From Eledone cirrhosa (taxonomy: Eukaryota), in NCBI GenBank assembly GCA_964016885.1, contig OZ024757.1, positions 21,328,001-21,392,000 on the forward strand: a DNA stretch of 64,000 nt, read 5' to 3'. A program made the translations under genes and the position numbers. Under the pieces are notes generated by a model. The model was not told the origin of the DNA. It was given only the letters and a program-made list of their open reading frames with translations, and did no database searches. Shown in pieces: positions 1 through 64,000 of this stretch; within the stretch, counting starts at the first letter, position 1, and the number at the start of each line of letters is the position of its first letter.

Positions 1-72
1 ACATACACCTTTGACGAGTTGTAGTGCACCTGAGCACTTTACACAATAATTTCATTATTATTATTATTATTA
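1..72 (+). mobile_element. 3' UTR/tail of a CR1-like LINE (truncated by window edge)
   Basis: acatacacactttgacgagttgtagtgcacctgagcact...tttcattattatt is nearly identical to the 3' end of the CR1-like fragment at ~23745-23810 and ends in (ATT)n. Confidence 0.7.
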
Positions 73-73
73 T

Positions 74-172
74 AACTTTGCCTTTCATCCTTAAGGGGTC
101 GATAAAATAAAGTACCAGTAATACACTGGGTTAATTGCTGGCCTTGTGCCAAAAGTAGAAACAACTATTATT
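74..172 (+). mobile_element. SINE family A, 3' part
   Basis: actttgcctttcatcctt..ggggtcgataaaataaagtaccagtaat..actggg..aattgctggccttgtgcc.aaagtagaaacaa matches more than 12 other copies in the window. Confidence 0.85.
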
Positions 173-759
173 ATAAATAAGTGCTCGACCTAATAGAAAT
201 AGCAGCCGAATACCTTCAAATCATGTCCTACTGGATTAAAAAGAGGGACACATTAGACAGTGTAATCATAGACATACAAAATCTCGTTTGATCATGTCTG
301 CGCAAATAGGGTTGACCTGGGGGTAATAATAACAAAAAACAACAACACAATCTTTTGGTCAGGTAGAAATAGCAGTAAAATCTCCCTAAAACGCCTCTAC
401 CGATTCTGCCAATCCAAGTAATGAATGAATATTATGTAGTTTATCTACTAAATTTCGTAGTTGTTGATTAAACAAATATAATGAGATGACAGAGAAAAGC
501 AATGAGGGAAGACACAGACAACACAAGAAACTAATCAATGATGATGGTACAAACAGAATTGTATATATTGAGAGATACTGTGATGAAAAGGACACTCCCC
601 CCTCCGCCAAACCCGTGTAAGATGGGAAGGGGGGGGTGTTAAAACGTTGATGGTGATGATGATGATGTTGAGAGTGGAGTTGAAATATGAAATGAAAGGA
701 TGAGGACAGGAATAATATGCCTACCTATTGACATAAATTGAAATAACAACAGCAGCAGC

Positions 760-1800
760 AATGATGATGATGATGATGATAGTGATGATGATGGTGATGA
801 TGATGATGATGATTGTGATGATGGTGATGATGATGATGATGATGATGATGATGGTGATTGTGGTGACGATGATGGTGGTTATGATAATGGTGATGGTGGT
901 GATGATGATGATGATGAATGATTAATAAACAAATAAATAAATAAATGATTAAATATAAATGAAACAAACATTGAATCATTAGAAAACAAATAGCTTGACA
1001 GCAGAGGTGGTGGTGGTGGTGGTGGTAATGGTGGTGGTGGTGGTGTGGTGGTGGTGTAGGTGGTGGTGGTGTGGTGTGGTGGTGGTGGTGTGGTGGTGTT
1101 GTAGGTGGTGGTGAAAGTGTCTGTGAGTGAAAGTCAAGGAATTGAAAGAGCTGGAGACTGGAGACAAATATAGGAATTAGCAGGTCCCAGATGACGGGGT
1201 GTGGTGGGGTGGTGGTGGTGGTGGTGGAGTGGGTGTGGCGGGTGGGGCGGGGTGTGGTGGGGTGGTGGTGGTGGAGTGGGGTAGTGGGATGGAGAGGAGT
1301 GGGGGGTGGGGTGGGGGGTGGAGAGTTTGTTGAGAGAGATATAGAGGAAAAAGTAAGAGAGAAAAAGGAAGGGTGGAGAGGGAGAGAGATATTAGGCAGA
1401 GGGACAGTGGTGGTGGTGGTGTGGTGGTGTGGTGGTGGTGATGTGGTGTGGTGTGGTGATGTTGATGGTGGTGGTGTGGTGGTGGTGGAGGTGTTGGTGG
1501 TGGTGTGGTGTGGTGGTGGTAATGGTGGTGTGGTGGTGGTGTGGTGGTGGTGTGGTGTGGTGGTGGTAATGGTGGTGTGGTGGTGGTGTGGTGGTGGTGT
1601 GGTGGTGGTAGTGTGGTGGTGGTGGTAGTGTGGTGGTGGTGGTAGTGTGGTGGTGGTGGTGGTGTGGTGTGGTGGTGTGGTGGTGGTATGTTGGTGGTGG
1701 TGGTGGAGGCAGTGGTGGTGGTATTGGTGATGCTGTTAGTGGTGGATGGCAGTGGTGTTGGAGGTAGTGGTGGGGGTTGTAGTGTTGTTAGTGGTGTTGA
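760..1800. repeat. (GAT)n/(GGT)n trinucleotide low-complexity tracts
   Basis: Visible runs of atgatg/gtggtg; source of spurious His/Thr/Pro/Val ORFs. Confidence 0.95.
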
Positions 1801-3601
1801 TGTGTGTCTGTGTGTCTGTGTGTCTATGTGTGTATGTGTGTGTGTGTGTGCACATGCCTTTGCATTTGTATGAATATTTTTCAGTGTATGTGCATGCACA
1901 GATATATGTGTGCATGTGTGAGTATTAAGAGTGTCTGTGTATGTGAGTGCATGCATTTAATTGAATGCATTTGTGTATTTATCACCTTGTATGTGTATAT
2001 GCGTGTACCTCGCTGCATTTGTATGTATGTATGTATGTATGTATGTATGTGTGTATGTATGTATGTGTGTATGTATGTATGTGTGTATGTGTGTATGTAT
2101 GTGAGTATGTATGTATGTGTGTATGTATGTATGTGTGTATGCATGTATGTGTGTATGCATGTATGTGTGTATGCATGTATGTGTGTATGTGTGTATGTAT
2201 GTATGCATGTGTGTATGTATGTATGTATGTGTATGTATGTGTGTACGTATGTATGTATATGTGTATGTATATATGTGTGTATGTATGTATATGTGTATAT
2301 ATGAATGTATGCATGTATGTGTGTACGTATGTATGTATATATGTGTATTATGTATGTATATGTATGTATATGTGTATTATGTATGTATATGTATGTATAT
2401 GTGTATGTATGTATATGTGTATATATGAATGTATGCATGTATGTGTGTACGTATGTATGTATATGTGTATGTATATATGTGTATGTATGTATGTATGTAT
2501 ATGTATGTATATGTATACATGTATGTATGTATATATGCTTGTATGTGTGTACGTATGTATGTATACGTGTATGTATGTATATGTGCGTGTACGTATGTAT
2601 AATTATGTTTGCATATGTGTGTATATGTGTGTATATATATATATGCATGTTAAGGTAAGCAGATGTTTGTGTGTTCCTGTGCATTTCAGTGCAGACCTGT
2701 TTATGCATAACTATTTGCATGCAGGAGATTTCCTGCGTATATGTAAACTGTTATCTGTGTGAAAATGCATGAATGTATGACTACATATATAATTGTAGGT
2801 GTATGTGCACAAGTCAACGAGTACATGTGTGCATGTGTGTGTGTGTTTGTGCTTGTGTGTGTGTGTGTTTGTGCTTGTGCATGTGTGTGTGTGTGCATGT
2901 GTTTGTGTGTGTTTGTGCATGTGTGTGTTTGTGTGTGTTTGTGCATGTGTGTGTGTTTGTGCATGTGTATGTTTGTGCATGTGTGTTTGTGTGTGTTTGT
3001 GCATGTGTGTGTTTGTGTGTGTTTGTGCATGTATGTGTTTGTGTGTGTTTGTGCATGTGTGTGTTTGTGTGTGTTTGTGCATGAGTCTGTTTGTGTGTGT
3101 TTGTGCATGTGTGTGTTTGTGCATGTGTGTGTTTGTGCATGTGTGTATGTTTGTGCATGTGTGTGTTTGTGTGTGTTTGTGCACGTGTGTGTTTGTGCAT
3201 GTGTGTGTTTGTGTGTGTTTGTGCATGAGTCTGTTTGTGTGTGTTTGTGCATGTGTGTGTTTGTGCATGTGTGTTTGTGCATGTGTGTGTGTTTGTGCAT
3301 GTGTGTGTTTGTGCATGTGTGTGTTTGTGCATGTGTGTGTTTGTGTGTGTTTGTGCATGTGTCTGTTTGTGTGTGTTTGTGTATGTGTGTGTTTGTGCAT
3401 GAGTCTGTGCATGTACGTGTGTGCATGTGTGTTTGTGCATGGGTGTGTTTGTGTGTGTGTGTGTATGTGTGTGCGTGAATGTACGTTTGTGCATGTGTAT
3501 GTTTGTGTGCATGCAACTTTATGTTTACATATCAAAGATTCATTCTTTCATAATACAAAATCACACTCAATATTTGTAATTCCAATGGATTGCATGGTTG
3601 T

Positions 3602-3634
<33 letters not shown>

Positions 3635-3641
3635 ATATATA

Positions 3642-3695
<54 letters not shown>

Positions 3696-3710
3696 TATAT
3701 ATATATATAG
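1800..3710. repeat. (GTAT)n, (GT)n/tttgtgcatgtg compound microsatellite and (TA)n
   Basis: Direct inspection. Confidence 0.95.
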
Positions 3711-3765
3711 GGAGACGTAGACGTAAAATGATCATGATGTTATATATAAATTTGTTTTCACTTCA

Positions 3766-3973
3766 TTAAAGGAAGTGGTAGATGAAATAGTTGCACGGCT
3801 TTCGACAATTGCTGAAGGAACGGTTCCAGAAAGAATTAAATGCTTTGCATAATCACTGTAAAGATTTTATTGCATTCAATGGAGATTATGTTTTGCAGAA
3901 TAAATACATTTTAGTTTCAATATGTTGTAGATTTTCATTTAAAGGGTTATTCTAAAGACTTTATTGCCATGCC
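3766..3973 (+). pseudogene. Possible decayed mariner-like transposase C-terminus and right end
   Basis: Translates to ...LHNHCKDFIAFNGDYVLQNK, resembling the mariner C-terminal '(R)W.KCI...GDY(V/F)E' motif; short and degenerate. Confidence 0.3.
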
Positions 3974-4112
3974 ATATATTATCATCATCATCGTTTAACG
4001 TCCATCTTCCATGCTAGCATGGATTTGGACGGGAATTTTCCCACTTGAGACAAGATTGGTTGTCTTGCTCGTATAGGACTGTCTGGCGGGTCTATATATA
4101 TATATATATATA

Positions 4113-4299
4113 TAGGAACGAGTAGGACCCCAACGGCTGAGCTCAAGCCGTTTTGATGGCTAATTCCAGAATTAGCCGTCGAAACGGCTTGAGCTCAGCC
4201 GTCGGGGTCCTACTCGTTCCTATTACCCACTCTACTACCCTAAGTATTGAGTACTTTGGTGCGTTATGGTCCACCTGGTTCCTTACCACATTTCCTCCG
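4113..4299 (+). mobile_element. Short fold-back element with the 3' half of a hammerhead ribozyme (Penelope-like/retrozyme-like, family H1)
   Basis: ~110-bp palindrome 4113-4222 containing stem II (ggctaattc-ca-gaattagcc), GAAA 4181-4184, stem III cggct...agccg and GTC 4201-4203. The 3' flank is shared with 9342-9523 (-) and 44602-44756 (+). Flanked by (TA)n. Confidence 0.65.
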
Positions 4300-4321
4300 T
4301 TATATATGTACATATATAAGT

Positions 4322-4592
4322 GCAGGCACGTGGCCTACTGGTAAGGGTGTTGGATATATAATATTATGGGCTCGATTCCTGGGTTGCGTGTTGTGTTCTT
4401 GAGCAAAACACTTCATTTCACGTTGCTCCAGTATACTCAGCTGAAAATGAGTACCAGCAATAGCTGGAGTTTTAACCCTGCGATGGACTGGTGTCCGGGG
4501 GGAGGGGGGAGTCTTGTACTCTCAGTCGCTTCACGCCATGAAACCAGGGATAAGCACTGGCCAAATGAGCCTTCTGGCTTAAGACAGACTTT
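4322..4592 (+). mobile_element. tRNA-headed SINE family D (shared central 'ttgagcaa.acact..atttcac.ttgctccag' domain, distinct tail)
   Basis: A-box-like tggcctactgg, B-box-like ggctcgattcc, central domain shared with families B/C, tail cctgcgatggactgg...gaaaccagggataagc. Confidence 0.7.
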
Positions 4593-4644
4593 AGACATAC
4601 ATATATATAAATATATATCTGTGTGTGTATATATATATGTATAT

Positions 4645-4800
4645 GCATGGCTTCGTGGTAAGAACATTGGGTTTGCAATTGTGAGGTTGTATGTTCAAAT
4701 CTCAGACTGGGTGGGTGATACATTGTGTCCTTGAGCAAGACACTTTATTTCATGTTGCTCCAGTTTACTCAGCTGTAGAAATGAGTTGTAACATCACTGG
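4645..4800 (+). mobile_element. Diverged tRNA-headed SINE (family B/C-type head and central domain)
   Basis: gcatggcttcgtggtaag...gttcaaatctcagactggg...ccttgagcaagacactttatttcatgttgctccagtttactcagctgtagaaatgag. Confidence 0.7.
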
Positions 4801-4927
4801 ATGAGGCTGACTATGTTGTAAGACCCTCTAAAACAGCCAGGATGCATCAACACTGATGGTGTGTCCAAGGTTTTGCATCTGTGGAAGTATGAAGAACTTG
4901 AGTACACACACTAAATATGATATAAAA

Positions 4928-5062
4928 TAATTGTTTCTACTTTTGGCACAAGGCCACCAATTACCCAGTGCATTACTGGTACTTTATTTTATCGACCCCG
5001 TAAGGATGAAAGGCAAAGTGAACCTCGATGGGATTTGAACTCAGACCATAGAGGAACGTAAC
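4928..5062 (-). mobile_element. SINE family A
   Basis: Reverse complement of the family A body. Confidence 0.85.
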
Positions 5063-5169
5063 TATGATATAAAATAATGTTTCATTTGAAGGCTATTACT
5101 ATGTGAACTGGGCAGTAAATATTAAATCTATGATAACAGGGATGTTGGGATTTTACAGTTCTTTATAGG

Positions 5170-5206
5170 TCCTTATATTTCAGGATAAAATCCCTTCATC
5201 AAAAGA
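5170..5206 (-). ncRNA. Degenerate minimal type-I hammerhead motif (core C3 changed to U)
   Basis: Minus strand: tctt-TTGATGA-ag-ggat-ttt-atcc-t-GAAA-ta-TA-agga. Confidence 0.45.
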
Positions 5207-5461
5207 TAAAAAAATTAAACTAATATGGAGCTGTATGTATATATATATGTGTGCGTGTGTGCGTGTGTATGTGTGTATGTGTGCGTGTGTGTGCGCGTGT
5301 GTGTGTGTGTGTGTAGTGTAGAGAATTTCATAAAAAAAACTCTATCTCCAAAGTTGGTAGAGCACTCAGTTTGAGGGACGAATTGTAATATATATGCTTG
5401 TATGTTTGTGTATGAGTGTGTGTACTTTTGTGCATGTGTGTGCTTGTGGATGTCGACAGTC

Positions 5462-5657
5462 AATCCACTTTCATCAAATCGGACCGAGGAAACAATGTTT
5501 CCGTTGGTCTTTCCAATTGCTAGTACTATTTATCGCTTGCAACTCCGGGTAGAAGAAGCAGCGTGAAATAAAGTGTCTTGCTCAAGGACATAACACATCG
5601 CCCGGTCCGAAGAATCGAATGCACAACCTCACTATTGCGAATCTAATTCTCTAACCA
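5462..5657 (-). mobile_element. tRNA-headed SINE family C
   Basis: Homologous to 7880-8098 and 59345-59512; tRNA head with A/B boxes plus shared central domain, with a tail unlike family B. Confidence 0.8.
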
Positions 5658-5685
5658 CTCAGCCCCGCGCCTTCACTTGTGCATG

Positions 5686-6113
5686 TCATCATCATTATCA
5701 TTTTACGTCCGCTTTTCCCTGCTTGCAAGGGTGGGAGGAGAACTGATTCTGGCTTGATTTCTACAGCTGGATGCCCTTCCTAACACCAACCTCATTTAGA
5801 GTGAGTGCTGGGTGCTTTTTTGCCGTGGCGTCTCCACGACCACTTTACAGTGAGGGCTGGGTGCTTTTTTGCCATGGCACCTCCACGTTCACTTTACAGT
5901 GAGTGCTGGGTTCTTTTTTGCCGTGGCACCTCCACAACCACTTTACAGTGGAATGATAGGGACCCCAATCCCTACCATCTCATTTCTACAGCTGAGTAAA
6001 CTGGAGCAATGTGAAATAAAGTGTCTTGCTCAAGGAAACAACACATCACCCGGTCTGAGAATTGAACTCACAACTTTTCGATTGCAAGGCCAATGCTCTA
6101 ACCACTAAGCCAT
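5686..6113 (-). mobile_element. SINE family B (tRNA head + central domain + 3 x 49-bp units + RTE-like tail, (ATG)n end)
   Basis: Near-identical to nine other copies; tail equals the RTE LINE 3' end at 19670-19735. Confidence 0.9.
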
Positions 6114-6499
6114 GTGGTGTGTATATTTGTGTATGTGTGTATAATTTTGTGATTGTATATTTGACTATGTGTATGATAGAGAAAAATATGAAATGATAGT
6201 ATGGGAAAGATAAGAAGAATATTAAAGAGAGAGAGAGAGGGGGCAGGGAAGGGGATGGAGAGTAATAAATCATGACCCCCCCCCACAACCACCACCACCC
6301 TCACCACATCCTTCTCTATATAAAAAAAAAAAAAAAATGGTGACACTGATTTTATAGATCTACAAGATATAATTCTGTTCCTGCTCCTCTTTTATAGATC
6401 TACAAGATATCCTGCACTCCAAACCCCACCCCGTCCTACCCTACCCCCCATACTGTCATCACACCTTTCAGCATGCCTCACAGGCCTCCCTTCTCTCTC

Positions 6500-7188
6500 T
6501 TACACACACATATATACATATATTTGTATGCACACATATATATATATATATATACACATATATTCATACACACACACATATATATATACATATATTCATA
6601 CACACACATATATATATACATACATATATTCATACACACACATATATATATATACATACATATATTCATACACACACATATATATATATATATATACATA
6701 TATACATACACACACACACATATATATATACGTATATTCATACACACAGACATATATATTTTAAATACATAGATTCACACACACACACACATATATATAT
6801 ACATATATTCATACACACACACACACATTTTTTATACATATATTCATACACACATACACATATATACATATATTCATACACACACACACACATATATACA
6901 TATATTCATACACACACACACAGATATATACATATATTCATACATACACACAGATATTCATACACACACACACACATATATACATATATTCATACACACA
7001 TATATACATATATTCATACACACACACACATGTATACATATATTCATACACACACTCATATATACATATATTCATACACACATATATACATATATTCATA
7101 CACACACACATGTATACATATATTCATACACACACACATATATACATATATTTATACACACACACACATATATATTCATACACACATA
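6500..7188. repeat. (CA)/(TA) compound minisatellite 'catatattcatacacacac'
   Basis: Direct inspection. Confidence 0.9.
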
Positions 7189-7470
7189 AAGAAGTCTCTA
7201 CAGGTGTGTGTGAGAGTGTGACAGACAGACAGACAGACATAGAAGGGGTTTAAGCAATAAAGAGAGAGACAGAGATAAGGGAGGGGTATGTGATAGGAGA
7301 TATAGAGGGGGGGTAAGGAGGGAAGGGTGAATTTAGGTCCCAAGAGGGGAACTTTGTAGATTAATCAGCTCGCTCCACCCACCACCACCTACATCACAAC
7401 CACTGCTAACCTCTTCCTCTTCCACCACTCACTCACTCACTCTATATATATATATATATATATAATGATA

Positions 7471-7767
7471 ATAATTGTTTCTATTTTAGGCACAAGGCCA
7501 GCAATTACCCAGTGCATTACTGGTACTTTATTTTATCGACCCCGTAAGGATGAAAGATGGTATATTATTTATACTTATGGATTGGCAGTATCGGTAGAGG
7601 GTCGGACGCCATGCTTTGACGCATAGAGTTACGGCCCTTGCCATTCTGAGTTCAAATCCCACCGCCAAGGTTAACTTTGCCTTTCATCCTTACGAGGGTC
7701 GATAAAATAAAGTACCAGTAATGCACTGGGATAATTGCTGGCCTTGTGCCTAAAGTCGAAACAATTA
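7471..7767. mobile_element. Two SINE family A copies head-to-head (7471-7556 minus, partial; 7578-7767 plus)
   Basis: A box tggcagtatcgg, B box gagttcaaatcc, family A body. Confidence 0.85.
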
Positions 7768-7817
7768 TTTATACTTATATATATACTATATATAATTATA
7801 AACAGGAAAGGTCAGTA

Positions 7818-7879
<62 letters not shown>

Positions 7880-7880
<1 letters not shown>

Positions 7881-8098
7881 AACGATCGACTTTCGTCAAA
7901 TCGGACCGAGGGAACAATGTTTCCGTTGGTCTTTCCAATTGCTAATACTATCTATCGGTCGCAACTCCAGGTAGAAGGAACAACGTGAAATAAAGTGTCT
8001 TGCTCAAGGACATAACGCATCGCCTGGTCCACGAATCGAACTCACAACCTTACGATTGCGAATCCGATTCTCTAACCACTCAGCCACACGCCTTCACC
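7880..8098 (-). mobile_element. tRNA-headed SINE family C
   Basis: Minus strand ggtgaaggcgtgtggctgagtggttagag...gagttcgattcg...ccttgagcaagacactttatttcacg. Confidence 0.85.
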
Positions 8099-8121
8099 AA
8101 TATATATATATATATATATAT

Positions 8122-9330
8122 ATATGTTCTAGTTTGTAGGAAAGAAAACAAGGCGGCGGTCCCTTCTGGGAAATGGTCGTGCTCGGTATGTAGGAAAGGT
8201 GTAGGTAGAAACTCCATCTTATGTCCTAAATGCAAAGTATGGGTGCATAAAAGATGTAGTGGGATCACAGGTAAGCTAACTAAGAACATAGACTTTACAT
8301 GTGGCCGGTGTTCTGGTGCAATAAGTAGCAGCAAGTGCCCACAAAATACTAGCTCTTTCAATTGCGCAGAGGGTTCTATAGAAATAGTGGACAGCTTCCG
8401 TTACCTGGGCGATAAAATCAGCAGTGGGGGAGGGTGCTCTGAAAGTACTGTAGCTAGAGTCAGAACTGGTTGGAAAAAGTTCAGAGAGCTTATACCACTA
8501 TTAGCTGCTAAAGGGTTCTCCCTAAAAATGAAAGGCAGGTTGTACGATGCCTGCATACGAACAGCAATGTTGCATGGTAGTGAGACCTGGGCATTGTGTG
8601 CAGAGGATATACGCAGACTAGAGAGGAACGAAGCTTGCATGCTCCGCTGGATGTGTAACAGTAATATACGTGAACGGCAAAGCATAAACGAACTAAGGAA
8701 AAAATTAGAGATAAGAGGGATCAGATGTTGTTTACTCGAGAGAAGGCTGCGTTGGTATGGACACGTGATGCGCATGAAAGTCGATAGCTGTATTACAAAG
8801 TGCAGGGCAATAAAGATAGACGGTAGCCACGGAATAGGCAGACCTAGAAAAACATGGGATGAGCTGATAAACTCCGACCTCACACACTTACACCTCTCCA
8901 AGACAATGTCACTGGACCGTGACCTTTGGCGGTACTCAGTAACAGAGAAGACCCGCCTTGCCAGTAGGCATCTCTAACAAACTACACCCCGTCCCGCCAC
9001 CACCCCCACCCCATCCACACCACCCCGTTCTATGTAAAGTTATGTTGGTGCCGCGCCATCCAGGCCGAAACAAATGAGATCGTGTAGGTGTCACGACAAA
9101 AAACACACAGTCCACGCTGTAATGTGGCCGTGTAGGCAACACGGTAAAAACCTCCCAGACTCACACTGTAAATGTGGTTGGTGTTAGGAAGGGCATCCAA
9201 CTGTAGAAAACCTGCCAGACAGTCCTATGCGAGCAAGACAATCACTCTTGCCTCAAGTGGGACTACCCCCGTCCAAACCCATGCAAGCGTGGAACACGGA
9301 CGTTAAACGTTGATGATGATGATGATGATG
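8122..9330 (+). mobile_element. 5'-truncated RTE-clade LINE (family RTE-2): RT C-terminal part (ORF to 8977) plus ~350-bp 3' UTR ending in (GAT)n
   Basis: ORF has FRYLG (RT motif 7), MLHGSETW, RRLRWYGHVMRM and GRPRKTW, typical of the RTE/BovB RT C-terminus. Same 3' end at 40580-41047 and 54150-54957. Confidence 0.92.
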
Positions 9331-9341
9331 ATATAACAAAA

Positions 9342-9523
9342 GAAGTGTGGTAAGGAACCAGATGGACCATAACGCACCAGAGTACTCAATACTTAGGGTA
9401 GTAGAGTGGGTAATAGGAAAATGTTTAAGCCCGACGACAGAGCTCAAGCCATTTCGACAGCTATATCTGAACTGAAATAGCCGTCGAAACGGCTTGAGCT
9501 CTGCCGTCGGGGTTAAACATTTT
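9342..9523 (-). mobile_element. Family H1 fold-back element (hammerhead 3' half)
   Basis: Reverse complement of the 4200-4299 flank plus an imperfect palindrome 9417-9523 with gtcGAAAcggcttgagctctgccGTCgggg. Confidence 0.65.
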
Positions 9524-9524
9524 C

Positions 9525-9558
<34 letters not shown>

Positions 9559-9570
9559 TTAATATAGATG

Positions 9571-9619
9571 AGATTCTACAGGACTAGAACTGTTTCATTC
9601 TTTAGAAATCATCAGGAAT
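9571..9619 (-). ncRNA. Type-I hammerhead ribozyme motif (family H2), GUA cleavage triplet
   Basis: Minus strand: attc-CTGATGA-t-ttc-taaa-gaa-t-GAAA-cag-ttctagtc-ctg-TA-gaat. Stems I and III pair; stem II is short. Lies in a perfect 52-bp inverted repeat (9556-9607/9619-9670). Confidence 0.65.
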
Positions 9620-9738
9620 TCTAAAGAATGAAACAGTTCTAGTCCTGTAGAATCTCATCTATATTAAAACTTTTATACTCTGCTATGTATTGAGTACCTT
9701 ACTTACTGTGGTTACCTCCATTTCAACCTGGAATAATG

Positions 9739-9769
<31 letters not shown>

Positions 9770-9840
9770 TTTCCTATATATATATATATATATATATATA
9801 CATTTTCCTATATATATATATATATATATATATACATTTT

Positions 9841-9877
<37 letters not shown>

Positions 9878-10245
9878 ACATTTTTAACCCCGACAGCAGA
9901 GCTCAAGCTCTCAAGCTGTTTCAACGGCTATATATATATATATCCCCTGTCTCTCCCCTATCTGTCCTTCTATCTCTCCCTTTCCCTCTGTCCCCTAATT
10001 CAATATCCCCCCCCCTCACTCAATATCTTTCTCTTCCCCCCTCTCTCTCTCAAAGTCTCCTCCCTCCCTACCCATATTTCCCAGTCTGCAGGATGATGAA
10101 ACTGGTGCAGCTGACAGTCAACGATATTTGATGGCAGCGCGTCTGTCTCACTCTGTCTCTCTGTCACTCTGTGTCTGTGTGTTATGCTGCCTCTCTGGCC
10201 CTGTGTGTGTGTGAGTCCCTCTGTCTCGCAACCCCCGCGTGTGCA

Positions 10246-10284
<39 letters not shown>

Positions 10285-10424
10285 GTTAAAATACTGGAGC
10301 GTGTTGGAGTTAAACACCCTCTTCGTATTATAGAAATGACAGTTAAAGGTATAGCTCAATGCAGTTAAACAGAGCCGAAGTTTCCGGCTTGTATTGGCCG
10401 ATAATACTTCTTGTTGTTTTAATT

Positions 10425-10462
10425 GCCCTGATGAGTCCTTAATAGGACGAAACATTGTCGGC
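10425..10462 (+). ncRNA. Minimal type-I hammerhead ribozyme motif (family H3), GUC triplet, followed by AATAAA
   Basis: gcc-CTGATGA-gtcc-ttaata-ggac-GAAA-c-att-g-TC-ggc; AATAAA at 10464-10469; inside a ~230-bp island between (TA)n tracts. Confidence 0.75.
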
Positions 10463-10510
10463 TAATAAAGACTTTTGATGTATTGAAGGCTTCTTTGTTT
10501 TACTTTCTTA

Positions 10511-10616
<106 letters not shown>

Positions 10617-10842
10617 GAAATGGCTGTGTAGTTGCTATTTAAGGTAACTTAAAATGCAGTGGGAATACAAAGAAAGCAAGGGGGGGGGGGGGGGGGGTCC
10701 TCATCAGTTGTCTACTGGGGGTCTCGGATACTTCTACGCTTTAAAGACAAGATACCACTTCACCCCAGGGTGTGAATAACTGGCAGCATTCTTCGCTGCC
10801 GACGCGTTGATCGGGTACCTACCACCAGTCTTCATCTCCGCC

Positions 10843-11203
10843 TGAATCTTCGGCCCCTTCCTTCAGTGTTTCTGCAACTGCGCTTGAGATGGTTTGTGGT
10901 CACGCAGCCCGGCGCCCTGAGGGTGAGCTGATCCGCGATGTTCTCCTCCCAACTCCACTCCCTAACTGGCGCAAGCGTGTTGGCGGGCAGCTGAAGACCT
11001 GGGCAACGACGATCAAGGAGGACCTCTCCTCTGAACTCTCAGGCCCGCAGGTGGTCGGCCTGCGCCAATGGAACCGCGACTGGCTCGCTATCTCCAGTGA
11101 TCTAGCCCGAGACCGTCGTGCGTGGGCTGCCATGGTTCGGCATGCCGTCAGGACAAGGGAAGAAGCCGGCTCAACCCGTCCAGGGTGAATGTCGTCACAA
11201 GTA
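10843..11203 (+). mobile_element. RTE-clade LINE 3' fragment (family RTE-3)
   Basis: Translation ...GHAARRPEGELIRDVLLPTPLPNWRKRVGGQLKTWATTIKEDL...DLARDRRAWAAMV resembles an RTE C-terminus; GC-rich, non-repetitive. Confidence 0.75.
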
Positions 11204-11612
11204 CATCATCATCATCACCATCACTCGTCGACTACTGTCGAGATGATCAATCTCACTCTCATGCCCCAGAATCCCCTGTCCCCCATCGCTGCCCCCAGGT
11301 CCCGTCTGCTGATTCCCGTATCCCTAGAGATAACGTCAGGGAATGACAGCCTCCTACTCCTAGTCAGGCTGGAGTCAGGGTTCCAGAGCAAGAGAGCGGA
11401 TATGATTTCAATGCTGGCACGGTGACAGTGGCCAGCAAATTGAGCTCTCCGGGATTTTAGAAGGGCAGAGGCTCGAGGGAGTTTTCCATAGATTTTAGAC
11501 AAGGTGGGATGTCGTTTCCAGGATAGGTTTTGCACTTTCATTAAGAGGCGGGTATATGTGCCATCCAATCTCCTCTCAAGTTGTGATGTTAGTGTCCAGG
11601 TTTCAGATCCAT
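11204..11612 (-). mobile_element. RTE/RTE-X-like LINE 3' fragment
   Basis: ORF 11221-11622: LYGSETWTLT..LERRLDGTYTRLL...RRAQFAGHCHR; ends in (ATG)n; tail-to-tail with the previous element. Confidence 0.8.
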
Positions 11613-12006
11613 AAAGATCCATAAAGATCCATTAATGGTTGCTTGGAATATTTCCAGTTTTAGCTTGTTGGTAAGTTGAGATGTTACAAGTACAAGTAAG
11701 TAAGTCAATAACTGGATAAGTTATTGGGAAAACGAAGGAAGGAGGGAAGGAAAGCAAAGGGGAAGAACAGAGAAAACAGTAACAAAACACCGAAAAAAAC
11801 AACAAACCAAGCAATGTGTGAGCAGCTATAGGTAGGAGATCCAAGACTTAAGTTCAAGCCTGAGTAGTCGAGAAGAAAGAGACACATCCGATCATCTATA
11901 TATATATGTGTGTGTGTGTATGTGTGGTTGTCTATCTGTATGCATCTGTGTGTGTGGGTGTGTATGTGCCCCACCTGCCTCATTGTCTCTCTGGCTGTGT
12001 GTGTGT

Positions 12007-12348
12007 ATCATCATCATCATCACTTTACGTCTGCTTTTTCCCTGCTTGCAAGGGTGGGACGGGAACTGATTCTGGCTAGATTTCTACAGCTGGATGCCCT
12101 TCCTAACACCAACCTCATTTACAGTGGGTGCTGGGTGCTTTTTTTGCTGTGGCACCTCCACGACCACTTTGCAGTGGAATGATAGGGACTGAGGTCCCTA
12201 TCATCTCATTTCTACAGCTGAGTAAACTGGAGCAATGTGAAATAAAGTGTCTTGCTCAAGGAAACAACACATCACCCGGTCTGAGAATTGAACTCACAAC
12301 CTTTCGATTGCAAGGCCAATGCTCTAACCACTAAGCCATGTGCCTCCA
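12007..12348 (-). mobile_element. SINE family B (1 unit)
   Basis: Full-length match to family B. Confidence 0.9.
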
Positions 12349-13019
12349 TGTGTATATATATATGTGTGTATATATGGGTGCATATATATATGTGCATATA
12401 TTTGTGTGTGCGTGAGCCCGTTTGCAAGTGCATGCGCGCGTGTGTGTGTGTGTGTGTATGTTTGTGTGTGAGGGTATATACAAAAGCGTGTTTTTGTGTG
12501 TGTGTGTGTGTGTGTACATGTGCATGTATTTGTGTATGTGTGAAATTGTCGTAATGTACATCCATTTCTCCATGCTAGCATGGGTTGGACAGATCCAGGA
12601 CTGCATCTTTCCACTCGTCACATTCCTTTATCTAAGGGGAGGCCAGTCATTGTATGTCTGATGATTTTCAGACACAAAGTTGCTCTACCAACATCTATGT
12701 ATACATTAACAAACCAATCAAACCCCTAATTCTCAAAGGGTTCCTTAATTCTTTAGATACACATCATTCCCCAAAAGGGGGAGAACTTTCATCCCACCCC
12801 CATAAAAGCTAGAACAAAACAAAAATATATCTAAAATAACGAGAATCACGACACTTCTGCAGTCTTCTTTCAAGAATTCCAGCCTAATTAAGAAGGTAGG
12901 ATTTCAAAATAACATACCTTGCCAAAAATCTTGAAGAAAACAAAAAAAAAAAAAAAAAAAAAGAAAGAAAATCTGTGATTCCTTTTAAGTGAAAGCCTAT
13001 AATTTTCCGCCATTTTCGT

Positions 13020-13310
13020 TATCACCATCATCATCATCATCATCCTCATCACGAGCACCATCATTACCACTATCATCCCCATCACCATCATTACCACCAC
13101 TATCGCTATCACCATCATCATCATCATCATTACCACCACTATCGCTATCATCACCACCATCATCATCATCATCATCATCATTACCACCACTATCGCTATC
13201 ATCACCATCATCATCATCATCATCATCATCATTACCACCACTATCGTTATCATCACCAACATCATCATCATCATCATCATCATTACCACTACTATCATCA
13301 TCATCATCTT
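13020..13310. repeat. (CAT)n-based minisatellite with recurring attaccaccactatcgctatc
   Basis: Direct inspection. Confidence 0.9.
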
Positions 13311-14193
13311 TATTATCCACAATATTAACTGTTTCTTTATTATTCATCACCACAAAAAAAAGACATTCCAATGGTGAAGGAACTTGCCAAAGAGAACAGC
13401 CGGTACTTAAGAGAATTGGTTGTTTCCAATGATGGTCGTTAAGTTAATGGAATTTAATTAGTGGGCTGGTCTATCAGAGAACCCAACTAATCTTGTTCGT
13501 TAAATACAGATTAAGATTTTAGTCTGGTTCTTGTCTTTGGAAATTTTTATCTCCCCCCCTCCTCTCTTCCTCTGCCATCATCTCCTTCCCTTCCTCTGCT
13601 TCATCCTCCAACTATCCCCCCCCCCTCTTCCATCTCTGCTTCCTCAGCCACCTTTCCAGCCCATGGCTCATCCAGCGTCATCCACCACCCTCCCCTTCCA
13701 AGCCGTGCCCCATCCAGCCTCCTCCGCTGCCCCATCCACCACCTCCATCCCCTCTGCAATCAAAAGAGAAGTTGGCATCAATCTGTTTATTTCTTCATAG
13801 GACTTCAAGTTAATTGCTTGCTACTTAGATTGCAAGATAGTTTCTCGCTCTCCAAAAATGTGCTTCTCTTCATTTCTACTGCTGTCCTTTGTCTCCCTTA
13901 TACACACTCACACATGCACACACTCACACATGCACACACTCACACAGATATGGCTGTATCCGCACTCATATATATTGTATAAAATAGATGGCAAACTGGC
14001 ATATACCTTCTAAAGTACTTGAAGTAAAAACAACTTCAGGAAACTCAGAGTACCTAAGAAGGTATACACCAGTTTGTCATGTATTTTATACAATAAAATA
14101 TATTTACCTCTATGATTACATATTGAGGACCCTTTCATTAGTGATTACAAACATACATTCAAGAAATATATATACACATATATATATATATAT

Positions 14194-14533
14194 GGAGGCA
14201 CATGGCTTAGTGGTTAGAGCATTGGGCTTGCAATCAAAAGGTTGTGAGTTCAATTCTCAGACCGGGTGATGTGTTGTTTCCTTGAGCAAGACACTTTATT
14301 TCACATTGCTCCAGTTTACTCAGCTGTAGAAATGAGATGATAGGGACTGGGGTCCCTATTATTCCACTGCAAAGTGGTCATGCAGGTGCCACGGCAAAAA
14401 AGCACCCAGCACTCACTGTAAATGAGGTTGGTGTTAGGAAGGCCATCCAGCTGTAGAAATCAAGGCAGAATCAGTTCCCGTCCCACCCTTGCAAGCAGGG
14501 AAAAAGCAGACGTAAAATGAAATGATGATGATG
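14194..14533 (+). mobile_element. SINE family B (1 unit)
   Basis: ggaggcacatggcttagtggttagagc (A box) ... gagttcaattctc (B box) ... gcaagcagggaaaaagcagacgtaaaatga..(tga)n. Confidence 0.9.
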
Positions 14534-14711
14534 ATATAATATTATTCGAAATATTAATAAATGAAAAATATTTTGAATAATATTAAATACTCCAGAAAAA
14601 TCCTGTCGAGTGCTTCTAATCTATTGTAAAATTGTATTCGTTGAATAATCAACGAACCATATAAACTTTGGTTATATATATATATATATATATATAGTTT
14701 TAATATAGATG

Positions 14712-14762
14712 AGATTCTCCAGGACTAGAACTGTTTCATTCTTTAGAAATCATCAGGAATCT
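14712..14762 (-). ncRNA. Hammerhead motif family H2, second copy; cleavage triplet mutated (GUA to GGA)
   Basis: Minus strand: agattc-CTGATGA-tttctaaagaat-GAAA-cag-ttctagtc-ctg-GA-gaatct; 6-bp stem I. 14698-14760 is nearly identical to 9556-9619. Confidence 0.6.
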
Positions 14763-14949
14763 GGGTATCAAAAAATAAGTATGGTATTTATAGGTCTCTT
14801 CAGGTGGTAGGAGAGTGTAGGGAGTGGGATGGGTGTAGGTCATTGGTTGATAGAAAAGGGAATTCATTAAAAGCTAATTCTTCAAAGCTATAGTTTATTT
14901 ATATATATATATATAAACATATATATATATATATATAAACATAAAAAAA

Positions 14950-15068
14950 ATGAGAAAACTCATTGCTAGAACAGCCGTTAAAACAGCTAAATGCTGTCAA
15001 AGACAGCAATGGGTAAAAATGCCTCAGATGACAGAGACCACCAGTGGTAAATAGAGAGACAATCCACA
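14950..15068. repeat. Dispersed unclassified repeat (second copy ~26260-26385)
   Basis: atgagaaaac.cattgctagaaca.cc.ttaaaacagctaaatgctgtcaaagacagc.atggg.aaaaatgcctcaga occurs twice. Confidence 0.75.
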
Positions 15069-15097
15069 TAATGCAACAGGTGGCTTTACTACTGGAG

Positions 15098-15385
15098 CAG
15101 CATTTCTCAACTGGTGTTTCCTGGAACCCTAGAGTTTCACAAGAAGTCACTAGGGGTTTCAAAAGAAATTAATGCATTTTGGAGTAATTTTTGTTTAATT
15201 CTGTATTTGTAATTCTACTAGACACATACACCATAGTGTTGGAGGACCCTTGGTTATTAGAATAAAGGCCTCAACCTCTAAAAGAGATATTAATAAAGAT
15301 ATATAGTAATATTTATGTAGGGGTTCCCTGAGACATGAAAACTATTTCAAGGGTTCCACAAGAGTAAAAAGGCTGAGAAATGCTG
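15098..15385. mobile_element. hAT/Charlie-like MITE
   Basis: Terminal inverted repeats CAGCATTTCTCA...TGAGAAATGCTG; the 8-bp TSD is only partly matching. Confidence 0.7.
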
Positions 15386-15558
15386 TCCTTGACCGACAAA
15401 ACCCCAATTCAAATCCTTTGGTTATTTGTAAATGCCTATAAAATGAAGATTATAAATGAGTATATATGATTAAATCCCCTATACCAGTAATTGATACAGG
15501 TTGATTGTTGGTTTGATGGTATGGTTGTGAGGTGTGTCAGTTTTACTTTTCATTGAGC

Positions 15559-15942
15559 ACATGTATTTGGTGTCATGTATTTGGTGCACATTTATTTGGT
15601 GCACACATATCTAGTGCCATGTATTTGGTGCCATGTATTTGGTGCCATGTGTTTGGTGACATGTATTTGGTGCCATGTATTTGGTGCTATGTATTTGGTG
15701 CACATTTATTTGGTGCACATTTATTTGGTGCACACATATCTAGTGCCATGTATTTGGTGCCATGTATTTGGTGCCATGTGTTTGGTGACATGTATTTGGT
15801 GCCATGTATTTGGTGCACATTTATTTGGTGCACACATATCTAGTGCCATGTATTTGGTGTCATGTATTTGGTGTCATGTATTTGGTGCCATGTATTTGGT
15901 GCACATTTATTTGGTACACACATATCTGGTGCCATGTATTTG
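15559..15942. repeat. 14-bp minisatellite (catgtatttggtgc) with higher-order variants
   Basis: Roughly 27 units; the variant cacacatatctagtgc recurs periodically. Confidence 0.9.
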
Positions 15943-16562
15943 GGGTTCAATGTAGGTTTATGGATTAAGTTTGCTTGAGTTTGTGGATGGCTTTAGTTTA
16001 TTGTCGGTTTGTCTATGTTTAAATTAAGGCAGTTGACGGTCTTATGTGTGTGTATATATATGTGTGTGTGTGTGTTTGTAAGTATATATATATATAAATA
16101 TGCATGTACATGCACACAGATACATGCATACATACACATGCATTTACACAGACAGACACACACGCACACATACATGCATACATACATATACATAGATACA
16201 CACACATACAAACACACATGCATACAGGTACATATCCACACAAATACATACATGATGTAATATCTCTGGAAAGCCTTAAAAATAAGAATAAAAATGCTAG
16301 TGACAAAGTTTTTACAAGATATTTTCTAGAAACATCCATTATTCCATCTCACTAAAAAAAGATAAAGAGAGATAAAATATGTTTTACATTCTTACATATC
16401 TTAAACTCTCCTCAGAAGTAGGAGATGGTTGTATGTTGTTGTTGCAGCTGTTGTTGTTGTTGTTGCAGCTGTTGTTGTAGTGGTGCTGGTGATAGTAGAA
16501 GTAATTTTTCTTGTTCCTTATAGTGTCTAACTATATATATATATATATATACAATTATGTAA

Positions 16563-16800
16563 TTGGCAAAAAAGCACCCAGCCCACACTGTAAAGTGGAC
16601 GTGTAGGCGCCACGAAAAAGCACCCAGCACTTACTGTAAATGAGGTTGGTGTTAGGAAGGGCATCCAGCTGTAGAAATCAAGCCAAATCAGTTCCTGTAT
16701 GAGCAAGGCATGGTCAGCCGACCAGACACTGCCCACAACAGGACAACCCGTCTAACCCATGCTAGCATGGAAGAACGGACGTAAAACGGTGATGATGATG
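16563..16800 (+). mobile_element. SINE B-related 3' fragment with alternative RTE-type tail (ccatgctagcatggaagaacggacgtaaaac)
   Basis: 49-bp units plus ggaagggcatccagctgtagaaa, then a different terminal segment ending in (GAT)n. Confidence 0.75.
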
Positions 16801-16874
16801 ATATATATATATATATATATATATCATCATCATCATTTAACGTCCATCTTCCACGCTTGCATGGGTTTGATATA

Positions 16875-16916
<42 letters not shown>

Positions 16917-16969
16917 CACATATATATATACATATATATATACATATATATACATATATATACACACAC

Positions 16970-17002
<33 letters not shown>

Positions 17003-17055
17003 ACCCATGCTAGCGTGGAAGAACGGACGTAAAACGGTGATGATGATGATGATGA

Positions 17056-17092
<37 letters not shown>

Positions 17093-17353
17093 TCCATTCA
17101 GTCATTTACTAATTAATTTATTTGCTTCTTTATTTCCAGAGTAATTATTTATTTGTATTGTAATTAAATTTGTAATTCTAGAACGTCTTAGAAATCAGAC
17201 ATATTTCAAAGACACAATTCCAGGAATGGAATTACCATTAGTGTCACATTGATCTTAAGATTACATTCCAGTCAACAAAAGAAAAACCATTTTCTGTTGG
17301 TCATGTGTGAAATCATGATTATGCTGTCGCAGATATTTCTAGGTATTCTATGA

Positions 17354-17396
<43 letters not shown>

Positions 17397-17552
17397 CGTG
17401 CGTGAGTGAGTGGGAGGGGAGAAGTATTGGTTGAGTGTATCAATGCGTGTATATTAAGTAACAATGGGTGTACATACAAAGACATGTTTCAGTGTACAAT
17501 AAAGATGTTTGTGTCTGGATATGTACATGCTGGAGATGTGTATGTATGTATG

Positions 17553-17622
<70 letters not shown>

Positions 17623-17709
17623 GGAGGTGAGTTTTATTGTATTACAATAAAGCAATGCAGATATCGGATAAGAAGCACTCTACAGTTTGTAGGACTGGAG
17701 TATACATAA

Positions 17710-17803
17710 TATATAAGATCAAAAGATGGTTAAAAGAGTTCCATGTATTTTATTCCATGCGCATAATAAAATACATGGAACTCTTTTGACCATCTTTTGA
17801 TCT

Positions 17804-17808
<5 letters not shown>
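17710..17808. repeat. Fold-back inverted repeat, ~43-bp arms
   Basis: atataagatcaaaagatggttaaaagagttccatgtattttatt / aataaaatacatggaactcttttgaccatcttttgatcttatat. Confidence 0.85.
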
Positions 17809-17849
<41 letters not shown>

Positions 17850-17909
17850 GTATATATATATATATGTGTGTATATATATATATATAATAATCTATATATG
17901 TATATATCC

Positions 17910-18543
17910 TCATCACCATCATCATTTTACATCCACTTTTCTCTGCTTGCAAGGGTGGGACGGGAACTGATTCTGGCTTGATTTCTACAGCTGGATGCCC
18001 TTCCTAACACCAACCTCATTTACAGTGAGTGCTGGGTGCTTTTTTGCCGTGGCACCTCCACGTCCACTTTGCAGTGTGGGCTGGGTGCTTTTTTGCCGCG
18101 GCACCTACACGACCACTTTGCAGTGTGGGCTGCGTGCTTTTTTGCCGCGGCACCTACACGACCTCTTTGCAGTGTGGGCTGTGTGCTTTTTTTCCGCGGC
18201 ACCTACACGACCACTTTGCAGTGTGGGCTGTGTGCTTTTTTGCCGCGGCACCTACACGACCACTTTGCAGTGTGGGCTGGGTGCTTTTTTGCCGTGGCAC
18301 CTCCACGTCCACTTTGCAGTGTGGGCTGGGTCCTTTTTTTGCCGTGGCACCTCCACGTACACTTTACAGTGCAATGATAGATAGGGACCCCAGTCCCTAT
18401 CATCTCATTTCTACAGCTGAGTAAACTGGAGCAATATGAAATAAAGTTTCTTGCTCAAGGAAACAACACATCACCCGGTCTGAGAATTGAACTCACAACC
18501 TTTCGATTGCAAGGTCAATGCTCTAACCACTAAGCCATGTGCC
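17910..18543 (-). mobile_element. SINE family B with 7 tandem 49-bp units
   Basis: Family B ends flank a tandem array at ~18020-18370. Confidence 0.9.
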
Positions 18544-18839
18544 ACATACATACAGTTCTGCATGTGCAAGACACAGTCATCTGATCTGACTTGTCTAACT
18601 CATGCTAGCTTGGAAAAATGGACGTTAAACGAAGATGATGATGATTACATGTATGTATAATTTTATACACTATATCTTTGTTTACCCATACATCCACACT
18701 GGTCAGCACATACTTATGTACAAGCCTACATCCACACTGGTCAGCACATACTTATGTACAAGCCTCACTATGAAAACACTACTATTAATGTGCTCATTAC
18801 TTGCGCCAAAAGTAGAAACAATTATTATTATTATTAATG

Positions 18840-19172
18840 GTGGTCCCTTTACGATCTGAGTTCAAATCCTGCCGAGGTTGACTTTGCCTTTCATCCTTAC
18901 GGGGGTCGATAAAATAAAGTACCAGTAATGCACTGGGTAATTGCTGGCCTTGTGCCTAAGGTAGAAACAATTATTATTATATGGTGGTGGATTGGCAGTA
19001 TCAGTAGAGGGTCGGACGCTATGCTTTGCAGCACAGAGTTACGGCCCTTTATGGTCTGAGTTCAAATCCCGCCGAAGTTAACTTTGCCTTTCATCCTTAC
19101 GGGGTCGATAAAATAAAGTACCAGTAATGCACTGGGATAATTGCTGGCCTTGTGCCAAAAGTAGAAACAATT
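18840..19172 (+). mobile_element. Two tandem SINE family A copies
   Basis: 18840-18975 (partial) and 18982-19172 (full, with A/B boxes). Confidence 0.85.
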
Positions 19173-19298
19173 ATTCTTATTCTTCTTCTTATTATTATTA
19201 TTATTATATATGCAAAAAGTAAATGGAAACAACAAAGCAAACAATGCAGTACAATGAAGAAATATATTAGTTTAACACTTGATATAGTAGGAAAAGTG

Positions 19299-19334
19299 CC
19301 TTTATGTTTCGGACATGAATCCTTCATCAGAAGA
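19299..19334 (-). ncRNA. Minimal type-I hammerhead motif (family H4)
   Basis: Minus strand: tctt-CTGATGA-a-gga-ttcatg-tcc-GAAA-ca-TA-aagg; flanks homologous to 58845-58985. Confidence 0.6.
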
Positions 19335-19669
19335 TAAAATAAAAAGTAAAAGAATAAAAGAGTAGAGAGTGGCAAATGGAAGGAAAGGGAAATATGGTTT
19401 TGAGAAATAGAATGTGTGTAGTGAGTTATTTTGGGGGGATTTGAAATGGTGGTCATGATCATAGCCTTAGAGAATTGGGTAAAATATTGTTAGGGGCTGG
19501 AAACAGGGGTCAGTAAAATATAGAACAGAAGGTGATGTAAAGGAGACAGGAGAAATGTTGAGGAACAAGAAATAGTAAGAACCTATATATATATATATAC
19601 ATATCATACATATCACACATATATATATATACATAACACACACACATATATATATATACACAACACACA

Positions 19670-21727
19670 CATCATCATCATCATCATCATCATCATTTTA
19701 CATCCGCTTTTCCCTGCTTGCAAGGGTGGGACGGGTCTTATTCAGCACAGCATCTCTCCACTCGTCACGGTCCCTCGTCATCTCCACCGTGAGCTTCAAT
19801 GATCTGAGGTCTGTTCTCACCACCTCCGCCCATGTTTTTCGTGGTCTACCTCTACCACGTCTTCCTTCAACTGGCATTTCCTGGCACTTCTTCACCCATC
19901 GGTCATCCTCCATGCGCATCACATGTCCATACCACCTCAGTCTCCTCTCCCGTACACTACATTCTATCCCTCTCAGACACAGTTTCTCTCTCAACACATT
20001 TATGCTGGGTCGTTCACGCACATTTACACTGCACATCCAACGGAGCATGCTTGCCTCATTTCTCTCCAGCCGTCGCATATCTTCTGCGGTAGCTGCCCAT
20101 GTCTCACTACCATGCAGCATCGCGCTCCTCACACAGGCATCATACAACCGGCCTTTCGTACGCAGGGAGAAACCCTTCTTCGTCAACAGAGGAAGCAGCT
20201 CCCTAAACTTCTTCCAACCCGTCCTTATTCTAGATACTATGGCCTCGGAACACCCTCCTCCCATGCTAATCTGATCTCCTAGGTACCGGAAGCTATCCAC
20301 CACTTCTATAGCGCCCTCTCGCATTTGAAAAATGTGTCTATCAGTGCGACTTCTACTGTCTAATTTCCCTGTACATCTACTGCATACATATTTCTCCCTA
20401 CCTGTTAGTTTGCCTGCTATCCCGCTACATCTCTTGTGTACCCAGGACCTACATTGTGTGCATTTTATAGAATTTATGCCAGTTCCTTTTCTGCATATCG
20501 AACATGGCCATTTCCCTGACGGAATCAGGGTTTTGTCCTCTTTTCTACTCATCAACACTTTTGTCTTAGCTAGATTTACTCTCAGTCCTCTTGCTTCCAA
20601 CTGCTGTTTCCATAGCCGGAATTTATTCTCTAGCTCCTCTACTGATTCTGCCATAAGAGCCAGATCGTCAGCATAGAGAAGTTCCCATGGACAGCCAGTC
20701 TTAAACTCCTCTGTTATGGCTTGGAGGACTATAATGAACAAGAGCGGGCTGAGGACCGAACCCTGATGTACTCCTACTTGTATCTGGAATTCCTCACTAA
20801 ACTCCATTCCTACCCTGACTTTACTGAGAGTACCTCTGTACAAAGTTTGCACTGTCCTTACAAGCCATTCCTCAACACCCAGCTTCCTTAGGGACCACCA
20901 GATGACAGATCGGGGTACCCTATCAAAGGCCTTCTCTAGGTCAACAAAGGCTAAGTATAGTGGCTTATTCTTCTCTAAGAACCTCTCTTGCATTTGTCTC
21001 ACCAAGAAGAGGGCATCTGTTGTACTCTTCCCAGGCACAAAACCAAACTGCATCTCATCTAGTTTGACCCTTTCTCTAATTAGTTGTGCTAGAATCCTTT
21101 CTGCCACTTTCATAACCTGATCTATCAGTTTTATACCCCTATAATTGCTCCTCTCCAAAGCATCCCCTTTACCTTTGTAGCAATTTATGAGAATACTGCT
21201 GCACCAGTCTTTGGGTATGACACCACCATATATAGCCTGATTGATTATGCGTGCAACCAGTTTAGTGCCTACGTCCCCTGATGCCTTCAGCATCTCAGCA
21301 ACTATTCCCGATGGTCCGCCGCCTTACCATTTTTCATTTCCCTAATCGCCTCTTGGACCCTATATTCGTCAATCTCAATAGCTGGTCCCTCTGTCGGATC
21401 TACCAAGGGTAATTTCTCTCTCTCCCATTCGTTCTCCACATTCATCAGTCTCTCATAATGACATTTCCAGGCCTCCTTTTTCTGGTCATTCGTGACACTA
21501 AGTACACCGGCATCATTCCGGACACATTTATCTCCAACAACATCCTGATTTGCATTGACACACTGCCTTGCAATGTGGAACACCGCACGCCTCTGATCTT
21601 CCCGTCGCAGAACATTGGCAAACCTCCTACTCTCTGCCTCCCTGCGTGCTAAGTACACCTGACGTCTAGCTTCTCTCTTAGTGGCTGTATATTCTTCCCT
21701 ACTCCCACCCTTATTCCAAGCCTTCCA
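19670..21727 (-). mobile_element. 5'-truncated RTE-clade (BovB-like) LINE, family RTE-1
   Basis: ORFs 21302-21745 and 19698-21293 are joined by an apparent 1-bp frameshift near 21318 (GKAA/GPSGIVAEML); (ATG)n tail; inserted in a TA/CA microsatellite; no AP endonuclease part present. Confidence 0.95.
19698..21293 (-). CDS. Non-LTR retrotransposon reverse transcriptase (RTE clade) with internal PHD-like Cys/His finger
   Basis: NYRGIKL, QFGFVPGKST, AFVDLEKAFDRV, GVHQGSVLSPLLF, LYADD, KTKV, FRYLG, HGSETW, RRLRWYGHV, GRGRPRKTW. Confidence 0.93.
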   Translation of the reverse strand: MLKASGDVGTKLVARIINQAIYGGVIPKDWCSSILINCYKGKGDALERSNYRGIKLIDQVMKVAERILAQLIRERVKLDEMQFGFVPGKSTTDALFLVRQMQERFLEKNKPLYLAFVDLEKAFDRVPRSVIWWSLRKLGVEEWLVRTVQTLYRGTLSKVRVGMEFSEEFQIQVGVHQGSVLSPLLFIIVLQAITEEFKTGCPWELLYADDLALMAESVEELENKFRLWKQQLEARGLRVNLAKTKVLMSRKEDKTLIPSGKWPCSICRKGTGINSIKCTQCRSWVHKRCSGIAGKLTGREKYVCSRCTGKLDSRSRTDRHIFQMREGAIEVVDSFRYLGDQISMGGGCSEAIVSRIRTGWKKFRELLPLLTKKGFSLRTKGRLYDACVRSAMLHGSETWAATAEDMRRLERNEASMLRWMCSVNVRERPSINVLREKLCLRGIECSVRERRLRWYGHVMRMEDDRWVKKCQEMPVEGRRGRGRPRKTWAEVVRTDLRSLKLTVEMTRDRDEWRDAVLNKTRPTLASREKRM

Positions 21728-21846
21728 TATATATAAACACAACACACACTTATATATATATACATATCATACATATCACACATATATATATACACAACAC
21801 ACACATATATATATACACACAACACACACATATATATATACACACA

Positions 21847-21887
<41 letters not shown>

Positions 21888-22114
21888 ACACATATATATA
21901 TATATATACATATCACATATATATACACAACACACACACATATATATATATACACAACACACACATATATATATATACACAACACTCATATATATATCAC
22001 ACACATATATATAGTAATAATAATAAATTTGAAAACTAAAATCCAAAGAGGGCTCGATAAGGATAAATATATATCAAATATATAAGAACCGTAGAGCAAA
22101 TATTTATATATATA

Positions 22115-22163
<49 letters not shown>

Positions 22164-22285
22164 ATATATATATAAACACAACACACACTTATATATATAT
22201 ACATATCATACATATCACACATATATATATACACAACACACACATATATATATACACACAACACACACATATATATATACACACA

Positions 22286-22316
<31 letters not shown>

Positions 22317-22575
22317 CACAACACACACATATATATATATATATATATACACAACACATATATATATATATATACATATCACATATATATACACAACACA
22401 CACACATATATATATATACACAACACACACATATATATATATACACAACACTCATATATATATCACACACATATATATAGTAATAATAATAAATTTGAAA
22501 ACTAAAATCCAAAGAGGGCTCGATAAGGATAAATATATATCAAATATATAAGAACCGTAGAGCAAATATTTATAT
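21728..22575. repeat. Local tandem duplication (~440-466 bp) of TA/CA microsatellite plus a unique ~95-bp core
   Basis: atagtaataataataaatttgaaaactaaaatccaaagagggctcg...gagcaaatattt is identical at 22011 and 22477. Confidence 0.85.
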
Positions 22576-22636
22576 ATATATATATATATATAACACACAC
22601 ACACACATATATATATATAACACATATATATACACA

Positions 22637-22671
<35 letters not shown>

Positions 22672-23069
22672 CACAACACACACATATATATACACAACAT
22701 ATATATATATATATACAACACACATATATATATATAGATATATATAACACATATATATATATATACAACACACACACATATATATATATATACACACAAC
22801 ACACATATATATATACATAACACACATATATATACACAATATATATATATATATATAACACATATATATACACATATATATATATATACACAACATACAC
22901 ATATATATATACACAACACATATATATATATATATATATATACAATACACATATATATATACAACACATATATATACAACATATATATACACAACACACA
23001 CATATATATATATATATATATACACACATCACACAAATACACAACACACACATATATACACAACATACA

Positions 23070-23810
23070 CCCTCCATCAGACACCTACCATACTCTGAAC
23101 GCCTTGCTTCCCTGGGCATGGATTCATTGAAGCTCCGACATCTGGCAATGGACTTGGTAAACACCCACAAAGTTATTAACCATCTCACCAACAACAACCC
23201 TGAGCACCTTTTTGATCTCCATGTGTCTAACACACGTGGACATGCCGACAAAGTCAGAAAACAGCACAGCTCCCATGACTTTCGGAAACATTTTTTCACG
23301 CTTAGAGTTGCTGAAGCATGGAACAAACTACCTGCATCAGTTGTTAGCTGCCGAGACACTGCATCCTTTAAAACCTCCATGGAACAAACTACCTGCATCA
23401 GTTGTTAGCTGTCGAGACACTGCATCCTTTAAAACCTCCATGGAACAAACTACCTGCATCAGTTGTTAGCTGCCAAGACACTGCATCCTTTAAAACCTCC
23501 ATGGAACAAACTGCCTGCATCAGTTGTTAGCTGCCGAGACACTGCATCCTTTAAAACCTCCATGGAACAAACTGCCTGCGTCAGTTGTTAGCTGCCGAGA
23601 CACTGCATCCTTTAAAACCCTCATGCTTCCCGAAATTCGCCAAAACTACACCTGATGTCCCCCTTCCATACACATGCACACGTGTATATCATGACTCATG
23701 CACTGTTCATTTTCCTGACGTTTGTACATTACCCTATGTACTATACATACACTTTTGATGAGTTGTAGTGCACCTGAGCACTGTACACAATATTTCATTA
23801 TTATTATTAC
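23070..23810 (+). mobile_element. CR1-like LINE 3' end with five 61-bp internal tandem copies
   Basis: YSERLASLG...TRGH..KV....RKHFFTLRVAEAWNKLPASVV...FK is the typical CR1 ORF2 C-terminus; 3' UTR ends in (ATT)n. Confidence 0.85.
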
Positions 23811-24401
23811 ACAACATACTCACAATACACACACAATACACACACAATTACATACACACAACAACAACCAATCACACACAACATCAACCAAACGCACAAC
23901 AACAACCAAACACACACAACCACAACCAAACACACAACAACAACCAAACACACACAACAACCAAACACATACAACACAGCTCTTCCAAAAGTAGTTAGTG
24001 TACACACAACTGAAAAGAATTTCTATAGAAAAGATGTCCAAAATATTTTACATTTAGATTCTTTGACAAACTAAGTTTGTTAAAGAGTGGAATATTTCTA
24101 TAGCAGAAGATTTCCTTCAATGAAAGAGACACAAGAATTATATATGTTGGTTATTTTTGTTATTACTTTTACATACATACATACATATATGTGTCTGTAT
24201 GCACACATGTATGCCAGTAGGTATTTATGTGTGCATGCATATGTGCATGTCATTGCATAATTCAATCTTTATATTTATTTTACTTGTATTTATGTGCAGC
24301 TACATATGTTTGCATGCCTGCATATGCATTTTTGTATTTATTACAGCCTAAACCTTTGCAGTTTCTAACATCATCAACATGTTACATCTGCTTTTGAATG
24401 C

Positions 24402-24449
<48 letters not shown>

Positions 24450-24705
24450 GTATGTATGTATTAATGTATGCATATTCTTCTGGATTTATAATTTCACAAA
24501 TCTTTACAAATGGAGAGAGTCGGTTTCTAACATAGACACAAGACTCTCTCATTGGAATTTACACATCAACTAGGTAGATATGTATGCATGCCTGCATGCA
24601 AACATGTGTAGATATGGATGTTATTGTATGTGTGGATGTAGATGTTTTGAGTTATATGTGTGCATGTCTATATGTTTTGTATCTGTACATGTGTATATGC
24701 AGTGA

Positions 24706-25840
24706 TTAGATGCACACTTTTAGGAATGTTTTACATATTTTTACTGTTCCATTAATGGATTGTACTTGTAATTTCCTAACTAATTGTGTTCTTTCTGTTC
24801 CTGTGAAGCGTAGCTTCTCAAGATTTGTATTGAGGCAGTTACTAACATACTCTTGTGCCCCAACAATCACAGGCATAAATCTGAAGGTGTAATCAGGATG
24901 GAGTATCTGCAGATTTCTCATCAGTTCTGCATAAATATTCTCCTTTTTGCTAATCTTTGATATTATATTGGCATCTGCTGGGCAGCTAACTTCCACTTCT
25001 GTGCATGCTTTCTTTTCCCTGTCCCATATCATAATATCTGGTCTGTTATGCCTGCATTTTATTGGGCTTTTTACTGGAACATTCCACCAGTACTCTTTCA
25101 TATTATGTATATGGATGTATTCCACATTACTCTAGGTTTTAATGTGTTTATTATCGGGCCTATATTTTCTACAGATTGTTCAGTGTTTTGTACAGTGTTT
25201 TGGCCACTACATCATGCCTCATAGGTAGATAGTACTGCGATGACATCTTTGGACAGCTGCTGATGACATCGGTGACATCTTCGATGTTAATACTGCAGAG
25301 TCTCCACTTGTTATCACATCTAGGTGTTTTGCCTGCAGCACTATCTCTTTTGTGAATCAGGTATTTCATGTTAATTTCCTGTTCTTGGATTGCAAAAGCA
25401 TATCCTTCAAAGTGGGAGCCAATATAGCGGTTGTTGGTCCAAGATAGACTACTTTCCTTATCTATATTACTCTCACTCTGGAGCAACATATCCATGCATG
25501 ATTTTTTGCTGATAAGCATGCAGTTTTTCATCCATGAATTCACTGCGATACTGCTGAGCGACTTCTCTGGGTGTGAGCTTTTGGTTACCACACAGGGAAT
25601 ATCTCTCTCATGATCTTATTTGTTTCATGCAGATAGACTTGCTCAAGAGACAGGCTCCTACGCTTCGAGGTTCGTAGATGTTGTCGGAGGGATATGATGC
25701 AACATTCAAATGCTGTCTGGACTGATGTTCGGCCTCTGCCTCCCTGCTTACGTTTCAAGTAAAGGCGGTCTATGTCACTGTTGATGTGGAAGTTTCCGGT
25801 GTTGTTTAGTATTTTCCGAGTTCTAACATCAACTATCTCT
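24706..25840 (-). pseudogene. R4/Dong-like (restriction-like endonuclease) non-LTR retrotransposon 3' fragment, disrupted
   Basis: DVRTRKILT..GNFHINSDIDRLYLKRKQGGRG; FAIQEQEI; degenerate CCHC knuckle followed by RHD; RPDIMIWD...EVEV (PD-(D/E)xK-type RLE). Confidence 0.85.
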
Positions 25841-26588
25841 CTAGGAGAAAGTCACTCTGATATAAAACCTGCGACTTCATTTGCTTCCAAAGGTGTAGAG
25901 CAGTACTTCTTTTTGGGTAAACGCATTTCATGTTCAGAGAGTGGGATTGGTCCCGTGCAAAGCCTTTCCTTACTTAGAAAAGCTTCAAGCACAGGCACCT
26001 TTTGATATCTGACATTTTCTGCGATGTATGGTATTGCTGGCCATAGGCAAGTCCCTAGCAGGACTAAAAAGCCACGTCTGTGATGCTCATGTTTCAGTAT
26101 CAAGAAATGGCATTACTTGAAATCAAATTGCAGCCATCATCATCATGCATGTACGTATGTATGTATGTATGTATGTGTATGTGTGTTTGGTGTGTGTATA
26201 TGTGTATATAAGTATATACATATGTGTCTGTATGTATATATATATATATACATATAGACATGAGAAAACCCATTGCTAGAACAACCATTAAAACAGCTAA
26301 ATGCTGTCAAAGACAGCGATGGGCAAAAATGCCTCAGAGGTCAGATATCAGCAGCCAGGGGTCAACAGAGAGAGACAATCCACAAGGTGGGTGACAGGCA
26401 GTACAGAAAAGATTAAAAGAGGCAGAGGATAAGGAGACATGAGTTGGAACATAGAAGTGACTGGAAGAAATAAAAAAAGGTGATGTACTAGACAAGTTTA
26501 TACAGACATATCTTTCACCCTCATCAACTCACAAACCAGCAAAATGGCTTTGTCTCGATCAGAGACAACAGTGTTTATATATATATAT

Positions 26589-26982
26589 GTCAGGTCACCA
26601 GTTGGTGCTACTGGTAACATGTATCCCAGTACAACCTGACTCAAGGTCGGGTCGTTGGCGACTAAACTGGCAACCCCACCAAGGTTTCTTGGTGAGGAGG
26701 GTGACTTTGGACATCCTGCAGGACTAAGAACAAAACCTGTCAAAGGGCAAAGGAGCTCTTAAGAGTCAATGGCCATCCAAAATCACCGGGAGAGATGACC
26801 CCTTAGCCTTTGTCAAGGCAGAATTCTAGGAGAAGGAAAACTCTGATATAACACCTGCAACTCTGATGGTGTCCAATGATGTTGACTTGTTCTTCTTTTT
26901 GGTAAATATCATCTTGGTTAAGAGAGTGGGACTGGCTTTGTGCAGTGGCTTTGCTCACTATAAAAGCTTCACGGCACAGGCA
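26589..26982 (+). mobile_element. Probable non-LTR (RTE-like) 5' UTR fragment; diverged second copy at 25840-26000
   Basis: ggcagaattctaggagaaggaaaactctga resembles RTE 5' UTR motifs (recalled, not searched); 26825-26982 aligns with 25840-26000. Confidence 0.5.
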
Positions 26983-26999
26983 TGGTGGTGTTGTTGGCT

Positions 27000-27362
27000 G
27001 TGGTGATGATGATGGTGTTGTGATGGTGGTGATGGTGATAATGGTGGTGATGGTGCTGTGATGGTAATGGTGGTGATGGTGTTGTGATGGTGTTGTGATG
27101 GTGGTGATGATGTTGTGATGGTGGTGTTGGTGGTAATGGTGTTGTGGTGGTGATGGTGGTGATGGTGTTGTGATGGCGGTGATGGTGTGGTGATGGTGAT
27201 GGTGTTGTGATGGTGATGGTGGTGATGGTGGTGATGGTGGTGGTGATGGTGTTGTGGTGGTGGTGATGGTGTTGTGATGGTGATGAGGGTGGTGATGGTG
27301 TGGTGATGGTGATAAGGGTGGTGATGGTGTGGTGATGGTGATGAGGGTGGTGATGGTGGTGG
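27000..27362. repeat. (GGT/GAT)n low complexity
   Basis: Direct inspection. Confidence 0.95.
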
Positions 27363-27594
27363 GGAGGTATTGTGTAGCTGTTCTTTTGTAGATAGAAATA
27401 TAATTTAACTCCAGCTTGGAAAACATCAAAGACTTTGAAGATTGTCACAGAAAGTTCTTAAACCAAATAGTGTTAGCTGCTGCTGCTGCTACTACTACTA
27501 CTACTACTACTGCTACAGCTGCTGCTACTAATAACAACAACAATAATACTACTACAGTAGTAGTAGTAGTGGTGGTGGTTCTGGTAGTAGTATC

Positions 27595-28090
27595 ATAATT
27601 TTATGTAAGAACCTAGGTTAAGTTATGTCCCAAACACCAACTTAGTAATGAAAAAGTCTGATATTCCTTCAAATACTTGATTATTTTCAGAATTATTTGA
27701 AAATCATAGATTAGACATGTGTCCATTATAATTTTATGTAAGAACCTAGGTTAAGTTATATCCCAAACACCAACTTAGTAATGAAAAAGTCTTATATTCC
27801 TTCAAATACTTGATTATTTTCAGAATTATTTGAAAATCATAGATTAGAAATATGTCCATTATAATTTTATGTAAGAACCTAAGTTAAGTTATATCCCAAA
27901 CACCAACTTAGTAATGAAAAAGTCTTATATTCCTTCAAATACTTGATTATTTTCAAAACTATTTGAAAATCATAGATTAGAAATATGTCCATTATAATTT
28001 TATGTAAGAACTTTGGTTAAGTTATGTTCCAAAAGGCCAACTTAATAATGAGAAAGTTACTTTACCTAAACCCTTTCAAATTCTTGATAA
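27595..28090. repeat. 133-bp tandem repeat, ~3.7 copies
   Basis: Unit starts at 27595, 27728, 27861 and 27994; related to dispersed AT-rich pieces at 28300-28460 and 50970-52340. Confidence 0.9.
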
Positions 28091-29405
28091 TTTACAACAC
28101 CCCCAAAACTACCCCTGGTTCTACAAAACAACTAATTTTAAAAAGATTTTATTTTAATTCAAATCTTCCCTAATTTAATATCAGAACCCTTTTAATGTCA
28201 AACTGCCTGAAACTGTATCAAAGAACTCAAAGCAAAGCTGTTTATTTTAAAGTGTTTATATTTATCTAAAAACCTTTCTATATTTATTTAAAAACCTTTC
28301 ATCATAATTTCACCTTTGTTAAGTTATGTTCCAAACACCAACTTAATGAGAAAAATAGTTATACTACTAAATTGCTTCAAAATACTGGTTATTTTCAAAA
28401 CCGATTTTAAAATTGTTATCAGTGTCTTTCATTAGAAATATAGTAGTGAAAGGGTTTATGGAACTGACTGGAGGTGGGAGATAGGGATCGGGGTGGGTGG
28501 GGGTAGGTAGGGACAGGGGAGGGGCAGGTATGGGCTGGGGGAGATATACTAGAACAATCTGAGATTGTTGAATGGAGTCTTGACACTTTATGAAGTCAAA
28601 TAAACTACTGTGTTTGGCACAATGGTGGTTGCTTATTTATATCACACATACATAGTGCTATATTCACATGCACACACACACACACATACATGCATGCATA
28701 CGCACAGTACTCACACATACATAGAGTAATATATTACACACACATGCACACACTCTCACACACACACACACATACATACATAGTTATATATCACGCACAT
28801 ACATGCATGCATACACACACTACTCACACATACAAAGACATAGTACATACAGTAGAGACATACACACAGAGTTATATATACAAACTGGTAGTAGAGACCC
28901 AGAGTTATACAAACTGGCAGTGTAGATCTGTTTATGACAGTTTAGCTAATACATTATCATAAAATCTACAATAGTAATTGTATGAGGAATGAAGTAAAGT
29001 GTGGTTGGGCATGGGTTAATCCCAATTAAATTGTAGACACAGTTTACTGAGAGTCTAACAGTAAATTGTGACAGATATGGAGCTTGTGAGGGGAGCAGCT
29101 AGCTGGTTGCAAGAGATAGCAGCTAATATAGAAACAACTGACAAATTGTTGGCACCAAATGTCTTAAAATAGTTGTCAGGTATTTGAGATTATTCTGGCT
29201 TTAAATGCCAAACTATTGAATAAAACACGTAAATATATACATATATATACATATTATATATATATAACATATTATATATATATAACATATTATATATACA
29301 TAACACTGGTTAAGGTCGACAAGATACAATTTCACATACTTGTGAAAAATATATGTTTATATATACATGTATATGTATGTATGCACATATATCTGTATAC
29401 CTCTC

Positions 29406-29469
<64 letters not shown>

Positions 29470-29559
29470 GAGGCACATGGCTTGTGAAAAATATATGTTT
29501 ATATATACATGTATATGTATGTATGCACATATATATCTGTATACCTCTCATTATTGTCT

Positions 29560-29697
29560 CGTTACGTCCCTTTATGATCTGAGTTCAAATCCCGCCGAAG
29601 TTAACTTTGCCTTTCATCCTTCCAGGGTCGATAAAATAAAGTACCAGTAATGCATTGGGTAATTGCTGGCCTTGTGCCAAATAGTAGAAACAATTAT
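29560..29697 (+). mobile_element. SINE family A (5'-truncated)
   Basis: Family A body. Confidence 0.85.
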
Positions 29698-29968
29698 TGT
29701 CTCTAACACCCTCACGGTAGAGTAACCACGGAAGTACAGTGACTGCTTTCAAGCAAACACTATATACACTTCTAGTCAACCTAACAACCCCTCTGTAGCC
29801 TCTGTATCATATCAATATCCCCATCCGCCTTCTGAGATATTTTTCGCTGCTACAAGGGATTAATCCCCTTTCTTGACCGGTGTATCACGTGATAGAGTCT
29901 CCCTCCGCCGTTTTGAGATTTTCTCGCTTGCTACGGACGTATGTAGTTAGGGCCCTTCCCTGAGGTGC

Positions 29969-30059
29969 TCCCTTGATAAGCTGGCTTACCTCACAACAAT
30001 GTTACATATCTATGATATAACATTGTTGCATAGTGACCAGCGAAACTGTACAGTCGGGA
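29969..30059 (+). ncRNA. Hammerhead-like motif (family H5) with long stem II; core degenerate (TTGATAA)
   Basis: tccc-TTGATAA-gctgg...(aacaatgtta/taacattgtt)...ccagc-GAAA-ctgtacag-TC-ggga; stem III region actgtacagt is a perfect palindrome. Confidence 0.6.
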
Positions 30060-30307
30060 CGAAGTAAAAATAGGTATATTGTGTCTATTATTCCTTCTTA
30101 CTTTATAATATTTTACATAACTCTGATATTGTGTCAATTTAATTATTTCGATTATCTTGTCTCTAATAATCATAGAGCAACACTGGTTAAGGTCGACAAC
30201 ATACAATCTCACATACTTGTGAAAAATATATGTTTATATATATATGTATATGTATGTATGCACATATATCTGTATACCTCTCATTATATATATAAGGCGG
30301 TAGATAT

Positions 30308-30497
30308 AGGGCGGTAGATTGGCAGTATCGGTAGAGGGTCGGACGCCATGCTTTCCAGCATAGTTACGTCCCTTTACGATTTGAGTTCAAATACCGCCGA
30401 GATTGACTTTGCCTTTCATCCTTACGGGGTCGATAAAATAAAGTATCAGTAATACACTGGGTAATTGCTGGCCTTGTGCCTAAAGTAGAAACAATTA
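30308..30497 (+). mobile_element. SINE family A (full)
   Basis: A/B boxes plus body. Confidence 0.88.
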
Positions 30498-30539
30498 TAT
30501 ATATATATATATATATAGTGATAAAAACCGAGGAGGGCT

Positions 30540-30594
<55 letters not shown>

Positions 30595-31154
30595 GAATTA
30601 TATATATATTATGAATTAACTGATATAAAAGATACAGAAGCGAAAACCAACCAAACAGTGAGTGTGTTCTGTTATTAATTCTGGCAATATTATTACAATA
30701 TGATCCTCCCCAAGTATAACAATATATATATATTTATATATATATATACATATATATACAAATGGAAGTTCAGTAGAATCGAAGCTCTGTTTGCAGCCAA
30801 GCTAAGCACTCAATAAAGTAGTTTTACCTTAGAGTAATAACATTATGTTTAGACAGCTTGACAAATTGAAGATTGCGACCTGTAAGCCAACCACAAGGAC
30901 CAAAGCAACGAGAAAACCAACTCAGGATAATTTGATATATATATATATATATACATATAGTGAGGGAGAGAGAGAGAGAGAGAGAAAAAAAAAAAGATAA
31001 TTCAAATTAAAAGATACATTTATATATAGACAGAGAACCATATATTGTTTGAGAAACATAGTATTTTGTACACATATATAAAGCATTATTCAGGAAAATG
31101 TACCTACTCCAAGGTGAAAAAATTCCCTTCTTTTTTCTTACAGCAACATTTTAA

Positions 31155-31374
31155 CCCTTTAATGTTCAAACTGGCTAAAACCGGCCAGAATTCTCTACCT
31201 TTTTCTGTTGAAACTGGCTATAACTGGTCACTCAAACTGATGTTAAGGTATTGTTCTCAAAATAAATACTTTCAAAATCTTATAGATTCGATATTAACTG
31301 AGATAATTATGCGAGGTAAAGCCTTTTCCATGAAAATATAATAGTATATATAGAGTAATGTGAATGCTAAAGGG
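31155..31374. mobile_element. piggyBac-like MITE
   Basis: TTAA|CCCTTTA...TAAAGGG|TTAA; reverse-oriented relatives at 33654-34293 and ~58305-58700. Confidence 0.75.
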
Positions 31375-31431
31375 TTAACTAACTCTCAGATCCCAACAGA
31401 TATAAAGGTATATTGTAGAGTGTGGGATATA

Positions 31432-31539
31432 CAGGATGTCCCTTGCAAAAAAAGAAAATACACACTTCAACAGCATTCTAATAAATGTTGCCTGTAAAGG
31501 TAATCAAAGTGTGTAGACACATTTTTTTGAGACTCCCTG
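31432..31539. mobile_element. Tiny Tc1/mariner-type MITE
   Basis: TA|CAGGATGTCCC..AAAAAA ... TTTTTTGAGACTCCCTG|TA; imperfect TIRs resembling those of the element at 60015. Confidence 0.45.
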
Positions 31540-32136
31540 TATTTAAAGACAATCCCTCTGATGATTACTTCCTGTCTTCTGTAGCTTCACCAAAATCAAT
31601 AGTTGGTAATCAATAATAGATTATTTAGATTGATTGATTGCTCCAATTTTTTAAGACTATGAAACAGCGCCGTAAGGAAAATAATAGCTTTTTTCTACCT
31701 TTAAAGTAGGTACATTTTCATAATTAGTATTTGATTTATATATGTGTACAAAATACTATGTTTCTCAAACAATATATGGTTCTCTCTCTATATATATATC
31801 TCTTTTAATTTGAATAATTGATGCTCTGAACCGAGGTCCATTGATTTTTTTTTTTATTGAGAAACATAATCATCATACATATTATATATGTATTGATACC
31901 TTAACATAGTATATACATATATCAACAAATATTGTGTATACACAACTGATCTCTTTGACTTTTACAAAGCCCTAGGGTGATAAAGTTAATATAAAGAGTG
32001 TTGTGCTCATGCACAAAGATGCTATAAAATAGCTTATAAAATAAGGTGAAGACTCATAAAGAAGGAAAAAGATGTTGCCTTCGGCCATTACTTTAGAAGG
32101 TATTTTAACCTCTATGTGCATGAACATGCCATTCTT

Positions 32137-33447
<1,311 letters not shown>

Positions 33448-33653
33448 GGATTATAATCAGCAACAAAGTATCCAAAACATGATATTTACAATTACATGAA
33501 AATAAAATAATAGAAAACACAAAAAAAAAGTCATTAAAGAAATTCCTATTTGTATTAGTTACAGAGATTCTTTAGTATTAACCGTCTCATTGCCATATTT
33601 CTCATGGAAGACGTGGCTTATGAGTTCCAAATAATTTGGAAAATTATTATTAA

Positions 33654-34293
33654 CCCTTTAGCATTCATATTACTCTATATATATACTATTATATTTTCAT
33701 GGTAAAGCCTTTACCTCACATAATATCTCACATAACATTCACATTACTCTATATATACTATTATATTTTCATGGTAAAGGCTTTACCTCACATAATATCT
33801 CACATAACATTCACATTACTCTATATATACTATTATATTTTCATGGTAAAGGCTTTACCTCGCATAATTATCTCACATAACATTTACATTACTCTATATA
33901 TACTATTACATTTTCATGGTAAAGGCTTTACCTCACATAATATCTCACATAACATTTACATTACTCTATATATACTATTATATTTTCATGGTAAAGGCTT
34001 TACCTCGCATAATTATCTCACATAACATTCACATTACTCTATATATATATTATTATATTTACATGGTAAAGGCTTTATCTCACATAACATTTACATTACT
34101 CTATATATATTATTATATTTTCATGCTAAAGGCTTTATCTAATATAATTATCTCACATAATATCGAATCTATGAGATTTTGAAAGTATTTATTTTGAGAA
34201 CAATACCATAACATCAGTTTCAGCAACCAGTTACAGCCAGTTTCAACAGAAACAGAGAGAGAATTCTGGCCGGTTTTGGCCGGTTTGAACATT
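33654..34293. mobile_element. piggyBac-like MITE with internal ~72-bp tandem expansion (~7 units)
   Basis: Begins TTAA|CCCTTTAGCATTCA; unit cattactctatatatactattatattttcatggtaaaggctttacctcacataatatctcacataacattca. Confidence 0.75.
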
Positions 34294-35145
34294 AATTCTT
34301 GATATTTTTCTTAAATTATTTGGAAATCGTAAGGAGTCTTTCACTAGAAATATGGTAGTGAAGGGGTTACAATGAAATATAAAGTCAACGTATTGTGGAA
34401 ATAGTAGGGTTTATTTTTTTCATGGAGATTTTCCAGCAAATTGAACAACCATGTAGAAGGTCCCATCATTGGCGCCACTAGGGTATGTACCACCTGGGGT
34501 AGCCCTTGAGTTTGCTATTCCCCTCCCTCAGCCTCCCTCCCACTCTAAAATACATTGCATTGTACAACAAATCTCTCTTAAAAATTTTTGTCCCCTATAA
34601 AAGTTTTGCATGGGGTGTGCCACCCGCTCCCACCCACCCAACTCTGCTACAGTGCTGCCCCTTCTTTGGCGCCGGTCCTGTATTCCACACAGTAAAAGAC
34701 ACTGGTGAATAAAAGAACTCCCGCTTCTTTTAGTTCCTGTCTGCTTAATATATCAAATACAATTTTTTTGGAAAAAAATAAAATAGAATAAAATAAATAA
34801 ATAAATGGGGAGGGATGGGGGGGGGTAGTAGTAGCAGACAGGTCATCTGTTTTAAACATTAAATATCTAAAGAATATCTATTGTACATCAGTTGTGGCCA
34901 ATTGACATATATAAACATAGGTACCTTACTGGGGCAGGACAGAGTGGGAGAGAATACTCCAGCTGTCTGCACTCTTTGAGAGTGCAAAACCCACTGAGGT
35001 CGATAAAACTAAATAGAACCAGGCCACTACTGGGGTTAATTCTCCCTCTACATTTCTTTCTCACTCTCTCTCTCTCTCTCTCTCTACTTCTTTAGAAGAA
35101 ATCAATGTTGTGTTTAGAATTGGAGAAGGGGGGGAATAAGCTATA

Positions 35146-35259
35146 TCATCATCATCATCGTCATTTTACGTCCCCTTTTCCCTGCTTGCAAGGGTGGGAC
35201 GGCTCCTATTCAGCACAGCATCTCTCCACTTGTCACAGTCTCCTCCGCGAGCTTCAGCG

Positions 35260-35262
<3 letters not shown>
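35146..35262 (-). mobile_element. RTE-1 LINE extreme 3' fragment
   Basis: Matches 19680-19805 with a small deletion. Confidence 0.85.
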
Positions 35263-35321
<59 letters not shown>

Positions 35322-35335
35322 ATACACACACACAG

Positions 35336-35406
<71 letters not shown>

Positions 35407-35525
35407 CATACACACACACAGATACACACACACACACACACACACACACCTACATACACACACACACACACACACACCTACATACACACACACAGATACA
35501 CACACACACACACACACACACACCT

Positions 35526-35576
<51 letters not shown>

Positions 35577-35801
35577 AGCAGGTAGACAGAGAGAGAAGAC
35601 GGAGCCCTGTTCAGAGAGGGGGAGGCGCTGTTTGCAGAGGGTCGGTGTCCATTGTCCCCCACCTCCACTGATAAATACAGCCCCAGGAATCACAAGTCTA
35701 TAGATATATACAAACAACTTACTGGGGACAAATGAATGGGTCATTTTAAAAAGGTTGCCTAATAATTTAAGCGGGTGAAAAATATTTGGGAAAACTGTCA
35801 A

Positions 35802-37379
35802 TCCACCCGGTAAAGGGGTCATGTTGGAGCCATGACAAGAAGCACCCAGTCCACCCTGTAAAGGGGTCATGTTGGAGCCATGACGAGTAGAACCCAGTCC
35901 ACCCTGTAAAGGGGTCATGTTGGAGCCATGACAAGAAGCACCCAGTCCACCCTGTAAAGGGGTCATGTTGGAGCCATGACGAGTAGAACCCAGTCCACCC
36001 TGTAAAGGGGTCATGTTGGAGCCATGACAATGAGCACCCAGTCCACCCTGTAAAGGGGTCATGTTGGAGCCATGACGAGTAGCACCCAGTCCACCCTGTA
36101 AAGGGGTCATTTTGGAGACATGACAAGTAGCACCCAGTCCACCCTGTAAAGTGGTCATGTTGGAGCCATGACGAGTAGCACCCAGTCCACCCGGTAAAGG
36201 GGTCATGTTGGAGCCATGACAAGAAGCACCCAGTCCACCCGGTAAAGGGGTCATGTTGGAGCCATGACGAGTAGCACCCAGTCCACCCGGTAAAGGGGTC
36301 ATGTTGGAGCCATGACAAGTAGCACCCAGTCCACCCTGTAAAGGGGTCATGTTGGAGCCATGACAAGTAGCACCCAGTCCACCCTGTAAAGGGGTCATGT
36401 TGGAGCCATGACAAGAAGCACCCAGTCCACCCTGTAAAGTGGTCATGTTGGAGCCATGACAAGTAGCACCCAGTCCACCCTGTAAAGTGGTCATGTTGGA
36501 GCCATGACAAGAAGCACCCAGTCCACCCTGTAAAGTGGTCATGTTGGAGCCATGACAAGTAGCACCCAGTCCACCCGGTAAAGGGGTCATGTTGGAGCCA
36601 TGACAATGAGCACCCAGTCCACCCGGTAAAGGGGTCATGTTGGAGCCATGACGAGTAGCACCCAGTCCACCCTGTAAAGTGGTCATGTTAGAGCCATGAC
36701 AAGTAGCACCCAGTCCACCCTGTAAAGGGGTCATGTTGGAGCCATGACAATGAGCACCCAGTCCACCCTGTAAAGGGGTCATGTTGGAGCCATGACGAGT
36801 AGAACCCAGTCCACCCTGTAAAGGGGTCATGTTGGAGCCATGACAAGTAGCACCCAGTCCACCCTGTAAAGGGGTCATGTTGGAGCCATGACAAGAAGCA
36901 CCCAGTCCACCCTGTAAAGTGGTCATGTTGGAGCCATGACAAGTAGCACCCAGTCCACCCTGTAAAGTGGTCATGTTGGAGCCATGACAAGTAGCACCCA
37001 GTCCACCCTGTAAAGGGGTCATGTTGGAGCCATGACAAGTAGCACCCAGTCCACCCTGTAAAGTGGTCATGTTGGAGCCATGACAAGAAGCACCCAGTCC
37101 ACCCTGTAAAGGGGTCATGTTGGAGCCATGACAAGTAGCACCCAGTCCACCCTGTAAAGTGGTCATGTTGGAGCCATGACAAGAAGCACCCAGTCCACCC
37201 TGTAAAGTGGTCATGTTGGAGCCATGACAAGAAGCAGCCAGTCCACCCTGTAAAGTGGTCATATTGGAGCCATGACAATTAGCACCCAGTCCACCCTGTA
37301 AAGGGGTCATGACAAGTAGCACCCAGTCCACCCTGTAAAGTGGTCATGTCGGAGCCATGACAAGTAGCACCTAGTCCAC
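35802..37379. repeat. 48-bp minisatellite, ~33 units, homologous to the SINE B internal 49-bp unit
   Basis: Unit tccaccctgtaaag(g/t)ggtcatgttggagccatgacaag(t/a)agcacccag. Confidence 0.95.
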
Positions 37380-38399
37380 ACAACAACAACAACGACAACA
37401 ACAGCAGCAAAAATAGTAACAACAGCAACAACAATTTGTCTTTAGACCTTAAAGATGTTACATTGAATCAATCTTCAAGCAACAATAAACAAAAATGCGT
37501 GTGTATGTCTGTGTGCCTCTGTGTGCGTGTGTGTGCGTACGTGTGTGTGCCTCTGTGTGCGTGTGTGTGCGTACGTGTGTGTGTTATGGTGCATGTGCAG
37601 TGTGAATATGTGCCTGTGTCCGTGTGTCCGTATGTGTTTCAATGTGTGCATGTATCTGTGTCTATGTGTGTGTGTGTGCAGTGTCTGAGTGTCTGGGTAT
37701 GAGTGTGTGTGTGTGTGTGTGTGCAGCATGCATATGTCTAAGTGTGCAATGCTTCTAAAAGTGCATGGCAGATGCATCTACCATGCATCATATGCTTACA
37801 TAGCAATCAATAAACGGTGAAGGCATCGTTTCTCAGTGAAAGAAGGTCACAGTTATGGTGGTTGTGGTGTAGGGGGGGGGGAGATTGTAGTGGTGGTGGT
37901 CGTGTGGAGGGGGTGATAGTGGTGATGGTAGTGGTTATTGTAGTGGTTATTGTAGTGGTGGTGGTCGTGTGGAGGGGGGGGGTGATTGTGGTGGTGGTGG
38001 TGGAGGGGGTGGTTGTAGTGGTGATGGTGGTGTCACTCCAAATACACACTCGCATATATATGTAACACACATGCATCCACAACACTCCTAACACACACAT
38101 ACATACATACACAACACTCCTAACACACATACATACACAACACTCCTACACAACACTCCTCACACACACATACATACACAACACTCCTAACACACATACA
38201 TACACAACACTCCTAACACACATACATACACAACACTCCTACACAACACTCCTAACACACACATACATACATACACAACACTCCTAACACACATACATAC
38301 ACAACACTCCTAACACACACATACACAACACTTCTAACACACATACATACACATGGCTGTCACAGTAAACTTTCCACCTGACTGACTGACATGGCACAC

Positions 38400-39385
38400 A
38401 CACCCACCACACACACCACCACACACACCACCACACACATTACCACACACCACCACACACATTACTGCTAACATACACATCACCACACACCACCACACAC
38501 ATTACTGCTAATACACACACACTACACACACCACCACACACATTACTGCTAACACACACACCACCACACACATTAATGCTACCACACACACCACCACACA
38601 CATTACTGCTAACACACACACCACCACACACACCACCACACACACATTACTGCTAACACACACACCCACCACACACACCACACACACATTACTGCTAACA
38701 CACACACCATCACACACCACCACACACATTACCACACACCACCACACACATTACTGCTAACATACACATCACCACACACCACCACACACATTACTGCTAA
38801 CATACACATCACCACACACCACCACACACATTACTGCTAATACACACACCACTACACCACACCACCACACACATTACTGCTAACACACACACCACCACAC
38901 ACATTAATGCTACCACACACACCACCACACACATTACTGCTAACACACACACCACCACACACATTACTGCTAACACACACACCACCATACACATTACTGC
39001 TAACACACACACCACCACACACACCACCACACACATTACACACACCACCACACACATTACTGCTAACATACACACCACCACACACCACCACACACATTAC
39101 TGCTAATACACACACCACTACACACACATTACTGCTAACACACACACCACCACACACATTAATGCTACCACACACACCACCACACACATTACTGCTAACA
39201 CACACCACCACACACATTACTGCTACCACACACCACCACACACATTACTGCTACCACACACCACCACACACATTACTGCTACCACACACACCACCACCCA
39301 CATTACTGTTAACACACACACCACCAAACACATTACTGCTAACACACACCACCACACACACATTACTGCTAACACACACCACCAC
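38400..39385. repeat. Minisatellite cacacattactgctaacacacacaccac
   Basis: Direct inspection. Confidence 0.9.
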
Positions 39386-39572
39386 CCTCCTCTGTACCCC
39401 TCCCCCAATCAATAAAGCCATCAGTAAACAAACTATGAGGAAGTACAGGTATAAGTGAGTTAAGGGGTGGTGGGCCTGGGCCAAGGTATTAATACTACCT
39501 CAGTCTAATGATCTTGCATTGCTCGTCTCTAATAGATTACTAGCTCTATACGGACGTTTAAATTGATTAACA

Positions 39573-40329
39573 GGAGGCACATGGCTTAATGGTTAGAGCA
39601 TTGGCCTTGCAGTCGAAAGGTTGCGAGTTCAATTCTCAGACCGGGTGATGTGTTGTTTCCTTGAGCAAGACACTTTATTTCACATTGCTCCAGTTTACTC
39701 AGCTGTAGAAATGAGATGATAGGGACTGGGGTCCCTATCATTCCACTGCAAAGTGGGCGTGGAGGTGCCACGGAAAAAAAAGCACCCAGCACTCACTGTA
39801 AAGTGGTCGTGGAGGTGCCACGTCAAAAAAGCACCCAGCACTCACTGTAAATGAGGTTGGTGTTATGAAGGGCATCCAGCTGTAGAAATCAAGCCAGAAT
39901 CAGTTCCCGTCCCACCCTTGCAAGCAGGGAAAAGTGGACGTAAAATGACAATGATGATGATGATTTTCTCTGCTTGCAAGGGTTTGTGTCATCATCATCA
40001 TCATCATTTTACGTCCACTTTTCCCTGCTTGCAAGGGTGGGACGGGAACTGATTCTGGCTTGATTTCTACAGCTGGATGCCCTTCCTAACACCAACCTCA
40101 TTTACAGTGAGTGCTGGGTGCTTTTTTGCCGTGGCACCTCCACGACCACTTTGCAGTGGAATGATAGGGACCCCAGTCCCTATCATCTCATTTCTACAGC
40201 TGAGTAAACTGGAGCAATGTGAAATAAAGTGTCTTGCTCAAGGAAACAACACATCACCCGGCCTGAGAATTGAACTCACAACCTTTCGATTGCAAGGCCA
40301 ACGCTCTAACCACTAAGCCATGTGCCTCC
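39573..40329. mobile_element. Two full SINE family B copies tail-to-tail (39573-39963 plus, 2 units; 39989-40329 minus, 1 unit)
   Basis: Both have tRNA head, central domain and RTE tail. Confidence 0.92.
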
Positions 40330-40334
40330 ATGTG

Positions 40335-40383
<49 letters not shown>

Positions 40384-40579
40384 TGTATTTTAATTATGTC
40401 TCATATAAAATAATACAACTGGCTATCCTCAAAATACGTATAGTTAGCACCCCAAACGTAAAATTGGGATTATACTAAGGTATATCCTAATGTTTGTTGA
40501 GTGAGACGGAAGCCGGTCGGAGTATTGCTTAAAGCTTTCTCTGTTAATGTATTAAATATATATATATATATGTATATAC

Positions 40580-41047
40580 ACGACCTCACACACTTACACC
40601 TCTCCAAGACAATGTCACTGGACCGAGACCTTTGGCGGTACTCAGTAACAGAGAAGACCCGCCTTACCTAAATACATAGTAAAACCTACTACAGCCAGTA
40701 GGCATCTCTAACAAAATACCACCCCCCACCCCAACCACACTACCCCGTTCTATGTAAAGTTATGTTGGTGCCACACCATCCAGGCCGAAACAAATGAGAT
40801 CGTGTAGGTGTCACGACAAAAAAACACACAGTCCACGCTGTAATGTGGCCGTGTAGGCAACATGGTAAAAACCTCCCAGACCCACACTGTAAATGTGGTT
40901 GGTGTTAGGAAGGGCATCCAACTGTAGAAAACCTGCCAGACAGTCCTATGCGAGCAAAGCAATCACTCTTGCCTCAAGTGGGACTACCCCCGTCCAAACC
41001 CATGCAAGCGTGGAACACGGACGTTAAACGTTGATGATGATGATGAT
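40580..41047 (+). mobile_element. RTE-2 LINE 3' fragment
   Basis: Near-identical to 8876-9330. Confidence 0.9.
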
Positions 41048-43595
41048 ACACACACACATACACACATTATTCATAAAAGAGAATGTGATAGTGTTCACCA
41101 TTTTCAGTAGAATGATATGAAATCTAGGATTAAGGAAAGTCTCAGCAGACAATGGCACCAACCATGGATATCAGCTGGCACTGGAATAACTTCACAAGAT
41201 AGTCATTATTTTTTTATAATGATTCCTCAAAGACACTTCTTAACTTTGTAGTAACTTTGTGTTTGGAAGATGGCAAGGTACACTGTATATGTGGTGGTGA
41301 TGGTGGTGGTGATGGTGGTGGTGATGGTGGTGGTGATAGTGGCAGCAGTGGGGGGGGGGCTGGTGTGTGTGCAGTGGGGGGAGGAACCGGTGTGGTGTTG
41401 GGGTGTAGTTGATGTATGTATATATGTGTGTGGATGGGGGGGGTCTGGGGGGGGGGGGCTGGTGTGTGTTAGGGGAAGTGTAGTTGATGTATGTATGTGT
41501 ATGAGTCTTGTGTTTATGGAGGTGTTCTTGCTAGTGTGTGTGTGTGTGTGTAGGGGGGGGGGGGGGGCGTCTAGTTGATGTGTGTATGTGCACGAGAGTC
41601 TTGTGTTTATGGAGTTGTCTCTGTTAGTGCGTGTGTGCTTGTTTTTCTCTGTGTGTGTGTGTGTGTGTCTTGTCTTTACGGAAGTATTTGTGTTAGTGTC
41701 TGTATGTGTACTTTCCTTTATGGAGGTGTTTATGTTAGTGTATGTTAGTGTGTTAATGAACGTGTCTTTATAAATCTGTGTGTGTATGTCATTGCCTTTA
41801 TGAAGCTGTATGTGTGTGTATATGTGTATCAATGTGTGTGTGTGTATCAATGTGTTTGTATCAATGTGTGTGTATCAATGTGTTTGTATCCATGTGTGTG
41901 TGTGCATGTGTATCTATGTGTGTGTATATGTGTATCTATATGTGTATCAATATGTGTGTGTGTGTGTAGCAATGTGTGTGTGTGTGTAGCAATGTGTGTG
42001 TGTGTGTAGCAATGTGTGTGTGGGTGTAGTAATGTGTGTGTGTATCAATGTGTGTGTATATGTGTATCAATGTGTGTGTGTGTATCAGTGTGTGTGTGTG
42101 TGTGTGTGTATCAATGTGTGTGTGTATCAATATGTGTGTGTATATGTGTATCAATGTGTGTGTGTGTATCAATGTGTGTGTGTATATGTGTATCAATGTG
42201 TGTGTGTGTATCAGTGTGTGTGTGTGTGTGTGTGCGTATCTATGTGTGTGTGCGTGTGTGTATATATCAGTGTGTGTGTCCACAAATCTACAACCAGTTA
42301 CATTACATTGCACACATCAAAACATCCATTAATCTCTCTCCCTTTGTCCCCTACAGTCTTGTTAATCCTCTCCCACCATGCCACTCTAGTCATAAAACCA
42401 TTAAAAGTTCTCCAGATCACCATGACAACAGAAAAAAAGGAAGGCATCTGTTATTGTAGACTGGGATGGTCACGGTTGGAATGTCTTTTATCATAAGGTC
42501 TACCTGGTTAGAGGTGACCTGGGGCTAAATAACAAACAACAACAGTACCACTAACACTACAACCACCACTACAACCACCACCACCACCACCATCACCACA
42601 ACCACCACCACCATCATAATCATCACAAACACCACCACAACCATCAACACAACCACCATCACCATCACAACCACGACCACCACCACAACCATCAACACAA
42701 CCACCACCACCACCACACAACCACCATGACCATCACAACCACAACCACCACCACACCACCACCACCACAACAACAATCAACACAACCACCATCACCACCA
42801 CAACCATCAACACAACACCACCACTACCACCATCACCACCACCACCACAAACTCAACCACAACCACCACAACCACAACCACCACCACCATCAACACAACC
42901 ACAACTACCACAACCACCACCACCATCAACACAACCACAACCACCACCACCACCACAACCACCACAACCACCACCACCATCAACACAACCACAACAACCA
43001 CCACCACCATCAACACAACCACAACCACCACCACCACTACCACCACCACAGTATGCCAGCTAACTACTAGATTACCCACCCACCATAAACTAAACCATAA
43101 ATTCACAAGTAATAATAACAGCCCCCCCCCCACCCCCCCCCCCCCCCCCCTGCCAGCCATCAGTCCTAACTAATGGTTTGTGACAGTGAACACCATCATA
43201 TATCTTGCTTCTGTTACCACATCACATCCTCTTACTTTTAAAAAACCATTATATATTCTACACATCACATATATTATCGCTACATATGAAATATAATATC
43301 ATCATTTCACATCTGCTTTCACTGTTAGCATGGGTTGGATGGGTCTACATAGACCAAAACAGCACTGAAAAAGGGGTCTGCTGACCTCCCAGACGGGCAC
43401 AAGAGGTCTGTATACTGCTTGGGTAGGGCTATACTGAGTGCAGGGGAGAAGTGTTTTGACACAACAAACTCAAGGGTTTTCCCAACCCCTGGTTTGGCAA
43501 GGTTTCTATGGCTGAATGCCCTTTCTAACACCAACCACTTTACAGTGTCTAGGGGGCACTTTTATAATATATATATATATATATTTTATATATAT

Positions 43596-43928
43596 GGAGG
43601 CACATGGCTTAGTGGTTAGAGCATTGGCCTTGCAATCGAAAGGTTGTGAGTTTCAATTCTCAGACCGGGTGATGTGTTGTTTCCTTGAGCAAGACACTTT
43701 ATTTCACATTGCTCCAGTTTACTCAGCTGTAGAAATGAGATGATAGGGACTGGGGTCCATATCATTCCACTGTAGAGTGGTCGTGGAGGTGCCACGGCAA
43801 AAAAGCACTCAGCACTCACTGTAAATGAGGTTGGTGTTAGGAAGGGCATCCAGCTGTAGAAATCAAGCCAGAATCAGTTCCCGTCCCACCCTTGCAAGCA
43901 GGGAAAACGGGACGTAAAATGATGATGA
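43596..43928 (+). mobile_element. SINE family B (1 unit)
   Basis: Full-length match. Confidence 0.9.
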
Positions 43929-44264
43929 TATCTTGTTTGATCGTTATACCAAAAGCTTAATGAAAGCAGGCAGTATAATTGATTTAGGTGTCACAGAAAC
44001 CTCCCACTGGATTATACCATCAATTTCCAGGAGGTCCAGGTAAATTCTTTTGTTTAACCCGTTTAGCTTGATTCGTTTATTTGGCTCCAGTGGCTGATAG
44101 CTTCATGACCGCCATTTTCAGTTCGTATGGCCTCTATAACGTATGTTAATTGCTCTGGTCTTCTTTTAGTCCATTGAGCGCTTGCTGCATATCTCGAAAA
44201 TTGCGTTTCGCTTTGTTTTTGACTACAGCCGAAATTATATTTGTAAATATATATATATATATAT

Positions 44265-44431
44265 CCACACTGTAAATGTGGTTGGTGTTAGGAAGGGCAT
44301 CCAACTGTAGAAAACCTGCCAGACAGTCCTATGCGAGCAAGACAATCACTCTTGCCTCAAGTGGGAATACCCCCGTCCAAACCCATGCAAGCGTGGAACA
44401 CGGACGTTAAACGTTGATGATGATGATGATG
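44265..44431 (+). mobile_element. RTE-2 3' UTR terminal fragment
   Basis: Matches 9162-9330. Confidence 0.88.
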
Positions 44432-44601
44432 ATATATATATATATATATATATAACAACTAGTTATCACTCTTCATGGCTGAATACAATAAATGTAATCT
44501 GAGTTTTTTGAATATTAATATAATATTCGATTCGTTTGCAATTATGCAAACAGCCTCTTTTATAAGCCATGTCACTAGAATGAGCCCCTCATTCTCACTC
44601 T

Positions 44602-44756
44602 TGTTTCGACGGCTATTACTGGACTAAATAGCCGTCAGAACGGCTTGAGCTCTGCCGTCGGAGTCATACTTTCTCCTATTACCCACTCTACTACCCTAAG
44701 TATTGAGTACTCTGGTGCGTTATGGTCCATCTGGTTCCTCACCCCAACTCCTTCGT
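44602..44756 (+). mobile_element. Family H1 element, third copy
   Basis: gtttcgacggctatt...aatagccgtc-agaa-cggcttgagctctgccGTCgg plus the shared 3' flank. Confidence 0.65.
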
Positions 44757-45184
44757 TATATATATACATATATATGTTGTTTGTTCTGCCCTACACCATC
44801 TTGTGTAGGACAGAACAAAGGAGGGACACAAAATAAAAACCTAGTCACCGAGGAGGTCACAGAATGTGTGATGAAAGAGCTTTGACAATATATAAACATT
44901 CATCTGATTATATATATGTTTATGTATTTGTTTTGCAAGATCGTGTGTTGAAAGAGATATTGTTATATTTTCGAAAGACAAGATGGCGGAAACAGAATAA
45001 TACGAGGAAGAAGAGATACAGAAGAAAAACAAATAGTCATTGAAGAGGTCACAGAATGTGTGACAAAAGAAATTTCACAAAATAACCAACGATTAATGAT
45101 AATAAAACTAAAGTGAAAGTCAAATACTGCATGTGTTTTTATTGGAAAAATTGGCAAATTGGCCATCCCCAAATATCATCTCGG

Positions 45185-45598
45185 TGAGTTCAAATCCCGC
45201 CGAGGTTGACTTTGCCTTTCATCCTTACGGGGTCGATAAAATAAAGTACCAGTAATGCACTGGGTAATTGCTGGCCTTGTGCCTAAAGTAGAAACAATTA
45301 TCATCATCATCGTTTAACATCCATTTTCTACACTAGCATGGGTTGGACAAGTCATATCCGATGACAGTATCTTGTTCATACAGAACTGTTTCTGGCTGGG
45401 TGTCCTTTCTAATGTCAACTACATTTACAGTTTAGACTGGGTGCTTTTTATCGTGACATCAAAATGACCAACTGACAGGTTGGACTGGGTTCTTTTTCCT
45501 TGTGTCACCAACAGGACCAGCTTATATGGTGAGCAGGTGCTTTTTATTATGCCATCAACCCAACCACCAGACAGGTGCTTTTTATTTTGTCACCAACA

Positions 45599-45650
<52 letters not shown>

Positions 45651-45900
45651 AGTAGGCAGGAATGAAGTATCAATTTAACACATCTTATACGTTTTATTCT
45701 CATATGACATGTGTTTCACAAATAATTGTTTCTACTTTAGGCACAAGGCCAGCAATTATCCAGTGCATTACTGGTACTTTATTTTATCGACCCCGTAAGG
45801 ATGAAAGGCAAAGTCAACCTCGGCGGGATTTGAACTCAGATCGTAAAGGGACGTAACTATGCTGGAAAGCATGGCGTCCGACCCTCACCGATACTGCCAA
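45185..45900. mobile_element. SINE A (45185-45300 plus; 45722-45900 minus) around a diverged SINE B-like fragment (45300-45600 minus)
   Basis: Family matches by eye. Confidence 0.75.
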
Positions 45901-46267
45901 TATGTGTTTCACAAATAATCAGCTCAAAGTATGCTCAACCATTTATAATGGTACCAGCTAATTATAATCAATCGTACATTGAACTATTCAGGAAGAATAA
46001 AACATCCAAAGATGTTAAATTGATACTTATATGTTACAATAGGCACACCATATCCTTGCATCTTGTAGGAAACAACTACTAAAAGGGTGAACAACAGCCT
46101 CACAAAGTTCCATCCAACCCATACCAGCATGGAAATGTCGATGTAAAGACAATGATCATAATTGTTATTAGTGATAATGATGATTGGTAATGATGATGAT
46201 GGTGGTAGTGGTGCTGAAGATAATGATGTTGAAGTTGATGATGATGACAATGATGATGATGCTGACA

Positions 46268-46301
<34 letters not shown>

Positions 46302-47091
46302 CAAAGCGAAATATTTTATCAAATAAGAAAATCAAATCTTATTTGTCTATTTCCCCTCATTGATCAGTCTGATTAGTTTATTCAATAAGATTACTGTTAA
46401 CACTTCATACTTAAAGTGGAACAAAGGGAGTGTTGTTGTTGTTTGTGGTTGTTGTTGTTTGTGGCTTGCAGCAGTTTCACATCTCTTCAAACACTTCCTT
46501 CTTATCAGTTGAAACAATTACTTGATTGAAAATCTGATTTCCTAATTAGTAAGAGAAAAATCAGATGGTTTAAAAATTACATTACACAATGTGTGTACAG
46601 TCCTATAACTCCTGGTGCTGTAGGGGGTGGTGTAGTGGCATACGGTATGTCTTGGACATTTCTTTAAACTCTGGTGGAGCCCACCACCTCACCAGGTTTG
46701 AATGAATACAGCCAATTTCTTCCAGAGAGGGAGAGAAAGGGAGCTAGAGAGGAATTGTGGAAGAGATATAGAGGGAGATCCGATCCCAGTATTGGACTGC
46801 TATTTATTTTAGTGACCCCCAAAAGATAAAAAGGCGAAGTTGACCGCAGCAGGATTTCAACTCAGAATGTAAAGAGCCAGAACAAATATAGCACTGGTAG
46901 TTTATCTGATGCTCTACCAATTCACTAAGTTATTAATTATTAAGATGATATTTGAACATAACTTAACCAGTGCTTCACTTACCTATAAGCTAAATAAGCC
47001 ATAGCTGAGGGTCACACACTCTCAGGGGCCTCATTTTAAAAATTTATCTTTATTTTATCATTAGTGTTTATCCTTTAACAATAAATCATAA

Positions 47092-47137
<46 letters not shown>

Positions 47138-47869
47138 TATAAATCAAAGTTGTAGTTGCTATATAGCCGGTTCCAATCGAGTTGTTTGAGCCAATCACAA
47201 AGCACTCAATGGATCAATAAGTCATTATCGTCCAGAGTAAAACACAACAGTGAAAAGGTGAGACACCAAGAAAACGACCGAATGCAGTGGCCATACATAT
47301 ACCACAACATTCATGTATAATAATTTATAATGTTTTCACCCAAATTCTTTTTAGAGAAAGGCCACACATTTCATATAGCTTAGGGTCTTAGCAGGTGAAA
47401 GTCAGGTCCAGAATTTAACAAACAGGTCTTGTGAATCAAACACCTCTTTGTAACCACAAAGCCTCCACTGATAGCCAAAATTATGTCAGTGGTCATAATG
47501 AAAGACTATATGAATGAATTACACATGTTTAACCCTTCAGTGACTATAGTTTTACTGGAACACAATGATACAATAGAGTATTTCTTAAAGTAGGTTCTAC
47601 AAAACAATTCTGTTAAAAAAATGAGCTGTTTTTTGGGTGGCGTTTTTTTTAAATATAATTTAATAGAAATTTATCTAATTTTATATATTTTTATAACCAA
47701 GAATCATTAAGTTGAAAACTGAAACTTGGTTAAGATATACCAAGAAAATTTCAATCTCAATGGGTTTCTACAATCCACAGAATACATATATATACATATA
47801 GAATACATTGATTCAGTAGAATCCATTGGGTAACTCCATCCAAGATATTCAACTAATGAAGGACACAAA

Positions 47870-48743
47870 AATGGGGTCCCTATCATTCCACTGCAAAGTG
47901 GTCGTGGAGGTGCCATGGCAAAAAAGCACCCAGCACTCACTGTAAAGTGGACGTGTAGGTGCCACGGCAAAAAAGCACCCAGCACTCACTATAAAGTTGT
48001 CGTGGAGGTGCCACGGCAAAAAAGCACCCAGCACTCACTGTAAAGTTGTCGTGGAGGTGCCACGGCAAAAAAGCACCCAGCACTCACTGTAAAGTGGTCG
48101 TGGGGGTGCCATGGCAAAAAAGCACCCACCACTCACTATAAAGTTGTCGTGGAGGTGCCACGGCAAAAAAGCACCCAGCACTCACTGTAAAGTTGTCGTG
48201 GAGGAGCCACGGGAAAAAAGCACCCACCACTCACTGTAAAGTGGTCGTGGGGGTGCCATGGCAAAAAAGCACCCAGCACTCACTGTAAAGTGGTCGTGGG
48301 GGTGCCATGGCAAAAAAGCACCCACCACTCACTATAAAGTTGTCGTGGAGGTGCCACGGCAAAAAAGCACCCAGCACTCACTGTAAAGTGGACGTGTAGG
48401 CGCCATGGAAAAAAACGCCCTCTGCACTCACTGTAAAGTGGTCGTGTAGGTGCCACGGCAAAAAAGCACCCAGCACTCACTGTAAAGTGGACGTGTAGGC
48501 GCCATGGGAAAAAACGCCTTCTGCACTCACTGTAAAGTGGTCATGGAGGTGTCATGGCAAAAAAGCACCCAGCACTCACTATAAAGTGGATGTGGAGGTG
48601 CCACGGCAAAAAAGCACCCAGCATTCACTGTAAATGAGGTTGGTGTTAGGAAGGGCATCCAGCTGTAGAAATCAAGCCAGAATCAGTTCCCGTCCCACCC
48701 TTGCAAGCAGGGGAAAAGTGGACGTAAAATGATGATGATGATG
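47870..48743 (+). mobile_element. 5'-truncated SINE family B with 15 tandem 49-bp units
   Basis: ggggtccctatcattcc + array 47888-48630 + RTE tail. Confidence 0.92.
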
Positions 48744-49999
48744 AATAACAGAAAATATCTAATCAAATTATTTTAATGTTACGTTTGTTATTGTCTGTAC
48801 CCCACCCCCAGTGCTGGCCTCCCACCCCAGGTTAATTACTGATATAGGGACTCCCTTGTACTTTTACTAGGCTACAATTTGACTTGATTGACTATAAAGA
48901 TTAATTGATGTAGAAAGTTAATGACAAGAAGGCTTCATGTTGTTATCAGTGGAAATAGGGGGAATACAGATGTCTTCTCTTATCAACTCCACTGGCTTCT
49001 ATACACATATACACACACATACATACATATACACACACATACATACACACACACATGCAAACATGGATACATATACACACACATACATACATATACACAT
49101 ACATACATACATACACACACATGCAAACATGCATACATATACACACACATACATACATACACACACACACACACATACACATGCAAACACAGATACATAT
49201 ACACACATACATACACACATGCAAACATGGATACATATACATATACATACATATACACACATACACACATGCAATCATGGATACATATACACACACACAC
49301 ACATATATACAAACATGGATACACATACATACACACACACACACACATGCAAACACGGATACATATACACACATACACACACGCAAACACGGATACACAT
49401 ACATACACACACACAAAACACGGATACACATACATACACACAAACACACAGACATGCACACATACACACACACACACGTAAACCACACACATACACGCAT
49501 GCAAACACAGATACACCACATACATACACACACACACACACGTAAATACACACAAACGTATATGCACACACACATACAAACAGACACACATATACACACA
49601 TAAACACACCTATTGATGATTCATTCAATTTATACTATTTCATATTTGGGGTTGGGGGGATGAGGGGCTGAGGGGGTGACGGCGAGGGGGGTGCTTTATT
49701 AGATAGATATTTCCTTTTTCCTTGATCTTTAAAAAAAAAATCTTTCCTGTTAAACAATGTGCGTCTGTTTTGTTGAAATATTTCTCGTATTTTAGTGTTA
49801 AAAAGTATTGAGTACTACCATGTTGGGGGGGGGGGGGGGATTTGAAAAAGAAAATGGAAGAGGATGGGTGGATTAGGATCAGGAGGAGGAAGATGAGGAG
49901 GAGGAGAAGAAGAAGAAGATAACCAAAGAAATGATGTAAAATATAAAATTTATTCCTGTTTCTCGTTTTTTTCATTTTCTGTAAATATATAGACATTGT

Positions 50000-50173
50000 T
50001 ATAGAGAGGGTGATAAGAGAGAGGAGGAGGGAAAGGAAGAGATAGAGAGGGTAGAGTGGATGTGAGAGGGACAGACAGAATGATAGAGGGAGAGAGAGAG
50101 AGGAGGAGGAAGAGAAGAAAGAGGGAGAGAGAGGAGGAAGAGAAGAAAGAGGGAGAGAGATAGAGAGAATGAA

Positions 50174-50213
<40 letters not shown>

Positions 50214-50563
50214 TGATAGAGAGAGGGTGAGAGAGAGAGGAAAGAGTGAGAGCGTGGGAAAGAGAGAAAGAGAGGAGGAGATATAAGGAATAGTGGAAGA
50301 GAGTGAGAGAGAGAAGAAATAAGGGATAGGGGGAGGGGAAGAGAGAAGAAGTGAGAGAGAGGGAAGAGAGAGAGGGAAGAGAGATAGGGAAGAGGAAGTG
50401 AGAGAGGGAAGAGAGAGAGGGAAGAGGAAGTGAGAGAGAGGGAAGAAGAGGAAGTGAGAGTGAGAGAGAGGGAAGAAGAGGAAGTGAGAGAGAGAGAGAG
50501 AAGAGGAAGTGAGAGAGAGGGAAGAGAGAGAAGAGGAAATGAGAGAGAGAGAGAGAAGAGGAA

Positions 50564-50600
<37 letters not shown>

Positions 50601-50830
50601 AATTGAGAGAGAGAGAGAGGGAAGCGAGAGAGAGAGGGAAGAGAGAGAAGAGGAAATGAGAGAGAGAGAGAAGAGGAAATGAGAGAGAGAAGAGGAAGTG
50701 AGAGGGAAGAGAGAGAAGAGGGAAGAGAGAGAAGAGGAAATGAGAGATAGAGAGAGAAGAGGAAGTGAGAGAGAGAGAGAGAGAAGAGGAAGTGAGAGAG
50801 AGCGAAGAGAGAGAGGAGGAAAAGAAGAAG
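50000..50830. repeat. Polypurine (GA/GGAA) tract
   Basis: Almost exclusively A/G on the plus strand. Confidence 0.95.
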
Positions 50831-51118
50831 AGACTGTAAGGTGAGAATAATTAAAATCTTTCTTTATCAATATTTTCATCCAAAATCTTTGATCCAAAAT
50901 TAGATTTCTTTGAAATATAACACCTAAGAATAAAATGTCCATAACTTCTGCCTCGTTATCTTACATTTTAACCCTTTCTTTACCATATTTCTAATAAAAG
51001 GCACCGCCTAAGCATAACTTATCCATTTCATTACCATATTTCTAATGAAAGACACTAGATATGGTTTTCAAATAAGTTTGAAAATATTCAAGAATTTGGA
51101 AAGATTTAGTAATATTCA

Positions 51119-51707
51119 GTAATTGTTTCTACTTTTGGCACAAGGCCAGCAATTACCCAGTGCATTACTGGTACTTTATTTCATCGACCCCATGAGGATG
51201 AAAGGCAAAGTTAACCTTGGTGGGATTTGAACTCAGAATGGCAAGGGACGTAACTCTATGCGTCAAAGCATGGCGTCCGACCCTCTGCCAATCCACCGCC
51301 CATATTCAGTAATACAACTAACTCATTATTAAGCTGGTGGCAGTATCGGTAGAGGGTCAGATGCCATGCTTTCCAGCATAGTTACGTCCCTTAACGATCT
51401 GAGTTCAAATCCCACCGAGGTTGACTTTGCCTTTCATCCTTACGGGGTCGATAAAATAAAGTACCAGTAATGCACTGGGTAATTGCTGGCCTTGTGCCTA
51501 AAGTAGAAACAATTATTATTATATGATTGACAGTATCGGTAGAGTGTCGGACGCCATGCTTTCCAGCATAGTTACGTCCCTTAACGATCTGAGTTCAAAT
51601 CCCGCTGAGGTTGACTTTGCCTTTCATCCTTACGGGGTCGATAAAATAAAGTACCAGTAATGCACTGGGTAATTGCTGGCCTTGTGCCAAAAAATAGAAA
51701 CAATTAT
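51119..51707. mobile_element. Cluster of three SINE family A copies (51119-51302 minus; 51337-51517 plus; 51524-51707 plus) inside an AT-rich MITE-like repeat
   Basis: Family A matches; short direct repeats (atattcagtaat; attattaagctggtg) flank the insertions. Confidence 0.85.
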
Positions 51708-52921
51708 TAAGCTGGTGTTTGGAACATAACTCAACCCTTTCATTACCATATTTCTATTGGCACTGCCAATACTTTTCAAATAATTTTTTAAATGATCAAC
51801 ACTTTGGAGGGATTTAGCAAAGTAGCCAACTTTCTCTAACAATTTTGTTACCATATTTCTAATAAAAGACACTGGCTATGATTTAAAAAAATAAATTTGG
51901 AAGAATCTAGTAATATAACTTTCTCATTATTAACTGGTTTTTGGAACATATCTTAACCCTTTCATTACCATATTTCTAATGAAAGACATTGCCTATGATT
52001 TTTCAAATAATTCTAAAAATAATCTAGAACTTGAAGTGATTTAACAATGTAGCTAACTTTCTTGTTATTAAGACGGCTTTCTCGTTAGTGAAAAAGCTTT
52101 TCAAATAATTTTGAAAATAATCAAGAATTTGGAAGTATTTAGTACTATAACTAACTTTCTCATTACTTTATGGTGTTTCAAGCATGAAATAATATTATGA
52201 TGGAAGGTTTTTACATAAATATAAACAATTTAAATCTTATGCTACCATATTTCTAATAAAATACACTGCCTACGTTTCTGAAATAAATTTTGAAAATATT
52301 CAAGAATTTTGAGGGATTTAGTAAGAGAACTAACTTTCACATTATCTAGAATAAAGTGGAGGATTGGCAGACTGAGATTCATCATCACCATCATCATCAT
52401 CATCTTCGTTTAACGTCCATCTTCCATGTTAGCATGGGTTAGACGAGAGTTGTCCCACTTGAGGCAAGGTTGGTCGGGTGACCGTGTCTCACTCATATAG
52501 GACTATCAGGCAGGTTTTTTACGGCTGGATGCCCTTCCTAACACCAACCACATTTACAGATTTTGGGAGAAAATTACATTCTAAATTCATTGCCTATCAT
52601 CCGTTGAGGGTTGATAAAATAAGGTACCAGTGCTATACTTTGGTTCATGAAATTAACAATCCACTCTATACAAATTAGTTGACCTTGTGCATAAATGTGC
52701 AGAAATGTTTATTTTGAGTATATTTTTGACTGGTCACCTTCCTGGTGGCCAGGTTGTAATGAAAAGGAAAGATTTCCTCATCCTTTGAATTGTAACAATG
52801 TTTTACAGTTTTTAAGTTCCAGATACCATGGCCATTTGTAGCTACACATACATACATGTATGCATACCTGTCTGTCTATATGTATGTATGTCTGTATGTA
52901 AGTATATAAATATGTATGTAT

Positions 52922-53325
52922 GGAGGCACATGGCTTAGTGGTTAGAGCATTGGCCTTGCAATCGAAAGGTTGTGAGTTCAATTCTCAGACCGGGTAATGT
53001 GTTGTTTCCTTGAGCAAGACACTTTATTTCACATTGCTCCAGTTTACTCAGCTGTAGAAATGAGATGATAGGGACTGGGGTCCCTATCATTCCACTGCAA
53101 AGTGGTCGTGGAAGTGCCACGGCAAAAAAGCACACAGCCCACACTGTAAAGTGAACATGGAGGTGCCACGGCAAAAAAGCACCCAGCCCACACTGTAAAG
53201 TGAACGTGGAGGTGCCACGGCAAAAAAGTATCCAGCCCACACTGTAAATGAGCTTGGTGTTAGGAAGGGCATCCAGCTGTAGAAATCAAGCCAGGGAAAA
53301 GCGGATGTAAAATGATGATGATGAT
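52922..53325 (+). mobile_element. SINE family B (3 units, tail deletion)
   Basis: Family match. Confidence 0.9.
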
Positions 53326-53494
53326 GTAAGTATGTATATATGTAAATATGTATGGATATGTGTATAAATGCATATATATTTATGTACGTAATGTATATAT
53401 ATATATAATAAGCAAAGAGATATTTAATTTGTTGGTTATTCAAAAAATTTATTTATAACAGATTCGAAGCACTCTACCGGTTTTCTGGAATATA

Positions 53495-53746
53495 ATATCA
53501 ATGATATTAATAAATGGAAACTATATTTATAAAACCATATTTATTTTATTATATATATTTCAAGGGTACCAAAATTTTGGTACGCTCTCAAACTGAACCT
53601 GAACTGATAAGGTCTGGTTCCTTGAGTATGTCAACATTTATAAAACAAATTTTGTATTTTATCTGATGAGAGCGTACCAAAATTTTGGTATCCTTGAAAT
53701 ATAAATATGGTTTTATAAATATAATTTCCATTTATTAATATCATTG

Positions 53747-53750
<4 letters not shown>
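53495..53750 (+). mobile_element. Inverted-repeat element with hammerhead motif (family H6)
   Basis: tattttat-CTGATGA(53663)-gagcg-taccaaaattttggta-tcctt-GAAA(53696). The inverted arm 53495-53590 supplies GAAA-tatata-TA-ataaaata, complementary to tattttat. Confidence 0.6.
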
Positions 53751-53773
<23 letters not shown>

Positions 53774-53778
<5 letters not shown>

Positions 53779-54147
53779 ATACTTGGGGAGGGTCATATTT
53801 GTGTAATAATATTGCCAGAATTAATAACAGAACACATTCACTGTTTGGTTGGTTTTCACTTCTGTATCTTTTATATCTCCTCAGTTAATTCATTTGGTCC
53901 TCAATGTTTACCATTGACTGACCAACGTTCAAAAATACAGTTATAATATAGACACAAACACATATATATAGTCTAACAAAGTTCTTTTGTTGCACATCTG
54001 CAACATCGTCAGTGGTGCTATTATGTTTCCTCCTGTTGTATTGTATGCCTACGCCACCTTTATTTATATTCATATAAAAGATACAGAAGCGAAAAACAAC
54101 CAAACAGTGAGTGTGTTCTGTTATTAATTCTGGCAATATTATTACAT
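53774..54147 (-). mobile_element. Unclassified element with ~75-bp inverted repeat (third copy of the arm at 30622-30722)
   Basis: 53800-53876 versus 54072-54147. Confidence 0.65.
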
Positions 54148-54149
54148 AA

Positions 54150-54957
54150 TACGAACAGCAATGTTGCATGGCAGTGAGACCTGGCAGTGAGACCTGCATA
54201 CGAACAGCAATGTTGCATGGCAGTGAGACCTGGGCATTGTGTGCAGAGGATATACGCAGACTAGAGAGGAACGAAGCTTGCATGCTCCGCTGGATGTGTA
54301 ATAGTAATATACGTGAACGGCAAAGCATAAACGAACTAAGGGAAAAATTAGAAATAAGAGGGATCAGATGTTTACTCGAGAGAAGGCTACGTTGGTATGG
54401 TCACGTGATGCGCATGAAAGACGACAGCTGTATAAAAAAGTGCAGGGCAATAAAGATAGACGGTAGCCATGGAGTAGGCAGACCCAGAAAAACCTGGGAC
54501 GAGCTGATAAATTCCGACCTCACACACTTACACCTCTCCAAGACAATGGCGGTACTCAGTAATAGAGAAGACCCGCCTTGCCTAAATACAAAGTAAACCT
54601 ACTACAGTCAGTAGGCATCTCTAACAAAATACGCCCCCATCCACACCGCCCCTTTCAATGTAAAGTTATGTTGGTGCCACACCATCCAGGCCGAAACAAA
54701 TGAGATTGTGTAGGTGTCACGACAAAAAAACACACAGTCCACGCTGTAATGTGGCCGTGTAGGCAACACGGTAAAAACCTCCCAGCCCCACACTGTAAAT
54801 GTGGTTGGTGTTAGGAAGGGCATCCAGCTGTAGAAAACCCGCCAGACAGTCCTATGCGAGCAAGACAACCACTCTTGCCTCAAGTGGGAATACCCCCGTC
54901 CAAACCCATGCAAGCGTGGAACATGGATGTTAAACGATGATGATGATGATGATGATG
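54150..54957 (+). mobile_element. RTE-2 LINE 3' fragment with a short duplication at its 5' junction
   Basis: ORF 54168-54596 (MLHGSETW...GRPRKTW) is near-identical to the 8550-8960 region; same 3' UTR. Confidence 0.92.
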
Positions 54958-55092
54958 ACCCTTCCCAAGTATGACAATATTTGTTTCGACACACGATTTC
55001 ATATCAAAAACCTCGCAAAACTAAATAATATATACATATATATTATGCATAGGTTATATTTAATTTGTTGGGATTCAACAAGCTTAAAAATG

Positions 55093-55683
55093 TTTATATA
55101 TATCTATATATTTATATATATCTATATATTTATATATATCTATATATTTATATATATCTATATATTTATATATATCTATATATTTATATATATCTATATA
55201 TTTATATATATCTATATATTTATATATATCTATATATTTATATATATCTATATATTTATATATATCTATATATTTATATATATCTATATATTTATGTATA
55301 TCTATATATTTATGTATATCTATATATTTATGTATATCTATATATTTATATATATCTATATATTTATATATATCTATATATTTATATATATCTATATATT
55401 TATATATATCTATATATTTATATATATCTATATATTTATATATATCTATATATTTATATATATCTATATATTTATGTATATCTATATATTTATGTATATC
55501 TATATATTTATGTATATCTATATATTTATATATATCTATATATTTATATATATCTATATATTTATATATATCTATATATTTATATATATCTATATATTTA
55601 TATATATCTATATATTTATATATATCTATATATTTATATATATCTATATATTTATATATATCTATATATTTATATATATCTAT
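55093..55683. repeat. 18-bp AT-rich minisatellite (tttatatatatctatata), ~33 units
   Basis: Direct inspection; two blocks of the tttatgtata variant. Confidence 0.95.
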
Positions 55684-56009
55684 AGATAATAATCATGATA
55701 TCTGACAAGGTTTTGAATGGTTTAAACTCCATTTCAAAGTACCATTTATATGGAAGAGACTGACAAAGAGGTGCGTATAGGGTGGGGTGGGGTGGAACTT
55801 TATAGCTGAGCAATGAAAATATAAATTAATAGAAGAAAATAATCAAAAATAAAATAATAAAGAGAGAGGGATAAAATAATATATAAAAAAATTTTATATA
55901 TAAAAAAAACACTTAAAATTAGTGTTTTTTCTCCTCTTTTCCTATTGAAAGATTTGAAGACAAGAAGTGAAAATAAACAACTCTTGGTAGATGGGAAAGT
56001 AGACATTAA

Positions 56010-57318
56010 ATGGTGGTGGTGGTGGTGGTGGTGGTAATGATGGCTGTGATGGTGGTGGTGGTGGTGATAGTGGTGATGGTGGTGGTGATAGTGGTGGTGG
56101 TGATGGTGGTGATAATGATCGCTGTGGTGGTGGTGGTGATAGTGATAGTGGTGGTGGTGGTGATGGTGGTGGTGGTGATGGTGATGGTGGTGGTGATGGT
56201 GGTGGTGATGGTGGTGACGATGGTGGCGGCAGTTATGGTGATGGCAGTGGTGGTGATGATGGTGGTGGTGGTGTCGATAATGATGGTTCTGGTGGTGGCG
56301 GTGATGGTGGTGGTGGTGCTGGTGGTGATGGTGGTGGCAATGATGATGGTAGTTGTGGTGATGGCAGTGGTGGTGATGATGGTGGTGGTGGTGGTGGTGT
56401 CGATAATGATGGTTGTGGTGGTGGTGATGGTTACGAATGACAGTTGTGGTGATGATGGCAATGATGCTGTTGACTGTGAAATTAGCTAGAATAAATTTAG
56501 ATAAAGGCACTATTTGTAATAATGGAGGTTCCATTTTTAGTTTTATTTGGTTTTGTCAAAATGTCTGCTAATTTCTTGAAGTCGTTTCCTTTAAAAATAT
56601 GAAACGAGGAAACCGAATAAAAAATAGATGTTAAAAAGATGTTAAAAAGATGTTAAAAAGATGATAAAAAGATTTTGAAAAGATGTTTAAAAAAAATTGA
56701 CCTTTTATTTAGGGAGAGGGAAATGTTGAGAGATCAATTCAGTACAGAATGTCTTTGTATCCAATATGTTGTTGTAATGGTTGTTGTTGTTGTTGTGATT
56801 GTTGTTGTTGAGGTTGCTGTTGTTGTTGCTATTATTATTGCTGTTAGGGTTGTTTTTATTGTTGTTATTAGTGTTGTTGCTGTTGTTATTGTTGTTGTTG
56901 ATAGTGTTTTTTTATCATTGTTGTTGTTAGTGCTGTTGCTGTTGTTATTAGTGTTGTTGTTATTGTTGTTGTTGTTAGTGTCATTGGTGTTGTAATGGTT
57001 GTGGTTGAGGTTGCTGTTGTTGTTGCTATTATTGTTATTGTTGTTAGGGTTGTTTTTATTGTTGTTAGTGTTTGTGCTGTTGTTATTAGGGTTGTTGTTG
57101 TTGTTGTTATTAGTGTTATTGCTGTAATGGTTGTCGCTGCTGTTGGTGTTGTTGTAATGGTTGTTGCTGCTGTTGGTGTTGTTGGTGTTGTTTTTATTGT
57201 TATTTTTGCTCTTGTAATGCCTGTCGTTGCTCTTGTTGTTGTAGTTGAGGTTGTTGTTGTAATGATTGTTATTGCTGTTATTATTGCCGTTGTTGTTGTT
57301 GTTGTTGTTGTTGTTGTA
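56010..57318. repeat. (GGT/GAT)n and (GTT)n low-complexity tracts
   Basis: Direct inspection. Confidence 0.9.
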
Positions 57319-57441
57319 GCCATTTTCTCCTTATCCTCCATCAGCCCCATACATATTTATTTCAATTAATATTAAATATCTCTCATCCAAATTCTGTATG
57401 TCATTATATATGTATGTGTGTGTGTATACATATATATATGG

Positions 57442-57483
<42 letters not shown>

Positions 57484-57542
57484 ATGTATATATATATATG
57501 TGGGTGTATATATATATAAATATATGTGTGTGTGTGTGTATG

Positions 57543-57574
<32 letters not shown>

Positions 57575-57605
57575 TATACATATATATATATATACATATA
57601 TATAC

Positions 57606-57639
<34 letters not shown>

Positions 57640-58304
57640 CGTCCCAACCTTGCAAGCATGGAAAAGCAGACGTATGATGATAATGATATATATATATATA
57701 TATATATCCGTCTAAACCCATGCTAGCATGGAAGGTAGACGTTAAACGATGATGATGATATATATATATATATACATTCATATATACACATATATAAACA
57801 CATACACAAACACATACAGGCATGTGTATGTCAAAATGCTATGCCAAAAGAAAAAAATACTTACAAAAAAAAACTTGTTAAATGTGTTAAATTATAACTG
57901 TTGCTAAATTTCCTAATTTCGGTAAAATATTGCTTCCTGAGGAATCATTCCATACTTATCAAATACTCTTGCCTGACTCATTCTCTAGTTTTGAATGTGG
58001 TTTGTACTGACAATGTGGGAGGGTACTGTGCTATCTGTGACATTGTAACTACTACAACCAAATAAAAATATCTTCGTAAAAAATAAGAACAAAAAGATAC
58101 TCCATTCTTTTTTTGTATTCTTTAAATTTCTAGGAAAATTTTGAGAATTTAAGAGATTATATGGTGCAAAGGTAGCATAGCAGTCCAGCATATGGAAGAT
58201 TGGAGTTCAATCCTTACAGGTAATATTGTCAACATTTTTTGCCATTTATAGGGGGTTATATACCAAACTTGTTTGTCTCGACTATTTTTCAAAAAAACAT
58301 GTTT

Positions 58305-58700
58305 AATTCTTTAGCATTCACATGGTCTGAGTTCGAATCCCGGCGAGGTTAACTTTGCCTTTTATCCTTACGGGGTCGATAAAATAAAATACCAGTAAAG
58401 CACTGGGTAATTGCTGGCCTTGTGCCAAATGTAGAAACATTTATTTTATATATACTATTATCTTTTCGTGGTAATAACTCACATAACATTCACATTACTC
58501 GAAATATACTATTATACTTTCATGGTAAAGGAGGCTTTACCTCACATAATATCTCACATAATATCGAATCTATGAGATTTTGAAAGTATTTATTTTGAGA
58601 ACAATACCTTAACATCAGTATGAGTGGCCAGTTACAGCCAGTTTCAACAGAGAGAGGTATAGAATTCTGACCGGTTTGGGCCGGTTTGAACACTAGAGGG
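58305..58700. mobile_element. piggyBac-like MITE interrupted by a SINE A fragment (58322-58440)
   Basis: Ends AGAGGG|TTAA; body is the reverse complement of 31155-31374. Confidence 0.7.
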
Positions 58701-58774
58701 TTAAAGTAACATAATATTCAAAATTCATAATTTGATCAACACTGTGTGAATATAAATATATATATATATATATG

Positions 58775-58833
<59 letters not shown>

Positions 58834-58937
58834 TATATATATATATGTATGTAAAAAGTAAACAGAAATAACAACGCAATCGGTACAGTTTATGGAAAGA
58901 ATATATTAGGTTAACGCTTGATATAGCAGAAAGAGGG

Positions 58938-58973
58938 TCTTAACGTTTCGGATGCTAGTCCTTCATCAGAAGA
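58938..58973 (-). ncRNA. Minimal type-I hammerhead ribozyme motif (family H4), intact core
   Basis: Minus strand: tctt-CTGATGA-a-gga-ctagca-tcc-GAAA-cg-TT-aaga; palindromic AACGTT stem III. Confidence 0.72.
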
Positions 58974-59118
58974 AAGAATAAGAAATTAGAAATATTGAAG
59001 GGACGGGCAGGGCGGAATTGGAAAAAAATGTTTTTAGAGAAAAATAACAGGTCTATTCATGTTGCTATCTCTTGGAATCTCATATGTTTATATGTATATA
59101 ATTATATATGTATATATA

Positions 59119-59511
59119 TAATTGTTTCTACTTTTAGCACAAGGCCAGCAATTACCCCAGTGAATTACTGGTACTATATTTTATCAACCTCGTAAGGATA
59201 AAAAGCAAAGCTAAACTGTGTGGGATTTGAACTCAGAACGTAAAAAGCCATAAGTCTATCCTGCAAAGCATGGTGTCTGACACTCTACCAATTCTGTTAA
59301 TCCACTGCCAGTATATATACTAACAGTTGATTGAAGAGTAGGGTTGGGGTCGTCAAATAGGACCGAGTAAACAATGTTCCCATTGGTCTTTCCTAATACT
59401 AATCGAGGCAGTAGGAGCAATGTGAAATAAAGTGTCTTGCTCGCCCAGGCTGGGAATCAAACTCACAACCTCACAATTGCAAATCCAATTCTCTAACCAC
59501 TCATCCACGGC

Positions 59512-59512
<1 letters not shown>
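59119..59512 (-). mobile_element. Diverged SINE A (59119-59310) and SINE C (59345-59512)
   Basis: Family matches by eye. Confidence 0.7.
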
Positions 59513-59581
<69 letters not shown>

Positions 59582-59584
59582 ATA

Positions 59585-59921
59585 GTGAAGGCGCATGGCT
59601 TAGTGGTTAGAGCATTGGCCCTGCAATCGAATGGTTGTGAATTCAATTCTCAGACCGGGTGATGTGTTGTTTCCTTGAGCAAGACACTTTATTTCACATT
59701 GCTCCAGTTTACTCAGCTGTAGAAATGAGATGATAGGGACTGGGGTCCCTATCATTCCACTATAAAGTGGTCGTGGAGGTGCCACGGCAAAAAAGCACCC
59801 AGCACTCACTGTAAATGAGGTTGGTGTTAGGAAGGGCATCCAGCTGTAGAAATCAAGACAGAATCAGTTCCCGTCCCACCCTTGCAAGCAGGGAAAAGCG
59901 GACGTAAAATGATGATGATGA

Positions 59922-59925
<4 letters not shown>
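59585..59925 (+). mobile_element. SINE family B (1 unit)
   Basis: Full-length match. Confidence 0.9.
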
Positions 59926-60012
<87 letters not shown>

Positions 60013-60014
60013 TA

Positions 60015-61320
60015 CAGGGTGGGGCATAATTCCTGTTACAAAGTTTTAAATCAATTTAAAAATACATTATGTTGCTAGTATAACTAATATATTTGTATCA
60101 AATCCATGCACTATAACCATATTAACTATTTTTCAGAACATTACACCATTAACAATTTGCAATGTCCATAGAATTGAAAATAAAGTTCATAATAGAGAAG
60201 CATGAAAAAGTCCTGACTCCACCCAAGATATTTAAACTGGGGAAAACTCCTAAGATCAATAGAATGTTGATCAAAAGGACAATCGATTGATTTAAGGAAA
60301 TTTCCTCGACCAAAGACAGACCTCAATCCAGACACCCTTGCACCTCAAAAACACCAAAACTCGTTAAAAGTGTGAAGGAAAATATACGCCGTAATCCAAG
60401 AAGGTCCATGAGAAAAATGGCAGAAGAAGGAATAACATCGCTGAGAACTATGTGGAGGATATGTCGAGATGATCTGGGAATGTCACCCTATAAGTTCCAA
60501 AAGAGGCAGCTTCTTTCTGCAGCCACAATTGAAAAGAGGCTCTCCAGAAGTAAACTGTTATTGAACCGTATCAAGAATGGCACGCTGCAAAACATCATCT
60601 TTACAGACGAGAAGTTATTCACTGTGCAGCAGTCTCACAATCATCAAAATGATCGAGTACTTGCAAAAAGTCTCAAATCAATTCCTTCAAGTGTAGGAAA
60701 AGTGTTCAGAACACAGAAACCAGCATAAGTGATGGTTTGGGCAGCCATTTCTGAAAGAGGGAAGTTTCCTCTGATTTTTGTACCTCAAGGAGTTAAAATT
60801 AACAAAGAACTTTACATAAAGGATATTTTGGAAGGAGCACTGATGCCATGGTGCACATCTGTTTATGGCGATGACATTTGGACTCTCCAACAAGATGGAG
60901 CGACGAGCCACACTGCTTGCGTAACACAACAGTGGTGTAGAGACCATTGTCCTGCATGGATCAGTAAGGAAGAGTGGCCTCCCACATCACCAGATCTCAA
61001 CACTCTCGATTTTTCTTTATGGTCAATTCTTGAGAGTGAAGCCTGCTCTACTCCTAGCCAAAATATTGAAACTCTAAAATCAAAACTGAATAAAGTATGG
61101 GAGAAAATAACCATGGAAACTGTTCGTGCAGCCATCGAAGACTTTCCTAGAAGACTTCAAGCAGTAATGAGAGCTAGAGGAAAGCATTTCGAATAAATTT
61201 TTGTGCAGTTGTTTAATAGTATATTACTTATTATTTGTTGAAGTCAGATCTTGAAATAAATGTTTTTTTTCAAGAACTATTTACATTTTATTTTGTAACA
61301 GTTTTTTATGCCCCACCCTG
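60015..61320 (+). mobile_element. Full-length Tc1/mariner superfamily transposon, DD37D (maT) type
   Basis: TA|CAGGGTGGGGCATAA...TTATGCCCCACCCTG|TA; 1306 bp; inserted in (TA)n. Confidence 0.95.
60162..61196 (+). pseudogene. DD37D transposase, 344 codons in one frame with two premature stops (TGA 60288, TAA 60726)
   Basis: IIFTDEKLF, VMVWAAIS, QQDGATSH, WPPTSPDLNTLDFSLW; 37 residues between the second and third Asp by manual count. Confidence 0.92.
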
Positions 61321-61612
61321 TATATATATACATACATAAATTTACATACATACAGACACACATACATATATAAATGCACACACTCTTCACACACATACAT
61401 ATATATATATACAAGAAGAAGATAAAGATAATGATGACGTAAAAGACGGAATGAAATAAAAGTGGTGGTGGTGGTGATGGTGGTGGTAGTGGTGATGACA
61501 CAACAAATAGATATCTTTTCATCTCTTCTATTTTGGACACGATATCATGTGACATATCACATGATATCAGGTACATACACATGTGTGTGTGTGTGTATGT
61601 GTTTGATAATGA

Positions 61613-61661
<49 letters not shown>

Positions 61662-62039
61662 TTGACTGTGTGAGTGAGAGTGTGTATGAGTGTGTGTGGA
61701 AGTGTGTGAGAGAGAAAGGCTGTAAGAGAAAGTGTGTATCTGTGTGTGTGTGTGTGTGAGAAAGACTCTAAGAGAAAGTGTGTGTGATGGTTGATCAACC
61801 TTCCATCTTTATTGTTCTGGAGATCTGTGTGTGTATGCGACATACAGCTGATTATGTGTGTGTGTGTGTGTATAAGTATGTGTATGTGTGTATGCAGGCA
61901 TGTGTGTGTGTTAGTGAGTGTGTGTGTGAAAGTGTGTGTCAGTGTGTGTGTCAGCTTGTGTAAGTGAGTCTGTGTATGTGTGGTGGTTGATCAACGTTCC
62001 ATCTTCAGTGTTGTGTAAATCTGTGCGTAAATCTGTAAG

Positions 62040-63045
62040 CGTGTGCATGTAAGTGTGTGTGTGTGTCTCAGTGTGTGTGTGTGTGTCAGTGTGTGTGTGT
62101 CAGTATGTGTCAGTGTGTGTGTGTGTGTCAGTATATGTCAGTATGTGTCAGTGTGTGTGTCAGTATGTGTGGTCTGTGTGTGTGTCAGTATATGCCAGTA
62201 TGTGTCAGTGTGTGTGTGTCAGTATGTGCCAGTGTGTGTCAGCATATGTCAGTATGTGTCAGTGTGTGTGTGTCAGTGTATGTCTCAGTATGTGCCAGTG
62301 TGTGTGTCAGTATGTGTCAGTGTATGTGTGTCAGTATGTGTCAGTATGTGCCAGTTTGTCAGTGTGTGTGTGTCAGTATGTGCCAGTATGTGTCAGTGTG
62401 TGTGTGCCAGTATGTGTTTGTCAGTGTGTGTCAGTGTGTATGTGCCAGTATGTGTCAGTGTGTGTGTGCCAGTATGTGTCAGTGTGTGTTTGTCAGTGTG
62501 TGTGTCAGTATATGTCAGTATGTGTGTGTCAGTATGTGTCAGTGTGTGTGTGCATGCCAGTGTGTGTCAGTATGTGTCAGTGTGTGTGTGTGTGTGTCAG
62601 TATGTGTCAGTGTGTGTGTGTGCCAGTATGTGCCAGTATGTGTCAGTATGTGTCAGTATGTGTGTCAGTATGTGTGTGCCAGTATGTATCAGTGTGTGTG
62701 TGTGTGTGCCAGTATGTGTCAGTATGTGTCAGTGTGTGTGTGTGTGCCAGTATGTGCCAGTATGTGTCAGTATGTGTCAGTATATGTGTGCCAGTATGTG
62801 TCAGTATGTATCAGTGTGTGTGTGTGTGTGCCAGTATGTGTCAGTATGTGTCAGTGTGTGCCAGTATGTGTCAGTATGTGCCATTATGTGTCAGTATATG
62901 TCAGTATATGTGTGCCAGTATGTGTCAGTGTGTGTGTGTGCCAGTATGTGTCAGTGTGTGTGTGTGTGTGTGCCTGTGTGTGTGTGTGTGTGCCAGTATG
63001 TGCCAGTATGTGTCAGTGTGTGTGTGTGCCAGTATGTGTCAGTAT
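62040..63045. repeat. (cagtatgtgt/cagtgtgtgt) minisatellite
   Basis: Direct inspection. Confidence 0.93.
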
Positions 63046-63194
63046 GGGTGTCCTTCCATCAAGGCCCCGTCTCCAAGGTGCTATAAATCTGTGTCAACTC
63101 CACAAAAATCAGAAACAAAATTCCATTTGAAGAGAACAGAAATCATATTAACCAGACAGAATTTTAGATAGAGTCGATCAATGTCGGATAGATT

Positions 63195-64000
63195 GGGACA
63201 GGAATGCTGGGTCACCGTGCCATAGCTGTGGTCAACATATTGGGACAGTAGTGTTGGGTCATCGTGCCATAGCTGTGGTCAACATATTGGGACAGTAGTG
63301 TTGGGTCACAGGGACATAGCTGTGGTCAACATATTGGGACAGTAGTGTTGGGTCACCGTGACATAGCTGTGGTCAACATATTGGGACAGTAGTGTTGGGT
63401 CACCGTGCCATAGCTGTGGTCAACATATTGGGACAGTAGTGTTGGGTCATCGTGCCATAGCTGTGGTCAACATATTGGGACAGTAGTGTTGGGTCACAGG
63501 GACATAGCTGTGGTCAACATATTGGGACAGTAGTGTTGGGTCACAGGGACATAGCTGTGGTCAACATATTGGGACAGTAGTGTTGGGTCACCGTGCCATA
63601 GCTGTGGTCAACATATTGAGACAGTAGTGTTGGGTCACCGTGCCATAGCTGTGGTCAACATATTGGGACAGTAGTGTTGGGTCACCGTGCCATAGCTGTG
63701 GTCAACATATTGGGACAGTAGTGTTGGGTCACAGGGACATAGCTGTGGTCAACATATTGGGACAGTAGTGTTGGGTCACAGGGACATAGCTGTGGTCAAC
63801 ATATTGGGACAGTAGTGTTGGGTCACAGGGACATAGCTGTGGTCAACATATTGGAACAGTAGTGTTGGGTCATCGTGCCATAGCTGTGGTCAACATATTG
63901 GGACAGTAGTGTTGGGTCACAGGGACATAGCTGTGGTCAACATATTGAGTCAGGAATGTTGGGTCACAGTGACATAGCTGAGGTCAACAGATTGGGTCAG
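63195..64000. repeat. 47-bp minisatellite, ~17 units (runs to window edge)
   Basis: Unit gggacagtagtgttgggtca(ccgtgc/caggga)catagctgtggtcaacatatt; starts at 63242, 63289, etc. Confidence 0.95.

What the first reader, a model, noticed from the sequence alone, without database searches (positions are those of the whole stretch)
47888..48630. The SINE-internal 49-nt VNTR unit looks like a structured RNA module (GNRA hairpin + H-type pseudoknot) with compensatory changes
Seen: the unit cactgtaaagtggtcgtggaggtgccacggcaaaaaagcacccagcact reads as CACT-GTAA-AGTG, a GNRA hairpin (the variant GCAA keeps GNRA). It continues as stem 1 CGTGG/CCACG, whose loop GGTG can pair with CACC after an A-rich linker. 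Two units change both stem-2 strands together (GGCG 48399 / CGCC 48416; GGCG 48498 / CGCC 48515). The LINE 3' UTR versions keep pairing with different sequence: TCGTG/CACGA with loop GTGT vs ACAC (9080-9108), and CCGTG/CACGG with loop AGG vs CCT (9128-9153). The 48-bp satellite has CCCT-GTAA-AGGG and GTCATG/CATGAC. Copy number per SINE is 1,1,1,1,1,2,3,3,7,15. Established: short L1 plus A-rich L3 is the usual H-type pseudoknot geometry. Inference: a multimerising structured element under selection in retroelement RNA (RT/RNP recruitment, nuclease resistance or stability). I know of no description of it. Some units break the pairings.
Basis: partly seen in the sequence, partly recalled or inferred. 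Interest (0 to 1): 0.75.

Follow-up and report, generated by a model that had tools for sequence, protein, structure and literature searches.

The report
Retrotransposon leader fragment repeated in tandem
This 49-letter repeat is a cut-down piece of a jumping gene's leader sequence that likely folds into a small RNA knot in the parent element, while its 15-fold repetition here most likely arose by ordinary DNA duplication and has no job of its own.

Summary
The array, motifs and copy numbers are real, but the headline evidence fails. The GGCG loop allele stands 14,650 times with the mismatching CACC and 36 times with CGCC; the two window units are one duplicated event. Only 5 of 15 units keep every proposed pairing, and arrays are locus-private.

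An intact RTE family (RTE-C) carries hairpin + P1/P2 domain + this pseudoknot + a second module in its 5' UTR, and its 3' end matches the SINE's. The SINE is therefore bipartite RTE-derived. The unit is the 3' end of the conserved RTE 5'-UTR (Ceph) domain, minus about 41 nt. Two other RTE families carry two copies in their 3' UTRs, the second degraded.

Across 22 families stem 1 covaries modestly. Stem 2 is kept but not significant (tree-aware p about 0.03-0.13). Verdict: a likely pseudoknot in master RNAs, no selected multimer. The scan earlier noted a related satellite on other DNA of this genome (e1-9585604).

The parts
47872..47888 (+). remnant of the SINE body; this copy is 5'-truncated (no tRNA head)
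   Evidence: 19-nt match to the same place in five other SINE copies; full copies
47889..48625 (+). 15 tandem 49/50-nt units, each = small hairpin + predicted H-type pseudoknot (S1 CGTGG/CCACG, loop AGGTG, A6 linker, CACC); derived from an RTE 5' UTR
48379..48428 (+). 50-nt unit of the RTE-B second-unit type (GGCG loop) with a private A>G giving CGCC
48478..48527 (+). duplicate of the 48379 unit (99-nt higher-order repeat)
   Evidence: distance matrix
48623..48679 (+). second hairpin (7-nt CTGTAAA loop) and terminal 'T module', widespread in animal retroelements, predicted stem-loop or second pseudoknot
48689..48743 (+). 3' stem-loop and (GAT)n tail, 94.6% identical to the RTE-C 3' end
   Evidence: z -2.29
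14194..14534 (+). full-length single-unit copy of the same SINE with tRNA-like head (14203-14260)
19671..21766 (-). 5'-truncated copy of RTE-C, the likely partner LINE; no unit or T module in its 3' UTR
   Evidence: 99% to L375 and others
8978..9335 (+). 3' UTR of young RTE-A with two unit copies (9064-9160) and T module
16565..16802 (+). 3' fragment of RTE-B type with the shortened GGCG unit
35802..37379 (+). 48-nt satellite of the same unit; stem 1 kept, stem 2 mismatched
18028..18371 (-). 7-unit array in another SINE copy with its own private variants

Best explanation
The 49-nt unit is a deletion-shortened piece of an RTE LINE 5' UTR inside a bipartite tRNA-SINE; one copy likely folds as a hairpin plus small H-type pseudoknot that is inferred to help the RNA get loaded with the RTE protein, and the 15 copies here most likely grew by DNA duplication after insertion, without selection. 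Shown: the ancestral layout hairpin - P1/P2 domain - pseudoknot - hairpin - T module sits just upstream of the ORF in RTE-C; the SINE has the same layout minus about 41 nt and ends in the RTE-C 3' stem-loop; RTE-A and RTE-B carry two units in their 3' UTR. Inferred: loss of the P1/P2 part left two near-identical hairpin sequences 49 nt apart, and this direct repeat seeds slippage or unequal exchange. RTE-A/B took the module by tail exchange with a bipartite element. One intact pseudoknot per RNA suffices, so second copies decay. The role in RNP assembly rather than translation alone is inferred from retention in untranslated SINEs and in 3' UTRs.
For: 5'-UTR origin: T module in sense 70-125 nt before the endonuclease match in 26 of 30 RTE loci, unit-like match in 23 of 30; 3 of the rest are RTE-A, 1 is inverted. 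Same layout before an endonuclease ORF in metagenome contig L205. SINE end 94.6% to RTE-C versus 80.7% to RTE-A. The domain + unit pattern has 300 genome matches and 0 for the reversed control; 19 of 30 fetched are followed by T, and stem 2 pairs in 16 of the 20 that could be anchored. Stem 1 over 22 families: covariation score reached by 0 of 500 shuffles; under a tree-aware null, paired cells by 2-19 of 400 and double changes by 7-11 of 400. Deep homologues: 97% of cells paired in P2+S1+S2, 6 rows from about 4 families. Arrays: 1.6 differences within versus 2.7 between 27 arrays, private higher-order patterns, both helices intact in 41 of 430 units of arrays over 30 copies. Paired sites mutate no less than unpaired ones in 52 dispersed copies.
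Against: No single pair is significant under the tree-aware null; the best has E 1.6-2.7 over all pairs. Stem 2 alone: 13 of 500 shuffles, and double changes 50-52 of 400. The central stem-2 pair is broken in 6 of 22 families, including the abundant RTE-B second unit and the young RTE-A second unit. Minimum-energy folds of RTE-C, M1 and M2 units prefer other pairings over stem 1, and z-scores are mostly near zero. Only 7 of 116 distinct metagenome T-module upstream regions carry the unit. No probing, expression or binding data exist, so the function is inference.
Confidence: 0.62

Rival explanations
1. Only stem 1 and the flanking hairpins fold; stem 2 is chance complementarity between two conserved sequence motifs, and the module acts as a plain stem-loop or as a DNA-level promoter element.
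For: A 4-bp loop-tail helix arises in 28-48% of shuffled tails. Stem-2 double changes are not significant. Several successful families break it. Kojima 2018 speculates that binding a transcriptional regulator could explain such conserved parts (PMC5786205 section 24).
Against: Stem 2 is paired in 88.6% of cells versus 21-55% for slid controls. Two of its four pairs change on both sides (A-T for G-C in 4 rows, A-T for T-A in 1 row). Paired cells are matched by only 11-17 of 400 tree nulls. Two-sided changes point to RNA rather than DNA.
Confidence: 0.22
2. The 5'-UTR module is a translation-initiation or ribosome-docking element (two small pseudoknots in front of the AUG); SINEs and LINE 3' UTRs keep it because docking on ribosomes brings them near nascent RTE protein.
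For: It lies just before the ORF in RTE-C and L205. The T module has a downstream partner of 5 bp or more for its loop in 18 of 74 dereplicated hits versus 3.6 in shuffles, maximum 11. Analogy with viral IRES pseudoknots and Alu/SRP docking is recalled, the latter also stated in PMC7245038.
Against: The distance to the AUG differs (about 14 nt after the partner strand in L205, about 41 nt in RTE-C). RTE-A translates without it in its 5' UTR (0 of 8 loci). The loop side of T was fixed by my search pattern, so it cannot show covariation.
Confidence: 0.12
3. One reading: the unit multimerises because more copies give the RNA more recruitment or nuclease resistance, so arrays are under selection.
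For: Two autonomous families retrotranspose with two copies; the full domain is also doubled or tripled in L267 and L101; arrays are very common (758 units in 1.44 Mb).
Against: 80 of 130 elements have one detected unit. Second copies in RTE-A/B are degraded. Long arrays are locus-private and mostly broken. The cited compensation is a one-off.
Confidence: 0.04

Closest known systems
Bipartite RTE-derived SINEs (Bov-tA, AfroSINE, CoeSINE4/5, HaSE1, hagfish SINE2-1_EBu; PMC5786205 passages and sections, PMC7245038 parts 1-3 of 4)
   Same: tRNA head + body + inner piece of an RTE 5' UTR + RTE 3' end + microsatellite tail.
   Different: Here the 5'-UTR piece is a tandem repeat of variable number, and it has also been taken into the 3' UTR of two autonomous RTE families.
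[quoted passage not shown]
   Same: Same CYCTTYAG-hairpin-CTAG frame, mid-5'-UTR position, sometimes doubled. The unit's stem 1 sits where the domain has GAG/CTC, which reads GGG/CCC in RTE-1_NV, RTE-4_NV, RTE-3_BF and RTE-1_DR (by eye).
   Different: The paper gives no structure or function in the parts read ('pseudoknot' not searched there; 'structure' passages concern element layout). The canonical loop is 7-8 nt with at most 2-3 invariant loop-tail pairs; the form here has a 5-nt loop and a 4-bp stem 2, and the SINE unit has lost P1/P2.
SINE-derived satellites (sSat) of squamates (PMC10702118, passages and Discussion read)
   Same: Tandem repeats of an inner SINE part with a longer terminal unit reaching the SINE end; a range from internal duplications to long arrays; homogeneity within loci.
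   Different: Shorter unit (48-49 nt), invertebrate genome, and the unit comes from an RTE 5' UTR.
Compact H-type pseudoknots with A-rich loop 3 (luteovirus frameshift, preQ1-I, TMV upstream pseudoknot domain; recalled, not from a call)
   Same: Stem-loop, 1-nt L1, short stem 2, A-rich L3; tandem arrangement as in TMV.
   Different: No Rfam family matches; no slippery site or ligand known; fold not probed.
HDV-like and twister ribozymes in RTE/R2/L1Tc 5' UTRs (search listings and abstracts only; Ruminski 2011 not held)
   Same: Structured, pseudoknotted RNA in a non-LTR 5' UTR; the P1-encloses-hairpin then hairpin order loosely resembles HDV.
   Different: No Rfam ribozyme hit even at E<=5-10; the domain is kept inside SINEs, where cleavage would cut off the head.

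Membership tests
Bipartite RTE-derived tRNA SINE | tRNA-derived head | tested here: met
   Rfam tRNA 31.6 bits at 14203-14260; same head in the other full copies; the 47872 copy itself is truncated
Bipartite RTE-derived tRNA SINE | segment from an RTE 5' UTR | tested here: met
   unit + T module in RTE-C 5' UTRs; pairwise alignment with a 41-nt gap
Bipartite RTE-derived tRNA SINE | 3' end shared with an RTE LINE, microsatellite tail | tested here: met
   94.6% over 56 nt to RTE-C, (GAT)n tail
Bipartite RTE-derived tRNA SINE | partner LINE belongs to the RTE clade by RT phylogeny | not tested
   single ORF with Exo_endo_phos-like, RVT_1 and PHD domains and the Ceph-type domain fit RTE (recalled); no tree built
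Bipartite RTE-derived tRNA SINE | target-site duplication | tested here: inconclusive
   flanks of the 47872 copy show no clear duplication
Conserved RTE 5'-UTR (Ceph 3'-half) domain | sequence similarity to the published domain | tested here: met
   by-eye match of L186/L267 to the supplement's sequences; 28 of 75 invariant columns RTE-C vs L186/L267; 300 vs 0 pattern matches. Pairwise score against the one canonical-type copy held (L369) was weak: 14-129 of 500 shuffles
Conserved RTE 5'-UTR (Ceph 3'-half) domain | located inside the 5' UTR | tested here: met
SINE-derived satellite (sSat) | tandem units of a SINE part, ending in a unit that runs to the SINE terminus | tested here: met
SINE-derived satellite (sSat) | within-locus homogenisation | tested here: met
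   1.6 within vs 2.7 between arrays
SINE-derived satellite (sSat) | subtelomeric preference | not tested
   sampling was not designed for it
H-type pseudoknot | two crossing helices with compatible loop lengths | tested here: met
   geometry rule from established knowledge
H-type pseudoknot | stem 1 covaries | tested here: met
   helix-level only; no single pair significant
H-type pseudoknot | stem 2 covaries | tested here: inconclusive
   13 of 500 shuffles; tree null 11-17 of 400 for paired cells, 50-52 of 400 for double changes
H-type pseudoknot | forms in solution | not testable with these tools
   needs probing; no pseudoknot folder available
GNRA tetraloop hairpin | stem closed around GNRA and kept across families | tested here: inconclusive
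   CCACT-GCAA-AGTGG (SINE) vs CCACC-GCAA-GGTGG (RTE-B) is one compensation; RTE-A, RTE-C and the pre-T hairpin use a 7-8 nt loop instead
Rfam ribozymes, riboswitches and viral pseudoknots | covariance-model match | tested here: not met
   no relevant hit at gathering score or at E<=5-10

The most novel reading that the evidence does not exclude
The conserved RTE 5'-UTR (Ceph) domain, known so far only as sequence, is a modular RNA machine: a two-helix arm followed by two small pseudoknots in front of the start codon that docks ribosomes or the RTE protein. It is the reason RTE LINEs so often spawn bipartite SINEs, and in this genome it was captured by SINEs, moved into LINE 3' UTRs and turned into tens of thousands of repeat units.
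Probability: 0.25. Interest if true: 0.75.

Novelty: new variant of a known kind. Interest (0 to 1): 0.42.

Why it matters
Why RTE-derived SINEs keep an inner piece of the LINE 5' UTR is open; Kojima 2018 only speculates. A defined fold with testable base pairs makes the question experimental. RTE UTRs are also being used and optimised in gene-insertion tools (PMC13708176 passages), so a mapped cis-element would be useful there. The tandem array itself matters little: it is one more case of a SINE part growing into minisatellites and satellites.

Tried and rejected
Rfam: only a tRNA head at gathering score; weak unrelated hits at E<=5-10. Pistol, twister, HDV and preQ1 resemblances were recalled and found no support. 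GGCG/CGCC as compensation rejected. 3'-UTR origin rejected. Expression: no RNA holder listed; laying four contig runs on the RTE-C 5' UTR gave only short partial pieces, so nothing on expression. A canonical Ceph-type pattern found 0 matches in this genome; viral-contig scans gave 0, 1, 0 and 0 usable hits. The T-module motif was not found as text in Kojima's supplement (line breaks could hide it). The first neutrality run used an array-biased reference and was redone. No covariance model was built, because searches of this genome return mostly near-identical young copies. Literature searches with no structural description of this domain or unit in listings or passages read.

Full report
Setting. 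The window lies in a 3.0-Gb, repeat-rich animal genome (G000:C18); its repeats suggest an octopod, which I did not test. It holds ten copies of a tRNA-headed SINE and fragments of three RTE-like LINE families that I call A, B and C.

Observation. The 49-nt array (15.2 copies), the quoted coordinates and the copy numbers are right. The copy at 47872-48743 is 5'-truncated. Of its 15 units, 9 keep the GNRA hairpin, 11 the 5-bp stem 1, 14 the 4-bp stem 2, and 5 all three. Single units fold no better than shuffles, and a 4-bp loop-tail helix appears in 28% of shuffled tails, so one sequence alone proves nothing.

The cited compensation. The units at 48379 and 48478 differ at 1 compared site and form a 99-nt higher-order repeat. 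Their exact pattern occurs only here (2 matches). The GGCG loop is the normal second unit of RTE-B and stands with the mismatching CACC 14,650 times and with CGCC 36 times. This is one late A>G change on an old allele, then duplicated.

How the arrays arose. The commonest unit pattern has 33,755 exact matches. In 139 stretches (1.44 Mb, enriched for small chromosomes) 842 profile hits gave 758 units after dropping 84 low-scoring ones, in 130 elements or arrays, 80 with one unit and one with 207. In 27 SINE arrays of 5 or more units, units differ by 1.6 sites within and 2.7 between arrays, and each array has its own variant pattern. Both helices are intact in 25 of 80 single units, 21 of 50, 35 of 97 and 36 of 101 in growing size classes, and 41 of 430 in arrays over 30 copies (the single class includes RTE-A units that pair in another register). 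In 52 dispersed copies paired sites changed at 3.5-5.4%, unpaired at 2.2%, CpG sites at 11%. I infer neutral DNA-level expansion after insertion, seeded by the two near-identical hairpin sequences that flank a single unit.

Where the unit comes from. In L205 a unit-like stem-loop, a hairpin and T lie just before an endonuclease ORF. Searching G000 with that protein gave 30 loci: 26 have T in sense 70-125 nt before the match, 1 inverted, and 3 are RTE-A without it; 23 also match the unit profile. This family, RTE-C, has many intact 1,024-1,046-residue frames, is the LINE at window 19671-21766, has no unit in its 3' UTR, and its 3' end matches the SINE's at 94.6% against 80.7% for RTE-A. The SINE aligns to the RTE-C 5' UTR with one gap of about 41 nt. 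RTE-A has two units plus T in the 3' UTR in 8 of 8 long copies and none in its own 5' UTR. RTE-B also has two units after its ORF (10 of 13 places had an RTE match upstream). The SINE is thus bipartite in the sense of Kojima (PMC5786205, passages, part 3 of 5 and section 24; PMC7245038, parts 1-3 of 4).

Link to a known domain. The 41 nt lost from the SINE are the arm of the conserved RTE 5'-UTR/Ceph domain. L186, L177, L191, L242, L267 and L273 match the supplement's sequences by eye and run straight into the unit; L267 has two domains in tandem. RTE-C aligns to them with 28 of 75 invariant columns. A domain + unit pattern has 300 matches in G000 and 0 for its control; 19 of 30 fetched are followed by T. 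Against this, the one canonical-type copy held as DNA (L369) scored weakly against them, and only 7 of 116 distinct metagenome upstream regions carry the unit. I read one of 15 supplement parts plus passages; the rest may hold more.

Is the fold real? I aligned one natural copy for each of 22 families, chosen by hand (18 from G000, 4 from metagenomes); rare single-copy types were left out. Stem 1: 77.9% paired, 4 of 7 pairs change on both sides, score reached by 0 of 500 shuffles. The innermost pair takes four forms (T-A, A-T, C-G, G-C) but is broken in 11 of 22; in most of those the 3' base can pair instead with the base before CACC. Stem 2: 88.6% paired, 2 of 4 pairs change on both sides, 13 of 500; its central pair is broken in 6 of 22. 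With substitutions re-dealt on a tree, stem 1 paired cells were matched by 2-19 of 400 nulls and double changes by 7-11; stem 2 by 11-17 and 50-52; no single pair was significant. The tree rests on 33 columns and is weak. Six deep homologues give 97% pairing over P2, stem 1 and stem 2, but represent about four families. The RTE-C centroid fold shows P1, P2 and stem 1, with z near zero; L186 folds otherwise. So stem 1 is moderately supported and the pseudoknot is plausible but unproven.

The small hairpin and T. The hairpin before T reads CTCA/TGAG in 35 stretches and CCACA/TGTGG in 18, around a 7-nt loop. The first units of SINE and RTE-B read CCACT-GCAA-AGTGG and CCACC-GCAA-GGTGG. Both a large-loop and a GNRA form therefore have one compensation each. 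T may be a second pseudoknot: 18 of 74 dereplicated hits have a 5-bp partner for its loop after an A-rich linker, against 3.6 in shuffles; the loop side was fixed by the search pattern.

Mechanism. Shown: origin, layout, partner LINE, neutral behaviour of arrays. Inferred: the module is a cis-acting RNA element of the RTE life cycle. Its retention in Pol III SINEs and in 3' UTRs argues for loading the RNA with RTE protein rather than for translation alone; decay of second copies argues that one is enough. Rivals are a plain stem-loop or DNA element (0.22), an IRES-like or ribosome-docking element (0.12) and a selected multimer (0.04).

Novelty. Bipartite RTE SINEs and SINE-derived satellites (PMC10702118, passages and Discussion) are known. 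I found no structural description of this domain in nine searches or in passages of PMC4758252, PMC13282606, PMC9115989 and PMC13708176; key subscription papers were out of reach. Verdict: new variant of a known kind, interest 0.42.

Noticed in passing
L297-L307 (genome-contig scan): The T module with SINE-like upstream sequence occurs in contigs of several prokaryote bins, twice within 1.4-2.3 kb in two of them; these look like animal DNA in the bins.
   Followed up: no
L370-L399, RTE-C 5' UTR: A long poly(T) tract and microsatellite-rich sequence shared by many copies lie directly upstream of the structured domain; it could be a Pol III stop or an old inverted poly(A) insertion.
   Followed up: no
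L370:1295-1440, L186, L267: The pyrimidine-rich bulge of the P1/P2 arm is complementary (5-6 bp) to the purine-rich loop of the T module; a long-range contact is possible but both sides are nearly invariant.
   Followed up: no
L101:7546-7798; L267:339-499: The whole 89-nt domain is tripled in L101 and doubled in L267, so duplication of this region predates the 49-nt unit.
   Followed up: partly
L085:4340-4950; L313; L317: A 112-nt repeat made of RTE-A unit 2 plus the T module forms its own tandem arrays.
   Followed up: no
L073, L134, L363, L064, L094: Large arrays (34-207 units within 10 kb) of different unit families; L073 appears to join the loop of one family with the tail of another.
   Followed up: partly
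window 7994-8977 and G000-wide: RTE-A is very young: 150 of 150 scored matches were identical in the C-terminal 125 residues, many in frames over 1,000 residues; the ORF carries a PHD finger after the RT domain (seen in RTE-C).
   Followed up: partly
window 60291-61196 (+): Two open frames that read like a Tc1/mariner transposase (recalled motif resemblance).
   Followed up: no
window 39720-40330: Two SINE copies lie tail to tail in opposite orientation about 30 nt apart, which would form a long RNA duplex if read through.
   Followed up: no
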